Under the pieces are notes generated by a model that was given only the letters and a program-made list of their open reading frames with translations, ran no database searches and was not told where the DNA came from. From a virus (Duplodnaviria > Caudoviricetes): a stretch of 64,000 bases of DNA. Shown in pieces: positions 1 to 64,000 of the stretch (position 1 is its first letter; the number at the start of each line of letters is the position of its first letter). The position numbers were made by a program, and so were the translations under genes. The stretch is taken from positions 24,097 to 88,096 of the IMG/VR virus record IMGVR_UViG_640069307_000003, one strand, 5' to 3'.

Positions 1-41
1 CTCGTGCCGTAGCCCTTGGGGAGATTTTTGGAAACTTTCAT
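1..41 (-). CDS. 5' end of a CDS running off the window (MKVSKNLPKGYGT...)
   Basis: ATG at 41 overlaps the TGA of the DUF1367 gene (ATGA coupling). Confidence 0.4.
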   Translation of the reverse strand, partial: MKVSKNLPKGYGT

Positions 42-499
42 GAGCAGAATCCCAGTACGCGATTGATGACTTGGTCGAGGTCCGCCCGCGTGTAGCGCGT
101 GAGAACCTTTTGCAGCAGGACATTCGCGACGGCGTTGTAAAGCCGCTCGAACTCGTCCTGTTTCATGGAGGCGAAGCTGATGCTTTGTGCGCGCAGGCGC
201 ACGCTGCCGTGCAGGTTGGTCGTGACGACGTAGAACCCGGCCGCGATGGTCACGTCCTCGCGGAAGTGCTCGAAGTCCTTTTGAACCTCGAAGCCCTTGT
301 ATTCGAGAATGGGCGGCTCCCACGACTCGAAACCGAGCGTGAGCAGCGCGAAGAACTTGCGGTGAAAGCGCGGATTGCGGACCTGCTTGACCTCGCATCG
401 AATGAGCGTGTCGGTCGCATAGCGCTTGAGCAGGTCGGCTTGAGCCTCGTCGAGCGGGCGCAACGTCCCGTCCGCGGCCTTGGTGAGCAGTATTTCCAC
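38..499 (-). CDS. DUF1367 family phage protein
   Basis: Motif VRNPRFHRKFFALLTLGFESWEP and C-terminal SISFASMKQDEFERLY. Confidence 0.85.
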   Translation of the reverse strand: MEILLTKAADGTLRPLDEAQADLLKRYATDTLIRCEVKQVRNPRFHRKFFALLTLGFESWEPPILEYKGFEVQKDFEHFREDVTIAAGFYVVTTNLHGSVRLRAQSISFASMKQDEFERLYNAVANVLLQKVLTRYTRADLDQVINRVLGFCS

Positions 500-502
500 G
501 GC

Positions 503-994
503 TCAGACCTCGCGGATGATGATGTTGTGGACAGACTTCATGAGGTGCTTCTTGTCGCGGTAGGAGCGCGTGCGAAAGCCCTTGGCGTCCTCGACGACCT
601 GCTCGCCGGTTGCGCCCTCGACATAGGCGAAGTCAGCGATGTAGCGCAGCGCGGGCTTCTTCCGCGCCTCACCGATATCGACTGCGGGCGCGAGCACGAA
701 CACGACCTGCAAGCGCAGGTCACGGATCAGGCCCGCCAGTTCCATGCGGCGCAATTCCTGATAGCGCGCCGCCTCGCGCTTGGAGTCGAATTTGATGGTG
801 CCGACGTAGGTAGGCTTGGCGTTGTACTTGCCGCGGCGCGCGGGCACGTCGTCGGCAGGCTCGGCGGGCGCAACCGCACCACCGGCAACCGTCGTCGAGG
901 TTGCGCCCGGCCGGTTCGCGAGATACGCGGCAAGCTGCGCCGCGGACCAGCGAACCACGCCTTTCGAGCCTTTCTTTTTCCCGCCTTTCGCCAT
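503..994 (-). CDS. DUF1064 family putative endonuclease
   Basis: KYNAKPT..IKFDSKREAARY...LRLQ..YIADFAY..VVEDAKG (PD-(D/E)XK-like). Confidence 0.85.
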   Translation of the reverse strand: MAKGGKKKGSKGVVRWSAAQLAAYLANRPGATSTTVAGGAVAPAEPADDVPARRGKYNAKPTYVGTIKFDSKREAARYQELRRMELAGLIRDLRLQVVFVLAPAVDIGEARKKPALRYIADFAYVEGATGEQVVEDAKGFRTRSYRDKKHLMKSVHNIIIREV

Positions 995-1037
995 CCACGA
1001 ACCCCAAATGAAATATCTATTTGTTGCCGTGGATTAT

Positions 1038-1051
1038 ATAGAGACTTCTAT
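1038..1051. promoter_or_regulatory. Putative repressor operator ATAGA-GACT-TCTAT
   Basis: Perfect 5-4-5 palindrome in an AT-rich intergenic gap; weaker copy AATGA-AATA-TCTAT at 1007-1020. Confidence 0.7.
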
Positions 1052-1052
1052 T

Positions 1053-1310
1053 TCAGGTGGCGAATTTTTTGTTTAGGAGAATGAGAATTTCCGCCCCTCG
1101 CTCAGGCGACAAACCGGCCTTGACGAGGATCATCGCCGGGTCATCCGTTGGATGCGAGCAAAGCACGTCATCAAGCGCAGACTCAAGCGCAGCAAGGCGC
1201 TTGCGCTCCTCGTCGGCGGCGTTGGTGTTGAATCGTCGGTCGTAAAACGTCAGCGTCGATTCGAGCTTGGCAATGCGCTCGCGCAATAGTCGTTCTCGGT
1301 TATCGTCCAT
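1053..1310 (-). CDS. Hypothetical phage protein (85 aa)
   Basis: Fills the gap between two operator-bearing intergenic regions, in operon orientation. Confidence 0.6.
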   Translation of the reverse strand: MDDNRERLLRERIAKLESTLTFYDRRFNTNAADEERKRLAALESALDDVLCSHPTDDPAMILVKAGLSPERGAEILILLNKKFAT

Positions 1311-1311
1311 T

Positions 1312-1327
1312 TATAGAAATCTCTATA
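1312..1327. promoter_or_regulatory. Putative repressor operator TATAGA-AATC-TCTATA
   Basis: Perfect 6-4-6 palindrome directly upstream of the 1310 start. Confidence 0.7.
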
Positions 1328-1363
1328 TTTCAGAGTAAAAATAAAGCGCTGATTGAGCGCCGG

Positions 1364-1597
1364 TCATTGGCTTTTACGCGCCGCCATATAGGCAATTCGC
1401 CGATGGTATTCCGCGGCGATATCGGCTTTCAGCTTTTCGGCCGCCTCGATTCCCTGCTCGGCGCGCACCTTATTCATGGCCGCCACGCGATGCGGTTTCG
1501 GGCTGTTCGCGAGCATGCGCACGGTGCAGCATCGGTTCTGTTTCCAGTAGAGGCCAGAGAACGTCTGGCAGCGCTCGCACGGGGCCGCGTCGCTCAC
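1364..1597 (-). CDS. Hypothetical protein with CxxC/CC motifs
   Basis: 77 aa ORF coupled to the upstream gene. Confidence 0.6.
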   Translation of the reverse strand: MSDAAPCERCQTFSGLYWKQNRCCTVRMLANSPKPHRVAAMNKVRAEQGIEAAEKLKADIAAEYHRRIAYMAARKSQ

Positions 1598-1869
1598 GCT
1601 GATACCTCGCCTGTCAGTCGTGCGTCGCGCTCGATGCCATCGACAGGCGGCGGCTCGTCGCGGCGGCGCAATTGATATTCGAGCGCCGAGCGGCGTGCAC
1701 CATCCTCGAACTCGATGCCATAGAACGTGCCGTGCTCGTAGCCCATCGCGACCGGGTCAACCGATACGTCGCGGTACTGCATCACGAGGCATTCCATGCC
1801 GTTACGCTCCGGCTCGTGCCGGGCCTTTTGAAAGATCAGGATTTCGCCAATAGCGTACTTGCGGGTCAT
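1594..1869 (-). CDS. Hypothetical phage protein (91 aa)
   Basis: Overlapping start/stop coupling on both sides. Confidence 0.6.
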   Translation of the reverse strand: MTRKYAIGEILIFQKARHEPERNGMECLVMQYRDVSVDPVAMGYEHGTFYGIEFEDGARRSALEYQLRRRDEPPPVDGIERDARLTGEVSA

Positions 1870-2288
1870 GCTGCGGCCCTCGGCGCGTTGGCATAGGGCG
1901 ATGGCGCAAACGTGAACCCGGCGCGGCGCGCCAGTTCAATGCAATCCTCTCGGCGCAATGCACGGTCGGCAAGCACGCTTGCAAACGAGCGCGATGGGAA
2001 CGCCGATTGAATGTCCGCGTGCGCGCGCTGCTCCTCGACCGGCACGCCCCATACATGCACGTCGCCCGGCATGTCGAAAGAGAGCCATTTCGCCGACGAG
2101 GCGGAAATGACCGGAACGCCGAGATAGCGCGCCGCCTGCTCGATGAACTCATCCCCGAAAAGGCGATGCGCGACGACGACGAGCGGCAGCGGATTCGCTT
2201 GCGCATCGTTCTCGCGTATGGCGAGCTTCGCGGCAACGAGGGCGCAAGGGTCGATAGCCAGCCAGCAAACAATGCGGCGATGGTTCAT
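1866..2288 (-). CDS. Shortened, degenerate PAPS-reductase-like phage protein
   Basis: Start MNHRRIVCW at 2288; RIVCWL...ALVAAKLAI, DVHVWG..EEQR and L.DRALRREDC resemble phage PAPS-reductase-family proteins. Confidence 0.55.
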   Translation of the reverse strand: MNHRRIVCWLAIDPCALVAAKLAIRENDAQANPLPLVVVAHRLFGDEFIEQAARYLGVPVISASSAKWLSFDMPGDVHVWGVPVEEQRAHADIQSAFPSRSFASVLADRALRREDCIELARRAGFTFAPSPYANAPRAAA

Positions 2289-2299
2289 GGTGCGGCTCC

Positions 2300-2644
2300 T
2301 TATTTGTGGCTGATGGGGGTCATTTCCCCGCAGTGTCGGCACTTGGTCCGACTGCGCTCGGCGAGGCGCTTCATTTCCTCCTGATACCGCGCAAAGTGCG
2401 CGTGCCATCGGTTCTCCTTCTGCACGAGCTGCTTGAGCACCCACATGGGGTTGAGCTTCTGCTTGCACCTCCCGCATGTGACCTCTGCGAGCGTGTCATC
2501 CACGAGAAACGGACCGTTGAAGTGCTGACACTCGGCGACCGGCGCGACGAGATAGCGCTCCTCTGGAACAGGTGCCTTGAACGGCGTCCTGAGCTTGACG
2601 ACGTTGTCGACCTCCTCATCGAGCTTGATAGGCGGCAGGATCAT
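2300..2644 (-). CDS. Hypothetical zinc-binding protein
   Basis: Start MILPPIK at 2644 coupled to the upstream stop; CQH, CGRC and CRHC motifs. Confidence 0.65.
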   Translation of the reverse strand: MILPPIKLDEEVDNVVKLRTPFKAPVPEERYLVAPVAECQHFNGPFLVDDTLAEVTCGRCKQKLNPMWVLKQLVQKENRWHAHFARYQEEMKRLAERSRTKCRHCGEMTPISHK

Positions 2645-3669
2645 GCGGGCGCTCCTCCAAAGGACTGTTTTTTGAGCAGGTCTTTCACGCCAGCCATTGC
2701 CGAGCGTGATGCGTCGGACGGGCCGGTACGCGGCGCATCCGCGGGCGGCACGGGGCCAGGTACAGGGATGGGGTCGAGCGGGGTGACGGCTTGCGGGCGC
2801 GGAACGGGCGGCGCGCCGCCGTTTTCGATGGCAGCCTGAATGCGAGCGTGCCACGCATCGCGGCTCTCGCTCGGGTGCGCGCGCCCCACGCCGACCTCAT
2901 TGGCCTTGGCAAGCGCCGCCTCGTCAGACGCACGCCAGTTTCCGCCGCCAGCCCCGCCCTTGCGCGCGGCGCGCATCGGTCCGGCATTGCGCACCCAGTT
3001 TCGCCATGTCGCAGGCCAGTCAGTTTTCGTCGCATCCTTGCCGGACTTCGCGGTCCAGTAATCGCGGAACTTCTCGGCCTCGAAAATCACATGCTGGATC
3101 GACCATGCGCCGCCAGCCCACTCGTCAAGGTTTGCCGCGTAGGTTTCGGTCACTGCGACGGTTCGCTGAATCGCTTCGGCAGACAGTTCCCAGTCTTTCG
3201 TCAGGCGCGTGCCGCGCCCACTATCTGCTTTCTTATTTGCGTTTACATCTGTAGTGGTTAGAGATGCGGCGGAATCGCCCCCTGCATTTGGCGATTTCGC
3301 CACATGAGCATTTGCACTTTTGCCCTTTCCATTTTGCGATTTCGCCAATTCGGGAACGTCCTGCAAAAAGGCTTCTTCGTCCACGAATGCATACCAAAGC
3401 GTGCGATCCGTCGCGCGCTCGTTGAAATTACCGGACTGTATGACGCCTTGCTTCATGAGGCTCGCGAGCGTGCGACGGATGCGGTCGCGCGACAGGTACG
3501 GGAACTGTTCCGAGAACGCATTGATGGAGTTGTAGGACCATGTGCGGTCCTCCCGAAAGTTCTCACCGTTCGCCCGATTGCGCACGATCCAGAATTTCAG
3601 GTTATTGATGAGCACGGCCTCCTCCAGACCGTAGAGGCGCGCGTGCTCTGTGTCGAACATGTGATGCAC
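2641..3669 (-). CDS. Phage (lytic) replication initiator / replisome organiser
   Basis: N-terminal wHTH (EEAVLINNLKFWI..TWSYNS..FPYLSRDRIRRTLASL) and C-terminal GTRL..DW..EKFRDYW..DWPATWRNW motif typical of lambdoid O-like proteins. Confidence 0.75.
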   Translation of the reverse strand: MHHMFDTEHARLYGLEEAVLINNLKFWIVRNRANGENFREDRTWSYNSINAFSEQFPYLSRDRIRRTLASLMKQGVIQSGNFNERATDRTLWYAFVDEEAFLQDVPELAKSQNGKGKSANAHVAKSPNAGGDSAASLTTTDVNANKKADSGRGTRLTKDWELSAEAIQRTVAVTETYAANLDEWAGGAWSIQHVIFEAEKFRDYWTAKSGKDATKTDWPATWRNWVRNAGPMRAARKGGAGGGNWRASDEAALAKANEVGVGRAHPSESRDAWHARIQAAIENGGAPPVPRPQAVTPLDPIPVPGPVPPADAPRTGPSDASRSAMAGVKDLLKKQSFGGAPA

Positions 3670-4241
3670 TAGCGCCCTCCGAACGGGCGGGATTGCAGGC
3701 GGTTTGCAGACTGGAGCTTGCGCTTGCGCTTGGGCCAGCGGCTTTCAGTGGTGGTGCGTGTGCTCATGCTCGTTCCTGTTGCCATCGGGCGCGAGGCCGG
3801 GCGCGGTTTGCGCTCCTCGCGTGCTCGCTCCTCGAGTGGCGTTACCTTTTTGACGATCGCGCGCGCGGCAGCGGCCGTCATCTTCTTTTCGATGGGCTTG
3901 TGTGCCGTGACGGGCTTGCGCGCAAGCTGCTCGTCGGTCGGCCACAGGCCCTTGTCTTTCAACTTCTGCGCGGACTCCGCGCGTGCGAGCAATTCCGCCT
4001 CGCGCACCTGTTCGAGCGCCAGATGCGCCGGGCGCTTCGCCTGACCGTCCAAAACCATGTGGCAGGAGTAGCAGGCGTAGCAGCCGATATGGTCGTAACG
4101 CAGCAGCTTTTTGCCCTTGGCCTTACCGCCCTCAACGTCATTTCCATGCGCCCATACCGTCGTTTCAGGGTCGCGGTTGCAGACTCCGGGCAAACGCAGG
4201 GCGCAAGTCTCCCCGCGTGCCGAATCGGTGATTTTCGACAC
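3669..4241 (-). CDS. DUF1364 (YbcO-like) nuclease-domain protein with basic C-terminal tail
   Basis: SARGETCALRLPGVCNRDPETTVWAH...YACYSCH..D. Confidence 0.85.
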   Translation of the reverse strand: MSKITDSARGETCALRLPGVCNRDPETTVWAHGNDVEGGKAKGKKLLRYDHIGCYACYSCHMVLDGQAKRPAHLALEQVREAELLARAESAQKLKDKGLWPTDEQLARKPVTAHKPIEKKMTAAAARAIVKKVTPLEERAREERKPRPASRPMATGTSMSTRTTTESRWPKRKRKLQSANRLQSRPFGGR

Positions 4242-4271
4242 GTTGCTTTCTCTCGAATGGGATGGGAAGGG

Positions 4272-4451
4272 TTACGACTTGGGCTTGGCGATTTCCCGGA
4301 TGCAGCGGGCGCACTTGCCGTAGCGCTTAAGGTCGATGGCGGTTGCGACCTTGCCGCATCCGCAACGCCTACGCTTGTGGGTGTAAACGGTCGATTTCGA
4401 CGTTTCCTCGCGATACATCGCGATGGCGTTCGGATGCGACGAGGCGATCAT
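4272..4451 (-). CDS. Small zinc-ribbon-like protein (59 aa, below the ORF-track cutoff)
   Basis: Translated by hand: MIASSHPNAIAMYREETSKSTVYTHKRRRCGCGKVATAIDLKRYGKCARCIREIAKPKS; start overlaps the upstream stop. Confidence 0.6.
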   Translation of the reverse strand: MIASSHPNAIAMYREETSKSTVYTHKRRRCGCGKVATAIDLKRYGKCARCIREIAKPKS

Positions 4452-4834
4452 TGCAGGGCGGACCGGCGTGCGTGTTTGCGAGCTTTTTTCGTCGCCGGAT
4501 AGCGGCGCGCAAGCCAGACTTGGCCCTCCGGCAGCACGAGCACTTCAGACGTGCCCGCGTCGGACATGACGACCGTGAGGTATTCACAGTCGCGGTAGTG
4601 TTGGTACGGCATTCCGTCGGCCATCAGCAAGCCGTCGTCGATCATGGTTTCACGCAAGTCCGCGTGACCCAAGGTCGCACCGATTTTCTCGATGGTGTAG
4701 CAGGTCGATACGTCCACCACGCGCGCGCGGCTCGTGAGCGGGCGTGCAATGGTGCGGTGATACGTGCGCTGGCCAATGGCCGCGCCGAGCGAATTGTGGC
4801 CGGTAACGCTGTTGATGCTTTTTATTTGATTCAT
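4448..4834 (-). CDS. Antirepressor KilAC (ANT) domain protein
   Basis: TIEKIGATLG..LRETMIDDGLL..GMPYQHYRDCEYL..VLVLPEGQVWL matches the KilAC pattern; start uncertain (4834 or 4882). Confidence 0.65.
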   Translation of the reverse strand: MNQIKSINSVTGHNSLGAAIGQRTYHRTIARPLTSRARVVDVSTCYTIEKIGATLGHADLRETMIDDGLLMADGMPYQHYRDCEYLTVVMSDAGTSEVLVLPEGQVWLARRYPATKKARKHARRSALQ

Positions 4835-4911
4835 CACAGATAATCCGATAAGTCGTGCTCCCCGAACGGGCACGCGAAACAACTTGGTGCGCTGCTACGT
4901 GGCCCGTCGCA

Positions 4912-5454
4912 TCAGGCCGCCATCGCCTCCTCTTCGTTCATCACGTCGCCAGCCCTCTGCCTGCGCGTAACCTCGGCGCTCGCCGAAATCAGATGGCCCG
5001 CACCAGCTACCTGCATTTGTGCGGAATGGATTTGATACGCGCGGCGGATAGCCTGAAGCCCGACCGCATCGAATCCGAGCGTCTTGCCCGCGCGCTTGCG
5101 AAAGTGCGCGCGCATCAGGGCTTGCTGCGCCGCGATAATGTCCGGCTCGTACTGCTTGCCGAAATCGAGTTCTTCGGTCGAGCGCTCGCACAGCACGCGC
5201 GAGACGTTCGCCATGAATCCGAGTTGCCCCAAATCCTCGGCGTCACCCATACCCTTCGACATGCGGTCAATCGCGACGCCGTAAGCAATGGCGATATCGC
5301 GCTGCTGATCGTCGTCGAGCACCACGTCATAGTTTGCGTTGAGTGCGTTCAGCGTGTGATTGCGCTGAATCTTCAGGAAAGAAATTGCGCGCTGCACTAC
5401 CGGAGAAAATTTAGGACCACTGTATTTCTTGCGTGGTTTCTTGTTGCCTGCCAT
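4912..5454 (-). CDS. Hypothetical phage early protein
   Basis: Start MAGNKKPRKK at 5454 with purine-rich RBS; first gene after cro. Confidence 0.7.
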   Translation of the reverse strand: MAGNKKPRKKYSGPKFSPVVQRAISFLKIQRNHTLNALNANYDVVLDDDQQRDIAIAYGVAIDRMSKGMGDAEDLGQLGFMANVSRVLCERSTEELDFGKQYEPDIIAAQQALMRAHFRKRAGKTLGFDAVGLQAIRRAYQIHSAQMQVAGAGHLISASAEVTRRQRAGDVMNEEEAMAA

Positions 5455-5468
5455 GCCCTTCCCCTTCC

Positions 5469-5669
5469 TTACTGCACAACCGGGACGCCGTGCTTTGCAC
5501 ACAGCGCCTTGAGGCCATCCACCATAGCCGCCGACGTGCGCGGCTTCTTCACATCACCGTGTTCGAGGTAATGCACATGCGGCTGCGAACAGCCAAGCGC
5601 GCTGGCTATCTGCTTCTGCGTGAGCTTCGCCTTGGTCCGCAAGGCGCTGATGGTCTTACTTGTGTGCAT
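5469..5669 (-). CDS. cro: Cro-like XRE HTH repressor
   Basis: LTQKQIASALGCSQPHVHYLEHG HTH; divergent from the cI-like gene. Confidence 0.85.
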   Translation of the reverse strand: MHTSKTISALRTKAKLTQKQIASALGCSQPHVHYLEHGDVKKPRTSAAMVDGLKALCAKHGVPVVQ

Positions 5670-5703
5670 GTTCGGTTACAAGGGTCAGTTGAAAGGCCAA
5701 TGA

Positions 5704-5732
5704 AGTATAAACATATCTATTGTGTCACTCAA
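5704..5732 (-). promoter_or_regulatory. PR-like sigma70 promoter for cro with an operator in its spacer
   Basis: TTGAGT-17-TATACT on the minus strand; operator-like ATAAA-CATA-TCTAT at 5707-5720. Confidence 0.75.
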
Positions 5733-5831
5733 GTAACAAAATCGGCATTTCTATCGTTTGTAGCGATGACGCGCCACGCTTGTATAGAATTTTCGTTCGC
5801 TGACGCCTTTTTTTCTGTCTATATGCGTGCT

Positions 5832-5865
5832 ATAAGGATGTCTATGTCGCGATAAGCATCCTTAT
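5832..5865. promoter_or_regulatory. Two tandem operators upstream of cI
   Basis: ATAAG-GATG-TCTAT (5832-5845) and palindromic ATAAG-CATC-CTTAT (5852-5865). Confidence 0.6.
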
Positions 5866-5892
5866 AAAACAACATTAGGAAGGAGCCATCCA

Positions 5893-6600
5893 ATGGCTGC
5901 ACCAGCAGACTCGGTCGGCGCGCGCGTGAGCGCCCGTCGAACCGAGCTAGGTATCTCTCAGAAAGAGCTTGCTCGCCGCGTGGGCCTCACGCAGCCAACA
6001 ATCTCCGCACTGGAAAAGGGCAAATCCAATACATCTGGCAGCATTGCCTCACTCGCCAAGGCGCTTGGCGTGGTGCCCCTGTGGCTTGAAACCGGATTGG
6101 GCGACAAGGAACCGGGCGCGCGGGAATACCGGCGTGTACTTGACGACGGAACGCAAACCAGCGTGATTGAATTCGAGGTCACAGTTCTGGCCTCGGATGG
6201 CAGTTGCGGCGGCGGCGCGCCGGGCCAGACGGTAATTGCCGACGTGCGGACCAAGGTAGGCCCTGTTATCAGGGATCAACGCTTCTTCGAGCGCATCGGG
6301 GCAAGTCCCGAGCACGTCTTTGCCATCTTGGGCGATGGCGATGGCATGGCGCGATTCATCGAGCACGGCGACATGGTCTTTTTCAGCAGCGCTGGCTGCG
6401 ACCGGCTCGTGACAGGCCAAATCTACGCCTTTGAGACTATCGACGGCCCCCGGATTAAACGGGTACATCGGCGCGCTGACGGTCATGTGATCCTCTCTAA
6501 CGATAACCCGGACAAGAACCGCTACCCTGACGAGATCTACAGCCAAGCCGATGCCGAAGCATTGCACTGCTTGGGAGTTTTTCTCTACCGGGAGGGTTGA
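5893..6600 (+). CDS. cI: CI-like phage repressor (XRE HTH + S24 peptidase)
   Basis: N-terminal ISQKELARRVGLTQPTISALEKG HTH; C-terminal GDGM/RIKRV/LSNDNP S24 domain. Confidence 0.9.
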   Translation: MAAPADSVGARVSARRTELGISQKELARRVGLTQPTISALEKGKSNTSGSIASLAKALGVVPLWLETGLGDKEPGAREYRRVLDDGTQTSVIEFEVTVLASDGSCGGGAPGQTVIADVRTKVGPVIRDQRFFERIGASPEHVFAILGDGDGMARFIEHGDMVFFSSAGCDRLVTGQIYAFETIDGPRIKRVHRRADGHVILSNDNPDKNRYPDEIYSQADAEALHCLGVFLYREG

Positions 6601-6638
6601 CCTGTAACAATTTGTAAGGCAGCAGTATTCCATATGTC

Positions 6639-6664
6639 AGACCCGCTTAGGCGGGTCTTTTTTT
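6639..6664 (+). terminator. Intrinsic terminator after cI
   Basis: AGACCCGC-TTAG-GCGGGTCT followed by a T-run. Confidence 0.8.
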
Positions 6665-6963
6665 GCCCACAGAAGCGGACTCCCTTCCCTAAACAGCGCC
6701 CAAGTCCGGCCAAAAATAGCAATCCAGCTTTCATCATACTTAATACAAAAGAAAGGGCCTGATCGCAAACCCGCGCCACCTTTGAACATTTGTTCGCTAT
6801 GTGGTCGCAATACACCATTCCATGCAAGCAAATCATTTCTGATTCCGAAAAAGTCTTTTTTCGTGGAAGGGAGCAATCGAAATGCCTGTATAGGCGCGCG
6901 GCGCGTTGCGCCTCCGCAACATAGGCGTAATCCGCCATCCATCGGCCCCGCTCGCTCCGAAAT

Positions 6964-7025
6964 ATAGATATTTCTATTGCACAGAGGGAAAGCAATCGCT
7001 ATAGTCTCGACATAGACACTTCTAT
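6964..7025 (+). promoter_or_regulatory. PL-like promoter flanked by two operators
   Basis: TTGCAC(6977)-17-TATAGT(7000-7005); ATAGA-TATT-TCTAT at 6964-6977 and ATAGA-CACT-TCTAT at 7012-7025. Confidence 0.85.
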
Positions 7026-7059
7026 ATTTGAGGCGTCGCCAACCACCGGGAGCCGGGCC

Positions 7060-7200
7060 ATGAAGTCGTTTCAAGTGATCGTCAAAACCCCCGATTCGAT
7101 GACGCTGTCCTACCCCGCCATCGGTGCGTGCTCCATCGACGTGCTCATGGATGCACTCGAACAGCACGGCCTTTGCAAGGTTACGGTCCGCCCGCTCTAA
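7060..7200 (+). CDS. Small hypothetical protein (46 aa)
   Basis: GGGAG RBS; MKSFQVIVKTPDSMTLSYPAIGACSIDVLMDALEQHGLCKVTVRPL; first ORF after the PL-like promoter. Confidence 0.6.
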   Translation: MKSFQVIVKTPDSMTLSYPAIGACSIDVLMDALEQHGLCKVTVRPL

Positions 7201-7248
7201 CCCCTCTTTTATGCAGCACAAACCCACCACTTTTAGGCCACGCATAAT

Positions 7249-8580
7249 ATGAACGCACCCACCCCTATCGCTCTGCTCGAACATCCCGCCGCCGAGCCGG
7301 CTGTTGTGTCCTCGGTCGATATCGACGCCATCCTCGAAGGCTCGATTGTTCTATCGAGCGAGCAGCGCGAAACCCTCAAGATCAGCGAAATCCTCGACGC
7401 CGCGCCCAAGGGCGAGAAAGGCGACGCCATCGCGACCATCACGCCGTTCGCGCTTGGCATGACTGGCGAAATGCTCGCGCTGCTGCAAAACACGTATGGC
7501 GGCGCAGTGTTCGACGTGAAAGACCCGGCCGGAATGAAAGAGGCCAAGGCGACTGTGAGCCGCCTGACCAAGCTGAAAACCAGCTTGGAGGAAGCCTATA
7601 CGGAATGGAACGCGCCGATTCAGACCATGACGAAGCTGGCCCGCGAGCAGCGCGACCATGCGACCGCGGCCATCCTCGCACTGCGCGACCCGATCAAAGA
7701 GCAGGTCGACGTTCAGCAAAAAGAACTCGACCGCATCAAGAATGAGAAAGCCGTCGCCGAAAGCCGCCGCATCGAGACGCATCAGGGCGAACTCACGAAG
7801 CTGCAAAAGCTGCCCGAGCAGTTTATGAGCGCGCCGTCGGCTGATATCGAGGCGCAAATCCGCGAACTGGATTCGTTCGAATACCTCACGCGCCGCGACT
7901 GGGAGGAGTACATGCCCGCGGCACAAGACGCCGTGCGCGCCGGTATCGAAACGCTCAAGACGCACCTGACGAACGCCAAGGCGCGCGAGGAGTTGGCGAC
8001 GCTTCAGGCCAAGGCCGCCGCCGAGCAGGCCGAGCGTGACCGCACCGCCGCCGCTGAAGCTGCCGAGCGCGAGCGCGTCGAGAAGCTGCGCGAGCGCATC
8101 AACAATATCCGCCTCGCGCCGACGACCTGCATCGGCCTGCCCGCAGCGCAGATCGAGCGCACGATTGGCAAGCTCGACGCCGTCGCACTCAACGAGTTCG
8201 CGGAGTTCGAGACGGAAGCACGCGAAGCCATCGAAGGCGCGCGCTCGAACCTCTCGACGATGCTCGAAGCGGCGAAGGATGCTGAAGAACTGGCGGTGTT
8301 CCGCGCGCAAAAGCAACGCAACGAGCAGGCTGCACAGGAGGCCGCAGAACGCGCCGAGCGCGAAGCGAAGGAGGCCGCGGAGCGCAAAGAGCGCGAGGCC
8401 CGCGAGGAGGCCGAACGCATCCAGCACGAGCGCGATGAAGCCGCGCGCATCGCCCGCGAGCGCGCCGAAGCGCACGCCGAATTGTTGCTCTCGCTGCTCG
8501 TTGAGGCCGCGCCGCACGTCACCGACATGGACCTGCGCCACCGCATCCACGTCGCCATCGACGCAGCCAAGGGAGAGTAA
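7249..8580 (+). CDS. Coiled-coil phage protein (DUF1351-like)
   Basis: Long EARK-rich helical sequence directly upstream of the recombination genes. Confidence 0.6.
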   Translation: MNAPTPIALLEHPAAEPAVVSSVDIDAILEGSIVLSSEQRETLKISEILDAAPKGEKGDAIATITPFALGMTGEMLALLQNTYGGAVFDVKDPAGMKEAKATVSRLTKLKTSLEEAYTEWNAPIQTMTKLAREQRDHATAAILALRDPIKEQVDVQQKELDRIKNEKAVAESRRIETHQGELTKLQKLPEQFMSAPSADIEAQIRELDSFEYLTRRDWEEYMPAAQDAVRAGIETLKTHLTNAKAREELATLQAKAAAEQAERDRTAAAEAAERERVEKLRERINNIRLAPTTCIGLPAAQIERTIGKLDAVALNEFAEFETEAREAIEGARSNLSTMLEAAKDAEELAVFRAQKQRNEQAAQEAAERAEREAKEAAERKEREAREEAERIQHERDEAARIARERAEAHAELLLSLLVEAAPHVTDMDLRHRIHVAIDAAKGE

Positions 8581-8583
8581 GCC

Positions 8584-9291
8584 ATGAACGCACCGACCAC
8601 ACTCCCGCCCGAAGTTATTGCGCAGAAGCCGACCGTCGCAGACATGAACCTGTTCGACGGCGGCAACCCGGCGAACCTTGGCGAAATGTTCGCAGCCCTC
8701 GCGCTCGCGCAAGGCGGGTTCGATCCTATCGTCAAAAACCGCGAGGTCACGGTTCAACCGAAAGACCAATCGAAGCGCGCCTACAAATTCAAGTACGCGG
8801 ACCTCGAAGAAATCCGCAGCAAGACGACGCCGCACCTGTCGAAAAACGGCTTCGCCCTGCTCTCGCTCGTGACGACGCACACGACGGGCGGTGTGCATAT
8901 CCGAACGATCCTCGCGCACAAGACGGGCGCGCGTATCGAGTCGGATATGGACGTGAATCGCATCGGCGGCGAAATCAAGGACTTCGGCGCGACTATCACG
9001 TACCTGCGCCGTTACGTCGTGAGCGCGTTGCTTGGCGTAGCGGCCGATGACGACCTCGACGAGGACGGCCAAGAGCCGGGCGCCGGTGGCGGATCGAGCG
9101 CGGCCGTCGGCGTTGCCGTCCACAAGGGTCTGAAGGATGCCAAGACGCTCGGAGAACTGGGCAAGATCATGGCGGGCCTGCCGAAAGACGAGAAGGCGAA
9201 GTACTCGGCCTATTACAACCAGCGGCAAGACGAACTCGAAGCCGAGCAACGGGACGCGGGCGGCAAACCGGCAGGCGGAGACGATCTGTGA
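8584..9291 (+). CDS. erf: ERF family single-strand annealing protein
   Basis: YKYADLEEI and GATITYLRRYVVSALLGVAADDD.D.DG ERF signature. Confidence 0.88.
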   Translation: MNAPTTLPPEVIAQKPTVADMNLFDGGNPANLGEMFAALALAQGGFDPIVKNREVTVQPKDQSKRAYKFKYADLEEIRSKTTPHLSKNGFALLSLVTTHTTGGVHIRTILAHKTGARIESDMDVNRIGGEIKDFGATITYLRRYVVSALLGVAADDDLDEDGQEPGAGGGSSAAVGVAVHKGLKDAKTLGELGKIMAGLPKDEKAKYSAYYNQRQDELEAEQRDAGGKPAGGDDL

Positions 9292-10001
9292 TTGTCGTCG
9301 AATGCCAACAGGGCACGCCGGAATGGCTTGCCGCGCGTGCGGGCGTCACCACGGCGAGCAATTACCGGATCGCCCGCACGCTGGCACGCGACGGCCGCAC
9401 GCCGAGCGATACCGCCCGGCACCTTGCATTTCGGCTCGCCATCGAGCGCATTAGCGGCGTGCCGCTCGATGACGATGCACCGGAGACGTGGCAGATGAAG
9501 CGCGGTCAGCTTCTCGAAGACGACGCGCGGATTCTGCACACGTCTGAAATCGGCCTGCGCGTCAAGCCGGTCGGGATCATCCTGACCGACGACCGAAAGT
9601 TTGGTGCGAGCGCTGACGGCTGGATCGAGTGCCCGCGACTGGGGCCGGGCGGCGCGGAATACAAGTGCCTCATCGGGCCGAAGGAACTGGAAGCCGTCTA
9701 TATCGACGATGACCCGTCGAAGTACATGGATCAGATTCAGGGAAACCTCTGGCTCTCCGGTCGCAAGTGGTGGGACTTCTGCGTGTACTGCCCGGCGCTT
9801 GAATCCATCAACCTGCACTTCTACCGGCAGCGCGTCATGCGTGACGATGACTACATCGCGGAGTTGGTGGCAGACCTCTGGAAGTTCGATTGCATGGTCG
9901 AGGAGTTCCGCGAAAAGCTGCTGGTCCGGCAGGCGCGCCGAGAAGGCCGTGAGTTTGTAGCCGAGGCTGCCGACGAGCTTGGAGTCGACACCCCTTATTG
10001 A
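9288..10001 (+). CDS. YqaJ / lambda-exonuclease family recombination nuclease
   Basis: QGTPEWLAARAGVTTAS, GASADG, EYKC, YMDQIQGNLW motifs. Confidence 0.88.
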   Translation: MIVVECQQGTPEWLAARAGVTTASNYRIARTLARDGRTPSDTARHLAFRLAIERISGVPLDDDAPETWQMKRGQLLEDDARILHTSEIGLRVKPVGIILTDDRKFGASADGWIECPRLGPGGAEYKCLIGPKELEAVYIDDDPSKYMDQIQGNLWLSGRKWWDFCVYCPALESINLHFYRQRVMRDDDYIAELVADLWKFDCMVEEFREKLLVRQARREGREFVAEAADELGVDTPY

Positions 10002-10064
10002 TTCAAGGCCGCCCGCTCGCGGGCGCGCCCTCCCCTTTTACCGACAACGGATAACAACATCATC

Positions 10065-11174
10065 ATGTGGTTCAAGAACCTCACGCTGTTCAAACTGACC
10101 GACTTCGCCATAGATGCACAGACGCTTTCCGACAAGCTCGCGAAAGCCGCATTCTCGCCCTGCACGGACCTTCAGGAAAAGTCAGTCGGCTTTGTCACGC
10201 CGCGCCCCGATAGCCCGCACGTCTATGCGGTCAACGGCGAATTCCTGATCGCACTGCGCACGCAAAAGCGCAACCTGCCCGGCTCGGTCGTGAAAGAGGA
10301 AGTGGCGCGCCGCGCGGCGGAGTATGAGAAGGAATACGGACACAAGCCCGGCCGCAAGATGCTGAAGGAACTCAAAGAGCAGTCCATCGACGCGCTCTTG
10401 CCGCAGGCGTTCAAGACAAGCCGCACCACGCACGCATGGATTTCGCCCAAGGCGGGCCTGCTCGTGATCGACACGGCATCTACGGCCATCGCCGACGATT
10501 TCATTGGCGCGCTGCTGCGCGCGATTGAAGTGCCCGTCAAGCTGCATCCGCTCGCAACCAATACCGCGCCGAGCGCGGCCATGTCGAAATGGCTGCTCGA
10601 CGAACCGCCCTCGTTTCTCACCATCGACAGCGACGCCGTTTTCGTGACGACGCACGGCGGCAACATTAAGTATTCGAATACGCCCGTCGAGGGCGACGAC
10701 GCCAAGCGCCAGCTTGAGGCAGGCCAGCGCGTGTCGAGCCTCGCGCTGACGTGGGATGACAAGGTTTCGTTCGTGCTCGCAGGCAAGGGAACCATCAAGC
10801 GCGTGAAGGCGCTCGACGTGCTCAAGGGCGAGGCCGCCGACAAGGCCGACGAGGATTCGTTCGCGTCTGATTTCCTGCTGATGGCGGGCACGCTCGCGCA
10901 GATGGTCGGCGAACTGGTCGAATCGCTTGGCGGCGAGCGCGAGCCGGAACACGATATCGCCGACGCAGCCGATGACAGCGACGATGAACTGTACGGCAAG
11001 GCCCGGCAGATCGTGATCGAGAACGAGCGCGCGTCTATCTCACTCGTGCAACGCCATTTGCGCATCGGCTATAACCGCGCCGCGCGACTGCTCGATTCGC
11101 TCGAATCGCATGGGGTCGTCAGCGCGATGGATTCGAGCGGCAATCGCCGCGTGCTCGCAACGGAGGCAGCATGA
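10065..11174 (+). CDS. rdgC: Recombination-associated protein RdgC with C-terminal FtsK-gamma domain
   Basis: MWFKNLTLF..LLPQAF..LALTWDDKVSFVL RdgC; tail DELY..ARQIVIE..ASISLVQRHLRIGYNRAARLLD is FtsK-gamma wHTH. Confidence 0.9.
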   Translation: MWFKNLTLFKLTDFAIDAQTLSDKLAKAAFSPCTDLQEKSVGFVTPRPDSPHVYAVNGEFLIALRTQKRNLPGSVVKEEVARRAAEYEKEYGHKPGRKMLKELKEQSIDALLPQAFKTSRTTHAWISPKAGLLVIDTASTAIADDFIGALLRAIEVPVKLHPLATNTAPSAAMSKWLLDEPPSFLTIDSDAVFVTTHGGNIKYSNTPVEGDDAKRQLEAGQRVSSLALTWDDKVSFVLAGKGTIKRVKALDVLKGEAADKADEDSFASDFLLMAGTLAQMVGELVESLGGEREPEHDIADAADDSDDELYGKARQIVIENERASISLVQRHLRIGYNRAARLLDSLESHGVVSAMDSSGNRRVLATEAA

Positions 11175-12064
11175 AACTGCGCGAAACCAATCTCGTCAGC
11201 CTGAAGAAGATCGCCGAGGACAAGTCTCAGGACGCCATCGGCATCAAAAAGGTCACGCACTACATGCTGGACCCGCGCGCGATCCGCATTGAACCGGGCT
11301 TCAACGCGCGCGACATGGTCAACATGAGCGAGCGCACTCGCGCGCACATCGACCAAATGAAGGTCGCGATTCGTGCGGGTACGGTCATGCCCGCAATGAA
11401 GGTACGCGTGTCCGGCGACACCATCTATGTCGTCGAGGGCCACTGCCGCCTGACCGCGTACATGGAACTGATCGCCGAGGGCCTTGAAATCCTGCTCGTT
11501 CCGGTCGAGCAGTTCAACGGCAACGACGAGGACCGCGATTTTGAAGTCCTGAATAGCGCGAGCCAGTTGCACCTGACGCGCCTCGAACAGGGCCGCATCT
11601 ACAAGCGCCGCGTCGCGTTCGGTTGGTCGGTCGCGCAGATCGCCGCACGCGCGTTCAAGTCGGCGAGTTTCGTCGAGCAAAACCTGATGCTCGCGAACGC
11701 CGATTCGGACGTGCAACGCCTGCTCGAAGCCGACAAGGTATCGGTCAAGGTCGCACTGGACGCCATCCGCAAGCACGGCGACAAGGCTGGCGCGAAGCTC
11801 GCCGCCCGCATCGAGTCAGAAGGCGGCGCGAAGCTGACCGGCGCGAGCCTCACGCGCGCGCTGCCGTCCAAGGTCGTGCGCAATGTCACGGCCGCCGTAA
11901 GCGACCTTTTCGGCGACACACAGAGCATGTGGGCCGCGCGCATCCGCGAGTGCTCCGATAGTGGCGCAGTTCAGATGATGGTGCCGGTATCAGTCATGCG
12001 CGCGCTGCTCGACGCGCACGAGGCCGCCACGCACGCCAGCGCGCCTGCAAAGGAGGCCGCGTGA
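11171..12064 (+). CDS. ParB N-terminal-like domain phage protein
   Basis: IEPGFNAR...VVEGHCRL ParB/Srx box followed by an HTH-like GWSVAQIAARAFKS. Confidence 0.7.
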   Translation: MKLRETNLVSLKKIAEDKSQDAIGIKKVTHYMLDPRAIRIEPGFNARDMVNMSERTRAHIDQMKVAIRAGTVMPAMKVRVSGDTIYVVEGHCRLTAYMELIAEGLEILLVPVEQFNGNDEDRDFEVLNSASQLHLTRLEQGRIYKRRVAFGWSVAQIAARAFKSASFVEQNLMLANADSDVQRLLEADKVSVKVALDAIRKHGDKAGAKLAARIESEGGAKLTGASLTRALPSKVVRNVTAAVSDLFGDTQSMWAARIRECSDSGAVQMMVPVSVMRALLDAHEAATHASAPAKEAA

Positions 12065-12462
12065 GCACGGAACGCGTCAACACGGGCGAATATTTCACGA
12101 TAGAGCAGGCAAGCGCGCATGCCGCCGAGTTTTGCCGCAAGCACCCGGCATGGATTCGTGTGTGCGACATGCCCGACACGGAAGAAGTGAATCGCGCGCT
12201 CTACGTCCATTGGGACGAGTTGAGCAAGCGTGCTCAGGACTACTGGGGCAGCGAGTATGCCTATAACGAATTCGCGACGAAGCGCTGCAAGGTCAAGCAG
12301 GGCGTGATGACCGGCAAGGGCGAGCTGTACGACAGCATTATCCAAGCGCCCTTGTTCCACAACGTCATGTGCATGTACCGGGTCGGCGTAAGCCGGGCGC
12401 GGGAATGGTCCGCGCAGCGCGCGAAAGAACGTGAGGAGGAGCGTGCGAAATGGAGCAAGTGA
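12061..12462 (+). CDS. Hypothetical phage protein (133 aa)
   Basis: GTG start coupled to the upstream stop, GGAGG RBS. Confidence 0.65.
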   Translation: MSTERVNTGEYFTIEQASAHAAEFCRKHPAWIRVCDMPDTEEVNRALYVHWDELSKRAQDYWGSEYAYNEFATKRCKVKQGVMTGKGELYDSIIQAPLFHNVMCMYRVGVSRAREWSAQRAKEREEERAKWSK

Positions 12463-12890
12463 CCCTGCCGCCACCCATCGTGCCGGTCGAGGACCGTAGC
12501 GCATGGCAATGCCCGTCGCACGGCGCGGGTACGCCGCTACGCCTGTTCGGCTCGACCCTGCATTGCGTGCTATGCGGCGAGCAGTGCGAGCCGCGCCCGT
12601 CCGTCATCGCCGCGCAGCGCCACGCAGCGCGCGTGGTGCCCACCGTCGGCACGGTTCGCGGCGCACCACCCGCCCGCAACGGCTGCTATGACCGGCCCGC
12701 CAGCGCCCCGCCCTACTTTGCTCAGGACGGGTACGAGGAGGCGGTAGATCAGGGGTGGGGCACTTTCCACCGCACGACCCGTTACATCGAGGTCGAGCAC
12801 GTCATGAGCGAGGATTGCCAATACAGCGAGCACACTGTCGACCCGAAGTGTGCGGGCTGCCGATGGAACAAACAGGAGGCCAGCAAGTGA
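12450..12890 (+). CDS. Hypothetical Cys-rich phage protein
   Basis: CPSH, CVLC, DCQYS and CAGC motifs; operon position. Confidence 0.6.
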   Translation: MEQVTLPPPIVPVEDRSAWQCPSHGAGTPLRLFGSTLHCVLCGEQCEPRPSVIAAQRHAARVVPTVGTVRGAPPARNGCYDRPASAPPYFAQDGYEEAVDQGWGTFHRTTRYIEVEHVMSEDCQYSEHTVDPKCAGCRWNKQEASK

Positions 12891-13111
12891 TACGCGTTAT
12901 CAGCGAACTGCCTACGTGGGCGCTCGCATGGGCACTCGCCTTCGCCTTTCTCGCCATGCAGGCGCACATGCGCGACGTTGAGAACCGACCACACCAGTCT
13001 GGCAACAGAATGCCCTGTGACGACCGCGCCGATCTGCACTCGACCGGGTCAAATCAATACCGTACACGCCTGACCTATTGCAGCCGAACCCACCCGAGCC
13101 TAGCCGCGTAA
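12887..13111 (+). CDS. Possible small membrane protein whose 3' half runs into the pentamer array
   Basis: GTG start with AGGAGG RBS; hydrophobic WALAWALAFAFL segment. Confidence 0.35.
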   Translation: MIRVISELPTWALAWALAFAFLAMQAHMRDVENRPHQSGNRMPCDDRADLHSTGSNQYRTRLTYCSRTHPSLAA

Positions 13112-13800
13112 AACCACCACATACCCGACCTTACCTATACAAACCGCGTAACACCTATACGATCCTGTATTGACCTAAACTGTTCTGTACAGGTTTGCCA
13201 CCCCCCCCATCGAACTGACGCCCTTACACCCAACGCAAAGACGCTCATTTCGACCCGAATCCGTGTGTTTGGACAGATTTCGACCGATTCAAGCCAGAAT
13301 TGGTCAGAAGCCCTTCCCTCACACGGATTTTTCATTTGTTCGAGCCAGAATCGAACGCACGAAACCCGAACAAACAAAGCCTGAATTGACAAAACCGCTA
13401 GTGTTTCGACTGATTTTAGTCAATTTTGACGGAAACAAGCCTTTACACGCTCGGTTTTTACAAAATAGGTCCAGTTTTGTCTGTTTCGTACACTCCTCAC
13501 CCGGCCAGAATCGACCACACCCAACCAAACCCACCCAAACCAAACCTATATTGGTTAGGTGTGTACTGTACAGGTGTATATAGGTGTGTTTTGACTTGGT
13601 TCGGTCGAGTGTCGTTCATTTTCTTCTGGTTTGACCTGATCTGGTCTGACTCAAAGTGTTTCGTATTGAACACATCGAACCGAGTTGATCTTAGTCCGGC
13701 CAGTACAGGCCACATCTGACGTTGTGTGAAATGGTCCGTTCAAGTATAAGGATACTGATACAATTCGCACCGCATCAGACTCGAACGATAAGGACCGGAC
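12980..13800. repeat. Degenerate 5-bp periodic array (candidate parS centromere)
   Basis: Phased pentamers such as ccgac cttac ctata caaac / ccaac caaac ccacc caaac caaac ctata / ttggt taggt ctgta caggt ttgac ttggt tcggt; polarity flips near 13550; lower GC than flanks. Confidence 0.8.
13722..13750 (+). promoter_or_regulatory. parA promoter embedded in the array
   Basis: TTGTGT-17-TATAAG, 53 bp upstream of the parA ATG. Confidence 0.6.
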
Positions 13801-13803
13801 CGA

Positions 13804-14481
13804 ATGCCTATCTACCTGTTCGCCCATACCAAGGGCGGCGTCACCAAGACGACGACTGCCATCAACATGGCCGCCATGCGCGCGGCCGACGGCCGCCGCG
13901 TGCTCCTCGTGGACAGCGATTCGGGCCAGTCCGCAACCGGCTTCGTCAATACGCGCAAGCTCAAGGGCTTGCCCGACATTCCGCATGTCTCGCTTGTCTC
14001 GTATCTGACCGATGACGAAGGCTGGTATCGCATCGACGGCGACATTCTGAAGCTCGCGAAGTCGGGCAGGTATGACGACATTCTGATCGACGCGGGCGGG
14101 GAAGGGCACGGCTCACCCGAGATTCGCGCTGCGCTCACCGTCGCTGACAAGGTCGTGACGCCGTGCGGAACGTCGAGCGTGGACACGGTGCGCCTCGCTC
14201 CGATGAACAGCATGATCGGCGAAGCGCGCACGCTCAATCCGAAGCTGAAGGCGTTTCTATTCGCCTCGCGCGCGAGCACGAATGCGCGCTCGTCTGACGT
14301 AATCGAGTTCTACAAGGACGTGGCGAAGTTCCGCAACTACACGGTCATGGAGTCCGTCATCCGCGCCCGCGACTGCTACACGAAGTGGGAAAAAACCGGC
14401 GAGGCCGTTTTCGAGCAGAAGCGCGGCATCAAGGCCGCCATGCAGGAAATGGCCGACCTGTACAAAGAGGTGTTCGCATGA
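13804..14481 (+). CDS. parA: ParA family Walker-type partition ATPase (type Ib size)
   Basis: Deviant Walker [26 protein letters not shown]; no N-terminal HTH. Confidence 0.88.
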
Positions 14482-14975
14482 CCGACAAGCCATTGAGCGC
14501 CGCCGAGGCGAAACGCGCGCGAGAATTGGAAGCCCGACGGGCCATGTTCACGCAGGGCGATGCGCGCCCGGCAAATACCGACCTTTCGACCATTCTCGGA
14601 CCGGAGGAGGGCGCGCAGAAGGGCATGACGACCGAGGAGCCGCCCGCCGATACGGCCGCGCCGGAACCAGCCGCGCAGGAGGCCGCAGAAGCGTCCGCCA
14701 TGCCCGCGGACACCCCGAACCCCATGCCGACGGCAGAAAAGCCCGCCAAGGCCCCAAAAACCGCCTCACCGGGGAACCGGAAAGCGGAACGTAAGCCGTG
14801 GGATGAATACCTGCCGACAGAGGCAAAGGGTTTTACGACCAAATTCGACCCGGAGCTACACGCGAAACTGGTCTGGATTACCGAAAACGTGCCGAAAATG
14901 TCGATTCAGAAGATCGTCAAGGCGGCCGTTGCCGAGTTCGCCGACAAAACCATCGCGGAGCGATACAAGCCATGA
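14478..14975 (+). CDS. Putative centromere-binding protein 1 (disordered N-terminus + RHH)
   Basis: Start MTDKPL at 14478 (ATGA overlap); C-terminal [31 protein letters not shown] ribbon-helix-helix pattern. Confidence 0.65.
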
Positions 14976-15316
14976 ACGTGCGATACGAACTGAAGAAGGG
15001 CGTTCGTCTGAGCGCCGAGGACGTGACCATCGTGCCGGTGGAGCAGCCGCGTGCCGACGCGCCCACACGCGATGCACGACAGGTGCCGCTCGACCTGAAG
15101 CCGCGGCCCGAGCGCGAGCGCCGACCGTGGGAGGACGCAAACCCGCGCGTCAAAACGTCGATCCGCCTCGAAATGGACGAAGTGCTGAAGCTCAAGCTCG
15201 ACTGGATCAAAGAGCACTTCCCGAACAGCGCCATCAGCGCGGTTTGCCGCCGTGCCGTCGAGAAAGAGGCCGCGCGCCTAATCGCCGAATGGGATGCAAC
15301 GCATCCGAGCGCCTAA
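14972..15316 (+). CDS. Putative centromere-binding protein 2 (RHH)
   Basis: RPWE..KTSIRLEMDEVLKLKLDWI..AISAVCRRAV, paralogous to the upstream C-terminus. Confidence 0.65.
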   Translation: MNVRYELKKGVRLSAEDVTIVPVEQPRADAPTRDARQVPLDLKPRPERERRPWEDANPRVKTSIRLEMDEVLKLKLDWIKEHFPNSAISAVCRRAVEKEAARLIAEWDATHPSA

Positions 15317-15317
15317 G

Positions 15318-15331
15318 ATAGGAATGTCTAT
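15318..15331. promoter_or_regulatory. Near-consensus operator ATAGG-AATG-TCTAT
   Basis: One mismatch to ATAGA-N4-TCTAT, immediately after the par operon stop. Confidence 0.45.
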
Positions 15332-15336
15332 CGCCA

Positions 15337-15373
15337 AACCCGACGAGCCTCGCGCCGTCGGGTTTTTTGTTTT
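15337..15373 (+). terminator. Intrinsic terminator of the par operon
   Basis: AACCCGACG-loop-CGTCGGGTT plus T-run. Confidence 0.75.
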
Positions 15374-15409
15374 TTGGGGGTGTCTCTTCTAAAAAGCAAC
15401 AACATCCGG

Positions 15410-15810
15410 TTGTTGACCTTTAGAAAAACAACACCTTTAAAAACCTTTAGGAGCGCGAGATCCTTGCCTGACAAGGGATTGCCGGGAGATACAGCATACT
15501 TTTCGGGACCAAAGAGCATAGTTTAGGGGACGGTTCGCCGACCAAAGAGCATAGTCTGCGGGATAGAGCATAGTTCTCGGGATAGGCCATAGCCTCGACC
15601 AGAAAACGCACGTAACTACATGATTTAAAATGATATAGATGCTTCTATATGCCGCCCTCCGAGATGTCAAGAGCATAGTATTCGGGGCATAGAGCATAGT
15701 TTGCGGGACGAGCGCACCGCGGACGCGCCATAGAGCATAGTTTGCGGGATGGAGCGCCCACTAGCATAGAGCATAGTTTGCGGGATAACTTAAAGCATAG
15801 TTCTATCTTG
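15410..15810 (+). repeat. Plasmid origin: AT-rich ACCTTTA repeats plus iterons
   Basis: Iteron core AGAGCATAGT(TTGCGGGAT) at 15513, 15546, 15565, 15670, 15691, 15732, 15768, with degenerate copies at 15493, 15584, 15793; three ACCTTTA repeats at ~15417-15452. Confidence 0.85.
15633..15650. promoter_or_regulatory. Operator ATATAGA-TGCT-TCTATAT between iteron clusters
   Basis: Perfect 7-4-7 palindrome matching the immunity-region operators. Confidence 0.7.
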
Positions 15811-15836
15811 CGGATATGCTTTACACCATCTACACT
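15808..15836 (+). promoter_or_regulatory. rep promoter overlapping the last iteron
   Basis: TTGCGG-17-TACACT. Confidence 0.65.
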
Positions 15837-15862
15837 TCCCGGCATCGAAAGAGGGGATTGAG

Positions 15863-17071
15863 ATGGGAAAGGTTATCAAGAGCAAGGCGTCAGCCGTTGA
15901 CACTCGCTCGCCCGAACTGGCGAAGCTCGACGAGCGCGAGCTACGAAAGCATGTCGCGACAATCCATGTCAGCGGCAGTCTGTCGCTCGTTGAACGCAAA
16001 ATCGTCAACGTCCTTTTGCTGCACGCATACGACGATCTGCTCACAAAACGCGAGCACACAATGTCGGTGCGGTTCCTTTGCGAGGCCATCGGATGGGACA
16101 GCAGCAACGACCATAAGAAGCTCGCCGAAGCGGCCGAAAACATCATGCGGAACATCGTGACCGTCAACATGTTTTCCGACGGCAGCGAGGAATGGAAGAA
16201 AACCGCGCTCGTGTCGTCTGTTGGCGTGAAGAATGGTCGCGTGACCTACGCCTACATCGAATGGCTTGCAGAGCGCCTTGCGCGCCCGGAGGTATTCGCC
16301 GCCATTGATATCAAGATTCAACGCCGGTTCAAGAGCGGCTATGCGCTCGCGCTCTACGAGAACTGCATCCGGTTCAAGGGCGTCGGTCAAACCCGGTACG
16401 CGCCCGTCGATACGTGGAAGGAGATTCTTGGCGCGACGGGAAAAATGTACGAGGAGTATCGGCACTTTTCGAACCACGTTCTGAAAACCGCAATCAAGGA
16501 AATCAACGACGTAGCGGATATCGACGTAGACCTGCGCGTGAAGAAGGATGGCAGGCGGATCGTTGAGATTCAATTCGGCGTGAAAGAGAAGGCGCAGGCC
16601 GAACTCCCATTTGAAGGCGACCCGAAGGAGGAGCAGACGCGCGAGGAGTTGCAGCGCATCGGCATTGGCGCGAACACCATCAAGCGCATTCTCGCCAAGA
16701 ACCCATCGCGCGCATGGCTCGCAGCGAAGGTCACGCGCGAGCGCGAGACGGCCGGGAAAATCAAGGATTCGGCGGCAGGCTATTTCATGAGCATCTTCGA
16801 GAGCGATTCCGTTCTCGAACTGCCCGCCGAGCCACCCAAACCGGAGCAGAAAGAACCCGCACGACCATCTGCCGAGGAGCTAGAGAAAGACCGGAAAGCG
16901 GATGCCGCACGCAAGGCTACAGCGGCACTCACCGAGGAGAAGCGGGCCGAACTGCGCGCGGCCTACATCGCGAATAATCCGGACGCGGCATACAACGAGG
17001 AAACCGGGAGGTGGAACAAGGCGGCTCACACGACCGGGTATCGGGCGTTCGAGCGAGCGCAGAGCGTATAA
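15863..17071 (+). CDS. repA: Plasmid replication initiator (Rep3/RepB family)
   Basis: LSLVERKIVNVLL..., RFKSGYALALYE, YRHFSNHVLKTAIKEIN Rep3 motifs; adjacent iterons. Confidence 0.88.
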   Translation: MGKVIKSKASAVDTRSPELAKLDERELRKHVATIHVSGSLSLVERKIVNVLLLHAYDDLLTKREHTMSVRFLCEAIGWDSSNDHKKLAEAAENIMRNIVTVNMFSDGSEEWKKTALVSSVGVKNGRVTYAYIEWLAERLARPEVFAAIDIKIQRRFKSGYALALYENCIRFKGVGQTRYAPVDTWKEILGATGKMYEEYRHFSNHVLKTAIKEINDVADIDVDLRVKKDGRRIVEIQFGVKEKAQAELPFEGDPKEEQTREELQRIGIGANTIKRILAKNPSRAWLAAKVTRERETAGKIKDSAAGYFMSIFESDSVLELPAEPPKPEQKEPARPSAEELEKDRKADAARKATAALTEEKRAELRAAYIANNPDAAYNEETGRWNKAAHTTGYRAFERAQSV

Positions 17072-17074
17072 GAC

Positions 17075-17098
17075 AAGGCCCGCACGAATGCGGGCCTT
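17075..17098. terminator. Bidirectional terminator between rep and the lysis cassette
   Basis: AAGGCCCGCA-CGAA-TGCGGGCCTT between convergent stops. Confidence 0.75.
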
Positions 17099-17101
17099 TC
17101 G

Positions 17102-17752
17102 TCAGGTTGTCGCCGCGCTGGCGGCCTGCGGCGTGTCAGCCTTCATAGGTGGGTCCGCGAGGATCGGCGGCGGCACGTAGTCGGGCGGCGCGGGCATAAA
17201 TCCATGCTTGACCGCCCATTCCTGCACGGTCCTGAAATCCTCGACTATCGCGTCGGCTTCATGGGCGGAGGCGCGAAGGTGTCGTTGAGTGTCGTCAGGA
17301 AGTGCGACGGTGGCGGCAATCCACGCATCATAGCGGCCGGGACTTGCGGCTTGGGTTCCGGCAGGCACGCTGCCACTACCGGCGCTTGCGGCTGCTGTGC
17401 AGACGGTGGTTGGAATGCGCAGCCCGCCGTATTCGCGAGCAGCAGCATCGAGAGCAGCAATACGCTGCCTGAGCGAAGAAACGGCTTTTTCATGGTCCTG
17501 TTGCACCTGTAGGTTGTTCGCGTCGATTTTCGCCTGCTTCGCCGCGTTGTCCTCGGCACGCTTCTGCGTTGCCGCGGACTCGAACGCCGTGCGGGCGACT
17601 TCTTTTTGCTGCCATACCGTGCGCTCTGCCAGTTGCCCCGCCTGATACGACGCCGATAGCTGGCCGTCGTACCAATGCAGGACAAAATAGCCAAGCGCGC
17701 CGACTGCCGCGAGCAGCAGCGCGGCAATCGCCAACTTCACATACCCGCTCAT
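17102..17752 (-). CDS. rz: Rz-like inner-membrane spanin
   Basis: Single N-terminal TM helix followed by a coiled coil, downstream of the endolysin. Confidence 0.75.
   Translation of the reverse strand: MSGYVKLAIAALLLAAVGALGYFVLHWYDGQLSASYQAGQLAERTVWQQKEVARTAFESAATQKRAEDNAAKQAKIDANNLQVQQDHEKAVSSLRQRIAALDAAAREYGGLRIPTTVCTAAASAGSGSVPAGTQAASPGRYDAWIAATVALPDDTQRHLRASAHEADAIVEDFRTVQEWAVKHGFMPAPPDYVPPPILADPPMKADTPQAASAATT
17245..17493 (-). CDS. rz1: Rz1-like embedded outer-membrane spanin lipoprotein
   Basis: Alternative frame within Rz; MKKPF..LLLSMLLLANTAG-C lipobox; Pro-rich 82 aa. Confidence 0.75.
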   Translation of the reverse strand: MKKPFLRSGSVLLLSMLLLANTAGCAFQPPSAQQPQAPVVAACLPEPKPQVPAAMMRGLPPPSHFLTTLNDTFAPPPMKPTR

Positions 17753-18078
17753 TCGTGTCCGTCTCCTTCAAAGTGATGGATGGTGGTGGTGCTCGAAAAC
17801 ACGTAGCCCTCGACGCCGTAGCGCTTCGCGACCCAAAGCGGAAATGGCATGTCGTGAATGCCGTCGTTCTTCGCCGTAGGGTAGTGGTGCGCTTCGAGCG
17901 GATGGCCGCTTTCCTCTGCCGTCGCGCCGGAAATCCAGCAACGCCCGCCCTCGCGCTCTATGAGCTGCTTTTTCGAGTGCGAGAAAAGCGCCGTCGTCGT
18001 GCGCGCCTCGTGGCCCGGAATGTTGACCTCGACCGAGAGCGTTTCGCGCTCGACGTGGACCTGCGTAACCTCACTCAT
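17749..18078 (-). CDS. Hypothetical (HNH-like) protein in the lysis cassette
   Basis: Start MSEVTQ at 18078; RCWISG..LEAHH..GIH motif; coupled to neighbours. Confidence 0.55.
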   Translation of the reverse strand: MSEVTQVHVERETLSVEVNIPGHEARTTTALFSHSKKQLIEREGGRCWISGATAEESGHPLEAHHYPTAKNDGIHDMPFPLWVAKRYGVEGYVFSSTTTIHHFEGDGHE

Positions 18079-18716
18079 ACAATCACTTCCTTTGCGATTT
18101 GCCACAGACCAAGGCGCTCGTTCGCGCCAATGCTGCCGCCGTTGATAACCTTGGTCGTACCCGCGAAATTGCCGCTGTCCGCAAGCTGGTTCAGGTTGTG
18201 CGCATTCCAGAACCACGCAGCAGACTGGCAGGCATGCTCAGGCTGTTCGAGCAGTTCCGGGTGCTCGATAACGTCGAGGTGGAGCGCCATCAAGCAGGCG
18301 ACGTAATTCGCCTTGCCGGTGATCTGAAATCCGCCGCGCCCGCGGTATTTCCAGCCGTCGCCGCTCGCCTCGTTGCCGTTGCCGAGTCGGTCGGCATACA
18401 CGTTGTTTGCGATGGCGACAGGGTTGCGATTCAGGCGCATGGCGAGCGTGTTGGGCGCGCCCGCGGCCTTGCCGGTGGTTGAATAGCGGTTCGGCCAGGT
18501 ATTCGCCAATCCTTGCGCCGAGTAGTTGAGGTTTTCGACAAGGCGCGATAGCTGACCGGTTTCATGCGCGAACTGCGCGAGGAACATTTCCACGCGCTGC
18601 TCCGTCGTGATTCCCCATTGCTGCATTGCCGCGTTCAGCGGATCGACGAACGCAGGGATGATGCGCGCCGCGAGCGGCATGATCCGCTGAAGCTGCGATG
18701 CCGTGACGACCGTCAT
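18075..18716 (-). CDS. Glycoside hydrolase family 19 endolysin
   Basis: FLAQFAHETG, ENLNYS, YRGRGGFQITGKANY, SAAWFW, INGG. Confidence 0.92.
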   Translation of the reverse strand: MTVVTASQLQRIMPLAARIIPAFVDPLNAAMQQWGITTEQRVEMFLAQFAHETGQLSRLVENLNYSAQGLANTWPNRYSTTGKAAGAPNTLAMRLNRNPVAIANNVYADRLGNGNEASGDGWKYRGRGGFQITGKANYVACLMALHLDVIEHPELLEQPEHACQSAAWFWNAHNLNQLADSGNFAGTTKVINGGSIGANERLGLWQIAKEVIV

Positions 18717-19129
18717 TGAGCCCCCCCGCCAACAAACTTCGAGAGACGGTCAATCAGAGCGGACAAGACGGGTTCGAGCACACGCGAGCCACCATAGCCT
18801 GCGAGCGTAATCAGCCCTGCCTGCGCGACCGCAGCCCAGTTGAAGTACGAGCCGATACAGAAAACGAGCAGGCCCGCCACAATCGAATTGAGCACGTCGC
18901 GAATGATCGTCTTGACAGGGCTGACAATCGTCACGGCCGGGTCCGCGATTTTCTGCGCGGTGAATGCTGCGCCGCCGATGATCGACAGCAGGCACGAGAT
19001 TGCAACCGCGACGGGCGGAATGTCGCTCAGGTCATGTACGAAAGTCGCTTGTGCGGCATAGGCCGCGACCGACCAGAACAGCATCAGCCAGATAAACACG
19101 AGGCGCTTTAGTTGCAGGCTTGCAGGCAT
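18713..19129 (-). CDS. Holin-like membrane protein
   Basis: Three to four hydrophobic segments, directly upstream of the endolysin. Confidence 0.6.
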   Translation of the reverse strand: MPASLQLKRLVFIWLMLFWSVAAYAAQATFVHDLSDIPPVAVAISCLLSIIGGAAFTAQKIADPAVTIVSPVKTIIRDVLNSIVAGLLVFCIGSYFNWAAVAQAGLITLAGYGGSRVLEPVLSALIDRLSKFVGGGAQ

Positions 19130-19539
19130 GTTGCGTCCTTTGATCGTTGGTGAGCATCAATAAGAGAAAAGGCGACGACCAAAAGGGCGTTCCAGAGCGA
19201 GTACGCAGCCATCCACGGTGATTTGACGGATAGGGCCGCGATGAAAATCTGACAGACGTAGCAGAAGGCGAGGCCGGAGAATCCGAAGTGCCGATGTGTG
19301 CGCGCTGCTTCGATGCGAAAGCGGAACAGGCCGGTGTCGTTGATGAGTACGTCGGCGATGCCAACTAGCCCGCACGCGAGCATCATCCAGAGAATCAGTG
19401 CGCCGCCATCGGTGCGCATGAGGAGCGCAGACATTGACCGCTCCTCGAAATACGCGATAAACCACATCATCACGGCAACGCCGCACACATACAGACGGAA
19501 TACGGCACTTGCCAGACACACTTGCGGTCGATTCGTCAT
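19108..19539 (-). CDS. Membrane protein (holin/antiholin candidate)
   Basis: About four TM segments, overlapping the holin-like gene. Confidence 0.55.
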   Translation of the reverse strand: MTNRPQVCLASAVFRLYVCGVAVMMWFIAYFEERSMSALLMRTDGGALILWMMLACGLVGIADVLINDTGLFRFRIEAARTHRHFGFSGLAFCYVCQIFIAALSVKSPWMAAYSLWNALLVVAFSLIDAHQRSKDATCLQACN

Positions 19540-19576
19540 TTCCGCGCCCTACAGTCAAAAACTTGGGTGGAAGCGG

Positions 19577-19810
19577 CTACATGCGCCGCTTTGTTAAGAC
19601 GTTCCCAAGATTGCCGAGAGTGCGAATGATGTTGTCGAGCCGGTCACAGATCGCGAGGTACAGCTTGTTCTTTGCCTCGCGCGATTTTTTCCAGTCCTGA
19701 TAAGCCTTGCTTTCGAAAATCGTTCTGATATCCGACTGCCGCATCTGTAGCGCCTTGTGGAAGTCGATACCAAAGTTTAAGAACAGACTCGCGGCCGTCT
19801 CGTTATGATT
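19577..19810 (-). CDS. Small morphogenesis protein or frameshift extension of the upstream gene; start uncertain
   Basis: Protein-like frame NETAASLFLNFGIDFHKALQMRQSDIRTIFESKAYQDWKK... overlapping the 19803 stop. Confidence 0.5.
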   Translation of the reverse strand, partial: NHNETAASLFLNFGIDFHKALQMRQSDIRTIFESKAYQDWKKSREAKNKLYLAICDRLDNIIRTLGNLGNVLTKRRM

Positions 19811-20561
19811 TTCCAGTGAGCGAGAGCGCCAGCTCAGAGAGGCAGGCAAGAACGAGAAATCGCGCGGGCGACAGTGGATCGCCCGCCTCCTTTGGCAATA
19901 CGATGATGCCCTCACCATCGAACCAGACCCGGAAAAACTGCATCGCCTGCGCCTGCGCATCGCGATACTTCGCGAACAGTTCCGACGTGACCGAGCCGGG
20001 CAGCGCGCGCATGACGGCGTGGCGCGTGCGCAGCCAATCGATGTACTCGGTCGGGTTTGCTACTGCATCGGGCGCGGTTTCGCCCGGCCGCTTCAGTTGC
20101 GCTGCGAGCAGGCCCATGAGCCAGAAGCTATGTCCGTTCAGATCGCTTTCTAGTTGCAGCGTTTCGAGCGCTTCGGCCTCCGCTCCGATCAGCGGATGAA
20201 CCGTCCATTGATCGCCGCACGCATCAAACGTAGGCAGCGCGCCGGGCAGGTCGCGCGACATATCGAGGTAGTCGAACAGCTTGCCAGCCTCCGTCACGGC
20301 GTAATTCGGGCCGTCGCTCGCGGTGTGCGTCGTGTAGTGCGCGAGCACGAGCAGGCGCTCCGATACCGTCCACGCGCGCGGGTCCGCGATGTGTTTCGGC
20401 GAAGGCGTACTCGCCGCTTTGATTGCGCACTGCAGGAATGCCGTAAGCGCCTTTTCGTGCGCCTTGTCGGGCAGGTAGCACAGCGCGATTTCATCGCCAA
20501 TGCCCAATTCATGTAGCGTCACATCGAGGCGGCGCGTGCTCAGTGGTGAAAACACGATCAT
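19803..20561 (-). CDS. P1-type tail/baseplate morphogenesis protein
   Basis: Start MIVFSPL at 20561 (ATGA coupling); position downstream of the gp21/22/23 block as in P1. Confidence 0.55.
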   Translation of the reverse strand: MIVFSPLSTRRLDVTLHELGIGDEIALCYLPDKAHEKALTAFLQCAIKAASTPSPKHIADPRAWTVSERLLVLAHYTTHTASDGPNYAVTEAGKLFDYLDMSRDLPGALPTFDACGDQWTVHPLIGAEAEALETLQLESDLNGHSFWLMGLLAAQLKRPGETAPDAVANPTEYIDWLRTRHAVMRALPGSVTSELFAKYRDAQAQAMQFFRVWFDGEGIIVLPKEAGDPLSPARFLVLACLSELALSLTGKS

Positions 20562-21442
20562 GCGTAGATCCTTTGAATGTCTCGACGGTCGATAGCCGTC
20601 AACGTGGCGAGCGTCACGTTCACGCTGCATGAAATCATCACGCCGTCCACGTCGCGCGGCCCGGTAATGGGATCAGAAACAGATTCGATGACAAGCGGCT
20701 CATAGGTCATGTCGCCGTAGCGCATGCCGATGATTTGCGGGGCCATCGACGGGAAAATGGTTTGCACGATGCCGTCTTTCGAGCCGTTTTTGATCGCGTT
20801 CGCCAACACTCCATCGGCGGCGAGGTATTGCGGCACGGCCCATTGCTTGAGCATCGAGATGGGCGCCTTGACCTCTGTAACGGGGTCAATCAGCGCACGA
20901 AAATGCAGCATCATCGACAGCTTGACGGGCGGCATACCCTGAAAAACTTGCGTCGAGTTCAGCTTGGTAATGCCGACACGGCCCTCCGCCGAGGCGAGCG
21001 CTGCGCTTGCCGAATCCGTGGCGGAAGTCGCACCGGTCTGCTCGCCAATGGCCTGCACGGCAGGCGACAGTGAGCCGGATTGCAGCATGGACGAAACCGT
21101 TGGCGCTTTCGATTCCGCACCCGCGCCCTCGAACGGCGAATGCCAATTCAGCGACATTTCGCTTTGCCCGTCCGTGATCGGGCACCAGACCTCGTAGCCG
21201 TCATCGACTGTGAAATTGTCCGCGGCGGAAAGCTGCCTAACGTCATTGCTTTGCGTCCAGCCGTCGGACGTGCGTTTGAGTGGATAGAACTTCGCGAGCA
21301 GGTTTGGATTGAGGCCGGTCCAGTCGGATTTCAGCACGCGCGTCGTCAAGAGCCGTTGCACACTCTGCGCGGCACGGTCGAGAGAAAACGAGCTACCCAC
21401 CGAACTAGGCAGCGTGGAGGCAATGGAGTCGAAAATCGACAT
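20558..21442 (-). CDS. P1-type baseplate/tail tube initiator-like protein
   Basis: 294 aa; C-terminal IGMRYGDMTYEPLVIESVS..VTLAT resembles tube-initiator folds; synteny. Confidence 0.5.
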   Translation of the reverse strand: MSIFDSIASTLPSSVGSSFSLDRAAQSVQRLLTTRVLKSDWTGLNPNLLAKFYPLKRTSDGWTQSNDVRQLSAADNFTVDDGYEVWCPITDGQSEMSLNWHSPFEGAGAESKAPTVSSMLQSGSLSPAVQAIGEQTGATSATDSASAALASAEGRVGITKLNSTQVFQGMPPVKLSMMLHFRALIDPVTEVKAPISMLKQWAVPQYLAADGVLANAIKNGSKDGIVQTIFPSMAPQIIGMRYGDMTYEPLVIESVSDPITGPRDVDGVMISCSVNVTLATLTAIDRRDIQRIYA

Positions 21443-21519
21443 AGCGGCGGCAGGGAAGGGGTAGGAGCCGATGCGCGCCCGCGGGCCTTGGCGAGGCCGC
21501 GGGCGCGGGCGCGAGCCTA

Positions 21520-22227
21520 TTACAGGCCCGCGCGCTTGCGGATGCGCAGCGACTTCATGCGCCGCATCATGGCCGCAGCCGAATGTGACTTGCGGATCAT
21601 TTTGCGCACCGCGACTTTTTGTTTCGCCGACAGGCGGACCGCGCCGGAAATCCGCTTGTTGATGCGGACTTTCTTACCGGCGCGCACGACGACCTTTTTC
21701 CGGTAGACGGCATCGGTGATGAGTTCGCCAGCCGAATCGAATACGGATTGCTCCGCGTCGGTATCGAATGCGAACGCATCGAGGTCGTCGAGCGCGGCGT
21801 CATCGTCGCCCGATACGCCCGAGTCGGCGAGCAAGTCGCGCACGCGAGCGGCGGCGTCTGCGTCCCAGTCGTTGAGCAGCGCGTTGCAATCCTCGTCCGA
21901 TACGCCCTTGTCCAGCAGGTAATCCCACATGGATTCGAGCAGCGCGTCGGCGGCGGCCTGCTCATCGTCGGAGAGTTCGCCATCCTTGTCTGAGTCGATG
22001 ATGCCCACCACGAGCATCAGCAGGCGGTCGGCCAGCGATTCGCCGTCGGCGAGGTCATCGGTCGACGTACCTGCGAACTCTTGCAGGATCGAGGCTGCTT
22101 TCATGCGGATATCAGCCGAAGCGTAATCGGCCGCCGCGCTGCCTTCTTCCTCGTCGGCCGCACTATCGAGCACGACTTCCGGCTTGCGCGTGAGCAGCGT
22201 GCGCATCTTGTGCTTGTAGTCGATCAT
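21520..22227 (-). CDS. P1 gp21-like structural protein
   Basis: Acidic body and very basic C-terminus (RLSAKQKVAVRK..RRMKSLRIRKRAGL); follows the sheath as in P1. Confidence 0.6.
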   Translation of the reverse strand: MIDYKHKMRTLLTRKPEVVLDSAADEEEGSAAADYASADIRMKAASILQEFAGTSTDDLADGESLADRLLMLVVGIIDSDKDGELSDDEQAAADALLESMWDYLLDKGVSDEDCNALLNDWDADAAARVRDLLADSGVSGDDDAALDDLDAFAFDTDAEQSVFDSAGELITDAVYRKKVVVRAGKKVRINKRISGAVRLSAKQKVAVRKMIRKSHSAAAMMRRMKSLRIRKRAGL

Positions 22228-22243
22228 GTTGCGTTTCCCTCCC

Positions 22244-23863
22244 TTATTGCGACAGGGTTTGTTGAACGTAGGTCGCACGGTTCACGCCGTCATAGTGCGT
22301 GCCGTAATTCACGTCCATGCGGTCGGCCGGGCGTTGCGCATTGCGCGTGACCGTGAAGGTCCAGCCCGCATCGCCCAACACCGGATCGTTCGAGGCAACG
22401 AGCCAGTTCGATGCGCGCATGGCGGTGAGCGTGAACTTCAGGAACGCCGTCATGCGCTTGATGGCAATGTCCATCGGCAGTTGCAGGCATTCCTTGCCGT
22501 ACTTCACGACCATGTCATCGAGGCTCGCCGACATTTCTGCAACAGAAATCAGCTTGCGGTACGAGGTCGTAACCTGCGCAGCCGTGAGCGAGTCCACGAA
22601 CACGTACTTGCTGCCGCCCGTATAGCGTTCGAGAATGACCGGGTTGATCTTCGCGAGCGCGAGGTCGCTCTTTTGAACGTCGCTCGGCGTGTACAGTTGC
22701 ACGACACCGGTACGGTTGATCGGCCAGTCCTTACCCGCAATCGGGTAGTTCTTCGGAGCGAGGCCGTACGAGTTCGTCTGCGCATTGCGCGCGCAGCGCT
22801 GACCGGCTTGGAAGCCGCCGAGGCCAATGATGGCCTTGCCGCCATTGACTGGGTCATTCGTATTGAGCGGTGCCCAGTAGATGCTGACGTAGTGCGTATC
22901 GAGGCCCAGTTGCGACACGAACGTTTGAGCCGCGTCCGGCGTAAGGCTGCCCGGCACGTCGAGCACGAAATGCCGGTTTGCACGCACGCACAACGCCGCC
23001 AGCTTCGAGAGCAGGGCGACAGCCTGCGAGCCGCCGCTAATCAGGTAGCCGAAATCGAGCGTGCCGTTTTCGAGCTTCGAGATAGCCGCGTCGTAATCGG
23101 TCGATGCATACGCGGTGCCGCCTTCCGAGAACAGCACGAGGTTGCTCGATGCAACGAATTTGTCGGTGCCGTCGGTATTGCGGCCGTAGCAGTCGGCATT
23201 AGTTGCGACAGCCGCGGTAGCGGAGACGGAAACCGTAATCAGGTCCGTCAGTTCGGCAAACTTCGATCCGATGAAATAGTCGTTGCCGTATTCATCGACT
23301 GCGGTTTGATCGAGTGAGCCTGTCACTTCGTAGCGCACGTTGCCGTTCGGCTCTTTCACGCGAATCGTGACGATTTTCGACGGGGCCGGTGCGCCCGCAC
23401 TCGTCGCTTTCTTCGCGTTGACTTCGAGCAGCACGCCATCGTTAAAGCATTCGAGGTCGTCGAGGTAGAGCAGGTAGTTTGCCGTCGGCGCAGTGGGGGA
23501 CACGCTGAAGGTGCTTGCACCGCTCACGTCGTCGATCTTGAGCACGGCAAAGGAGCGCGCAGCAGCAGCGGGTGCGAGGCGTTGCACGACCGCCGACACT
23601 GCGCCGTTATTCACGGCCTCGTACAGTTGGACGTATGCCTCGTTGAGCGCCGACACGCGTAGCGATTCAGGCGCGCCGAGCTTGGACTTGAGCGTGCCGC
23701 GGTCCACGACAAACGGCGCGTCGATGCGCCCGCGCTTGAACCGGCCAACGATACCGACGACCTGATCGCCATTGCCAGCGGAAAAGCCGTCGGTGTTGTC
23801 CTTCAGCGGATTGAGTTGAACGCCCGACTGCGCCCCGAGACTACGGGTATGCGAATAGAACAT
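22244..23863 (-). CDS. Contractile tail sheath (P1 gp22-like)
   Basis: 539 aa; NYPIAGKDWP..LALAKINPV..FVDSLT sheath-type C-terminus. Confidence 0.75.
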   Translation of the reverse strand: MFYSHTRSLGAQSGVQLNPLKDNTDGFSAGNGDQVVGIVGRFKRGRIDAPFVVDRGTLKSKLGAPESLRVSALNEAYVQLYEAVNNGAVSAVVQRLAPAAAARSFAVLKIDDVSGASTFSVSPTAPTANYLLYLDDLECFNDGVLLEVNAKKATSAGAPAPSKIVTIRVKEPNGNVRYEVTGSLDQTAVDEYGNDYFIGSKFAELTDLITVSVSATAAVATNADCYGRNTDGTDKFVASSNLVLFSEGGTAYASTDYDAAISKLENGTLDFGYLISGGSQAVALLSKLAALCVRANRHFVLDVPGSLTPDAAQTFVSQLGLDTHYVSIYWAPLNTNDPVNGGKAIIGLGGFQAGQRCARNAQTNSYGLAPKNYPIAGKDWPINRTGVVQLYTPSDVQKSDLALAKINPVILERYTGGSKYVFVDSLTAAQVTTSYRKLISVAEMSASLDDMVVKYGKECLQLPMDIAIKRMTAFLKFTLTAMRASNWLVASNDPVLGDAGWTFTVTRNAQRPADRMDVNYGTHYDGVNRATYVQQTLSQ

Positions 23864-23890
23864 GAATTTTCCTCTTGTCCCGTTGTGGGA

Positions 23891-24178
23891 TTAGTCCGCA
23901 TCCACAATGCGCAGCGGCTTGACTTCCGCATCCTTGTAGCTGTCGTTCAGGAACAGCAGGTGCGCGATGTCCGTTTCGTGCCGCGCCAGTTCGTCCTCGT
24001 TGGCGACCGTGACCGGCTTGCTTTCTCCCGGTGCGACGTGCGTGCGCGCGACGACATACGGCATGGCCGTTTCGTTCACGAGCGTCATCTCGCGCGGGAA
24101 GGCGGGCTTCGCCGTGGCGGCCTTTTTCGAGGGCGCAGCCTTCGCGGTTGCCTTGGTTTCTTCGTTCGGAGTTTCCAC
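23891..24178 (-). CDS. Small virion-associated hypothetical protein
   Basis: Between capsid and sheath genes. Confidence 0.6.
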   Translation of the reverse strand: METPNEETKATAKAAPSKKAATAKPAFPREMTLVNETAMPYVVARTHVAPGESKPVTVANEDELARHETDIAHLLFLNDSYKDAEVKPLRIVDAD

Positions 24179-24266
24179 AGTGATCCTTTCGGGTGATCTT
24201 TGAGAAGCGGCGGCATGGCGTGGTGCCTATGCCGCCGCGAGACTCACGGCGCGGGGCCGTGCGCGC

Positions 24267-25898
24267 TTACTTCAGGTTGATCGCTTGGATCAGCGCGCAA
24301 CCGGCTGCCGACATGGCGTGCGGGTTCAGGTTCGTGAAGCTGCGGGCGTTGAAGCCATAGCCCTGCTTCAGGTCCGTAGCCATACCGAGCGGCTCGAAAA
24401 TCGGCGCGCTGGCGTCGCCGAAAATGATCGGGCAGCGCGCCGTTTGCGACGAGCGGCCCACGCACAGGATTTCAGCCGAGGAGCCGTCGGCGGCTTCGTT
24501 CAGGCCCTTCGGCGTGTAGTACACGTCGTACTGGCCGAACAGGCGGCCGATGCGGTAGATACCCGCGCGGTCGGTCAGGCCCGACGGCTGGAACAGGTCG
24601 CTCGGCATCGAGCGGAACTGCGCCATCACGGCCTTGGTGACGTACAGGTGCGTCACGCCATGATCGGCGGTCTGCTCTGCCATCTTTTGCGATACGACGC
24701 CCAGCACCGCTTGGAAGTCCTGCCAGATTTGCGCACGGGTCTTTTGCAGGATCTGCTCGGCGTACTGGAAGTCGTATTGCGCGGTGTTGTTGAAGCGGCC
24801 AACCATCTTCGCCTTGTTGATGGCGTTGTAGTGGCGCTCCATCGCGTACTGGTTGCGGACGACCATCATCGCTTCAGCCGACGGGTCAACGCCAACTTCG
24901 TTCGCGAACTGCGAGCGGGTTTCCGGCGTGCTCTGGAACACGGCGCGGTACGGTGCGGCGAACATCTGATAGACCATCGCCTGCACCGCCATCTTCGGCG
25001 TGACGCTCGGCTCGATTTCGAAGTCGACGAACGCTTCGCAGTTGACGACAGTGCCGGCGGGGAAGGGTGTATCCGGCGTAATCGACACTTCGCCGGTTGC
25101 GGGCTTGACCGTGCCCGTCAGGTTGTAGGTCGTGCCAGCGAGCACGATGGAGCCGACGATCGGCACGCTTGCGGCCGTGCTCGGACCGTTGGAGATTTCG
25201 ACCGCGGCGATTTGTCCGTTGACGTACACGATCGAGCGGCCGCGCAGCAGGTTCAGCGCAGCACCAGCGCCTTTCTGTGCCTGAAACGTGAACTTGTAGG
25301 CGGCGGTGTCGTTCGGGGCCGACAGTTCAAGCGTGCGAGCCGCGCCGAGGTACGAGCCGCCCGAGGCGATGCCGTCCATCAGGTCGCCTTGGGTGTAATC
25401 CCCCCAGTTCGAACCGGCTTGGTGCGACACGATGATGAGTCGCGCCTCGTTCGAGCCGCGGTCAGCAGGCAGATAGCCTGCGAACGGGCACGCTTCAGCC
25501 ATCGAGCCGAGGATAGCGACGACCGGCGCATTCGGCACGAGCGAAATTTGATCGTGGTGGCTGTTGTTTGCCGAGTCGTACAGGCTGTATGCCTGATCGA
25601 CAGCGGACAGCAGCAGGTCGCCCGACGGTGCGAAGCCATGTTCCGTCTGGTAGTCGCGTGCGCCGTCGAACAGCGCCTGCACGATGGCCGGTTCGTCTTT
25701 TTCCGACGCCTTGCCGAGCAGTTCGTCGAGCACGCGCGGCGTCGCGCCCGATTCGCTCTTGATCGACTCGAATGCAGCGCTCGCGGCCGATGCCGAATCG
25801 AGCACCATGCCGTTGGTGTGGGCGGCAGCTGCGCTGCGCACGAACCGTTCGAGTTCGTGCTGATGTTCCACGGTGTACTTCGAGGGAGTTCCGCTCAT
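24267..25898 (-). CDS. Major capsid protein (P1 gp23-like)
   Basis: 543 aa; HK97-like YRIGRLFGQYDVYYTP C-terminal motif; upstream of the sheath gene as in P1. Confidence 0.75.
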   Translation of the reverse strand: MSGTPSKYTVEHQHELERFVRSAAAAHTNGMVLDSASAASAAFESIKSESGATPRVLDELLGKASEKDEPAIVQALFDGARDYQTEHGFAPSGDLLLSAVDQAYSLYDSANNSHHDQISLVPNAPVVAILGSMAEACPFAGYLPADRGSNEARLIIVSHQAGSNWGDYTQGDLMDGIASGGSYLGAARTLELSAPNDTAAYKFTFQAQKGAGAALNLLRGRSIVYVNGQIAAVEISNGPSTAASVPIVGSIVLAGTTYNLTGTVKPATGEVSITPDTPFPAGTVVNCEAFVDFEIEPSVTPKMAVQAMVYQMFAAPYRAVFQSTPETRSQFANEVGVDPSAEAMMVVRNQYAMERHYNAINKAKMVGRFNNTAQYDFQYAEQILQKTRAQIWQDFQAVLGVVSQKMAEQTADHGVTHLYVTKAVMAQFRSMPSDLFQPSGLTDRAGIYRIGRLFGQYDVYYTPKGLNEAADGSSAEILCVGRSSQTARCPIIFGDASAPIFEPLGMATDLKQGYGFNARSFTNLNPHAMSAAGCALIQAINLK

Positions 25899-25969
25899 TG
25901 GTTCACGTACCTAATAAAGAGGGTTATCAAACAAGAGCACGGAACTCCGTGCCTTTACTTTGAGATTTC

Positions 25970-26016
25970 ATTGTCGAGGGCGAATTTCGGGGGTCTCGCT
26001 TTCCCTTTTCCTAACG
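25970..26016 (-). promoter_or_regulatory. Putative late promoter (capsid operon)
   Basis: CGTTAGGAAAA-30-GACAAT on the minus strand. Confidence 0.6.
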
Positions 26017-26020
26017 GAGT

Positions 26021-26503
26021 TCAGGCAGCGAGCGCCTTCAATTCGTCGCGTCTCATAGTGGCTTCGGAGATTGCTTCGTCGATGGCGGCGATCTTGTCGC
26101 GCAGCACCTGTTCGAGCTTGGGCGCAGCCGTGCGGATACCGGGCGGAAGCGCGACCTTGGCTTTGGCGAGCGCTGCCTGAAACTTGCTGCGGCCCTTGAC
26201 CATGAGGGCGGATAGCTCCTCGATAGCCGCGCCGTGGTCGTCGGGGTTCTTCAGCGGGACCGCTTTGCCGTTGAGCTTGACTTGCGCCACGTCGCCGGTA
26301 GCGTTGACGCCGAAGCGGATCGTCTGGCTATCAGCAAAGCCGAATTGCACTTCGCGATACTCGACGCCAAGCGTCTTTTTCGTCTTGGCGTCCACGTCCA
26401 CAGAGGTCACTTGCGCGCCCGCGCGCGCGAAAGCGCGCTTGGCCGCCGCAATGGCCTTGTCTTTGTGGGAGAGGTTGTAAATGTCGAAAATCAGGTTTTT
26501 CAT
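26021..26503 (-). CDS. hdf: Hdf-like protein (stand-alone DarA N-terminal-type domain)
   Basis: GVEYREVQFGFADSQTI..GDVAQVKLNGKAVP..RSKFQAAL resembles the DarA_N core. Confidence 0.6.
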   Translation of the reverse strand: MKNLIFDIYNLSHKDKAIAAAKRAFARAGAQVTSVDVDAKTKKTLGVEYREVQFGFADSQTIRFGVNATGDVAQVKLNGKAVPLKNPDDHGAAIEELSALMVKGRSKFQAALAKAKVALPPGIRTAAPKLEQVLRDKIAAIDEAISEATMRRDELKALAA

Positions 26504-26511
26504 AGAATTCC

Positions 26512-27141
26512 TTATGCTTGCGATCTTGTTGTCGGCGCGTTCGATCCTTGCGCGGTGTGGTGGTGGCCCTGCACGCTGATGTTTCCGGACTTCACGTCGT
26601 TGGTGAAATTCGCGCCGCCCGTCACGCTCATATCGCCGGTCACAGTCATGGCCGCACCGCCGCCCGCGCCGCCCTTGCCGGTCATGCCGCCGTTGAACGT
26701 GAGCAGCTTTTCAACCGTCATCGTTCCGGTAACGTGCGTCTGATCGGCCTCTATTTCGAGGAGCGGCGTCTTGATATGGACCTGCGAGGCGGCGATGACC
26801 TCGAACATTCCGCCGTCAGCGCTAAACTGAAAGTTTCCGTGCTCAAATCTGCGCCAGTCAGTTCCGTTTTCCTGATTCTTCGGCCGGTAGCCCATGATTA
26901 CGGGATAGCGCGGATCGCCGCCGTTGAACGCAATCCATACCCGGTCATCGACCTTGATACGGATTTCGGTGTGCTCGCTCTTGTCGCCGACTGGGTTGCA
27001 GAATTCGGCCTCCGGCAATTCGGCCGCGCCGTCGGTGAGGCCGGGAATGCGCACGCGCGCAATGCGCCGCTCGCGGTCGATGCTCGCGACTTCGGCTGGC
27101 ATGAGGGCAAGCAGCACGCCGCCCAAGTTGAAAGCATTCAT
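26512..27141 (-). CDS. Baseplate spike (gpV-like)
   Basis: OB-fold start, F..GDPRYPVIMG, Gly-rich beta-helix and terminal GHHH metal tip; start MNAF at 27141 by ATGA coupling. Confidence 0.8.
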   Translation of the reverse strand: MNAFNLGGVLLALMPAEVASIDRERRIARVRIPGLTDGAAELPEAEFCNPVGDKSEHTEIRIKVDDRVWIAFNGGDPRYPVIMGYRPKNQENGTDWRRFEHGNFQFSADGGMFEVIAASQVHIKTPLLEIEADQTHVTGTMTVEKLLTFNGGMTGKGGAGGGAAMTVTGDMSVTGGANFTNDVKSGNISVQGHHHTAQGSNAPTTRSQA

Positions 27142-28013
27142 TGGGTCGGACTCCCTAGCCAAAGGCGCGTGTACTGCTCAGTGCCGCCGCCGTCGGTGCC
27201 GTTCTGCATGTGGTGCGCCGCGGTCATGACGACCAATGGCGTGCCGCTAATGTTTGCCACGTCGCCCGCGCGCACGGCCGGGTTTGCCTTGGTCGTGATG
27301 ACCTTGCGCCGCACGAGAACGCGGCCCATGAAGTTGAGCGAGCGCGCATCCTTGCGCGGGCTGAATGCAACCGACTGCGTATCGTTGCGGCGCGCCCCCG
27401 ACAGAAATTTGCCGTTCGGCCCGACCGACACATAGACGGGAACCTCGTCTGATTCGAGGAAGTCGCTTTTAACGTCCTCTGCGCCGTCAATATCGAGTTT
27501 GTCGATAGGCGTTTGCGCCATGAGGTCGCGCAGGTTCATCGCTTGTAGCTTGGCTTTCCGCCACATGACGACGGCGGACTCCTCCTGAAGCACGCGCGCA
27601 ATGCCGAACGTCGGCACGTTGCCAACGAAACACGCATACCGGGAGATTGCGAAGTCGCCCACGAGCGGCGCACTCGCGCCGCACGCGCGATAGATACCGG
27701 AAAGGCTCGCGTTCTGGAAAATCACGGCCGTCCGGCGCGGCCTCGCGACCTCGACGACACTATCGGGGAACGCAGTGATGTGGACGGCACTCAGCGGCTC
27801 CTTTCCCTGCACGGCGACGTTGCGCGTCGGCACGGCCTTGACGATGCGAAACGGAATCTCGTTGACCTTGATAACGCTGCCGTCGCGATAGTCGGCGGCC
27901 GTCTGCTGTGTGAGGCGAATGTTCGCTTCGAACGTCAGCGGGATCGGCGCGAGGTCATAGCGCAGGTCCGCAGAAATGATGAGGTCGCCGCGCAGGCCGT
28001 TGACATCGAACAC
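27138..28013 (-). CDS. Baseplate hub-like protein
   Basis: Immediately upstream of the spike; beta-rich 291 aa. Confidence 0.6.
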   Translation of the reverse strand: MFDVNGLRGDLIISADLRYDLAPIPLTFEANIRLTQQTAADYRDGSVIKVNEIPFRIVKAVPTRNVAVQGKEPLSAVHITAFPDSVVEVARPRRTAVIFQNASLSGIYRACGASAPLVGDFAISRYACFVGNVPTFGIARVLQEESAVVMWRKAKLQAMNLRDLMAQTPIDKLDIDGAEDVKSDFLESDEVPVYVSVGPNGKFLSGARRNDTQSVAFSPRKDARSLNFMGRVLVRRKVITTKANPAVRAGDVANISGTPLVVMTAAHHMQNGTDGGGTEQYTRLWLGSPTQ

Positions 28014-28268
28014 TTACGCAGCGCCCCCATGCGCGAGGCCGCGGGCATACCAGTGCGCTCCGACGGAATCGGCCTCGCCGCCGCAATGCGTGCAGCGGTG
28101 GCGCGAGAACAGCTTGCCCGGCTCAACCGGCTCGAACGCATGGCGCGCGCACGATTCGAGGCGGGAGCGGTTGGCTTCCGCCTTTGCGTGGATCGCAGTT
28201 ACGTCCTCTTTCGTGAGGCCCGTTACATGCGTAAGCAGGTCGATACCGTTCGGTGTCTTTTGCGTCAT
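28014..28268 (-). CDS. Small zinc-ribbon hypothetical protein
   Basis: Start MTQKTP at 28268; SCARH..RCTHCG. Confidence 0.55.
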   Translation of the reverse strand: MTQKTPNGIDLLTHVTGLTKEDVTAIHAKAEANRSRLESCARHAFEPVEPGKLFSRHRCTHCGGEADSVGAHWYARGLAHGGAA

Positions 28269-28270
28269 AG

Positions 28271-28786
28271 CTAGATGGTCTGTGCGTCCTGTTCGAACGC
28301 AAGGCGGGGCAGGTCTTGCGTTTCGTACTGGCGAATGTCCTGCTCGATCTGCGACACATCGCGTCCGTACACGTCTACGCCAAGCCCGCGCGATGCTTCG
28401 AGCGCGCGCGCGTTCTCCCGCTCGATGTAGAGCATGTAAAGCGGCTTGATGAGCGCCCATTCGCTGTTGGTTATGTCGGTGTCGGCGGACAGCCCTTCAG
28501 GAACGGGCGGCGGGTCCGTATCGGTCGCGGGCGGCGTGTAGGGCGGATGCGTGCCATCGACGACGGATATGTACTGCCCGCCATAGATGCCGCCGTACCA
28601 TCCCAAAAGCGGGTCGTACAGCACTTGTGGTGGCGGATCGTCAGGCTCGACCGGCTCCATGCTCGCGACGGCTCCCCATCCGAGATAGAAGCGCGTCGCG
28701 TTGATGGCTTGCTTGGTTTGTTCGGCCTCGTCGATGACAAGGCCGAACGCCCACGAGCAAGACGCCGCAAGTTCTTGAAGCGTCAC
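28271..28786 (-). CDS. P1 PmgC-like head-tail/structural protein
   Basis: SEWALIKPLYMLYIERENA motif; adjacent to the tube gene as in P1. Confidence 0.5.
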   Translation of the reverse strand: MTLQELAASCSWAFGLVIDEAEQTKQAINATRFYLGWGAVASMEPVEPDDPPPQVLYDPLLGWYGGIYGGQYISVVDGTHPPYTPPATDTDPPPVPEGLSADTDITNSEWALIKPLYMLYIERENARALEASRGLGVDVYGRDVSQIEQDIRQYETQDLPRLAFEQDAQTI

Positions 28787-28794
28787 GGTGCGCC

Positions 28795-29286
28795 TTACGG
28801 GGTGTTACCGGCTTCGTGATCGCCGAAGTAGTGGAAGAACAGCGTGCCGCTGATCGTCGTCACTTGCGAGCGGTTTTCCCAGTCGCGGTCCGGGTTGTCG
28901 AGTTGCAGGAAGCAATCGACGATGTTGCAGGCACGCTGGTACTTGTCCATCGTGCCCTCGTACACCTTCGCATTGAAGCGCCCGCCCGATGCGATGATCT
29001 TTTCGAGGAACGCTTGCATGTCGCCCCTGCGCGTCTCGTAGAACTGCATCTGGCCTTGCTGCGCGATCTTGACCTGCTGCGGCTGGAACTGCGTCATGCC
29101 GAGCGGGCCAGCGATTTCGATTTCGCCCGCCGAGGTCAGGGTGGGCCACGGGAATTGCTTGGTCAGAAGCCGCAAATCCTCGAACCCTTCGATGACGAAT
29201 TGCGCATCGCTCGATACGCTCTTGTCGCCAAGGGACTTGATCTGGTTGTAATGCTGCTGGAGATAAGCGCCGGTCGATACGGTCAT
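28795..29286 (-). CDS. tub: Tail tube protein (P1 Tub-like)
   Basis: 163 aa; FPWP..EIEIAGPLG..YETRRG..DWENRSQV..SGTLFFHYFG tube-like pattern. Confidence 0.65.
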   Translation of the reverse strand: MTVSTGAYLQQHYNQIKSLGDKSVSSDAQFVIEGFEDLRLLTKQFPWPTLTSAGEIEIAGPLGMTQFQPQQVKIAQQGQMQFYETRRGDMQAFLEKIIASGGRFNAKVYEGTMDKYQRACNIVDCFLQLDNPDRDWENRSQVTTISGTLFFHYFGDHEAGNTP

Positions 29287-29322
29287 TGGTTCACCTTAGA
29301 GTCTGGATTTACTACCCAATGC

Positions 29323-29368
29323 ACTCTAATGGCCGTTTTTTTTCGTCCGCGTTGACCTTTTCCTAACG
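29323..29368 (-). promoter_or_regulatory. Putative late promoter (tube operon)
   Basis: CGTTAGGAAAA-29-TAGAGT. Confidence 0.55.
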
Positions 29369-29379
29369 CGAGAGGACGC

Positions 29380-29404
29380 AAAAAAGCCCGCGCTCGGCGG
29401 GCTT
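29380..29404 (-). terminator. Intrinsic terminator after the secreted-protein gene
   Basis: AAGCCCGC-GCTCG-GCGGGCTT with an A-run on the plus strand. Confidence 0.7.
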
Positions 29405-29425
29405 GTATAAGGCAGGGAGAGCGGA

Positions 29426-29851
29426 TCAGGAAAGGTCTTTGATCTTCCCGCCGACGTACTTCGCGCGCGTGATGATGTACGGGTTGAACTCCTCCGGCAG
29501 AGAGAGAACCCGTGCACGTTCGAGGTTGTACGCCGCGCGCGTCGCGATTTCCTGATTGCTGAAATACTTCGGCGAATCGTGTGGCACTCGGCCCGCCTTG
29601 TTGAGCAGTCTGGCCGAGGTCATCTCGAACGCAAAGCAGTAGTCGAGCTGGTCGCCCGCGCTCTTGTCGCGCCCGCCGTGCGTATCCACGCCCGAATAGC
29701 AGAGTTGGGCGCGCGTCACGAGCGCATCGGCGTCACTGCCGCTCCTGAATGCCGTCACAGCGTCTCTCACGCCGCGGTCGAGGTCGTCGGTGTCGGCGAA
29801 CGCCGGGGCGGCGAGCGAGGCGAGCAGGGCGGCAATTACAAAACGCTTCAT
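29426..29851 (-). CDS. Exported (signal peptide) hypothetical protein
   Basis: MKRFVIAALLASLAAPAFA signal peptide; two Cys. Confidence 0.75.
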   Translation of the reverse strand: MKRFVIAALLASLAAPAFADTDDLDRGVRDAVTAFRSGSDADALVTRAQLCYSGVDTHGGRDKSAGDQLDYCFAFEMTSARLLNKAGRVPHDSPKYFSNQEIATRAAYNLERARVLSLPEEFNPYIITRAKYVGGKIKDLS

Positions 29852-29910
29852 GGGGTTCCCCTTGTGTAAGTTTTCCGCAAGTATGCCATCCCTGATCTGT
29901 TTTCCTAGCG

Positions 29911-32775
29911 TTACGCAGCAATGCCACCCGTTGCAATCATCGACAGGCGGCGGTCACGCAAGTCTTGGCCGACGGGCTGATCGTTAGACACATGCACCTC
30001 CATCGGCCCGGCGCTATTCATCGGGACCGGGATCGACGCTTGCGCCGCGGGCGGTACGTTGGAAGGCGCAGGCACGCTTGCCGCCGCAATGCTCACGCGC
30101 GGTGGCGAGGGCGGTGCGGCGGCGGTCACTACCGGAGGCGGCACGACCGGGGCGGGCGAGGCGGCCACGGCCACAGTCGTCGACGCGAGCGCGGGCGGCA
30201 CGCCCGGCTGCACGCTGGTAGCGGGCGAGGGCGAGGGCGAGGGCGAGGCGGGCGCGACAGGCTTCGTCGGCGCGTTCGAGGCGACAGCAGTAGCCTTGTC
30301 GGCGGGCTTTGCGCTCGCTAAAGCGGTCGCGGGCACGGACAGGTTCGACATATCGCCGACGACTGATTTGCCGCGCGCTTCGAGCGCCGCACTGTTTTTC
30401 GCAAGGTACTCGGCGGCCGTCGTCGAACCCTTGCCGTAGTTCAGCGATACAGCCTTTTGCGTGTTACCAGAAAGTTGCGAAATGTTCTTGCCGTCCTTCG
30501 CGCCCTGAATGATTTCCTTCGCTGCGCCCGGCCCTAGCTGGTGCATCATGTACAGGTTCGCCGCCGTGACCGGCAGCCCCGCTTTTGTCAGTTGCGCGGC
30601 GTTCGCGTTCGCCAGTTGCATCCCGCCTTGAATGTTCTGATCCGCGTTGAAGCGGTCTTTGATGCCAACGCCCGAAGCGGTCGAGCCAGTAAATTGAAAG
30701 ATGCCGACTGCGCCAGTCGAGCTAATCGCGTTGGCATTGCCGCCGCTTTCCATCGCCGCGAATTCGAGCATTGTTTTCGGATCGAGGCCGTTTTTCTGCG
30801 ATGCCGTGATGATTTTGTCGCGGATTTCAGGCTGCATTCCGCCCGGAAGGTTCGCGCTCGTGTTCGCGCCGCTCGCCTTCAGTTCCTTGATCTTGGCAGC
30901 CTCGTCGTCCGTATAGGTGCCGTACTTCGCAAGTGCGTCGCCGCCTTTCACACCGTCGAATGATTGCTTGCGGCGATATCCCTTGTTGAGCTTCGAATAG
31001 ATGCCTTCGCCCCAATCCATGACCGCGCCGCCCGCGCGCGCAATCGGCGCGGCCATCTTCTCGACGCGCTCTTTGCCGTAGTCCACGGCAGCCTTGCCGA
31101 TTTCCTTCGCCTTTTCCGCACCAGTCTTGGCGACATTGACAACTGGCTCGGCGGCCTTTTTCGCTTGATCGACCGCAGCGCCCGCGACTTCTTTGCCCTT
31201 CTGCACGATGGCGTCAACGTCAATACCAAACTTGTCCTTCAGGAACGCTTTCGCGCCATCGACGATGCTTTTCCACGCATCGCTAACCGTCTTGCTGATC
31301 TCGCCGAGCTTGTCGGTGACGGTTTTCCACGAGTCTTTGAAGAACCCGACGGTAGACTTCCACGCACCGGTAATCGTGTCCGCGACCTTCGACCAATCGA
31401 CGGTCGCAAGCCATGCGCCGACGAGTTCGCCGACCTTGTCGCCGAGCACGCCACCGACAACCGCTCCGACAGGTCCGCCTAGCAGCATACCGATGCCGCC
31501 GCCAAGCAGCGCGCCAATGCCGGAACCCGCGCCGGTAAAGCGGTCCTTTCGGTTTTCCTCATCGCTCTTGTTCGGGTCGCCCGGCCCGAACATCGAGGCG
31601 AGAGCCGAGCCGCCTGCGAACAGTGCGCCGAGTAACGGCAGGCGACGTAGCCCCAACTTGCCGAGTCCGAGCGCGCCGCGCCCGAGCAACTTGAGCAGTC
31701 CGCCCCCGCCGACGAACAGCCTCATGATGCCGCCGCCCATACCGCCGAGCAGCTTCGACATGCCGCCGCCGAGCAGGCCAAAAAGCCCGCCCTTGCCGCC
31801 GCCTTCCGCTACGCCCGTCTTGCGCTCGATTTCCTTCAGCGTGCGTTGCTCCGCAATGCCGAAATCACTGTGCTGGCGGCGCGTGAGGCGCAGTTCCGTA
31901 AAGATGCGGCGATACCACGGGATAGCGCCATCCTTGCCGCCAAATCTCCCGGCAATGGACCTGCCGAGGTTGCCGAGCGTGCCGAGCGGCCCGCCGAGCA
32001 TCTTGCCCATTTCATGTGCGGCCTCGATGGTCGGATCGACCTTGTCGAAGTCGCCCATGTCCGGTGCGCTTGGTCGCGAGAATAGCCCTTTGAGCTTCGA
32101 GAACAGGCTGCGGCTGTCTCCGCCATCGCTTGCGCCGCCCGAGCCGAAACGCCCGCGCGCGTCGCGCGTCTGGTTGGCCGCGCGCGCCGCCGCAGCTTCA
32201 TCTTTGCCCTGATTTTTTGCCGATGCCTGAGCGCGGGATTCTCTCGCGGCCTGCGCGGCTTGTGCGGCCTGCGCGCGGGTGAGCGAATTGACGGCCTGCG
32301 TGACCGGCGTGAGGTCGGTCGACGGCGCGGGCTGCGCGGCGCGCGGCCGGCGCGGGGCGCGGCCATCAGTCGATGCGGGCGAGGCCGCATCCGGCGCGAG
32401 CGTCGGCGCGCGCATGGGCATGACAGACTCGGTCGCAGGCGCGCGCGCGACAAACCGCCCGCGCTCGTCACGCGCACGGTCCCATGCGGCCGTGCTTGCA
32501 TTCACGCGGGGCAAGGGGACCGAGGCCGTGCTCGGTGCGCCCGATGTGTTGCGCGCGTTGGCGCGCGCGCGGGGGGAGGCCGCCTGCAGGCTGCTCGCCC
32601 CTGAGTTGGGGTTCGGTACTTTCTGGCGGCGCAGTAGGCCCGTCTTGGCTCCATGTTGCAGCAGGGCGAGAATTGCGCCGGTGTCGCTCCTGATGCCGTT
32701 GAGGCCGCTTGTCAGGTCGCTGTGATCGAGCGCCTTGTCGGCAATCAAGAACCCTTGTGAGTCCGCTTTAATCAT
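29911..32775 (-). CDS. sit: Tape measure protein with lytic transglycosylase domain (P1 Sit-like)
   Basis: Gly-rich hydrophobic TMP repeats; AAMESGGNANAISSTGAVGIFQF SLT motif. Confidence 0.8.
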   Translation of the reverse strand: MIKADSQGFLIADKALDHSDLTSGLNGIRSDTGAILALLQHGAKTGLLRRQKVPNPNSGASSLQAASPRARANARNTSGAPSTASVPLPRVNASTAAWDRARDERGRFVARAPATESVMPMRAPTLAPDAASPASTDGRAPRRPRAAQPAPSTDLTPVTQAVNSLTRAQAAQAAQAARESRAQASAKNQGKDEAAAARAANQTRDARGRFGSGGASDGGDSRSLFSKLKGLFSRPSAPDMGDFDKVDPTIEAAHEMGKMLGGPLGTLGNLGRSIAGRFGGKDGAIPWYRRIFTELRLTRRQHSDFGIAEQRTLKEIERKTGVAEGGGKGGLFGLLGGGMSKLLGGMGGGIMRLFVGGGGLLKLLGRGALGLGKLGLRRLPLLGALFAGGSALASMFGPGDPNKSDEENRKDRFTGAGSGIGALLGGGIGMLLGGPVGAVVGGVLGDKVGELVGAWLATVDWSKVADTITGAWKSTVGFFKDSWKTVTDKLGEISKTVSDAWKSIVDGAKAFLKDKFGIDVDAIVQKGKEVAGAAVDQAKKAAEPVVNVAKTGAEKAKEIGKAAVDYGKERVEKMAAPIARAGGAVMDWGEGIYSKLNKGYRRKQSFDGVKGGDALAKYGTYTDDEAAKIKELKASGANTSANLPGGMQPEIRDKIITASQKNGLDPKTMLEFAAMESGGNANAISSTGAVGIFQFTGSTASGVGIKDRFNADQNIQGGMQLANANAAQLTKAGLPVTAANLYMMHQLGPGAAKEIIQGAKDGKNISQLSGNTQKAVSLNYGKGSTTAAEYLAKNSAALEARGKSVVGDMSNLSVPATALASAKPADKATAVASNAPTKPVAPASPSPSPSPATSVQPGVPPALASTTVAVAASPAPVVPPPVVTAAAPPSPPRVSIAAASVPAPSNVPPAAQASIPVPMNSAGPMEVHVSNDQPVGQDLRDRRLSMIATGGIAA

Positions 32776-32777
32776 GG

Positions 32778-33623
32778 TCAGGTCTGGTCAAACATGAACG
32801 AGTCGAACTGAACGAACGACATTTGAATTTCCTGCATACCGTCCTCCGCCCGGTTCAGTTCGGTTTCGAGGCTGCCGCACCGCATGATGTACTTCTCCTC
32901 GTAACCGCCGTAGCGCTGCATCACGTCGTCATTGATGGCGGCGTGAAGAATGCGGACCTGCACGAGGTAATCAGCCGGTACGCCGAATGTTCCATCGGAG
33001 TGCGCGAGCAGATCGCAGCGCGTCTGGAACCATCGCTTGATCGAACCGTATGAGTCGTCGAGCGTCGTGATGCGCATTTCTGTGCGCTCTGAACCGTGAA
33101 TCACGTCCATCACGCCAGCGCCGATGGCACGGCCTTCGCCCGAAATCGTGAGCGGGCCAATCGAAATGTTGGTCGCGAACAGGTTGAATAGGCCCGATGA
33201 CTGGCCCTGCGTGCCGCCTTGGTCCGGGTAGAAGTCGAGGATTTCGACGAAAAACAGGTTCTTTTTCGCGTACTGCGTGGCCTGCACTTCAGCGCAAATC
33301 TGTTGCGCCTCGTAGGGCGTGATGCCGCCGAGCAGTTGGTTGCGATTGCTCTTGAAAAGCAGGTCTGAAATCAGCTTGCCATTGAGCGTTTGCTCGATTT
33401 TCTGGCCGATTTTGGTCTGGCGCAGCGCATCGAGGCCCGCGCCGAGATAGTCGCCATTCAGCGCCTTGTTGAGCGGACCGGACGCCTTCGGAGCGATCTT
33501 GCCGACGGCCGTTTGCAGCAGCGCACGGCCCGCGCCGACGGCAGAAAATCCCGACACGAGGCGACCTACCCGACTCGCGATCTGCGACGAAACGCGCTGC
33601 GTGACCTCGTCAAAAATAGACAT
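32778..33623 (-). CDS. Tail/baseplate morphogenesis protein (P1 PmgB-like position)
   Basis: 281 aa ORF coupled upstream of the tape measure gene. Confidence 0.5.
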   Translation of the reverse strand: MSIFDEVTQRVSSQIASRVGRLVSGFSAVGAGRALLQTAVGKIAPKASGPLNKALNGDYLGAGLDALRQTKIGQKIEQTLNGKLISDLLFKSNRNQLLGGITPYEAQQICAEVQATQYAKKNLFFVEILDFYPDQGGTQGQSSGLFNLFATNISIGPLTISGEGRAIGAGVMDVIHGSERTEMRITTLDDSYGSIKRWFQTRCDLLAHSDGTFGVPADYLVQVRILHAAINDDVMQRYGGYEEKYIMRCGSLETELNRAEDGMQEIQMSFVQFDSFMFDQT

Positions 33624-33625
33624 AC

Positions 33626-35245
33626 TTACTCCCCGTCGGCATTGCCGCTGCCCGGTTTGCCACCGCCAAAGCGGCTGCCGCCACCGCCACCAAATCCACC
33701 GCCTCCACCAAAGCCGCCGCCATCGTCCGGGGCTTCATCGGCAGGCTTCGGCATTCCCTTGACGATCAAATCAGCCTGATCCTCGTCGAGCAGCATGATT
33801 TTCGTGAGAATCTCGTGCATGGCCTTTTCGTCGAGGCCCAAGTCGCGCAGTTGTGCAAGCGTTTGAACCATGATGGCGGCCGAATTCATGGCCTCCGTCT
33901 TCGTGTGCTGGCGCTCGCTTTCGAGGGCGGAAATCGTGCCGTAGAAGTTGACGTGCCACGGCCTTTCATCCTTGGAGAACACCTCGCCATACTTGTGGAA
34001 GGTGTGAACGTCGATGATCGAGTTAAAGAAGTCGGTCAGCGCCACGCGCAGCAGGCGCGAGCGCTCCGCCGATTGCGCTGACGAGCGGAAGAAACCGCCA
34101 TCGCCCAAGCCGCCAGAGAGCAGTTCTGCAAAGCCGATCATCGACAGGTCGATACCGAGCGCGCCCGATAGGAGCTTGGCGTAAAACAGCACGTCTTCGA
34201 TGCTGACCGAGCCGCTAGGCCCGCGCCCTTGGCCGTTCGTGAGGCTCCCGTTGAGCGCCGTAAGCTGCTTTTCGCCGAACGTCGGGATGATGTGATAGAT
34301 GCGTTCGAGGAAGGGCTTTCCGCTGCGAACCGCGGCCTCTGCGCGCGCCTTGCTCGCCTTCAGGATCTTCGTGATGTTCCTCATCACGTCGTCCCGTTGC
34401 TGCTTGGTCATGCCGTCCTGATTCATCGTAATCATCGACTCGTCGATGGAGTCGAGGACACGCTGGCCGGTCAGGCTGATAAGCGCGGTCGTCAGTTGGT
34501 CGAATGGGCTTTCCGCGCCGTCGAGGAACGAGCCACCTACAAGCGAGGGCATGAGCGGCAGCTTGTTGATATCGTCCTCTTTGAGCGCGAGCTTGATGGC
34601 CTTTTCCACCGCGCGCACCTGTGGGATATAGACCATGCGCGGCATTTTCATGCGAGCCATCTGATGCAGGGAGAGCCTGTCCGATGACTTCGGGCCGGAT
34701 GCCGCGACAAAGCCGACGGTCTGATTGCCGCGCTCGTAGGGCGTAATCATCGACGGATGCACAAGTTCATCCACGTACACATCGACGACACCGTTTCTGC
34801 CGTCGGTATAGATGCGCCCGTATGCGTCGCCAAACGCCGCGCCATTGAAGCCGACCGTGTACGCGATACGGTTGAAAATCGGCGCGAGGTTCGTGGAGAT
34901 TTCGGCGGCGATTGCGGACTTTTTCTTGTCCTCCTTCGCACCCGGCGCAGTTTCGATGAACACCACATCGCCCGACGTTTCGTGACCGCCGAGCGCGGCC
35001 GTTACGTGCAGGCGCATAGCCGTAGAAATGATCGGGTCGCCCGACATTTCCATCCACTTGTAGTAAAGCTGCTGGCGGTTACGAGCGGGGCGCTTCGCGT
35101 TGCCGAGCAGCATCGAAATGGTCATGCCGTCGGCGAATGCGTCGGCCTGTTCCGTTTCGGTAATGAGGTTGTTTTCTGCGCGGCTGCCGAACAGCTTCGA
35201 CAAAAAGCCTTTGGACTTGCCGCGCGGTTCGTCAGGTGTTGGCAT
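33626..35245 (-). CDS. prt: Portal protein (P1 Prt-like)
   Basis: Likely start MPTPDE at 35245; MSGDPIISTAMRLHVTAALGG, FGDAYGRIY, SGGLGDGGFFRSS. Confidence 0.75.
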   Translation of the reverse strand: MPTPDEPRGKSKGFLSKLFGSRAENNLITETEQADAFADGMTISMLLGNAKRPARNRQQLYYKWMEMSGDPIISTAMRLHVTAALGGHETSGDVVFIETAPGAKEDKKKSAIAAEISTNLAPIFNRIAYTVGFNGAAFGDAYGRIYTDGRNGVVDVYVDELVHPSMITPYERGNQTVGFVAASGPKSSDRLSLHQMARMKMPRMVYIPQVRAVEKAIKLALKEDDINKLPLMPSLVGGSFLDGAESPFDQLTTALISLTGQRVLDSIDESMITMNQDGMTKQQRDDVMRNITKILKASKARAEAAVRSGKPFLERIYHIIPTFGEKQLTALNGSLTNGQGRGPSGSVSIEDVLFYAKLLSGALGIDLSMIGFAELLSGGLGDGGFFRSSAQSAERSRLLRVALTDFFNSIIDVHTFHKYGEVFSKDERPWHVNFYGTISALESERQHTKTEAMNSAAIMVQTLAQLRDLGLDEKAMHEILTKIMLLDEDQADLIVKGMPKPADEAPDDGGGFGGGGGFGGGGGSRFGGGKPGSGNADGE

Positions 35246-35273
35246 GGCGATAGACGAGAATAGATCAGCGTTG

Positions 35274-35320
35274 ATCTTCGCTGCCGTTCTCGCGCGCGCT
35301 CGCTTTGCGTTTTCCTCGCG
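35274..35320 (-). promoter_or_regulatory. Putative late promoter (portal operon)
   Basis: CGCGAGGAAAA-30-GAAGAT. Confidence 0.5.
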
Positions 35321-35333
35321 CGCCGCCAAAAGC

Positions 35334-35370
35334 AAAAAACCCCGAAAGGCGTGTTGCCTTCCGGGGTTTC
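35334..35370 (-). terminator. Intrinsic terminator
   Basis: AAACCCCG-AAGGC..GCCTT-CGGGGTTT hairpin with an A-run on the plus strand. Confidence 0.6.
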
Positions 35371-35569
35371 TCGCTCAACTGCACTTCTACTTGATCGTGA
35401 CGGTTTGGGCTGGCCTCCCTTGCCGTCGTGCGGGCTTTTGACCTCGCATCGCCGCGCTCACCACCACAGAAAGCGCGACAACGGGTGAGACTATACAGGG
35501 CACGCCAACGCGAGGGAAGGGCCAACTATACGATAGTTGCCGCCCCTTATATCTCGGAGTGAATCGCTC

Positions 35570-35716
35570 TTATTCGCGCTCGCAGTAGTAGCACTTGAAT
35601 TGCGCGTGACGCGGGCTGCCGCACGTCTTGCACGGCACGATTTTCGGCGCGTACAGTTCGCGCACTTCCTTTTCGCGCTTGCGGTACAGCCGACCGTCTA
35701 GCTTGATTTTCTTCAT
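35570..35716 (-). CDS. Small zinc-finger protein (48 aa)
   Basis: Translated by hand: MKKIKLDGRLYRKREKEVRELYAPKIVPCKTCGSPRHAQFKCYYCERE. Confidence 0.6.
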   Translation of the reverse strand: MKKIKLDGRLYRKREKEVRELYAPKIVPCKTCGSPRHAQFKCYYCERE

Positions 35717-35760
35717 GGCCTTACCCGTGAGGCCCGGCTCGGGGCCGGGCCGGGTTGATA

Positions 35761-36087
35761 TCAGCAGCCCATGCGCATTTCTGCACGGCGTTCAGCGGCG
35801 AGGTAGCGGGCCGTTTCGGCGTCCTCGCGCCGCTCCTCCTCGCCTGCGCCCCACTCGCGCCTCTGCTCGGCCGTCATGGCTTCCTCGTCCACGACTTGAA
35901 CCTTTCCAGTACCGTTGCAGTCGTCGCAGCGCACGTCATAGCCGCCCGCGAAATACGTGTCGCGCTCGTCTTGCGGCCAATCCGCCCATTCGCTCGACGT
36001 GATGCCGTTCGAGAATGCGGGGTGATCGTGCTTGCCTTCGCCCTTGCAGCGGCAGCAGATTTCCCATTTCATCGGAAAGTTCGACAT
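35761..36087 (-). CDS. Hypothetical protein with DnaJ-like CxxCxG zinc motifs
   Basis: CCRCKGEG and CDDCNGTG; AGGAG RBS. Confidence 0.7.
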   Translation of the reverse strand: MSNFPMKWEICCRCKGEGKHDHPAFSNGITSSEWADWPQDERDTYFAGGYDVRCDDCNGTGKVQVVDEEAMTAEQRREWGAGEEERREDAETARYLAAERRAEMRMGC

Positions 36088-36147
36088 TGCGTGTGCTCCT
36101 TTGCTCGGCGGATTTGAGAGGCCCGGCGCGCGGCCGGGCGAGGTTGG

Positions 36148-36339
36148 TTAGGCAGGGAATTCGGCGCGGCGGGCTTCCTGCTTCGCGAGCGCGGCGAACT
36201 GGCTGTGCGCCACGTCAGCCGCCGCAATCCGCTGGACGATCTGCATGAGATCGCTGTAGCTCGGGAGTCCAGCGTTTGTCGCGTGGGCGTCTGCGTTCGC
36301 GATTGCTTCGATTTGTGCTTCGTTCATCGTCGTTCCCAT
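36148..36339 (-). CDS. Small hypothetical protein (63 aa)
   Basis: First ORF downstream of the 36363-36391 promoter. Confidence 0.6.
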   Translation of the reverse strand: MGTTMNEAQIEAIANADAHATNAGLPSYSDLMQIVQRIAAADVAHSQFAALAKQEARRAEFPA

Positions 36340-36362
36340 CCTTGTTGCGTTGCGTTTGTATT

Positions 36363-36391
36363 AATGTATGCGCTCACGAAAAATAACGCAA
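36363..36391 (-). promoter_or_regulatory. Sigma70 promoter with GTGAGCGCATACA motif
   Basis: TTGCGT-17-TACATT. Confidence 0.7.
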
Positions 36392-36409
36392 GGGGTTGGA
36401 ACAAAATTT

Positions 36410-36457
36410 TTGTAGTGTCAAAAAGTACTTGAATCCCCAACTTTCCGACACTACAAT
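36410..36457 (+). promoter_or_regulatory. brnTA promoter and inverted-repeat operator
   Basis: TTGAAT-17-TACAAT; perfect inverted repeat TTGTAGTGTC (36410-36419) / GACACTACAA (36447-36456). Confidence 0.7.
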
Positions 36458-36466
36458 AAGTGCTCT

Positions 36467-36745
36467 ATGGAAATCACATTCGACCCGGCGAAAGACGCCA
36501 CCAACAAACGAAAGCACGGCTGTTCACTCGCCGACGCGGCCCGGTTTGACTGGGACACGTTGATATACGAGGTTGATAGCCGTTTCGATTACGGCGAAAC
36601 CCGCTATCGAGGCTTGGGCTACATAGGGGACCGGCTGCATCAGGTCGGTTTCACGTTCGAGGGCGAGGCATTCCGCGCAATCAGCCTGCGCAAGGCAAAC
36701 CGCAGAGAGGTAAGGGCATATGAACAAGGTAACGCATCAACGTAA
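36467..36745 (+). CDS. brnT: BrnT family toxin
   Basis: ITFDPAKDATNKRKHG..FDYGETRY..G..RAISLRKANRRE. Confidence 0.92.
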   Translation: MEITFDPAKDATNKRKHGCSLADAARFDWDTLIYEVDSRFDYGETRYRGLGYIGDRLHQVGFTFEGEAFRAISLRKANRREVRAYEQGNAST

Positions 36746-37028
36746 GCATCCGGCGATTTCTGACGCCGAGGAGGCTGCAATCCAGCGCGGCATCGCCGCC
36801 GACCCGGACGCGGCGGAAATCCCTGCCGAGAACATCAAGGCCATGCGCCCGTTCTCGGAACTTGTCGCAAAGAAGCGCATGGGACGGCCGCCGTCGGAGA
36901 ACCCGAAAGAGCAGGTCACGATGCGTTATGACTCGGACGTGCTCGCGGCCTTCCGCGCGACGGGCGCAGGCTGGCAGACGCGCATGAATGAGGCGCTTCG
37001 GACCTACCTGAAAGAGCACGCGCTATAA
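36720..37028 (+). CDS. brnA: BrnA family antitoxin
   Basis: GRPP..PKEQVTMRYDSDVLAAFRATGAGWQTRMNEALR. Confidence 0.92.
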   Translation: MNKVTHQRKHPAISDAEEAAIQRGIAADPDAAEIPAENIKAMRPFSELVAKKRMGRPPSENPKEQVTMRYDSDVLAAFRATGAGWQTRMNEALRTYLKEHAL

Positions 37029-37052
37029 AAAAGCCCGGCACGAGGGCCGGGC
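37027..37052. terminator. Terminator between convergent brnA and ulx
   Basis: AAAAAGCCCGGC-ACGAGG-GCCGGGC. Confidence 0.6.
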
Positions 37053-37126
37053 GAATGCAAATCGGGTTGTGTATCCGCCGCTTGTCGCGGTTCGAGATAG
37101 ACCACCTCCTTTCACGTTGCAATGCC

Positions 37127-37522
37127 TTACTTCTGCTCCTCCATGTCGGGATCGTAGAGGAGCAGGGTGATATCGTCTGTGAGGTCGTATTCGCGCGTCT
37201 GCACGCCCCATGTGCCGCTTGAATCGTCGGAGAACTCCCACGCCGCGATCAGCGTCAGTTCGGGCATCTCGCACGCATATTCGTTCGCCCAAATGGGTTC
37301 CTGATACGTGCCGACGCCCACACCTTGCTCGATCAGAATGCGCTTGACCGCCCACCAATACGGACCGTAGCGAAGGTATTGCTTCTTGTCGCGCGTGAGC
37401 ACCTTCGCGGTTTGCGCAACGAAAATCGGCAGTAGTGCCTTGTCCGCGCCGACCTGTTGCTGATACTCCGCCTGCTTTGCCTGCAAATATGCAGGGTCCA
37501 TCTTGAAAGCCGTAATCGTCAT
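37127..37522 (-). CDS. ulx: Ulx-like Dar-system protein
   Basis: YLRYGPYWWAVKRIL..ELTLIAA resembles P1 Ulx as recalled; lies immediately after darB as in P1. Confidence 0.65.
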   Translation of the reverse strand: MTITAFKMDPAYLQAKQAEYQQQVGADKALLPIFVAQTAKVLTRDKKQYLRYGPYWWAVKRILIEQGVGVGTYQEPIWANEYACEMPELTLIAAWEFSDDSSGTWGVQTREYDLTDDITLLLYDPDMEEQK

Positions 37523-37576
37523 GGCTCATGTCCTGTGTGAGGGGCCGCCGCTCGATACCGGGCTGCGGCCCGCCTG

Positions 37577-40500
37577 TTACGCCTGATAGTCCGCCATGCT
37601 CAGGCCAAGGTGATTCAGCAGGCTTTCCAGAGAGGCTACAGGACTGCCGTTGCTGAACGTCTGGCCGCTTTCCACGGCGATGCGGAACGCCTTGTTGCTG
37701 CTGTTGAACGTGCGGCCTTGCAGGCCCTCCGCGCCCTTCACGGCGATTTTGTTCGAGGCTGCGCCGCCTTGCACGAGAGCGAGATTCACATACTTGCCCG
37801 CCTCGTAGCGGAACGAGCCACGCGTCCACTTATCGCCCGGAAAGAAATAATCGTCCGTTGCGATCCGCGCAGAAATGACACCCGGCTGCTGTTCGAGCAA
37901 CGCCAGAATACCCTTCACATCGGTTCCGGCCGTGTCCGCCGCGCGCGCAGCCTTCGCGACCTTCGCCCATCCCACCATGCTCGCCCACGAGCCGGAGAAC
38001 AGTGCCATTGCCATATTGATGGCATCCGCCCACGTCTCAACGTACAGCCGTGCCGACTTCGGTACCATGAGCGCAGCGCGCACTTCATCGACGCCCACCT
38101 TCAGTTCGATATGGTCGCCTTCTTCGAAAAGCGTTTCAGCGAGCTTGCGGCTCACACCATCGGCGAGGAACGTAGTCGGCATATACGTCGCATACGAGTG
38201 GCGCGCGGCGGTCGCGAGAATTTCATCCACGAACAGCCCGCCCTCGATGGCGCGTTGCAGCGCGGCGCGCGCCGGGCCGCCGAGTGCCGTGCGCGCATCC
38301 GAGCCGACGCTGATCCAGCGTTCGCGGCCGTCGTCGATCTTGCTTTGCTGCTCACGATAGCGGCGCATGTCAAAGCCGAGCGCGTTCGAGAGGTCGCCCA
38401 CTTCGAGCCATGCCGTCTGCGTGTTGAACCACGCGAGCGCCCACGCATCCAGTTCCTCCGGCGTCTTGCACGAGGCAACGCCATCGGGCAGGGCGGCAAA
38501 GAATGCGTCATCGAGTCCGAGGCTTGACACGACTTCCTGAAGGGTCAGGTGCGAGTCAATCGAGGTCAAGTCCTGCCCGGTCGCGCGCACGTTATGCGTC
38601 AGACAGTAGGCTTGGACGGCGGCGGCGCGAGCCTTCGTGCTCAGGTCCGTTGCCGGGCCGATCAGGCGAAGGTCGGAAACCGTCACGTAGCGGTCACGGC
38701 GCTCGGTAATCGCCGCCGCCTGTTCAGCCTTGATGCGCTCGATCAGCGCACCGCCTGCCGCGTTCGGTTCGAGCGCATACGGGAACATCGGGGTCTTGAA
38801 CGCGAACGAGTCACGCCAGAGCGAGCTAGACGGAATCGCAACCGGCATGGCGTCGCGCACGTCAGACACCATCATCGAATACAGGTTGTCGCTATCGGCA
38901 CTGAAGCCGTCCGTATTCGCCTCGATGGTTGCCACGTCGGCCGCGACCGCTCGGGAGACTGCATCGGTCCATCCTTCGCCGCCGCGGTCGATGAACTTCG
39001 CGCCCGTCAGGCGGAACAGGTCGGTCGTCGAGCGATCAGCCGGGTTGAAGCCGAGCAGGCCCGTATCGCCGTAGCGTGTCGGCTTTTGCACGACGAGCAG
39101 CGCGTTCTGGTGCTCGACGAGCGTGCCGACCGCAACAAGCGCGCCGTTGATGATCTGCGCATCACCCGCGCGGAACTTGTCGAGCGCTTCGGCCGCATAG
39201 CCGTCGTCGGTCCGGTTGTTGAACGATACCGCGGCCTCGTCCATCATGCGCCGCGCGATGTTGAGGTCTTTCCGATAGTTCGCATACGCGGCCGTTTCCT
39301 TTTCCGCATCGGTAATCGTCGCGTACCCGTTTCGCGTCTGCGGCAGGTGTTTCGGGCCGGTTGTCAGGCCCGCGAGCACGGCCACTTGCGATTCGAGCAG
39401 GCCCGACAGTTCGCGAATCTGCTTGCTCAGGCGCGCGGCCATGAGGTCAGATTTCGTCTCGTTCAAGCGCTCTTGCAGCGCGTCGATCTTGTCGCGCGTG
39501 CCAGTGACGACGGTGATTTTCGAGTTCACCCACGCCGCAAAGCCTTGGCGCTCGTCGCCCTTTGCATCCGCGCCGAAACGGCCGAGCCACTTCATTTGCG
39601 CCTCGATGATGCGCACGCTTTGAAGTTGGGTCGTGCGGCTCGTCGCGGCGCGCTGGCGCTTGTTGCGCAGCGCGATTTCCTCATTGATCCGGTCCATCGC
39701 CGAAGCGTCGCCGACCGCGTTGGCGAGCATTTCGTAATCCGACGAGGACATATCGCCCTCGATCTTGATCTTCGACGAATCGCCCTTCATGAGCGAGCCA
39801 ATCCAGTCGGCCTTGATGCCAACGAGCTTGCGTTTGTACGCGTCGAAAGTGCCGTCCGCATCGTAGTGGTACACGTTGACGCTATCGACCGGGTTGCCTT
39901 GGCGAACGCCGCGGCCGTTACGCTGGTGAATCGAATCCGGCGTCCAGCCAATCGTCATATGGTGGATAGCCTGCGTGCCCTTCTGCAGGTTGATGCCGAC
40001 CTCTGCCTTTTTGTTGGCGATGACGATTTCGTACTTGTTCTCGTCGCCGTCGGCGTTGTAGCCGTCCTGCACGTCCTGCATACCCGCCACGTCAACCGAT
40101 ACCGCATTGACGATCTTGACCTTCGATTGCGACAGGCCGATAGCGTTCGCAACCGCGATGCGGATTTTGTGGTGCAGGCTCAGTTCGTCGCAGAAAATGA
40201 TCTGCTTGGCGCGCCCCATGTGGCGCGGCGTGGCGGCTTCCGCCTTTACGTTCTCGATGACCGCGGCGAGCTTAGGGCTTACGTTGATGCCCGGCTCGAT
40301 GCCTTCCTTTTCGAGCAGCTTGAGCAGCACGTCTTGCGAGGCGAAATCGACTGACAACAGTTCGATTGCGCCGCCCGAGGCCATGCGCGCGCGCACGGTC
40401 ACGAGGAACTTGGCGATGGCGTCGCCCGTCTCCGTGTCTTTGACGATCTTGGTTTTCACGTCAGCCGGATCGGCGTTCGGATCGTCGTAATCGCGCTCCT

Positions 40501-43500
40501 CGACGATGTTTTTTTTGTTGAATGCGTCGATGGCCTTTTGCGCGCCATCCGCCTGCGACGGGTCGGTTTTGAATACGAAAATGCCCGAATCCAGTTCCGG
40601 GTCGTTGATAACCCGCGTCATCTTGCGGATGAGGTTGAACGGGCTGCCCGCCAGCTTTTGCTCCGGCGTTGCACTGCCGCCCTTCATGGCCTCGACCGCG
40701 TCGAGGTATTCATCCTTGTAATCCATGATGCGGGCGAACGCTTCCTCGCCGATATCGACGCCCGTTGCGATTTCCTCGTATTCGGGAACGGAGATATTGA
40801 TGCCGTCCGCCTTCACGTCCTCCGCGGTCTTGATGAGCGCCGACGTTTGCAGCAGGCGGCGCAGCAGCCCGGCGTTTTGAAGGCCCGTAAAGACGCGGAC
40901 CGGGCGCACGCGGCCGACGATGTTCTCCTCGTCGCGTTCCTCGATATCGCACGCGCCCGCCATGAACGAGTCCGCGCCCGTCACGCCGTACATATTGTTG
41001 ACTTCGCGCTCGCCGAGCGCCAGCGTCAGCATGGAATAGACTTCGAGCGGGCTGTTCGTGACCGGCGTTGCAGTGAGCGAGAGCACGCCGTCATTGCGGG
41101 GCGTGAGGCCGCGCACGTACCAAGCCTTCGCCTGCATATCCATGCCGCGCTGCGACTTCGACGGGTCCGCGAGGTATTTAGCGCCCTTGAACTCCGACGA
41201 GGTCATCTTGGAGTTCTTGTAGTTGTGCGCCTCGTCGAGCACGAGCGAATCAATGCCCATGTCCTCGAAATAGGGGAGTGCGCCCGACTTTTCGCCGAGC
41301 GACTTCGCCTTGGCCGCCTTCGAGTCCGCCGCGATGTTCGCGCGCTTCTTGTTCTCGTCCTCCTCCGCGAGCAGGTAGGCGTCGTCGTTTTCCGTCAGAT
41401 AGGTGACGTAGGCGTCGAGCGTTTCCTCGCGCAGCGGGATCAGCTTGAACGCTTCGAGCGTCATGAAGATCTTGCCGTGACGGTTCTCGCGAATCATGCC
41501 GAGGTCAGCCTTGACCTGCGCGTTATCGACCTTGTCTTTGCCGTCTTTGCCCTGCACGATGCCGACGAAAAGGCAGTCGGACGTGTCGAGGTATGCCTTA
41601 CCTGCTTCCTTTTTCCAGTTCGTGAGCGTCGAGTTCGGCACGACAAACACGGTTTTTTTCTTCACGCCGATAGCCTGCGTGTACTGCACGGTAGCCAGCG
41701 AAGTCAGCGTCTTGCCGAGGCCCACGTCAAAGCCGAGCACGCCGCTGAAGTGCCGCGCGTACTTGCGCGCCGCCGCGTACTGGTACGGGTGCGGGCGGAA
41801 CGTCGTGGTATTGAGGTTCGGAATGTCAAGTGGCGTGCCGTCCGGTTCCTCGATAAAGCGCAGCGCATCCGGCGAGTTCAGCTTGTTGTGCAGGCTGACT
41901 TGGATTTCCTCGTTCGCGCGCGCCCAAGCGTCGAATTGCGCTTTTGCCGCATCGGCGATGCCCTTGATGCGTTGAACCAGTGCGGCCTCGCGTTCCGGGT
42001 CAGCCTCTACATCAGACTGCTTCGATTGCGTCGTGATGTTCTGGTTCTTCAGGTAGCCCTTCACAAAGCGCTGCATGGCCTTGTATGTCGCCATGTCCTC
42101 CGCGCTCGCGTAGCTGCCCGGCTTCTGCTGCTTGATATCGAACACTTCCCGGCCGTTCGCGTCCGTCGTCAGGAAAATGTCTTTCGACACGTACTGCTTC
42201 AGGAATTCGAGCTTTTGCAGGTTCGTGACGTGCGGCGTGAACAGGCTGAAGGTCATTTTCGACACGTCAACCACGTTGATGCGCTCTTTCGCCGCCTCGA
42301 TCTGGCGGACGATCTTCGCCCGCACGTCGGGATCGGTCGCCGCGTCGAGGTCCGCATTGGCCTGCGCGAGGAACGTTGCATAGCTGCCGGTGTAGTAGTC
42401 CGCCGCGCTCGTGACGCTCTGGCCGTCGGCGGAAACGCACCACTCGTCGGAAGTCAGCGGGTCGAAGTCCGAGAATGCCTCGCGCAGCTTTTCGACTGGC
42501 ACGTACCCGGTTTCGTCCTCTGCCTCGTACTTAACCTTTTCGTACAGTTGCGTCGGCGTGAGCGCGACGGCCTCCATGTTGGCCTGAATCTCGCCGCGCC
42601 AGAAAGCCGTAAATTCGCCCTTGTAGCGCACGCTGCGAATCGAGAGCAGCGCATCCTTGATGAGGCGCGAACCCTTGGCAAACGTCTTGTTGCCGTAGGA
42701 CTGCACCTTGGCGAGTTGTGCGGAAAGGACCGGGTACGTCGTGACGTAGTTGAGCGGCTCGACGCTATCCGCGTCCTGCATCAGGTTCATGGCCGCCATG
42801 CCCGCGGCAACCGCTTCCCACCACGGCTGGTTGTCGCCCGGCATGGTGTCAAGCGCCTTGCGCGTGGCGAGCAGCCAGTCAGGAATGTTGCCGTAGTCGC
42901 CGTTGTTGGTCGCGTAATCGACGTAGCTCGATGCCTGCTCCCACGTCACGCCGTTATTGACCGCATCGAGCGGGTTTTGAACCTTCGTGGCGATGCCGAC
43001 CATTTCGGCGTCGGCGGCGAGCTTGGAGTCGAGCGCGACCCATTCGCCATCCTTCATATGAAGGGTCTGGCCGCTCGCGCGAATCACGTCGCCATCTTTG
43101 TAGAGGATCGGCGCGGTTTCGGCGGCGTCGAGCTTTTCCCAGTCGATATGCGACGGTCCGAAGCGGCGAATCATCTTTGCGATGTTCGCAATGGTGTCAT
43201 CGTTGATGACGGCCGCGACCTCGCCATACTTGCCATTGGTCGTGCCTTCCTCGCCGAGGATGTACTTGTGGCCCGCACCGACGAAGTACTTGCCGGACAG
43301 AAATTCATCCCACAGCACGCGCGATTCGGAGAGCAGGGCGGGGTTCTGCGCCTGCAATTCCTCGACCTTCTGCGCGGTCGCGCGCGAGAACTTGCGGAAC
43401 ACGATGAGGTCGGTCGTTACGTCCGCAGCCGCGGTCGTGAAAATGCTGTTCGGCAGGCGATAGCCGCCGACGAACTCGGCCATGAGCGACGCATTCAGGC

Positions 43501-44398
43501 GCAGCTTTCGTTCTTTCGCGCCCGTGCCGGACACAACCGATTTCGGAACGATGAACGCAGCGAGGCCGCCCGGCTTGAGCTTTTGCAGCGTGCGCAGCAC
43601 GAAGTACTCTTGCAGGTTCGCTTTCTGAAATCGCGCGTCTTTCTTCTCGTTGCCGCCGCGCATCGCGTTGTTGCCGAACGGCACGTTAGTAATGACCGCG
43701 TCGTAAATCTCGTCGGGCGTCGATGCGGCGATGGCCTCGAACGGCGACACGGTCGTATTGACCGTCGGGCCGTCGTTGATGAGGCCGTTGATCGTGCCGC
43801 TCGTCTCGTCGAGTTCAACTTGCGTCATGACGGCCGTTTTCGGGCGTGTGGCGGTGAATACGCCGCCGCCCGCCGACGGGTCAAGCACACTGCCGCCCGC
43901 AAAGCCCAGTTCGCCAAGCAAGTCCCACATGGCCGATGCGATGGCCTTCGGCGTGTAGTACTCGTGCGGCGAGCCGGTGAGGCCGTCGGCCGCCGTCAGG
44001 CCGCCGCCGCTGCCCGAATACTTCGCGAGGATGGCGCGGTCCGCGTCCGTCACGGCGCGCCCGGTCGCCTTGATTTCGCGCATGAGCGCGATGGCCGCGT
44101 TGTTGTCTTTCTGCCGCTGTCCGAGCGTGCGCTTGCCTTCCTCCGGGTAGAACTCGCCGGTCGGTTCGGTGCGGCCAGAAACGGGCGTAGGGGCCGGGGC
44201 AGGGGTTGCAGCGCGCAGGCCCAAGGCCATCGCGATTTCACGCAGGCGCTTGCCGATTTGCAGCGCGCGCATCACGTCGGCGGTTTCGGTAGAGAGGGCG
44301 GCGCGCTCGGTAATGAGCTTGGCCGCCTCGCCTGCCAATCGCAGGCGTTGCAGGTCAGACGCGACGTTACTCGCGTCGTCGAGGATTAAGAGTGTCAT
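37577..44398 (-). CDS. darB: DarB: N6-adenine methyltransferase + SNF2/DEAH helicase antirestriction protein
   Basis: EYYTPK, VLDPSAGGGVF, ITNVPFG MTase motifs; FDVGLGKT, LDEAH, LTATPVTNS, QRNGRGVRQGN helicase motifs; 2273 aa. Confidence 0.9.
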   Translation of the reverse strand: MTLLILDDASNVASDLQRLRLAGEAAKLITERAALSTETADVMRALQIGKRLREIAMALGLRAATPAPAPTPVSGRTEPTGEFYPEEGKRTLGQRQKDNNAAIALMREIKATGRAVTDADRAILAKYSGSGGGLTAADGLTGSPHEYYTPKAIASAMWDLLGELGFAGGSVLDPSAGGGVFTATRPKTAVMTQVELDETSGTINGLINDGPTVNTTVSPFEAIAASTPDEIYDAVITNVPFGNNAMRGGNEKKDARFQKANLQEYFVLRTLQKLKPGGLAAFIVPKSVVSGTGAKERKLRLNASLMAEFVGGYRLPNSIFTTAAADVTTDLIVFRKFSRATAQKVEELQAQNPALLSESRVLWDEFLSGKYFVGAGHKYILGEEGTTNGKYGEVAAVINDDTIANIAKMIRRFGPSHIDWEKLDAAETAPILYKDGDVIRASGQTLHMKDGEWVALDSKLAADAEMVGIATKVQNPLDAVNNGVTWEQASSYVDYATNNGDYGNIPDWLLATRKALDTMPGDNQPWWEAVAAGMAAMNLMQDADSVEPLNYVTTYPVLSAQLAKVQSYGNKTFAKGSRLIKDALLSIRSVRYKGEFTAFWRGEIQANMEAVALTPTQLYEKVKYEAEDETGYVPVEKLREAFSDFDPLTSDEWCVSADGQSVTSAADYYTGSYATFLAQANADLDAATDPDVRAKIVRQIEAAKERINVVDVSKMTFSLFTPHVTNLQKLEFLKQYVSKDIFLTTDANGREVFDIKQQKPGSYASAEDMATYKAMQRFVKGYLKNQNITTQSKQSDVEADPEREAALVQRIKGIADAAKAQFDAWARANEEIQVSLHNKLNSPDALRFIEEPDGTPLDIPNLNTTTFRPHPYQYAAARKYARHFSGVLGFDVGLGKTLTSLATVQYTQAIGVKKKTVFVVPNSTLTNWKKEAGKAYLDTSDCLFVGIVQGKDGKDKVDNAQVKADLGMIRENRHGKIFMTLEAFKLIPLREETLDAYVTYLTENDDAYLLAEEDENKKRANIAADSKAAKAKSLGEKSGALPYFEDMGIDSLVLDEAHNYKNSKMTSSEFKGAKYLADPSKSQRGMDMQAKAWYVRGLTPRNDGVLSLTATPVTNSPLEVYSMLTLALGEREVNNMYGVTGADSFMAGACDIEERDEENIVGRVRPVRVFTGLQNAGLLRRLLQTSALIKTAEDVKADGINISVPEYEEIATGVDIGEEAFARIMDYKDEYLDAVEAMKGGSATPEQKLAGSPFNLIRKMTRVINDPELDSGIFVFKTDPSQADGAQKAIDAFNKKNIVEERDYDDPNADPADVKTKIVKDTETGDAIAKFLVTVRARMASGGAIELLSVDFASQDVLLKLLEKEGIEPGINVSPKLAAVIENVKAEAATPRHMGRAKQIIFCDELSLHHKIRIAVANAIGLSQSKVKIVNAVSVDVAGMQDVQDGYNADGDENKYEIVIANKKAEVGINLQKGTQAIHHMTIGWTPDSIHQRNGRGVRQGNPVDSVNVYHYDADGTFDAYKRKLVGIKADWIGSLMKGDSSKIKIEGDMSSSDYEMLANAVGDASAMDRINEEIALRNKRQRAATSRTTQLQSVRIIEAQMKWLGRFGADAKGDERQGFAAWVNSKITVVTGTRDKIDALQERLNETKSDLMAARLSKQIRELSGLLESQVAVLAGLTTGPKHLPQTRNGYATITDAEKETAAYANYRKDLNIARRMMDEAAVSFNNRTDDGYAAEALDKFRAGDAQIINGALVAVGTLVEHQNALLVVQKPTRYGDTGLLGFNPADRSTTDLFRLTGAKFIDRGGEGWTDAVSRAVAADVATIEANTDGFSADSDNLYSMMVSDVRDAMPVAIPSSSLWRDSFAFKTPMFPYALEPNAAGGALIERIKAEQAAAITERRDRYVTVSDLRLIGPATDLSTKARAAAVQAYCLTHNVRATGQDLTSIDSHLTLQEVVSSLGLDDAFFAALPDGVASCKTPEELDAWALAWFNTQTAWLEVGDLSNALGFDMRRYREQQSKIDDGRERWISVGSDARTALGGPARAALQRAIEGGLFVDEILATAARHSYATYMPTTFLADGVSRKLAETLFEEGDHIELKVGVDEVRAALMVPKSARLYVETWADAINMAMALFSGSWASMVGWAKVAKAARAADTAGTDVKGILALLEQQPGVISARIATDDYFFPGDKWTRGSFRYEAGKYVNLALVQGGAASNKIAVKGAEGLQGRTFNSSNKAFRIAVESGQTFSNGSPVASLESLLNHLGLSMADYQA

Positions 44399-44434
44399 TG
44401 GTCGCCGAGAAAGGGTGTAGTTGGCCCGAATCTA

Positions 44435-44480
44435 AGTATCGAGGCCGACTTGCACGCACCTTCCCGGCGCTTTTCCTACG
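44435..44480 (-). promoter_or_regulatory. Putative late promoter (darB)
   Basis: CGTAGGAAAA-30-GATACT. Confidence 0.55.
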
Positions 44481-44483
44481 GCG

Positions 44484-46808
44484 TTACACGCCCTTCATGG
44501 CGTTGACCATGAAATTCGTATAGGCGTTGACCGCCCGCGTCCACGCCTCGCGCATCTCGTCGTCGCCGCCGTAGGCCGCAATCATCGCTTCCAGCTTGTC
44601 GGCCAGTTGGTCGTCCCACATATCGACCTTTTCGGCCGCGACTGCCTCGAAAAACGCGAGGTCGTCGGCGCGCTTCGGGTTGACCGTCGGCGCGGGGCCG
44701 GGATCGGGCACGACAGGAGGCACGACAACCGGGCCGGGCGGCAAGGGCTGGTCGGCCTGCTTCGCGCGCCATTCGCCGTCCTCGGTGTCCTCCGGCAGGG
44801 TCCAGCCATCGGCGGCGTACTCCTCCGCCATCACGTCGGTCACTTCCTTCACGAGGTCAGGCCGGTTCATCGCGATCCACGTTGCGAGGTCCGAGCGCGT
44901 GACGCCGTCCACGTTGTCGGCTGCGAGGCCGTTGAGCACGCGGTACACGTCGATGCGGCGCAGTGCCGCAATGGAATCCGCCGCGGCGGTGATGTAGGTT
45001 TGCATGGTGGCGTCAGAAAGGGTTCCCGGCACCACAGGATCAGGCACAACCGGCGCTTCCTCGCCAGCGGGTTTTCCTTCGGTCGCGAGCGCGAGCAGTT
45101 CGTCGGCCTCGCCGTCGTTGAGGCGTTCATCCGCTCGAATCTGTTCGAGCAGGCCCGGCATTGTCGTGAGCGTGCCCGCGGCCTTCGCTTCCTCGATGGC
45201 GCGGCGGTAGCTTTCGTACTGCGCGCTATGCGCGGTCGCCGCGGGTAGGTCCGAGTTCGCGGGCGCGCCTTCGAGTTCGCGAATGATGGCGAGAATTTCA
45301 TCGGACAGCGTGAGCACGGCGAGCGGGTCGTCGTCGCCCGCGGCTGTGAGCGCCTCGACCTTTTCGAGCAGGCTGCCGCTCAGTTCGAGCGCACGCAGCG
45401 GATCGACCGAATCGAACAGGGACATGGTCGGGTCAACCGGATCAGCCTTCAGTCGGTCGAGTACTTGGGGGCGGGTTGCTTTCTCCACGGCTCCGAACAT
45501 ATCGGAATCCTCCTTCGTGAATTCTTCGTAGGCGAAGCGTGCGGCGGCGCGCAGGCGCTCGCCGATCTTTTTGGCGCTTCGAATGTTCTCGACGAACATG
45601 CGCACGACCTCCATCGTGTCGAGCGATAGCGTCATGTCCGTTTGCTTGGCGAAGTCCGCCAGCTTCACGCCTTGGCGCTTCGCATTGACCGCGAGGCTTG
45701 CCGCCTCGGTCACGACGCCGCGGATATCGAGGTCGCCCGCGCCATCAAGGCGCGCGAGTTCGGCCGCGGCGCTCGCCATGCCGCCAAGGATCGTCTTGAT
45801 TTCTGAATCGACCGATTGAGCGTAAAGGCGCACTAGCTCGGGTGCGTCATAGGCTTTCCAGAAAACGGTCGCCATCAACCGGTCATAGGCTTTCTGGCCC
45901 GGATGCTTGCCGTCCATCAGGTTGTTCCGCTCGCTCTCGGGCATGGCAGCAATGAACGCGAGCGCGGCGGCCTCGGTCGGCTTTCCGTCGTCGGCAACGT
46001 CGATATCGGCGAGGTCGATTCGCTTGGCGTCGTTTTGTGCCTGCTCGACAGGCGACAGGTCAGAAGTGCCGCGCTGGTTCGAGATATCGCCGATGTTCTC
46101 GGTCACGTCCTCGGCGCGCATGACGCGCACGAGAATAGGCGCGGTGAACGCATCGAGTGCGCCGGGCGCGAGGCCCGTCATATCGTCCTGCGCCAGCTCG
46201 ACGCGGTAGTCGTCGGTGGTGCTGCGCTGATAGGCCGCCTTCAGGCCCGCGAGGCGGCCGTTACCGGCGATGGCGCGCAGCTTGCCGGGCACGCCATTGG
46301 TGTAGTCCGCATTGGCGATGCCGTCGGCCGCGTTGCTTGTGAGCAGGTCATCAGCCTCGACAACCGCGTATTGCACGACAAAGCGGCGGCCGTCGGCGGC
46401 AACGGCCTTGTCGTTTCGGCCAAAGGCGATTTTCGAGGGCAACAGGTCGCCATTGCCGAACACAATCGGCGTGCCGCTCGCGAATTCCTTCGTCGGCGCG
46501 ACGCGGTAATAGTCCGGTGCGCTCGCGATGGCGTTCATCTGCGCGATCATCGCTGGCGTGCTCCGGTCGCGGTTCTGCAGGATCACACCGCGCGCGGGCG
46601 TCATGAGGCGCTTGAGCAGCGCCATCAGCGTTTCAGCGGCTTGCAGTTCCGCGAGAGCATCGTCAGCGGCACGGGCCACGTCGAGCGCATCCACGCCCGC
46701 GAGCACGTCGCCTGACAGCATGACGGTATCGAGGTCAAAGCCTCTGGCATCGTCAAAGAGAACCCGCAGGTTCTCGATGACGGCCGGGTTTTCAACGGGA
46801 GTCGTCAT
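44484..46808 (-). CDS. ddrB: DdrB-like protein (ddrB ParB-superfamily domain)
   Basis: QNRDRS, VQYAVVEADDL.TS, AIAGNGR, N.RGTSDLSPVEQA..DA. Confidence 0.75.
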   Translation of the reverse strand: MTTPVENPAVIENLRVLFDDARGFDLDTVMLSGDVLAGVDALDVARAADDALAELQAAETLMALLKRLMTPARGVILQNRDRSTPAMIAQMNAIASAPDYYRVAPTKEFASGTPIVFGNGDLLPSKIAFGRNDKAVAADGRRFVVQYAVVEADDLLTSNAADGIANADYTNGVPGKLRAIAGNGRLAGLKAAYQRSTTDDYRVELAQDDMTGLAPGALDAFTAPILVRVMRAEDVTENIGDISNQRGTSDLSPVEQAQNDAKRIDLADIDVADDGKPTEAAALAFIAAMPESERNNLMDGKHPGQKAYDRLMATVFWKAYDAPELVRLYAQSVDSEIKTILGGMASAAAELARLDGAGDLDIRGVVTEAASLAVNAKRQGVKLADFAKQTDMTLSLDTMEVVRMFVENIRSAKKIGERLRAAARFAYEEFTKEDSDMFGAVEKATRPQVLDRLKADPVDPTMSLFDSVDPLRALELSGSLLEKVEALTAAGDDDPLAVLTLSDEILAIIRELEGAPANSDLPAATAHSAQYESYRRAIEEAKAAGTLTTMPGLLEQIRADERLNDGEADELLALATEGKPAGEEAPVVPDPVVPGTLSDATMQTYITAAADSIAALRRIDVYRVLNGLAADNVDGVTRSDLATWIAMNRPDLVKEVTDVMAEEYAADGWTLPEDTEDGEWRAKQADQPLPPGPVVVPPVVPDPGPAPTVNPKRADDLAFFEAVAAEKVDMWDDQLADKLEAMIAAYGGDDEMREAWTRAVNAYTNFMVNAMKGV

Positions 46809-49477
46809 GCTGCCAGCTTCGCCCTTGCCTTCGCGACTGCGAACGCGCTGTATGCGTTGACGGCCTGCTTGAACAGGGCTTGCATGTCGGCGTTCTCCGC
46901 GTTGTCCGCGTGAATCTGCATCAGGCGGGCCGGGATCGCCGCATCGGACAGGTCCGCGCTGCCGTCGATAATCGATTGCATGTAGACCGCATCCGGGTTC
47001 GTAGCGGGCGTTTCCGGCTCCGGCGTCGGCGCGACCGTCGGACTTAGGAACGCTGTAATTTCTTCAACAGCGGCATCGACCAGCTCGCCCGGCGTGGCAT
47101 AGGTGCCCACGTCCTCAACTGCGCCAGCTTCCGTAAGGCCGATGATTGCCTTGCGCAGCGCGTAGGTGCCGTCTGTCTGAATGTAGGCGCTCAGGGCGAG
47201 CCGCACGCCGTCAGCATTGCTTTCCGAACGCGTCCAGACGTTGTCAGCGCCGTGCCTGAACCCGTTCGCTTCGAGCACGTCTGCACCGGGGTAGGTCGGC
47301 TCGATTGGAGCGGAAGTGAACGCGTCAAATTCGGCTTGTGCGGCAGCGATGGCGGCCTCTGCCGTATCGAACTGGCCTAGGTCTTGACCTGCGCCGGTGA
47401 TGCCGGGCGCGCCGATGGACTTGCGCACGAAATACCCGCCCTCGGCGACGTTGATGTTCACGCGCACGAAACGACCGTCGTCAGCCGTCATGCTGCGCGC
47501 CCATACGTTCGAAGTGATGTTCTTGAAACCGGCCGCTTCGAGTGCGGGTTCGCCCTGCGGTTTCGGCGCGGCGGGGGTGCCCGGTGTGTCGAGTGCGTCG
47601 AGTTCTGCGAGTACGTCGTCAATGCCTTGGTCGGGGGCAACGGCAGGCTCGACCGTATAGCCCGCCTCACGCAATTGTTGAATCGTGCTTTCGACCTGCG
47701 CATGCAATACCTTGCCGGTGCCGTCGGTATGCTCCGCCATCTGATTCCACGCCGTCTCGCCTGCGGGCGTTTCCGGGTAGAACATGGTGAACATATCATC
47801 GACCTTGCGATAGGTGAGGTCGGGCTTGCTGCTGGCGGCTGGCGCGTAGTTCTCGCGCCAGCGCGTCAGCGACGCCTCGATATCGTCGGGATGGCTCGCC
47901 ATGATGTGGTCGATCAGGCGCGCGCGCTTGTCACCCGTCGCATCCTTGCCCGTTACGAGGTCGTCAAATCCACCGATGGACAGCGGCGCGGTCGCGGCCA
48001 TCATCGCCAGTTCGGAATCGCTCAGGGCTTCGATTTGGGGGCGCAGCGCGGCGGCGCGCGCTTCGAGTTCGGCGCTTTCCTGTTCAGTCACAACCGGGTT
48101 TGCGGCGGGCGCTTCCTGCGCGACGACGGCCGGGGCTTCCGGTTCGGCGGGCGCTTCCGGGTCGATGGCGGGTGCAACAGGCGTTTCCGGATCGATGACC
48201 GGCTTCGGCTGAGTCTCGACGACTGCCGCAGGCTCGACGGGCTCAACCGGCGCAGCGGCAGGCTCGGGGGCTGCGGTGGGCTTCGCTGCAACGATGGCCT
48301 CAAGCTGCTGAATCTCGGTCGTCAGCGTTTCGAGCGTCGCTTCCTTTTCCGCGAACTCCTTTTGCAGGCCGTCAATGGACGCCATGCGCTCGGCGCGCTT
48401 GGCATTCGTCGAGGCAAATCGCGAACTGTTCTTTGCGGCGAGACTCATCACGCGCAGCGCGACATTGCGCACGTTCAGGTCACGGCCGCGCTCCGGCGCA
48501 ACGGCAATCGTCACGTCCTTTTTGTTGAGCATCCATTTCCACGAAATGAGGTCGTCGCCCGGCATGATCTTTTTGGGCGTCACGTCAGGATTGTGGAAAA
48601 AGATCGAGAGCGTCTGACCGTCGGACAGTTCGAACACGGCGGCAACGTTGGTCGTGCCCTTTTGCGAGAACGGCTCGGTAATCTGAAACGACGCTACGCT
48701 CAGACCTTCAACGGCACGGTCCATCACCTTTTTCAGGATTGCCATGCGCGGTTCGAGGCGCGCATACGGCACCACGAGCGCATCGAGCGCGAGCACGCCG
48801 TCCGAGTCCGCGAGAATGTCGGCGGCCGTCAGCGGATCGAACATGAGGCTGTCGCGCCCGTCGTGCGCGCGGATGCGGTAGAGCAGTTGCGCGAGCGTCG
48901 TGCCGACCGGCGCATTCGCGCTGTCCCAAATTACCTTTTGCATATCGTTGCGTTCCTCGTAGGGGAGTTGATCCGGCGTAAGCGGCTTCGACATATCGCC
49001 GTATGTCATCCACCATTTGAGTTGGGCGAGCGAGCAGGGCACGCAGCTATTCATGCCCTGCCAGCCGCTATCGAAGTTGCTGAGATACCCGGCTTCCGCG
49101 GTGCGTTGATCGGGAAAGCCGAGCATGACCTTGTGCTCGTCGAAAGCGCCGCGCAGGAATTGATTCACGACAAACGCCGTGTTGGATTCCGGGGCCGGGC
49201 CGAGATACACGTCGAGTTCATCACCGTCCGCGCCCTTGACGCCTTGGAAATAGCCGTAATGGAACCGCATCAGGTTCGCGCCGCTCGTGCCGTCGGCGGC
49301 GCGCCACTGGCGCAGCGTGCCGCGCGGGTTCTCAATGACGACCGGGAAGCCGCGCACGCTCGTGCGGCCTTTCTTGTAGTTCCCGGCGTCCTGCATGGCG
49401 GGCGATGGATGCGCGAGCGCGTTATGCCCGTATGCGCCCTCGTGGGCGGCCTGTTCGATAGTGAGATAGGAGGTCAT
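46805..49477 (-). CDS. darA: DarA-like polyvalent protein with N-terminal inorganic-pyrophosphatase-like domain
   Basis: GNYKKG..IENPRG..YGYF..GADGD.LDV..FDEHKVMLGF (InPase type); LSDGQTLSIFFH..W.LNKKDVT..VAPERGRD (DarA_N); C-terminal DarA_C-like helix bundle. Confidence 0.8.
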   Translation of the reverse strand: MTSYLTIEQAAHEGAYGHNALAHPSPAMQDAGNYKKGRTSVRGFPVVIENPRGTLRQWRAADGTSGANLMRFHYGYFQGVKGADGDELDVYLGPAPESNTAFVVNQFLRGAFDEHKVMLGFPDQRTAEAGYLSNFDSGWQGMNSCVPCSLAQLKWWMTYGDMSKPLTPDQLPYEERNDMQKVIWDSANAPVGTTLAQLLYRIRAHDGRDSLMFDPLTAADILADSDGVLALDALVVPYARLEPRMAILKKVMDRAVEGLSVASFQITEPFSQKGTTNVAAVFELSDGQTLSIFFHNPDVTPKKIMPGDDLISWKWMLNKKDVTIAVAPERGRDLNVRNVALRVMSLAAKNSSRFASTNAKRAERMASIDGLQKEFAEKEATLETLTTEIQQLEAIVAAKPTAAPEPAAAPVEPVEPAAVVETQPKPVIDPETPVAPAIDPEAPAEPEAPAVVAQEAPAANPVVTEQESAELEARAAALRPQIEALSDSELAMMAATAPLSIGGFDDLVTGKDATGDKRARLIDHIMASHPDDIEASLTRWRENYAPAASSKPDLTYRKVDDMFTMFYPETPAGETAWNQMAEHTDGTGKVLHAQVESTIQQLREAGYTVEPAVAPDQGIDDVLAELDALDTPGTPAAPKPQGEPALEAAGFKNITSNVWARSMTADDGRFVRVNINVAEGGYFVRKSIGAPGITGAGQDLGQFDTAEAAIAAAQAEFDAFTSAPIEPTYPGADVLEANGFRHGADNVWTRSESNADGVRLALSAYIQTDGTYALRKAIIGLTEAGAVEDVGTYATPGELVDAAVEEITAFLSPTVAPTPEPETPATNPDAVYMQSIIDGSADLSDAAIPARLMQIHADNAENADMQALFKQAVNAYSAFAVAKARAKLAA

Positions 49478-49482
49478 ACCGC

Positions 49483-49525
49483 ATTGTCCCGTCGCGCGTG
49501 CGCGCGAGGCCGCGGCCGTTTTCCT
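49483..49525 (-). promoter_or_regulatory. Putative late promoter (darA), probably leaderless
   Basis: AGGAAAA-30-GACAAT; the -10 ends 5 nt before the ATG. Confidence 0.55.
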
Positions 49526-49539
49526 GTTGAAAAAAACGC

Positions 49540-49569
49540 TTGACCTTATTTAATGTGAGCGCATACACT
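49540..49569 (+). promoter_or_regulatory. Sigma70 promoter with GTGAGCGCATACA motif
   Basis: TTGACC-18-TACACT. Confidence 0.7.
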
Positions 49570-49599
49570 TATCGAAAATCACCACCGATGGGGTTCAGC

Positions 49600-50073
49600 A
49601 TGGCGACGAAGAAAGGCACGAAATTCAGCTTCACGACGGCAGAGGGCAAGGTTGAAACGCGCACCAGCCCGCGCGCATACACGCATGTCGTCGTCGGCCG
49701 CCGCGACTATGTGAAAGAGCGCGCCCACCTCGAAGCGAATCGCGCGACGATTGAGAAGCAAGAGCGGCGCAACTGGGAGTTCTATCGCCAGTGCGCGCAA
49801 ACGCCGGTTGGCGAGAAGCGCGAGACGAAAGACATTTACCCGAACGATGAGCGCAATGTCGAAATGGGTCAGAAGGTTCTCGACCGCGCTCCGACCGCCG
49901 ATGCTTTCGTCGCCGAATACATGGCTCGCCAAGAGGCCAATATTCCTGCGGGCGACTTCGGCCCGGAAATCGTCTTGCAATGGTCGCAGTCGGCGCGCGC
50001 TGCGCTGGCCGCCGTCAGCAAGTGGTCGCAATGGCACACGCAAGTCCGCGTGGTCGAATTGAAGTCCGAGTAA
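49600..50073 (+). CDS. Hypothetical protein (TRTSPRAYTHVVV family)
   Basis: Start MATKKG at 49600 after the promoter. Confidence 0.7.
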   Translation: MATKKGTKFSFTTAEGKVETRTSPRAYTHVVVGRRDYVKERAHLEANRATIEKQERRNWEFYRQCAQTPVGEKRETKDIYPNDERNVEMGQKVLDRAPTADAFVAEYMARQEANIPAGDFGPEIVLQWSQSARAALAAVSKWSQWHTQVRVVELKSE

Positions 50074-50121
50074 TAAGGAACCCGCCCGGCGCGAGCCGGG
50101 CACATACCATCGAGGTAGACC

Positions 50122-50457
50122 ATGAAACTGAAGTTCAGCAAGAAAGTGCAATCCCTGATCCTGCCGACGGAAGGCGAGGCGGCCGGTACGGAACCGTTCG
50201 CAGGCAGCGCGCCGATTCAGGCACTGATCCGCGAGCAGTGGGCGCAAGGCGGTCTCGCGAAAGATGGCTCGATTCAGATCGAGGTCGGCCCGGAGTATGC
50301 CGCTGTCCTGCGCGGTCACGCAGTGGCGCGCCTCACGGCTTTGGAGGCGTCGCTGGCTGCTTGCACGACCGACGAGGAGCGCAAGCCGTTTTTCGGCGAG
50401 AACAGCGCATGGCGCGCGCTGCAAAAGCAGATCGACGCCGAGGCCGTACCCGCTTGA
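50122..50457 (+). CDS. Hypothetical protein (111 aa)
   Basis: GAGG RBS, phage-like codon use. Confidence 0.7.
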   Translation: MKLKFSKKVQSLILPTEGEAAGTEPFAGSAPIQALIREQWAQGGLAKDGSIQIEVGPEYAAVLRGHAVARLTALEASLAACTTDEERKPFFGENSAWRALQKQIDAEAVPA

Positions 50458-50465
50458 AATGGCGC

Positions 50466-50494
50466 TTGCGGTTATTAACGTGAGCGCATACAAT
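50466..50494 (+). promoter_or_regulatory. Sigma70 promoter with GTGAGCGCATACA motif
   Basis: TTGCGG-17-TACAAT. Confidence 0.72.
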
Positions 50495-50526
50495 AATCGC
50501 AAGTCAACCGATACGGGGAGCGCTGC

Positions 50527-51057
50527 ATGGAACTGAAGTCGAACGCGCCGGAAATCAAATGGATCATCCAGCATGCGCCGGTCAACGACTTCGCGCGCTC
50601 CCTTGATACCTGCCTGCTGCGGACCGGCACGCTCACGCAGCCGATGCTTGATGCCGTGCGCCGTAACCTGAGCGCGTCAGTCGTCGATACCGCGGGCGTC
50701 GAGCGCATCGTGACCGCGTTCAATAACGCGCTCGAAAGCGGCCTGAAGCAGCCGAAAATGTATCTCGGCGATTTCACGTTCAAGCTGGCAACGCGCGGCG
50801 CTAACAAGGGCGCGATTTTCGTGACGGAAGGCGGCGCGTATCTCGGCAAGGTCGCGGGCGGCAAGTTCATGGGTACGCGCGATTGTTCCGACGAGCAGAA
50901 AGCCGAAATCCTGAAGGTGTGCGCCGATCCGAAAGCTGCAGCGGAGACATTCGGCAAGGAAACGGGCCGCTGCTCGTGCTGTGGTCGCGAACTGACCGAC
51001 CCGGTCAGCATTGCAAACTGCATCGGCCCGATCTGCGCCGAGCGTTACGGGTTCTAA
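50527..51057 (+). CDS. DUF6011-like zinc-finger protein
   Basis: C-terminal GRCSCCGRELTDPVSIANCIGPIC. Confidence 0.75.
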   Translation: MELKSNAPEIKWIIQHAPVNDFARSLDTCLLRTGTLTQPMLDAVRRNLSASVVDTAGVERIVTAFNNALESGLKQPKMYLGDFTFKLATRGANKGAIFVTEGGAYLGKVAGGKFMGTRDCSDEQKAEILKVCADPKAAAETFGKETGRCSCCGRELTDPVSIANCIGPICAERYGF

Positions 51058-51060
51058 GCC

Positions 51061-51624
51061 ATGAAACTGCGAGTGAACCGAAATATCTACGGGAACTGGA
51101 ACGCCTATGAGGGTTCCAGAAAAACCGAGTTGGGCATGTCCGAATTCGACGCGCTCGATTGGGCAAGCGAGCGATTGCTAAAGGGTGATTGCGTGCTGTC
51201 GGAGAAATCCGATGTAACCATGTCGGACGTAGAGGCGCATCGTGCGCGCCTCGCGCGCCCGGCGCGCAGGAGTGTTGCTGGTGCCACGAAAGAACGATGC
51301 GCTGTCGATTGTGACGCGCCACAAGACGATGCTCGCCGCGGCGAAAGCGGCCAAGAGCACGATGACCGTAACCCCGTGCAAGCCTGCGCCGGAACCGAAG
51401 TTCCGGACGGTGCTCGCGCCCAATGCGAACTGGCCAAAATGACACCCGATCCTTTCACAGACACGGAGCGCCTCGATTTTCTGATCGAGGAGCTTGCGCA
51501 GGTCGAGCGGTTCAAGGGGAAATATCGAGTCGCGGACCATTACGGCCCGCTCTGTGACTGGCAAAGCACGCCGCGCGAAGCAATCAACGCAGCCATGAAT
51601 AACAAGGCGAAAGGAGTCCGATAA
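51061..51624 (+). CDS. Hypothetical ORF, possibly two or three small genes
   Basis: Protein-like N-terminal (MKLRVNRNIY) and C-terminal (MTPDPF at 51439) parts; middle better read in another frame. Confidence 0.45.
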   Translation: MKLRVNRNIYGNWNAYEGSRKTELGMSEFDALDWASERLLKGDCVLSEKSDVTMSDVEAHRARLARPARRSVAGATKERCAVDCDAPQDDARRGESGQEHDDRNPVQACAGTEVPDGARAQCELAKMTPDPFTDTERLDFLIEELAQVERFKGKYRVADHYGPLCDWQSTPREAINAAMNNKAKGVR

Positions 51625-51953
51625 TGAACGAACAGGAATTCAAGCAAGCGCAGGAAACCGCGCGCCGCGCGTGCGCGTCGGGCACGTACACGGGCGGCTT
51701 TTCCATCGAGAACAAGGGCGGCGACATTCGGCCGTTCGTCGTGTACGGGTGGGGCGAGTACCCGGAATCGAGCGTGCTCGCCGGGCAGACGATGAAACAG
51801 TTCATCGACTCGTTCGATACCGAGGAGCAGGCCCGTGCCCTGTATCCGCAAGCGGAGGCGGGCACGCATGGGCGTAGCGCGCACAACAGCGTATCGCACC
51901 TGCCGGGAGAGGATGACCCGGTTCCGGGTGGCATGTACCACGACGGCATTTGA
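51624..51953 (+). CDS. Hypothetical protein (109 aa)
   Basis: AGGAG RBS, coupled start. Confidence 0.7.
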   Translation: MNEQEFKQAQETARRACASGTYTGGFSIENKGGDIRPFVVYGWGEYPESSVLAGQTMKQFIDSFDTEEQARALYPQAEAGTHGRSAHNSVSHLPGEDDPVPGGMYHDGI

Positions 51954-52001
51954 AACTCACCACGGCCCGCAATGCGGGCCGCAATGCCATTCGGAGGCAA
52001 C

Positions 52002-52322
52002 ATGAGTCAGCCGCGAGGCGAAATCCTGCTCGATGATGGCGAGTACTTCGTCGAGCACAACGTTAACTATCCGCCCGAGCGCGGAAACGGGTTCCTGATG
52101 CGCCGCTGCGCGACCTCGATGACCGCGCCGGAAGGGGCCGAATGCGTCGGCGGCTATGACCTGAAGCCCGACGGAAAATGGCACGCCGACATTCACGCGC
52201 CGCTGGACGAAGATACCGATTCGGATTGCCGGGCGCTCGGCATGTTCGATAACCGTCTCGACGCCATTGGTACACTCTGGCAGCGCCGCCGTGAGGCGTA
52301 TTGCAGGCATCCACGATACTGA
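52002..52322 (+). CDS. Hypothetical protein (106 aa)
   Basis: GGAGG RBS before MSQPRG at 52002. Confidence 0.65.
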   Translation: MSQPRGEILLDDGEYFVEHNVNYPPERGNGFLMRRCATSMTAPEGAECVGGYDLKPDGKWHADIHAPLDEDTDSDCRALGMFDNRLDAIGTLWQRRREAYCRHPRY

Positions 52323-52326
52323 CTCC

Positions 52327-52686
52327 ATGCACCGACACTTCGACACCATCGAGCGCGAGCTACGGGCCGCCATTGACGCCGCAGGTGGCGATAATAGCGC
52401 GCTGCTCGACCGGCTTGACCGCCTCATGAACGACGTGCGCGGCGCGCGGTTTGCCGCGCGCTTTGCGCTTTTCGGCAAGGCGATGAAACCGGGCGGCGAG
52501 CCTGAGCGGGAAATCGATGGTGTTGAGCCGCCGTCACGCGAGTTCGAGCACGACGACACGGTGCGCACGAAAGAAGGGTATCTCGCGCGCGTGGCGCATT
52601 ATGACCGAGCAGGGCGCGTTGTCGTCAACGTGCTGTTTGAAGCCGCGGAATATAAGGAATCAGAGTTGAAGCGAGTAGAGCTATGA
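52327..52686 (+). CDS. Hypothetical protein
   Basis: Start MHRHF at 52327 after the upstream stop. Confidence 0.55.
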   Translation: MHRHFDTIERELRAAIDAAGGDNSALLDRLDRLMNDVRGARFAARFALFGKAMKPGGEPEREIDGVEPPSREFEHDDTVRTKEGYLARVAHYDRAGRVVVNVLFEAAEYKESELKRVEL

Positions 52687-52973
52687 CGAAAATCGCAGTC
52701 GCAGCAAAGAGGGCCGGTCCGGGCCGCCCGACGAACGTCGAGCGTGGCTTGCCGCCGCGCCCGACGGCCGCGCAACGCCGCGCGAACTCGGACGCCGAGA
52801 AAATCGCCCGCGGCGAGCAGCGCATCAATACGTGGATCGCCGCGGATGCCGCCGCAGCGCTCGCCGCCATTACGGGCAGCGACCAATCCCGCGGCGCGAT
52901 CCGCGAGGCGATTGGCCTCGCACTGATCGCATATGCGCAGACCCTACCGACCAAGCGCAAAAAGAATGGATAG
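52683..52973 (+). CDS. Putative RHH-like DNA-binding protein
   Basis: AT-hook-like GPGRP; RINTWI-ADAAAALAAI-RGAIREAI strand-helix-helix pattern. Confidence 0.5.
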   Translation: MTKIAVAAKRAGPGRPTNVERGLPPRPTAAQRRANSDAEKIARGEQRINTWIAADAAAALAAITGSDQSRGAIREAIGLALIAYAQTLPTKRKKNG

Positions 52974-53316
52974 CTTCTGGAATACCGGCGTGAGCACGAA
53001 CGCGAGCAATACCGCCGCGCCGATGACGGCAGCGGACCTACCGGCCATGCTCGCGCAGATGCGCGGCATTACGGATAGGGCAGCGGAGGACGATCGGCAG
53101 CAGGCCGATGTGCTGCGCGCGCTCGCGCTCAAACATGGCTTTGACCTCGACGCGGGCGACTTGATGATCGCGCCGCAATCGTTCGACCTGCACATACCGC
53201 TCGCGCTGAAGGATCGCGTGCGCGTCAGCTCGCTCGCGACCTCAATCATGTTCATCAATCGCACCTACGTCGTCGATCCGCTGATCGCGCCGCCGTCACT
53301 CTTTCCACGGCGTTAG
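52966..53316 (+). CDS. Hypothetical protein
   Basis: Start MDSF at 52966 overlapping the upstream stop. Confidence 0.55.
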   Translation: MDSFWNTGVSTNASNTAAPMTAADLPAMLAQMRGITDRAAEDDRQQADVLRALALKHGFDLDAGDLMIAPQSFDLHIPLALKDRVRVSSLATSIMFINRTYVVDPLIAPPSLFPRR

Positions 53317-53808
53317 GTCGTGCAGTTCATCGCGCGGCGCGATGATCCACTTCGTCGTGTACGGGTAGAGTCCGACACTGCTCGTCATGCCGACGATTTC
53401 AAAGCCAATCAGCACGCCGCCGCCCGGCTCGACGCCCACGAGGTCATACTTCTTCGGGCCATACGTCGGCGGCGCGCCATCGGGGCCGGAAAGGGCCTCA
53501 ATCAGCGCCTCCTGCATGACCGTATCGGGCGGCAGCGAATCACGGCGGTCCGAGAGGTCTAGCGGCTGCTCATAGCGCGACGTGATGAGGATTTTTGCCG
53601 CGCCGACGGCCTGATACTCGAACTCCGCTTCATCCTCCGGGCTTAGAACGCCAAGCCCGCCCAAGGTCGGCAATCCGCCCATCGTTTCATCGCCCGGCGC
53701 GGTGCGCGTGAACACCTTGCGATAGAGCGTGCAATCCATCGAATTGGGGTGCTTCAGGACGACGGTGCGCGACGCCTGACTGATCGCGACGGGAATCTCG
53801 TTAATCAT
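53296..53808 (-). CDS. P1-type head-completion/tail structural protein
   Basis: HPNSMDCTLYRK..GGLPTLGGL..EDE motif; last gene of the tail operon. Confidence 0.55.
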   Translation of the reverse strand: MINEIPVAISQASRTVVLKHPNSMDCTLYRKVFTRTAPGDETMGGLPTLGGLGVLSPEDEAEFEYQAVGAAKILITSRYEQPLDLSDRRDSLPPDTVMQEALIEALSGPDGAPPTYGPKKYDLVGVEPGGGVLIGFEIVGMTSSVGLYPYTTKWIIAPRDELHDLTPWKE

Positions 53809-54845
53809 TTCTGTGCGCCTTTCACAATCTGTTCGTACATTTCCTGAGTGATCGCACCCAGTTGCAGCAGGTTTTTCGCGTTCCGCTCGATCTCTTTCTG
53901 GTTCGCCTTTGGCTTGGGCTTCGTCTTTTCGACGGCGGTCTTTTTCATGTCTGAGCGCGCCTTGCGCAGGGCCGCTTCATGCGCCTTTTTCTCGCTCGTC
54001 TTGAGATTCGTGCTCGACGTGCGCTTTTTGTGCTGCGCATCGGCCATTTCGCGCAGTTCCGCGACCTTGGTTTTTTCCGTCTTGAGCTTGCGCGCATCGA
54101 GCACTTCGCGAGCCTTGATGACCTGCGCGGCGATTTTCGCCTGAACGTTCAGGTCGCGCTGGACAACGTGCATCACGCGCAGGACGTGCTTGCACGCGAC
54201 GCCCTTCAGATTCGGGTTGCGGATTTTCGGGAACCCCGTTTCGCCTCGCCCATAGTTGTACTTTCCGACAGTCGCGATGTAGCGATACCAGAACGTATGC
54301 CGCCCGCAGTCGCAGTCGAACAGCGTGCGGCCGGACGTGACAAGCTTGCCGATTTTCTTCGGGTCGTTGGGCGATGCGCCGACGGCCGCCTGAAAGTCTA
54401 GAAATTCGACATGGACATGGTGGCGCGTTGCATCCGAATCCGGCCCGGCGTTCGTGATGAAATGCACGAGGCCGCCGCGCAGTGACACGGGCACGGCCAT
54501 GCGGATTTCCTTGTTCGCGCGCTCGCGGTCGACCGGCAATGACAGGTCGATGACCGACTGCGCGGTAATGCCGCCCTTGTACTGCTTTTTCAGGCGCGTG
54601 ATGTTGCTCTGGAACGCGCGCAGGTCCGATAGCGTGATCGGATTGTGGACGCCGCCGCGACGCGTCGTCGTGAGCAGCCGTCCCGCATCGTACTCGCCCG
54701 ATACCTCGTGCGGCTGAAGGATCGTCGTCGCGGCTTGGCGGCGTTCGAGGTCGAACTGGGCGCGCTCGGCGGCCTCGCGCTTGGCGGAGCCTAGCCGGGT
54801 AGTTGCGCGTTCAATTAAGTGACTGGTAAGCGCGCGCTTCGGCAT
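53805..54845 (-). CDS. P1 gp25-like tail protein with SWIM-type zinc finger
   Basis: FDCDCGRHTFWYRY..FPKIRNPNLKGVACKH. Confidence 0.7.
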   Translation of the reverse strand: MPKRALTSHLIERATTRLGSAKREAAERAQFDLERRQAATTILQPHEVSGEYDAGRLLTTTRRGGVHNPITLSDLRAFQSNITRLKKQYKGGITAQSVIDLSLPVDRERANKEIRMAVPVSLRGGLVHFITNAGPDSDATRHHVHVEFLDFQAAVGASPNDPKKIGKLVTSGRTLFDCDCGRHTFWYRYIATVGKYNYGRGETGFPKIRNPNLKGVACKHVLRVMHVVQRDLNVQAKIAAQVIKAREVLDARKLKTEKTKVAELREMADAQHKKRTSSTNLKTSEKKAHEAALRKARSDMKKTAVEKTKPKPKANQKEIERNAKNLLQLGAITQEMYEQIVKGAQK

Positions 54846-55128
54846 CGGTCAAATATCCCGTCTGTCGTTTGATGGTCATTAGCTGCGTAGCGGTCGGCAG
54901 TACAAGCTGCTGCTCGGGCACCGGCTGTTCGAGCGTGTCGAGTCCGGCCGCCGCGAAAATCGCCATGAACTCATTGCGGTCGCCGTAGACGCGCTGCGCA
55001 ATCAGCGTGAGGTCGTACCGCTCGTCGGGCTTCGTGAAATATCGGATGGCATTGGCCCAATCGGGCGTCTGCACGGCGAATTTACGGACCGCCTTGACGT
55101 AAGCAGCGGTAACGACCGGGCTGTACAT
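54811..55128 (-). CDS. P1 gp26-like baseplate protein (LysM/tail X-like)
   Basis: TKPDERYDLTLIAQRVYG..FAAAGLD. Confidence 0.7.
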   Translation of the reverse strand: MYSPVVTAAYVKAVRKFAVQTPDWANAIRYFTKPDERYDLTLIAQRVYGDRNEFMAIFAAAGLDTLEQPVPEQQLVLPTATQLMTIKRQTGYLTDAEARAYQSLN

Positions 55129-55134
55129 GCGCGA

Positions 55135-55470
55135 TTAAGCCGGGTTTGCGATGACCGCAGCGCCGGAGAACACATACTGGTCCGACGAATATTGCTTCAG
55201 CGTATCGCTGGAGGTCACGCCATCCGGAACCGGCTTGATGAGTTCCGATTCGACGAAATCGCGCGCGTCCTGACCCGGAGCGGGGAGGCCCTGAACCGTG
55301 ATCGACGAGCTTGTCAATGCTGCGCGGCTTTTCGCCAGAGAATCTTCGTTGTAGAACGATTCGACTTGCGCCGTCGTGTTTCCGCCGACGTAACCGACGG
55401 TAACGGACGAGACGCGATGGACCGAAGCGGGTACGCCGTTCGCCTCGACCAACAGACTCTTTTTCAGCAT
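55135..55470 (-). CDS. Tail-fibre-associated small protein (paralog A)
   Basis: Alignable by eye to 55588-55920. Confidence 0.65.
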   Translation of the reverse strand: MLKKSLLVEANGVPASVHRVSSVTVGYVGGNTTAQVESFYNEDSLAKSRAALTSSSITVQGLPAPGQDARDFVESELIKPVPDGVTSSDTLKQYSSDQYVFSGAAVIANPA

Positions 55471-55587
55471 TTAAATTCTCCTAATGACGGGTTGCGTTGG
55501 ATGGCGGCCACGGATTCAGCCGCACTCGGGAAATTATCGATAGGCGGGCGGGGCGGGGCGACTCCCGTTTTCCAAACCCGCCACACA

Positions 55588-55920
55588 TCACTCGACGATT
55601 GCTCCGCCCGCGAACAGATATCTGTTCGGGAACGGCTGTTCGTTGAGCGGCAGATCGGCCGCACCGGGCGGGGCCGTTGCGACCAGCATTGATTCGGCGA
55701 ACTTCATCGGCTCCTCACCATCGGCCGGGATGCCGCGAATCACAATCGGATGCCTCAATAGCTCGACCGGAGACTTGCCCGCCGCGAACGCCTCGACCGT
55801 GAAGTAGCTCGCGACCGTCACCGTTACGTCGCCGGACCCATTGACCTGAGCAGACCGAAGGACGTGATACTCGGCCAGCGCGCCAGTCCCGGCGAGTTCG
55901 ATGGTCTTCTTGATTGCCAT
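55588..55920 (-). CDS. Tail-fibre-associated small protein (paralog B)
   Basis: Alignable by eye to 55135-55470. Confidence 0.65.
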   Translation of the reverse strand: MAIKKTIELAGTGALAEYHVLRSAQVNGSGDVTVTVASYFTVEAFAAGKSPVELLRHPIVIRGIPADGEEPMKFAESMLVATAPPGAADLPLNEQPFPNRYLFAGGAIVE

Positions 55921-55930
55921 GCCATACCCC

Positions 55931-56371
55931 TCATTCAGCCGACTTGGCCGGGAGGGTCGGCCATGTCACGTTGAACGGGAACCCCGCTTGTGCGGGCACG
56001 TCACGCAGCGCTTGTCGATACTTACGCAGCGCGGCTTCAAAATCAGCATCGCCAGCATCAGCCGCGCGCTCGACCATCGGATCAACTTGCTTGAGCAGAT
56101 CGTCACGCTTCTGTCGGGCGCTCGTGGTTTCCTCGGCGAGCGCATATTCGTCAGCGTAGTCCGGCCACCATGCCAACAGATCGGCGGGCGTTGGCTGCGG
56201 GATATCGGTCGGCTCCCATATCGGAACCCAAGCCGTCAATCTCTGCTCATACGTCTTTTCGTGAACCGGGTGCGATACCCAGTAATCCTTGCATCGAACG
56301 AGGCTCGGGAATTTTTTGGACAGAATGAATGCCGCTTGTTCGACATGCAGCATGAAATTAACAGTGCTCAT
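55931..56371 (-). CDS. Tail fibre assembly chaperone (XkdW/Tfa-like)
   Basis: Start MSTVNF at 56371 (TAATG coupling); W..TDIPQPT and YRQALRDVPAQAGFP..WP. Confidence 0.8.
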   Translation of the reverse strand: MSTVNFMLHVEQAAFILSKKFPSLVRCKDYWVSHPVHEKTYEQRLTAWVPIWEPTDIPQPTPADLLAWWPDYADEYALAEETTSARQKRDDLLKQVDPMVERAADAGDADFEAALRKYRQALRDVPAQAGFPFNVTWPTLPAKSAE

Positions 56372-59300
56372 TATTGGTTCCTTAGAAGTACGCCGTAGAC
56401 CACGATGGCGTTTGCCGTCCCATTGCCCGGACCGCTCAATCCGCACACGACCCACGGTGCGGGCAGAGCGCCGTTGAGGCGATCGATGGTGCCGAAATTG
56501 TTGACGCCCGAGTCCCATTGGACGCGGGAGCCTGCATTTGCCTTGCTGCCGAGCGCAGCACTCAGATAGCCGCCATACCAACCCATCCAGATATTTCCGT
56601 CGGTCTGGAAGGTGGAACTGCCGATGTGAAGATTTCCGTTGTCTTCAAAGAAGGCTGGGACGGAGTTGTAAGCGCTGTTGATGAGTTCGATGCCACCACC
56701 CTTGCGCGCGCGCAGGTATGTTGACCACCCATCGCCCGCGGCCAAACCAATGTCTGCCTGCCAAGAGCCATTGGCGAGCGTAAGGCGGCCCGTCATCGTG
56801 TCGCCGGACTTATGGACATAGGTGGCGTCGAGGAACGAGCGGAGCCATTGGTTGCCCCATTGTGTTCCCCAAATGTTGCCGTCCGGTGTGATGGTCGCGT
56901 TCGTGCCGCTCGCATAGGCCGAGCCACCAACACCAATCCAGTCCCGCGTCGTTACATTCCCGCCATCAAAGACTTGCAGGTTGTATGCAGTGTTCGCGCC
57001 GTTTACGAAGCCGATCATGCTCGACGCTTGCGCCGTCTGGATGCGTGGCGTGTATCCGTTTGCGCTGATGGCCAGCGCGGAGTAGGTGGTCCCGGAGGCG
57101 ATGGTGGCTAATCCCGCGTTCATGGTTACCTGACCGTTAAACGCGACGTTGCCTGTAACAGTTCCTCCGACATTCTTGTCGAGCGGCGTGACGTTTCCAG
57201 CGTGCCACACGTAGTTGTTGCCGACACGGATGTTCGCCGCCGCGAAGTTGTAGGCAAACACACCCTTCGTAGGCGAATACCAGCCAGCTTCTGAGGCGTT
57301 GGCATAGTAGTAGCCATCATTCTGACCAAGCCAGATTTCACCTTCACCGCTGGTGCGGTTTATGGTGATCTTGGAACCGGAGAAGGTTGCATTTCCGCCA
57401 AAAGTTGTACCCGCCCCGGTCTGGTCAATCCTGACCGCTCCATCTGACAACCCCCACGAGAATGGCCGGAAGGCATTCCACGATCCATATTGGTCGCCGC
57501 TTGCAGTCTGCAAAAGGTAGACGTTCGTGCCATCGTTTCGCAGCATCGAAGCATAGTTGCCGAACACTGCTCGAAACTGGATGCCTGCGGTAGATTGCAC
57601 TTCGCCTGAGAACCGACCATTGCCTCCGACTTGAAGCAAGCTAGATCCGTCATCGGGAATTGAGCCGACCTGCACTCGCCCGCCCCAAGGGGCGAGAGCG
57701 ATGTTCTTTTTGGTCGTGTTGGCCTTGTTGTACGCCTCAAGCGAGATGCCGCCGGCGTAGTTCGACGCGGATAAGGTGAACTGCGTGTCATTCGCGCTAC
57801 TGTAGGCCGAGACGTTATTCGCAAACATTCCCGTACCGGCTACTTGCAGCATGTTTGCGCCATCGTCGGCAAGCGTACCCACGAGAACGCGGCCGCCGTT
57901 TTGCAGCAACACCATATTGCCAACGGTAGACCCGGTTCCGCGCGTCACCCAAAGCGCATTCTGCGCAGCGGAATATGCGTCGTTTACGGTCCGAATAGAG
58001 AAAGTGCCATCGCCGCCGTGCATTACCTCCCACTTCTTTTGGTCGGCTGGGCCGCCATCCCGCGAGAGGATGATCGACGTTTGGCCTGTTCCACCGCCGT
58101 TCGCGGCAATCAGAGCGCCCACGCCGTTAATACCTCTGACGGTGCCGGCGACCTGAAGGAGATCCCCGCCGTTATCGGCTGTCGTCCCGATCAAGATGCG
58201 GCCGGAGGCAGTTACTCGGAGTCGCTCAGCATTGGCCGATACGAGGCCGAGGTAGCCAGAAGAGCCTGCGGAGCCAACAAGTGCGTTGCCTTGGCCGTAT
58301 AGATAGTACGCGTTCGCGTCAGCGTTAATCCACGCCTTCGATGAGGTCTGTCCGAAGTACGAAACGCCGTAGAAATACGTGTTGCCAGCCACTTGCAGCA
58401 GGCTTGACCCATCGTCGGACGTTGTGCCGATCAAGACGCGGCCGCCAGACGTAAGCCGGGCCACTTCACCATTGCCGTTCGTGAATGCGAGGGTCTTCGA
58501 CGCAGGGCTCCAAATTGCGGGGCCGCCATTGTTGAAGTTGATGGTCGGGCCTGCCCCGACGAGCGAAACGTTGCCAGCGACTTGCAGCAGGTTCGAGCCG
58601 TCGTCGGTCGTCGTGCCGATTAGCAGGCGGCCGCCTGAGGACACCCGCGCCCTCTCGGCGCCGGCCGTCCGTAACACGAGCGCGCCAGCCCCTGACGTGC
58701 CGCTGCCATATGCCGCAACGGCAGGGCCATTGGCATTGGTGAATCCGAAAATACCGGAGTCGCCCACAGACTGGCTGTTGATGTTGTAGTTTGCAGCGCG
58801 CACGCTGCCATTGACCTGAAGTGCAGTCGAGCCGTCGTCGCTTGAGGCGTTAACAAGAACGCGTCCGCCGGAAACCAAGCTCATGACGAGCTGCTGGCTC
58901 GCGTCGCTCTGCCCGTCGTTGGACGAGCCGTTGTTGATCCAGAAGTTGAGGTATTCCTTGCCCCACGAGCCAGCATTGAAACCCGCGCGGAGCGAGGCAA
59001 TCAGGCGCGTGCCGGTATCGCTCGAGCCAGTGCCGAACGTGCCGTAGAGGCGAAGTTTTCCCTCATTGTTGAGAGCGCCGCTTGCGCCCTTCAGAGCCAG
59101 TTGTGCGGTCGTTGCCGTAGGCGTATTGGTGATCGACGGCGTACCCGTCATCTGTGCGGAGTCGAGCGGCGCTTTCAGGTCGAGTGCCGCTTGCAGGCCC
59201 GCGACGCGTGGGATATCCGACTGCCCGAAAACGAGGTTCCCCGTCATCGTTGCCGTCACGGAGTTGAATACCGTGACAGCCGAAATCGACCAGCCCGCCA

Positions 59301-60435
59301 TCCAGCGCGCTACGCTACCGCCATCCGCGTTGTAGGACACCATGACTTCGGAGACGTAAACGCGCGGGAAAGACCACGTCGAGGTCAATTCGCCGATCCA
59401 CACGATAGGCTTGCTGCCATCGTTGCCGAAGCGCACGGCAAGGTCACGGTCAGCGCGCTCGCCGAGAATCGCGACCGTCTGATTCGACCAGTTGATTCCA
59501 GATGCGTAACCGGCGATGAGGAGGGTGATCGACTTGCCGGTTGCGCTCTCATGGATTTCGACGCGCATGCGAACGAGCGCGTTATATGCGCCCGTCGGGA
59601 GCACGATCTTGAACGCGCCCGTCAGCGGGTTGCTGTCGGACGCGAAATAGGCCGCATCCGGGTTCGTGATGCGGACCATGCCAAGCGTGTTCGAGCCGTT
59701 GGCCTGTACGCCAGTGCGTACCGGCACGAACTCGGCGGCCAGTTCGCCCGTCGAGAAGGCCCAACGCTCCCACTTCGCTGGATAGCTCGCAGGCGTGTTG
59801 CCGACGTTGTTATCGACGAGGCTGCGATATGTCTTGCCATCCGGCCCGACGATATGCGCGCCAGCGTTGTAGATGGTGAGCGGGTCATATTCGCCCATGC
59901 CACGCTTTTTGAGCACATAGCCCGGATGCGGGTCCAGCTTGGCCTCGTGCTGGAGAATCAGCGCGGCCATGCCCGCCGTGTCGGTCGAAACCGTGATGTT
60001 GACCGAGCCAACGGGCAAAACCGACACGTCGAGCGTGTACGCGAAAGGCACGTCGAGGTTTTCGGACTTGATGAAAAGCGCGCCGCCCGTCGCACGGCTC
60101 CAGACCGCAAAAAGCGTGGTGCCCGCGTAGAAGCCGATTTCGCCGATGGATTTCCCGTTCGGCGATGCCCCGTTCATGTCGGTATCAGTGATCGTCGTGC
60201 CAATCTGAACCGAGTAGTTATCCGGCTTGCTGCCGCTCGAAATTGCGTAGCGCGCGACCTCGTTGACGAGGGCGGTTTGCGTGGCGCGGCCGTTCGCGTC
60301 CACGACGGGATCATAGAGGCCCGTACCGATTGCAACGTGCGTGAGCGTGGCCGAAAGGCCCGGCTGAGTGTCCGTCGGGAGGAGGGCGTTGCCCGCAGCG
60401 GTGATCTTCGGATTGAGAACGGGAGTAGAAGCCAT
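56371..60435 (-). CDS. Long tail fibre protein
   Basis: N-terminal ITAAG..LTHVAIGTG..EIGFY fibre anchor; six GR.LIGT..DDG..LLQV.G repeats; gp53-like C-terminus. Confidence 0.88.
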   Translation of the reverse strand: MASTPVLNPKITAAGNALLPTDTQPGLSATLTHVAIGTGLYDPVVDANGRATQTALVNEVARYAISSGSKPDNYSVQIGTTITDTDMNGASPNGKSIGEIGFYAGTTLFAVWSRATGGALFIKSENLDVPFAYTLDVSVLPVGSVNITVSTDTAGMAALILQHEAKLDPHPGYVLKKRGMGEYDPLTIYNAGAHIVGPDGKTYRSLVDNNVGNTPASYPAKWERWAFSTGELAAEFVPVRTGVQANGSNTLGMVRITNPDAAYFASDSNPLTGAFKIVLPTGAYNALVRMRVEIHESATGKSITLLIAGYASGINWSNQTVAILGERADRDLAVRFGNDGSKPIVWIGELTSTWSFPRVYVSEVMVSYNADGGSVARWMAGWSISAVTVFNSVTATMTGNLVFGQSDIPRVAGLQAALDLKAPLDSAQMTGTPSITNTPTATTAQLALKGASGALNNEGKLRLYGTFGTGSSDTGTRLIASLRAGFNAGSWGKEYLNFWINNGSSNDGQSDASQQLVMSLVSGGRVLVNASSDDGSTALQVNGSVRAANYNINSQSVGDSGIFGFTNANGPAVAAYGSGTSGAGALVLRTAGAERARVSSGGRLLIGTTTDDGSNLLQVAGNVSLVGAGPTINFNNGGPAIWSPASKTLAFTNGNGEVARLTSGGRVLIGTTSDDGSSLLQVAGNTYFYGVSYFGQTSSKAWINADANAYYLYGQGNALVGSAGSSGYLGLVSANAERLRVTASGRILIGTTADNGGDLLQVAGTVRGINGVGALIAANGGGTGQTSIILSRDGGPADQKKWEVMHGGDGTFSIRTVNDAYSAAQNALWVTRGTGSTVGNMVLLQNGGRVLVGTLADDGANMLQVAGTGMFANNVSAYSSANDTQFTLSASNYAGGISLEAYNKANTTKKNIALAPWGGRVQVGSIPDDGSSLLQVGGNGRFSGEVQSTAGIQFRAVFGNYASMLRNDGTNVYLLQTASGDQYGSWNAFRPFSWGLSDGAVRIDQTGAGTTFGGNATFSGSKITINRTSGEGEIWLGQNDGYYYANASEAGWYSPTKGVFAYNFAAANIRVGNNYVWHAGNVTPLDKNVGGTVTGNVAFNGQVTMNAGLATIASGTTYSALAISANGYTPRIQTAQASSMIGFVNGANTAYNLQVFDGGNVTTRDWIGVGGSAYASGTNATITPDGNIWGTQWGNQWLRSFLDATYVHKSGDTMTGRLTLANGSWQADIGLAAGDGWSTYLRARKGGGIELINSAYNSVPAFFEDNGNLHIGSSTFQTDGNIWMGWYGGYLSAALGSKANAGSRVQWDSGVNNFGTIDRLNGALPAPWVVCGLSGPGNGTANAIVVYGVLLRNQ

Positions 60436-60461
60436 CGTGACCTCGAATTGCTAACTGCTCA

Positions 60462-60507
60462 ATTCTCCCGTCGCGATGGCTGGCGGCGCGCTTGGCTTTT
60501 CCTAACG
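60462..60507 (-). promoter_or_regulatory. Putative late promoter (tail fibre operon)
   Basis: CGTTAGGAAAA-29-GAGAAT. Confidence 0.6.
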
Positions 60508-61002
60508 CTAGATGGTCGCCCAGTCGCCGTCGATCCCGTCGAGGTCGCCGTACATTTGGGCGATATCGTCAGCCGTGTCGATGGTCGTATTGGCCGCGAG
60601 CGCCATGTCGGCGGCCTCGATCATCGCGAGCACGGCGATGTTGCCATTCGACATTTCCGGCGCGAGCCGGTATCGGGTGCCGCGCTCGCTCATGCCGTCG
60701 GATTCGATGCGCGTTGCCGGATCGTGCTTCGTGACCGCGGCCAGCAGTTCGAGCAGCCCTTGTCCCTTCAGGCTGAAAAAAAGCTGGATCGCGCGCTGTA
60801 GCTTGTCCTCGTCGAATAGCCGGTCACGGTCCTCCATGCGCGTGCTGTTGGACACGACAAGCGCGCCGTCTGAGCGCTCGTCGATGCCCTGTTCCTTCGC
60901 GACGATAAAGAGGCCAGTTTTCGGGTCGAGCGCGCCGAGCAGGTTGACGGCCGCTCCCTGATAACCGCTGATGATGGCCTGCACTCGAATCGGCTCGCTC
61001 AT
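60508..61002 (-). CDS. Hypothetical virion morphogenesis protein
   Basis: 164 aa ORF coupled in the structural operon. Confidence 0.6.
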   Translation of the reverse strand: MSEPIRVQAIISGYQGAAVNLLGALDPKTGLFIVAKEQGIDERSDGALVVSNSTRMEDRDRLFDEDKLQRAIQLFFSLKGQGLLELLAAVTKHDPATRIESDGMSERGTRYRLAPEMSNGNIAVLAMIEAADMALAANTTIDTADDIAQMYGDLDGIDGDWATI

Positions 61003-61730
61003 AGACCCTCTCCCTCGAATACCTGCTCGCTCGTGACTTCGGTAACGACCGGATAGCCAGCGGGCGCGGGCTTGCCGTCGTTCGGCTCACCGTCTTTCGG
61101 AGCCTCAAACAGTGGCACATGCGCACGCACGCTTAGGTCAACCGTGCAGACCGTCAAATCCTTGACATCGACCGGCACGGATACCGCGCCGAGGTCAATC
61201 TGTTCGAGCGTGGCGCGGAACTGATGCGCCATGCCTGCGAATGGCACATCGAACGTGAAGCGCCGCCCGCCGCCGCCGTCATCACCATTGGCGAATAGGT
61301 TGAACTGCATCGCGATGCTGTGTGCAGAGTGCTTTTCCGCAGCAACGATGACGATCTGCGCGCGGTACTCGTTGAAAGAGGTTCGCACCTTGAATGCGCG
61401 CTGCTCCGGGTCATCGGGGTTCATCACGTCGACACGCGAGCCGACGGCGATACCCCAGTCGGGCGGCGCGGGCATGAAGTCTTTCGACATGGCGACGAAC
61501 ACAATCGGCAGGCGGGAGGAGAGGCCCGGCCCCGGATCGTTTTCGTTCTTGCGGTATTCCTTCAGCATTTCCTCGATCTGGTCGATCATGCGGCCGGGAA
61601 CCCACACCATAGCCTTCGAGAGGCCGCGCGCGGTGTATTCCTGCATTGAGGACGTGTCGGCGACAAGCTGCCCGTAGAAGCGGCGCATATAGCCGCCGAG
61701 GCCGATTTCGAGAGGGGTCAGCAGGCTCAC
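60999..61730 (-). CDS. P1 gp24-like tail terminator/completion protein
   Basis: SRLPIVFVAM..EYRAQIVIVA motif; synteny. Confidence 0.5.
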   Translation of the reverse strand: MSLLTPLEIGLGGYMRRFYGQLVADTSSMQEYTARGLSKAMVWVPGRMIDQIEEMLKEYRKNENDPGPGLSSRLPIVFVAMSKDFMPAPPDWGIAVGSRVDVMNPDDPEQRAFKVRTSFNEYRAQIVIVAAEKHSAHSIAMQFNLFANGDDGGGGRRFTFDVPFAGMAHQFRATLEQIDLGAVSVPVDVKDLTVCTVDLSVRAHVPLFEAPKDGEPNDGKPAPAGYPVVTEVTSEQVFEGEGL

Positions 61731-61731
61731 A

Positions 61732-62583
61732 TTACGCTCCGAAGTACTTGCGCGCGTAGGCCGCGCCTGCGTTCTCGTCGCCTTCCTTCAGCGTGTCGAG
61801 CGAGACGAGCGAGGCGGATGCAAAGCTGTTGGCACGCCGCTCGAAGTCGGCCGTCGCGCGCCGCCCCGTGAGCGTGGGCGCTTGGTGCTCGCGCGCGCTG
61901 TCGAGCACGACGCCCGGCCGCGCGGCGGAGAGCAGCGACAACAGTTCTTCGTTCTCCTCGCGCAGGCGTTCGAGTGCCTGCATCGCCAGCGTGTGATCTG
62001 CCTGCAGCGAGTCGAAAATCAGGTTCATCGCCGCTTGCTGGTGGTGCATGTCGGTCATGACCGAATCGAACACGAGTTCATTCATGTCGAGTTCGCCACT
62101 CGCGCTGTCGAACACATAGCCGCGGTTGGTCGTGTAGTTCGGCTCATGCACGTAGTCAAAGCCGCCGAACTTTTTCGGCACATGCGCGAGGCCATTCGGC
62201 ACGGCCTGAATCGCGCTCGAAAAGCCGCCCGCCTTGCTGTCGTGCAGGCGCGCGGCCATCTTGCCCGGCTCGGTATCGAGGAACTCGGTTTCGTGCTCGA
62301 TGTTGCCGTTCTCATCGGCGCACAGGTACGTCGTGACGACGGCCGGTTCGAAGAAAATCTGCTTGCCGTTGACCATCGCCCACTCGGGCGGCTCGATGCC
62401 GAACTTCACGCGGATGCTGTGGCCGTAGTAGCCAAGCAGGTCGCGGTTCCTCACCTTCTCCTGCACGGCGTCGCCGTTGACGAGTGAGGCGAGCGCGCGC
62501 AGGTCGAAAAGGCGTTCCTTGCCGACGTGCTCGCGCCCGCGCTCGTGAACGTTATAGACAATCTTTCCCGTCTTTTTACCCAT
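61732..62583 (-). CDS. pro: Prohead protease (P1 Pro-like)
   Basis: LGYYGH, EHETEFLDT..G, GGFSSA, GFDYVHEPNY. Confidence 0.7.
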   Translation of the reverse strand: MGKKTGKIVYNVHERGREHVGKERLFDLRALASLVNGDAVQEKVRNRDLLGYYGHSIRVKFGIEPPEWAMVNGKQIFFEPAVVTTYLCADENGNIEHETEFLDTEPGKMAARLHDSKAGGFSSAIQAVPNGLAHVPKKFGGFDYVHEPNYTTNRGYVFDSASGELDMNELVFDSVMTDMHHQQAAMNLIFDSLQADHTLAMQALERLREENEELLSLLSAARPGVVLDSAREHQAPTLTGRRATADFERRANSFASASLVSLDTLKEGDENAGAAYARKYFGA

Positions 62584-62595
62584 GAGATACCCCGG

Positions 62596-63999
62596 TTAAC
62601 TGATTTTGCCGATAGCCATAAGCGGCATGATTGCCTTCGCACCGTTGGCGAGGGCGAGGCCACCCGCTGCGCCCTTGTTCTCGAACAGGGTCGAGAGGCG
62701 CAGTTCAAGCATGAGGCGCGGCGCGAGGGTCGAGCGGAACGCCTTCGCGATTTCGAGCAGCCCAAGGCCGTTATCCGATGAAACCGGCAGCGTGACGCGG
62801 ATGCGGCCGGTACGAAAGTGCGTGAGCGGCGCATCGGCCGTCACGCCGTCCGAGAAGTGCGCAACGCCGTTGGCGTTCACCGTGTAGTCCGTGACGGTCA
62901 CGGCCGCGCCGGTCGTGCCGATATAGCGCGTGGGCGCGCCGCCCGCCTCAAGCTGCCCGCCCCATGCGTTGATACCTTGCCCCACCACGCCCGCATATAC
63001 CGTCGTATTACCGAACGAGGGCGGCGCGCCGATGAACGCGGCAATGCCTTGGCTTGCGACATTCGGATTCGGAATACCCGACACCGACACGCGCCACCAT
63101 CCATTGACGCCCAGCGAGGTAATCGTCGCCTTAGCGCCCGTTGCTTTGCCCGCATTGACGACGGCAGAATTGCCGGTGAGGAGGTCGAAATAGGCCGCGC
63201 AATAGTTCGACGACGCGCCGCTCGCGATCAGCCGGAGCACCACATAGCGCCGCTCGACGGCCTGCACGTAGATTGACCATGTATTCCAGTCGGCCGCGTT
63301 CTGGCTGCTCACGCTCGAATGCTGAACCGAGTGCGCGGCGTTGCTCGTGTCCGAGTCGGCGATTTTGGCCGCGGTCTGCGTGCCATCCGGCGCAACTGCC
63401 GCGTTCGCCGTTGCCGTCATGAGCGTCTTGACCCATGCGGCGTTGTCGATCGGCCCGGAGTAGGTCAGGGAGTTCGTGCGCGGCGTCGTGTAAAGCTGCG
63501 TCTTGCCCTGCCAGTCGGTCTTATAGACTGTCGGCAACCCTTCCGGGTTGGACGCCATGTCATAGACCGCGGACACGCCATTGGTGAGCGTTTTCGTGCC
63601 TAGCGGTGTGCGGTCAGCGGGATAGTTCGCCGAGGTCGCGAGCGGATGCCAAAGCGGCTCGACGAGCCAGACATTCGGCCAGACCGCCTGAAGGTATTGC
63701 TTCAGAAAGATCATGCCGCGGCGCGGGTTGCGTGCGCGCGCCGCCTGAAGCAAGAAGCTGGAACGCGTCACGTCGCGCTTGACGATGGCGAGGCCAGAAT
63801 CCTTCAGTGCGCGCTCGACGAGTTCCGCATCGCCCAAGTGCGGCATACCGTACAGGTTCAGGCGGCGCTCGTTCGCGCGAATCATCGACTCGAACACGGC
63901 GAGGAAAACCGCCTTCAGTTCGGATTCGAGCTGGTCGCGCTCGAAACTCTGCTGAAGGGGTTGCAGCGAGGGGGAGTCAACCGGGATCAGGTCGGACAT
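62596..63999 (-). CDS. P1 gp16-like baseplate protein with inserted beta-sandwich (head-spike/lectin-like) domain
   Basis: RNPRRGMIFL..LW.P N-terminus and FRTGRIRV C-terminus flank RTNSL..APDGTQTAAKI..WWRVSVS..WGGQLEAG..PTRYI. Confidence 0.55.
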   Translation of the reverse strand: MSDLIPVDSPSLQPLQQSFERDQLESELKAVFLAVFESMIRANERRLNLYGMPHLGDAELVERALKDSGLAIVKRDVTRSSFLLQAARARNPRRGMIFLKQYLQAVWPNVWLVEPLWHPLATSANYPADRTPLGTKTLTNGVSAVYDMASNPEGLPTVYKTDWQGKTQLYTTPRTNSLTYSGPIDNAAWVKTLMTATANAAVAPDGTQTAAKIADSDTSNAAHSVQHSSVSSQNAADWNTWSIYVQAVERRYVVLRLIASGASSNYCAAYFDLLTGNSAVVNAGKATGAKATITSLGVNGWWRVSVSGIPNPNVASQGIAAFIGAPPSFGNTTVYAGVVGQGINAWGGQLEAGGAPTRYIGTTGAAVTVTDYTVNANGVAHFSDGVTADAPLTHFRTGRIRVTLPVSSDNGLGLLEIAKAFRSTLAPRLMLELRLSTLFENKGAAGGLALANGAKAIMPLMAIGKIS

Positions 64000-64000
64000 G

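Follow-up and report, generated by a model that had tools for sequence, protein, structure and literature searches.

A degenerate 5-bp lattice upstream of a parA operon as a putative expanded type Ib centromere and operator

Directly upstream of the parA-B1-B2 operon in the window (the 64-kb stretch of DNA analyzed here) lies a lattice of ~830 bp at 12976-13803, built of ~165 five-base-pair units. We think it probable, though by no means certain, that this lattice is a putative centromere and operator of the operon, an expanded type Ib site in which nucleation boxes are set in a low-specificity lattice coated by RHH proteins. It would be a greatly enlarged form of the 60- to 100-bp pentamer arrays that precede parA across the PW-RHH protein family. 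The lattice and the genes around it are as follows.

12887 to 13111, plus strand: small unannotated ORF, 74 aa, with a single hydrophobic helix and an N-terminal half that relatives conserve.
12976 to 13803, no strand: whole pentamer lattice, degenerate H-Y-N-R-D (about YYNRR), period 5.00 bp.
13022 to 13308, no strand: left coherent part, one register with a short break at a C8 run (13201-13208), C/A-rich on the plus strand.
13330 to 13803, no strand: right coherent part, about 95 units that keep one register over 474 bp without slip, crossing the promoter and reaching the parA start.
13722 to 13750, plus strand: candidate parA promoter in the lattice, -35 TTGTGT (13722-13727), 17-nt spacer, -10 TATAAG (13745-13750).
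13804 to 14481, plus strand: parA, a 225-aa Walker-type partition ATPase without an N-terminal DNA-binding (helix-turn-helix) domain.
14478 to 14975, plus strand: B1, candidate centromere-binding protein with an N-terminal basic patch and xF..G.A motif and a predicted C-terminal RHH domain.
14972 to 15316, plus strand: B2, a predicted RHH paralogue, clade specific and without the family N-terminal motif.

Fourier analysis of all four bases in 12980-13800 gave a power of 15.1 at period 5.00, compared with 0.74 in 200 dinucleotide-preserving shuffles (z = 31.7). None of the 200 shuffles reached the real value, and the 5-bp period claimed in the original prediction was thus borne out. No other period between 2 and 20 was prominent in the same interval. 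When local power was calculated in sliding 100-bp windows along the 64-kb window, four-base values above 3 were confined to 12976-13825 and a single window at 47251, and across the entire 88-kb replicon the lattice was the sole site at which R/Y period-5 power exceeded 9. The replicon is pBVIE05, an 88-kb plasmid of Burkholderia vietnamiensis G4 (a Burkholderia phage-plasmid). The lattice signal was nearly pure R/Y (normalized power, 54.9); the other two-class codings were weak (A+C versus G+T, 3.6; A+T versus G+C, 3.5). The lattice also has a G+C content of 43 to 50%, versus about 62% in the flanks. It had been predicted to begin within the ORF at 12887-13111, to include the promoter, and to end at the parA start at 13804, and these limits held; the onset falls in the poorly conserved 3′ half of that ORF.

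About 146 in-phase units form three coherent runs (13022-13197, 13217-13308, and 13330-13803). The register is constant in each run and steps by +1 from the left part to the right part. The period does not deviate from 5.00: in 13330-13803, power was 59.9 at 5.00 and 0.0 at 5.25, and helical phasing at 5.25 bp was dropped for that reason. This lock on the integer 5.00, rather than on a half-turn of 5.25 bp, points to base-by-base reading and not to helical phasing. A 10-bp super-unit was likewise dropped because no 10-bp signal was present.

The unit itself is loose. H-Y-N-R-D is matched by 65% of the 146 in-phase units, versus 14% expected from composition, and the unit matrix carries 1.46 bits of information and correlates with its own reverse complement (r = 0.86). 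Of the units, 86% have a Y-R step at the center and 60% an R-Y step at the junction. The Y-x-R-x-Y unit originally proposed was therefore approximate: the pyrimidine/purine 5-bp rhythm stood, but the pattern did not, the unit being a dyad-symmetric YYNRR. The further claim that the units are too degenerate for a slippage microsatellite agreed with the output of Tandem Repeats Finder, which called a 5-bp repeat over only 33 bp (13514-13546; 6.6 copies, 75% matches), and with the commonest in-phase pentamer occurring only 4 times. A pentanucleotide microsatellite was rejected, as there are no head-to-tail, high-identity copies of one unit.

Two clusters of specific boxes are embedded in the lattice.

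13129 to 13195, plus strand: left box cluster, with NACCTATA at 13132 and 13152 and the 15-mer CTGTTCTGTACAGGT at 13180-13194.
13541 to 13590, no strand: right box cluster, a composite palindrome, with ACCTATA (13544, plus strand) and GTGTACTGTACAGGT (13561-13575).
13569 and 13579, minus strand: boxes of the right cluster, CACCTGTA/CACCTATA.

The 15-mer CTGTTCTGTACAGGT includes the palindrome CTGTACAG, and the left cluster is among the few segments still alignable to relatives. The right cluster sits within a 43-nt inverted repeat with arms at 13509-13551 and 13578-13620. The clusters are about 380 to 410 bp apart in the window, with a box-to-box spacing of 381 bp; in L078, L079, L080, and L190 the spacing is 341 to 379 bp. 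Box type tracks the B2 beta-strand, CTGTACAG/ACCTATA occurring with TSIRLEM and GATACCAGTTGGTATC with PFNLRP, a correspondence drawn from two subclades only. The original prediction of a lattice in place of discrete boxes did not survive, since both are present. Its central polarity flip fared better in part. The (A+C)-(G+T) skew does change sign at 13546 (+0.72 to -0.52), but in place of two inverted arms there is a local palindrome, the box cluster at 13541-13590. An inversion of the whole lattice into two arms was rejected, because the skew forms patchy blocks in relatives and the G/T-rich stretch to the right of 13546 is only ~100 bp long.

Homologous parA genes had been named as the place to look for similar arrays, and all five related loci (L077, L078, L079, L080, and L190; ParA 47 to 77% identical) carry a lattice directly upstream of parA. 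The parA DNA of these relatives is 64 to 75% identical; upstream of it, blastn against the window picked up only the small ORF, the promoter, and the box clusters. Since the rhythm is shared where the sequence outside the boxes and the promoter is not, selection appears to act on the rhythm itself, as had been proposed. Among 170 ParA loci scanned, 10 had R/Y period-5 power above 9 upstream and none had it downstream; with the same cutoff, periods 4, 6, 7, 8, and 9 gave 3, 1, 0, 4, and 0 loci, respectively. The wider family has GATAT-type pentamer arrays of 60 to 100 bp immediately before parA, with units such as GATAT, GGTAT, and CATAC that extend into the ribosome-binding site. Median period-5 power in the 90 bp before parA was 1.35 in this family (n = 34), compared with medians of 0.37 to 0.52 for periods 4 and 6 to 11 and 0.51 for coding DNA (Wilcoxon p = 1.5e-4); the remaining 131 ParA loci had no period-5 excess before parA (p = 0.76). 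Such arrays were also found on plasmids of cultured Methylobacter and Nitrosococcus. The idea that a strong R/Y lattice marks the PW-RHH family at large was rejected because most members carry short sequence-specific arrays only, and for the same reason the long degenerate form appears to be specific to this clade. A lattice is also present at L181, an RHH/ParA locus that is unrelated (ParA 33% identical): it spans ~500 bp, with YAGAC units first and then inverted GTCTR units. Scans of genome and metagenome contigs returned only distant ParA loci (≤40% identity), which served as controls, and in plasmid and phage collections the matches listed, besides the record itself, had ParA ≤39% identical.

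The parA promoter call combines sequence, conservation (the -10 region is kept in relatives), and the start of RNA contigs; a consensus promoter and terminator scan scored no site in 12800-13900. RNA contigs span parA-B1-B2 as one piece and start at 13770 (two runs), which is consistent with a promoter lying inside the lattice. Contigs of low depth (3 to 16) were also seen over 13012-13457, and genes at 12000-12400 were uncovered; these contigs give neither strand nor transcript ends, and uncovered parts of the lattice do not prove silence. RNA over this part of the lattice counts against the centromere reading, as it may reflect an RNA-level role. An Rfam scan of 12500-16000 found no match above threshold.

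ParA matched Pfam AAA_31, CbiA, and MipZ as well as phrog_164, “ParA-like partition protein” (E = 4e-41), and scored 104 bits against NCBIfam ParA_partition, under the equivalog cutoff of 180. In B1, a Pro/Ala/Glu-rich linker separates the N-terminal region from a C-terminal PW-strand-helix-helix domain, and B1 aligns with B2 across this predicted RHH domain. The same domain is common to the single gene after parA in ~40 metagenomic loci, and the xF..G.A motif of B1 is common to the single partner protein of the wider family. The PW-RHH family, which is unnamed, comprises 876 clusters at 50% identity and is without a Pfam or NCBIfam model. A ParB-like gene (phrog_1033, E = 1e-60) lies at 11171-12064, 1 kb upstream.

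Structural modeling indicates that B1 and B2 end in an RHH domain. The C-terminal 65 aa of B2 were modeled by AlphaFold from a 35-sequence domain alignment as an extended segment and two helices (pLDDT 93). Of the 50 fold matches listed for this model, nearly all were RHH proteins. The match to CopA_SO had Z 6.0 and an rmsd of 1.1 over 48 residues, followed by omega (Z 5.2 to 5.3), ParG (Z 4.1), pCXC100 ParB (Z 4.0), and Arc (Z 4.0); Foldseek against the PDB gave nothing at E ≤ 0.001. A full-length B2 model from a 5-sequence alignment had pLDDT 64, and a fold search from it was uninformative. Against solved structures, the family profile matched the Mnt repressor best (E = 0.026), with a CopG-family regulator at E = 0.59, and full-length B1 and B2 profiles had no meaningful match in the PDB. 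Pfam, NCBIfam, and PHROGs offered RHH-type hints that were all below threshold (Arc, 0.079; RHH_1, 0.021; Antitox_RHH, 0.055; HicB, 0.12), and ESM Atlas hints on minorities of clusters (DUF5388, CB_ParB_C, HicB, and RHH_1) are leads only. The profile, the AlphaFold model, and the fold matches together uphold the original assignment of the proteins downstream of parA as RHH proteins.

Type Ib centromeres lie upstream of their operons and are also operators, with short degenerate direct and inverted repeats that RHH dimers coat cooperatively (PMC3130281, PMC3074162, PMC5016525). The lattice is located where such sites sit, and the locus has a small ParA, a partner with a predicted RHH fold, and an upstream array that overlaps the promoter. 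In TP228, the ParF ATPase works with the RHH protein ParG, whose dimers coat DNA cooperatively and whose flexible N-terminal tail acts on the ATPase; the centromere adjoins the operator, and parH/OF holds 20 ACTC tetramers with 4-bp A+T-rich spacers in an 8-bp period over about 160 bp (PMC3130281). Like parH/OF, the lattice has short degenerate boxes in both orientations that lie directly upstream of a small-ParA/RHH operon and overlap its promoter. It differs in having about 165 units in a 5.00-bp period over ~830 bp, no spacer, and an R/Y pattern only; an 8-bp signal was absent (z = -0.67). There are also two RHH paralogues here and one there, and neither belongs to the ParG Pfam family: ParG was not among the Pfam and NCBIfam matches of B1 and B2 (maximum E-values of 0.1 and 1), and the likeness of ParG to B2 is at the fold level only.

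The omega system of pSM19035 uses 7 to 10 unspaced heptads in mixed orientation over ~50 to 70 bp, each bound by one RHH dimer (PMC3074150, PMC9499535; 1IRQ, 2BNW). Its 7-bp repeats (WATCACW) are the tightest packing characterized and have a defined sequence, whereas the unit here is 5 bp, the array is twelvefold longer, and each unit carries far less information; a 7-bp signal was absent from the lattice (z = -1.1). The pCXC100 centromere is also type Ib, with nine contiguous 9-bp direct repeats bound cooperatively by an RHH ParB whose fold was unpredictable from sequence, and that centromere was first seen only as a weak periodicity (PMC3074162). The 9-bp period, the nine units, and the restriction to direct repeats set it apart, and the lattice lacks a 9-bp signal (z = 0.04). 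The family consensus beta-strand, YNLRL, resembles FNLRW/FNFRM of Arc/Mnt from phage P22. Arc and Mnt act at a single operator, with two dimers 11 bp apart, and they have no array, ParA partner, or PW motif. A type Ia ParABS system was rejected, because the genes after parA encode predicted RHH proteins rather than ParB/Srx-type proteins and the ParB-like gene lies in a separate upstream block. Helix-turn-helix ParB loads at parS and spreads, giving large partition complexes.

In the reading that we favor, RHH dimers would bind first at the box clusters (13129-13195 and 13541-13590) and then spread cooperatively along the YYNRR lattice. A dyad-symmetric unit with a flexible central Y-R step would suit a twofold beta-ribbon in the major groove, and because the units are all alike and no 10-bp signal exists, every pentamer seems to be read. 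With units of 5.00 bp, each dimer would face almost the opposite way around the helix from the next, and dimers i and i+2 would lie side by side on the same face, as they do in Arc or ParR; up to about 165 dimers would make up the coat. B1 would offer the family N-terminal tail to ParA and so stimulate its ATPase, and the promoter-proximal coat would repress the operon. With such a hard-wired lattice, a phage-plasmid of large size and low copy number could assemble a big partition complex and dispense with the CTP-driven spreading of helix-turn-helix ParB. Two properties of the unit count against this reading: at 5 bp it is shorter than any characterized RHH repeat (7, 8, or 9 bp), which makes one dimer per unit sterically conjectural, and with ~1.5 bits, it would allow only weak sequence-specific recognition of the lattice. 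A third point against it is that most of the wider family has short arrays only, which makes the reason for an expansion conjectural.

We regard it as unlikely that protein binds the box clusters alone, with the lattice as a mechanical spacer that lets the clusters communicate or loop or that excludes other proteins. Y-R steps that alternate with R-Y steps at 2.5-bp intervals would make such DNA straight, isotropically flexible, or easily twisted, and the frequencies of these steps (86% at the unit center and 60% at the junction), the roughly kept cluster spacing (381 bp; 341 to 379 bp in four relatives), and the retention of sequence similarity by the boxes only, around a unit of just 1.46 bits, all suit this explanation. 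Against it are the wider family, in which sequence-specific units (GATAT and kin) fill the entire operator with no need of flanking boxes, the period of 5.00 instead of a half-turn of 5.25 bp, and a lattice that runs 240 bp past the right cluster, up to the start codon.

Binding of the lattice by a protein other than B1 or B2, such as ParA, the ParB-like protein, or a host nucleoid-associated protein, is less probable still. The ParB-like gene lies 1 kb upstream, and the low G+C content recalls the targets of silencing proteins, but the lattice of L078 is among the strongest and that locus is without a ParB-like gene at the syntenic position, and parA and the RHH gene are all that the distant pentamer-array loci have in common. 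We know of no nucleoid protein or ParA with a 5-bp site rhythm. We give very little credence to a rhythm that acts in RNA (as a 3′ UTR of the small ORF or a noncoding RNA) or that is a functionless, decaying pentanucleotide microsatellite. The contigs over 13012-13457, next to uncovered genes at 12000-12400, speak for a role in RNA; against it stand the lack of an Rfam match, the dyad symmetry of the R/Y signal, as expected for duplex DNA, and the persistence of the rhythm through the promoter and 5′ UTR. Decay would bring indels that break the register, yet 474 bp are free of slips, and the rhythm outlasts the sequence in six diverged loci.

Within the centromere-operator reading, we tentatively put forward, as a putative arrangement that is somewhat unlikely to be correct in full, that RHH dimers occupy every pentamer on alternating faces as a two-row sheath of up to ~165 dimers per 830 bp, in which B1 would supply the ParA-contact tails and B2 the nucleation or the second row. 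If true, the sheath would be a filament architecture new for RHH proteins and a DNA-encoded substitute for CTP-driven ParB spreading or condensation, and the PW-RHH family, with its 876 clusters, would be a distinct pentamer-reading class of partition systems.

We found no published account of a 5-bp centromere repeat, an array this long, GATAT repeats, or the pBVIE05 site. At 5 bp, the repeat in the operators of the PW-RHH family is shorter than any other associated with an RHH protein to date, and it raises the question of one dimer per half-turn. The locus defines a sizeable uncharacterized protein family, and an exact 5-bp R/Y periodicity before parA provides a sequence-independent signature for finding such centromeres in phage-plasmids and plasmids. 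Compared with ParB, much less is understood of how the small RHH partners of type Ib systems accumulate in sufficient amount on a replicon of large size and low copy number. The locus suggests one answer, a binding array extended to about 165 sites and relaxed to a bare R/Y code.

The original prediction held that the DNA directly upstream of parA reads as an array of degenerate 5-bp units. This array (the lattice, 12976-13803) is real and stronger than the prediction could have known. Over 12980-13800, four-base Fourier power at period 5 was 15.1, versus 0.74 in dinucleotide-preserving shuffles (z = 31.7; none of 200 shuffles reached 15.1). The predicted peak was present, and no other period from 2 to 20 departed from the shuffled control. 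In 100-bp sliding windows, the signal ran unbroken over 12976-13825 and was absent from the rest of the 64-kb window, bar one marginal window at 47251. It resided almost entirely in the purine/pyrimidine (R/Y) alphabet (normalized power of 54.9, versus 3.6 and 3.5 in the other two binary alphabets), in which the lattice was the only period-5 site of the whole replicon. Over the slip-free stretch 13330-13803, power was 59.9 at period 5.00 and 0.0 at 5.25, so the half-turn period of 5.25 was rejected.

By phase tracking, the register is coherent over 13022-13197, 13217-13308, and 13330-13803, and it shifts by a net +1 between left and right. In the 146 in-phase pentamers of these three runs, position 0 was A, C, or T (G, 1%), position 1 was C or T (A, 5%), position 2 was any base, position 3 was G or A (T, 5%), and position 4 was A, G, or T (C, 3%). 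This H-Y-N-R-D pattern fitted 65% of the units, versus 14% expected. The unit matrix correlated with its own reverse complement (0.86) and had an information content of only 1.46 bits; 86% of units had a central Y-R step, and 60% of unit junctions were R-Y steps. Because Tandem Repeats Finder called only 33 bp as a 5-bp repeat, the lattice is not a slippage microsatellite, as had been supposed.

The window is part of pBVIE05 (CP000621), a circular plasmid of 88,096 bp from Burkholderia vietnamiensis G4 (window position 12900 is record position 36996). The neighborhood is as follows.

Genes and sites around the lattice (window coordinates)
Head of the neighborhood: ERF recombinase and exonuclease genes
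10065-11174: RdgC fused to an FtsK-gamma domain
11171-12064: ParB-like gene directly after the fusion gene (phrog_1033, E = 1e-60; weak Pfam HTH_ParB/KorB)
Between the ParB-like gene and the stretch annotated as noncoding: two small ORFs
Upstream of parA: about 700 bp annotated as noncoding
13722-13727 and 13745-13750: parA promoter inside the lattice (-35 TTGTGT; -10 TATAAG)
13804-14481: parA
14478-14975: B1, short gene after parA
14972-15316: B2, short gene after B1
15546-15786: iteron-like repeats (19-bp units and 36- to 41-bp units with GCATAGAGCATAG) between B2 and the initiator gene, presumably the plasmid origin
15863-17071: Rep3-type initiator gene
Downstream: GH19 lysin gene

Every close relative found was on a viral contig from IMG/VR (94 kb at most), and with the GH19 lysin gene downstream, the replicon looks like a phage-plasmid. 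The small ORF 12887-13111 (74 amino acids, one hydrophobic helix) is without annotation in CP000621 and overlaps the gene before it (12450-12890) at that gene's stop codon. The N-terminal half of its product is kept in four relatives (L077 to L080), and RNA contigs start near 12742-12752.

In each of four RNA-seq runs from one study, a single RNA contig joined parA, B1, and B2 at a depth of 29 to 43. It spanned 13770-15345 and 13770-15354 in two runs; in the remaining two, its start was at 13789 or 13803. These starts are consistent with the predicted promoter within the lattice, although strand and transcript ends cannot be read from contigs. In parts of the lattice (13012-13457), RNA cover was low (depth of 3 to 16), and the genes at 12000-12400 had no contig cover in the same runs. 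A contig of about 235 to 255 nt within 13201-13457 (depth of 8 to 17; three of four runs) starts at a C8 run (13201-13208) and may be the 3′ part of the small-ORF transcript or a separate RNA.

Close homologues of ParA were few: the close clade has six members only, all but two metagenomic. The five relatives compared (L077, L078, L079, L080, and L190; ParA 47 to 77% identical) all keep the parA-B1-B2 operon and the Rep gene. A similar lattice was present in each, with R/Y period-5 power directly upstream of parA far over background and a best period of 4.99 to 5.01; elsewhere in the 7.5 to 12.7 kb covered for each locus, there was no such power.

The prediction of a central polarity flip was borne out in part. 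The (A+C)-(G+T) skew does switch, from +0.72 to -0.52 at 13546, but there are not two arms: the G/T-rich side is about 100 bp long, after which skew is neutral, and the relatives have several alternating blocks. The flip coincides with a composite palindrome (13541-13590) consisting of ACCTATA, then GTGTACTGTACAGGT, then TATAGGTG on the opposite strand, within a 43-nt inverted repeat. The same motifs recur at 13129-13195, so the lattice is not box-free and holds two specific box clusters, about 380 to 410 bp apart. CTGTACAG occurs twice in 64 kb, both times in the lattice, and 5 of the 24 window matches to NACCTATA (at most one mismatch) lie there. Between the clusters, at 13384-13425, is an 11-nt inverted repeat (AATTGACAAAA / TTTAGTCAATT) with arms 20 nt apart.

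Similarity to the relatives by blastn was confined to the 5′ part of the small ORF, the two box clusters, and the promoter. The remaining lattice DNA gave no blastn alignment to them, despite parA being 64 to 75% identical in nucleotides. That the rhythm is kept in all five relatives while sequence diverges marks the period itself as the target of selection, which supports the original prediction. In the L079/L080/L190 subclade, the CTGTACAG/ACCTATA boxes are replaced by three copies of a 16- to 20-bp palindrome with core GATACCAGTTGGTATC, two at the left and one 341 to 379 bp rightward, 140 to 150 bp before parA; thus, the two-cluster layout is retained though box sequence differs. The beta-strand of B2 varies together with the boxes (TSIRLEM, or TSIRFEM in L077, versus PFNLRP), while that of B1 varies without a box-linked pattern among the relatives compared.

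Neither B1 nor B2 matched a curated family above threshold. Their C termini are paralogous, and the same domain (PW, a short strand with consensus YNLRL, and two helices) was found in the gene after parA at about 40 metagenomic loci (ParA 33 to 41% identical). Against solved structures, a 35-domain profile best matched the Mnt repressor (E = 0.026), in register over the strand and the two helices; the matches also included a CopG-family regulator. With this alignment, AlphaFold modeled the B2 domain at pLDDT 93. Nearly all of the 50 matches listed in an all-against-representatives structure search were ribbon-helix-helix (RHH) proteins: CopA_SO (Z 6.0; rmsd 1.1 Å over 48 residues), omega (Z 5.3), ParG (Z 4.1), pCXC100 ParB (Z 4.0), and Arc (Z 4.0), with TacA, ParD, PutA, TraM, NikR, and SegB also listed. 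Z values are modest, in line with a domain of 50 residues; the uniformity of the list indicates that the modeled B2 domain is an RHH fold. The family sharing this domain (PW-RHH) is sizeable and unnamed: among 1.84 billion representatives, 876 clusters matched at E ≤ 0.001, and in PLSDB the family was found on only six plasmids, each time annotated "hypothetical protein." B1 has the N-terminal signature of this family, xF..G.A after a basic patch (family consensus LKSRPP...DLDAFIxGA), and B2 does not. Hence, B1 is orthologous to the single partner protein found elsewhere in the family, and B2 is a clade-specific addition. The top-scoring member in a large protein library, P0059 (227 amino acids), has two matched stretches, i.e., two RHH modules per chain.

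Across the wider family, clean in-phase pentamers occupy the 60 to 100 bp before parA and reach into the ribosome-binding site. Several GATAT/GGTAT/GAAAT units are typically followed by CATAC/CATAT in inverse orientation, with the register off by one base; the most frequent pentamers by a wide margin are GATAT and its rotations. The pattern also occurs on plasmids of cultured Methylobacter and Nitrosococcus. Median four-base power at period 5 in the 90 bp before parA was 1.35 (n = 34), versus 0.37 to 0.52 for periods 4 and 6 to 11 and versus 0.51 for coding sequence (Wilcoxon P = 1.5e-4). No period-5 excess was seen in this interval at the remaining 131 ParA loci (P = 0.76). The PW-RHH family as a whole does not share a strong R/Y lattice; the long degenerate lattice characterizes the pBVIE05 clade. 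A distant, G+C-rich metagenomic locus, L181 (ParA 33% identical; following protein with a weak RHH_1-type match, E = 0.021, under the Pfam cutoff), has about 500 bp (250-745) of YAGAC units, nine sharing a single register, and then GTCTR units, with R/Y power of 38 to 39 in 150-bp windows. This is apparently a second, independent expanded pentamer centromere candidate. At ParA loci without a PW-RHH partner (L002-L187), power in the 90 bp before parA was above threshold in 10% of loci for period 4 and in 5% for period 8, a hint of ParG-like 4+4 bp box arrays at some of these loci; the set has many actinobacterial members.

The lattice is most likely the cis site of the type Ib partition system parA-B1-B2, given where it lies (ahead of a small-ParA/RHH operon, whose promoter it overlaps), its rhythm conserved without sequence, its RHH partner proteins, and the occurrence of pentamer operators across the family. 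Cis sites of this type combine the roles of centromere and operator; TP228 parH/OF, the pSM19035 omega sites, and pCXC100 are examples (PMC3130281, PMC5016525, PMC3074162). That the lattice is instead a mechanical spacer between two real sites, presumably the box clusters, seems unlikely. Its being read by some other protein is less probable again, since L078 lacks the ParB-like gene at the syntenic position, although L077 and L079 have it. A role at the RNA level, or a remnant without function, is very improbable in view of the dyad symmetry, the slip-free register over 474 bp, and conservation in six loci.

From the observed lattice anatomy and comparative association, we infer protein binding at this cis site and its mode. 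The specific boxes would serve as nucleation sites, and the low-information, dyad-symmetric lattice would permit cooperative coating. Each pentamer seems to be read base by base rather than placed by helical phase, because the units are all alike, a 10-bp signal is absent, and the period is a whole number of base pairs. Successive dimers would then be rotated by about 171 degrees about the helix axis, so that dimer i would have dimer i+2 as its neighbor on the same face. The RHH arrays described in the literature have periods of 7, 8, or 9 bp, and Arc and ParR have a spacing of 10 to 11 bp; a dimer on every 5 bp would be new, and this is the weakest link of the reading.

In the literature, we found no description of a 5-bp unit in such a centromere/operator, of such an array length, of a code reduced to R/Y, of the boxes-in-lattice layout, of a second RHH paralogue, or of the PW-RHH protein family. 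The lattice would belong to a kind of element already known, the type Ib repeat arrays that are both centromere and operator for an RHH protein, with about 165 units versus 9 to 20 in the type Ib systems studied.
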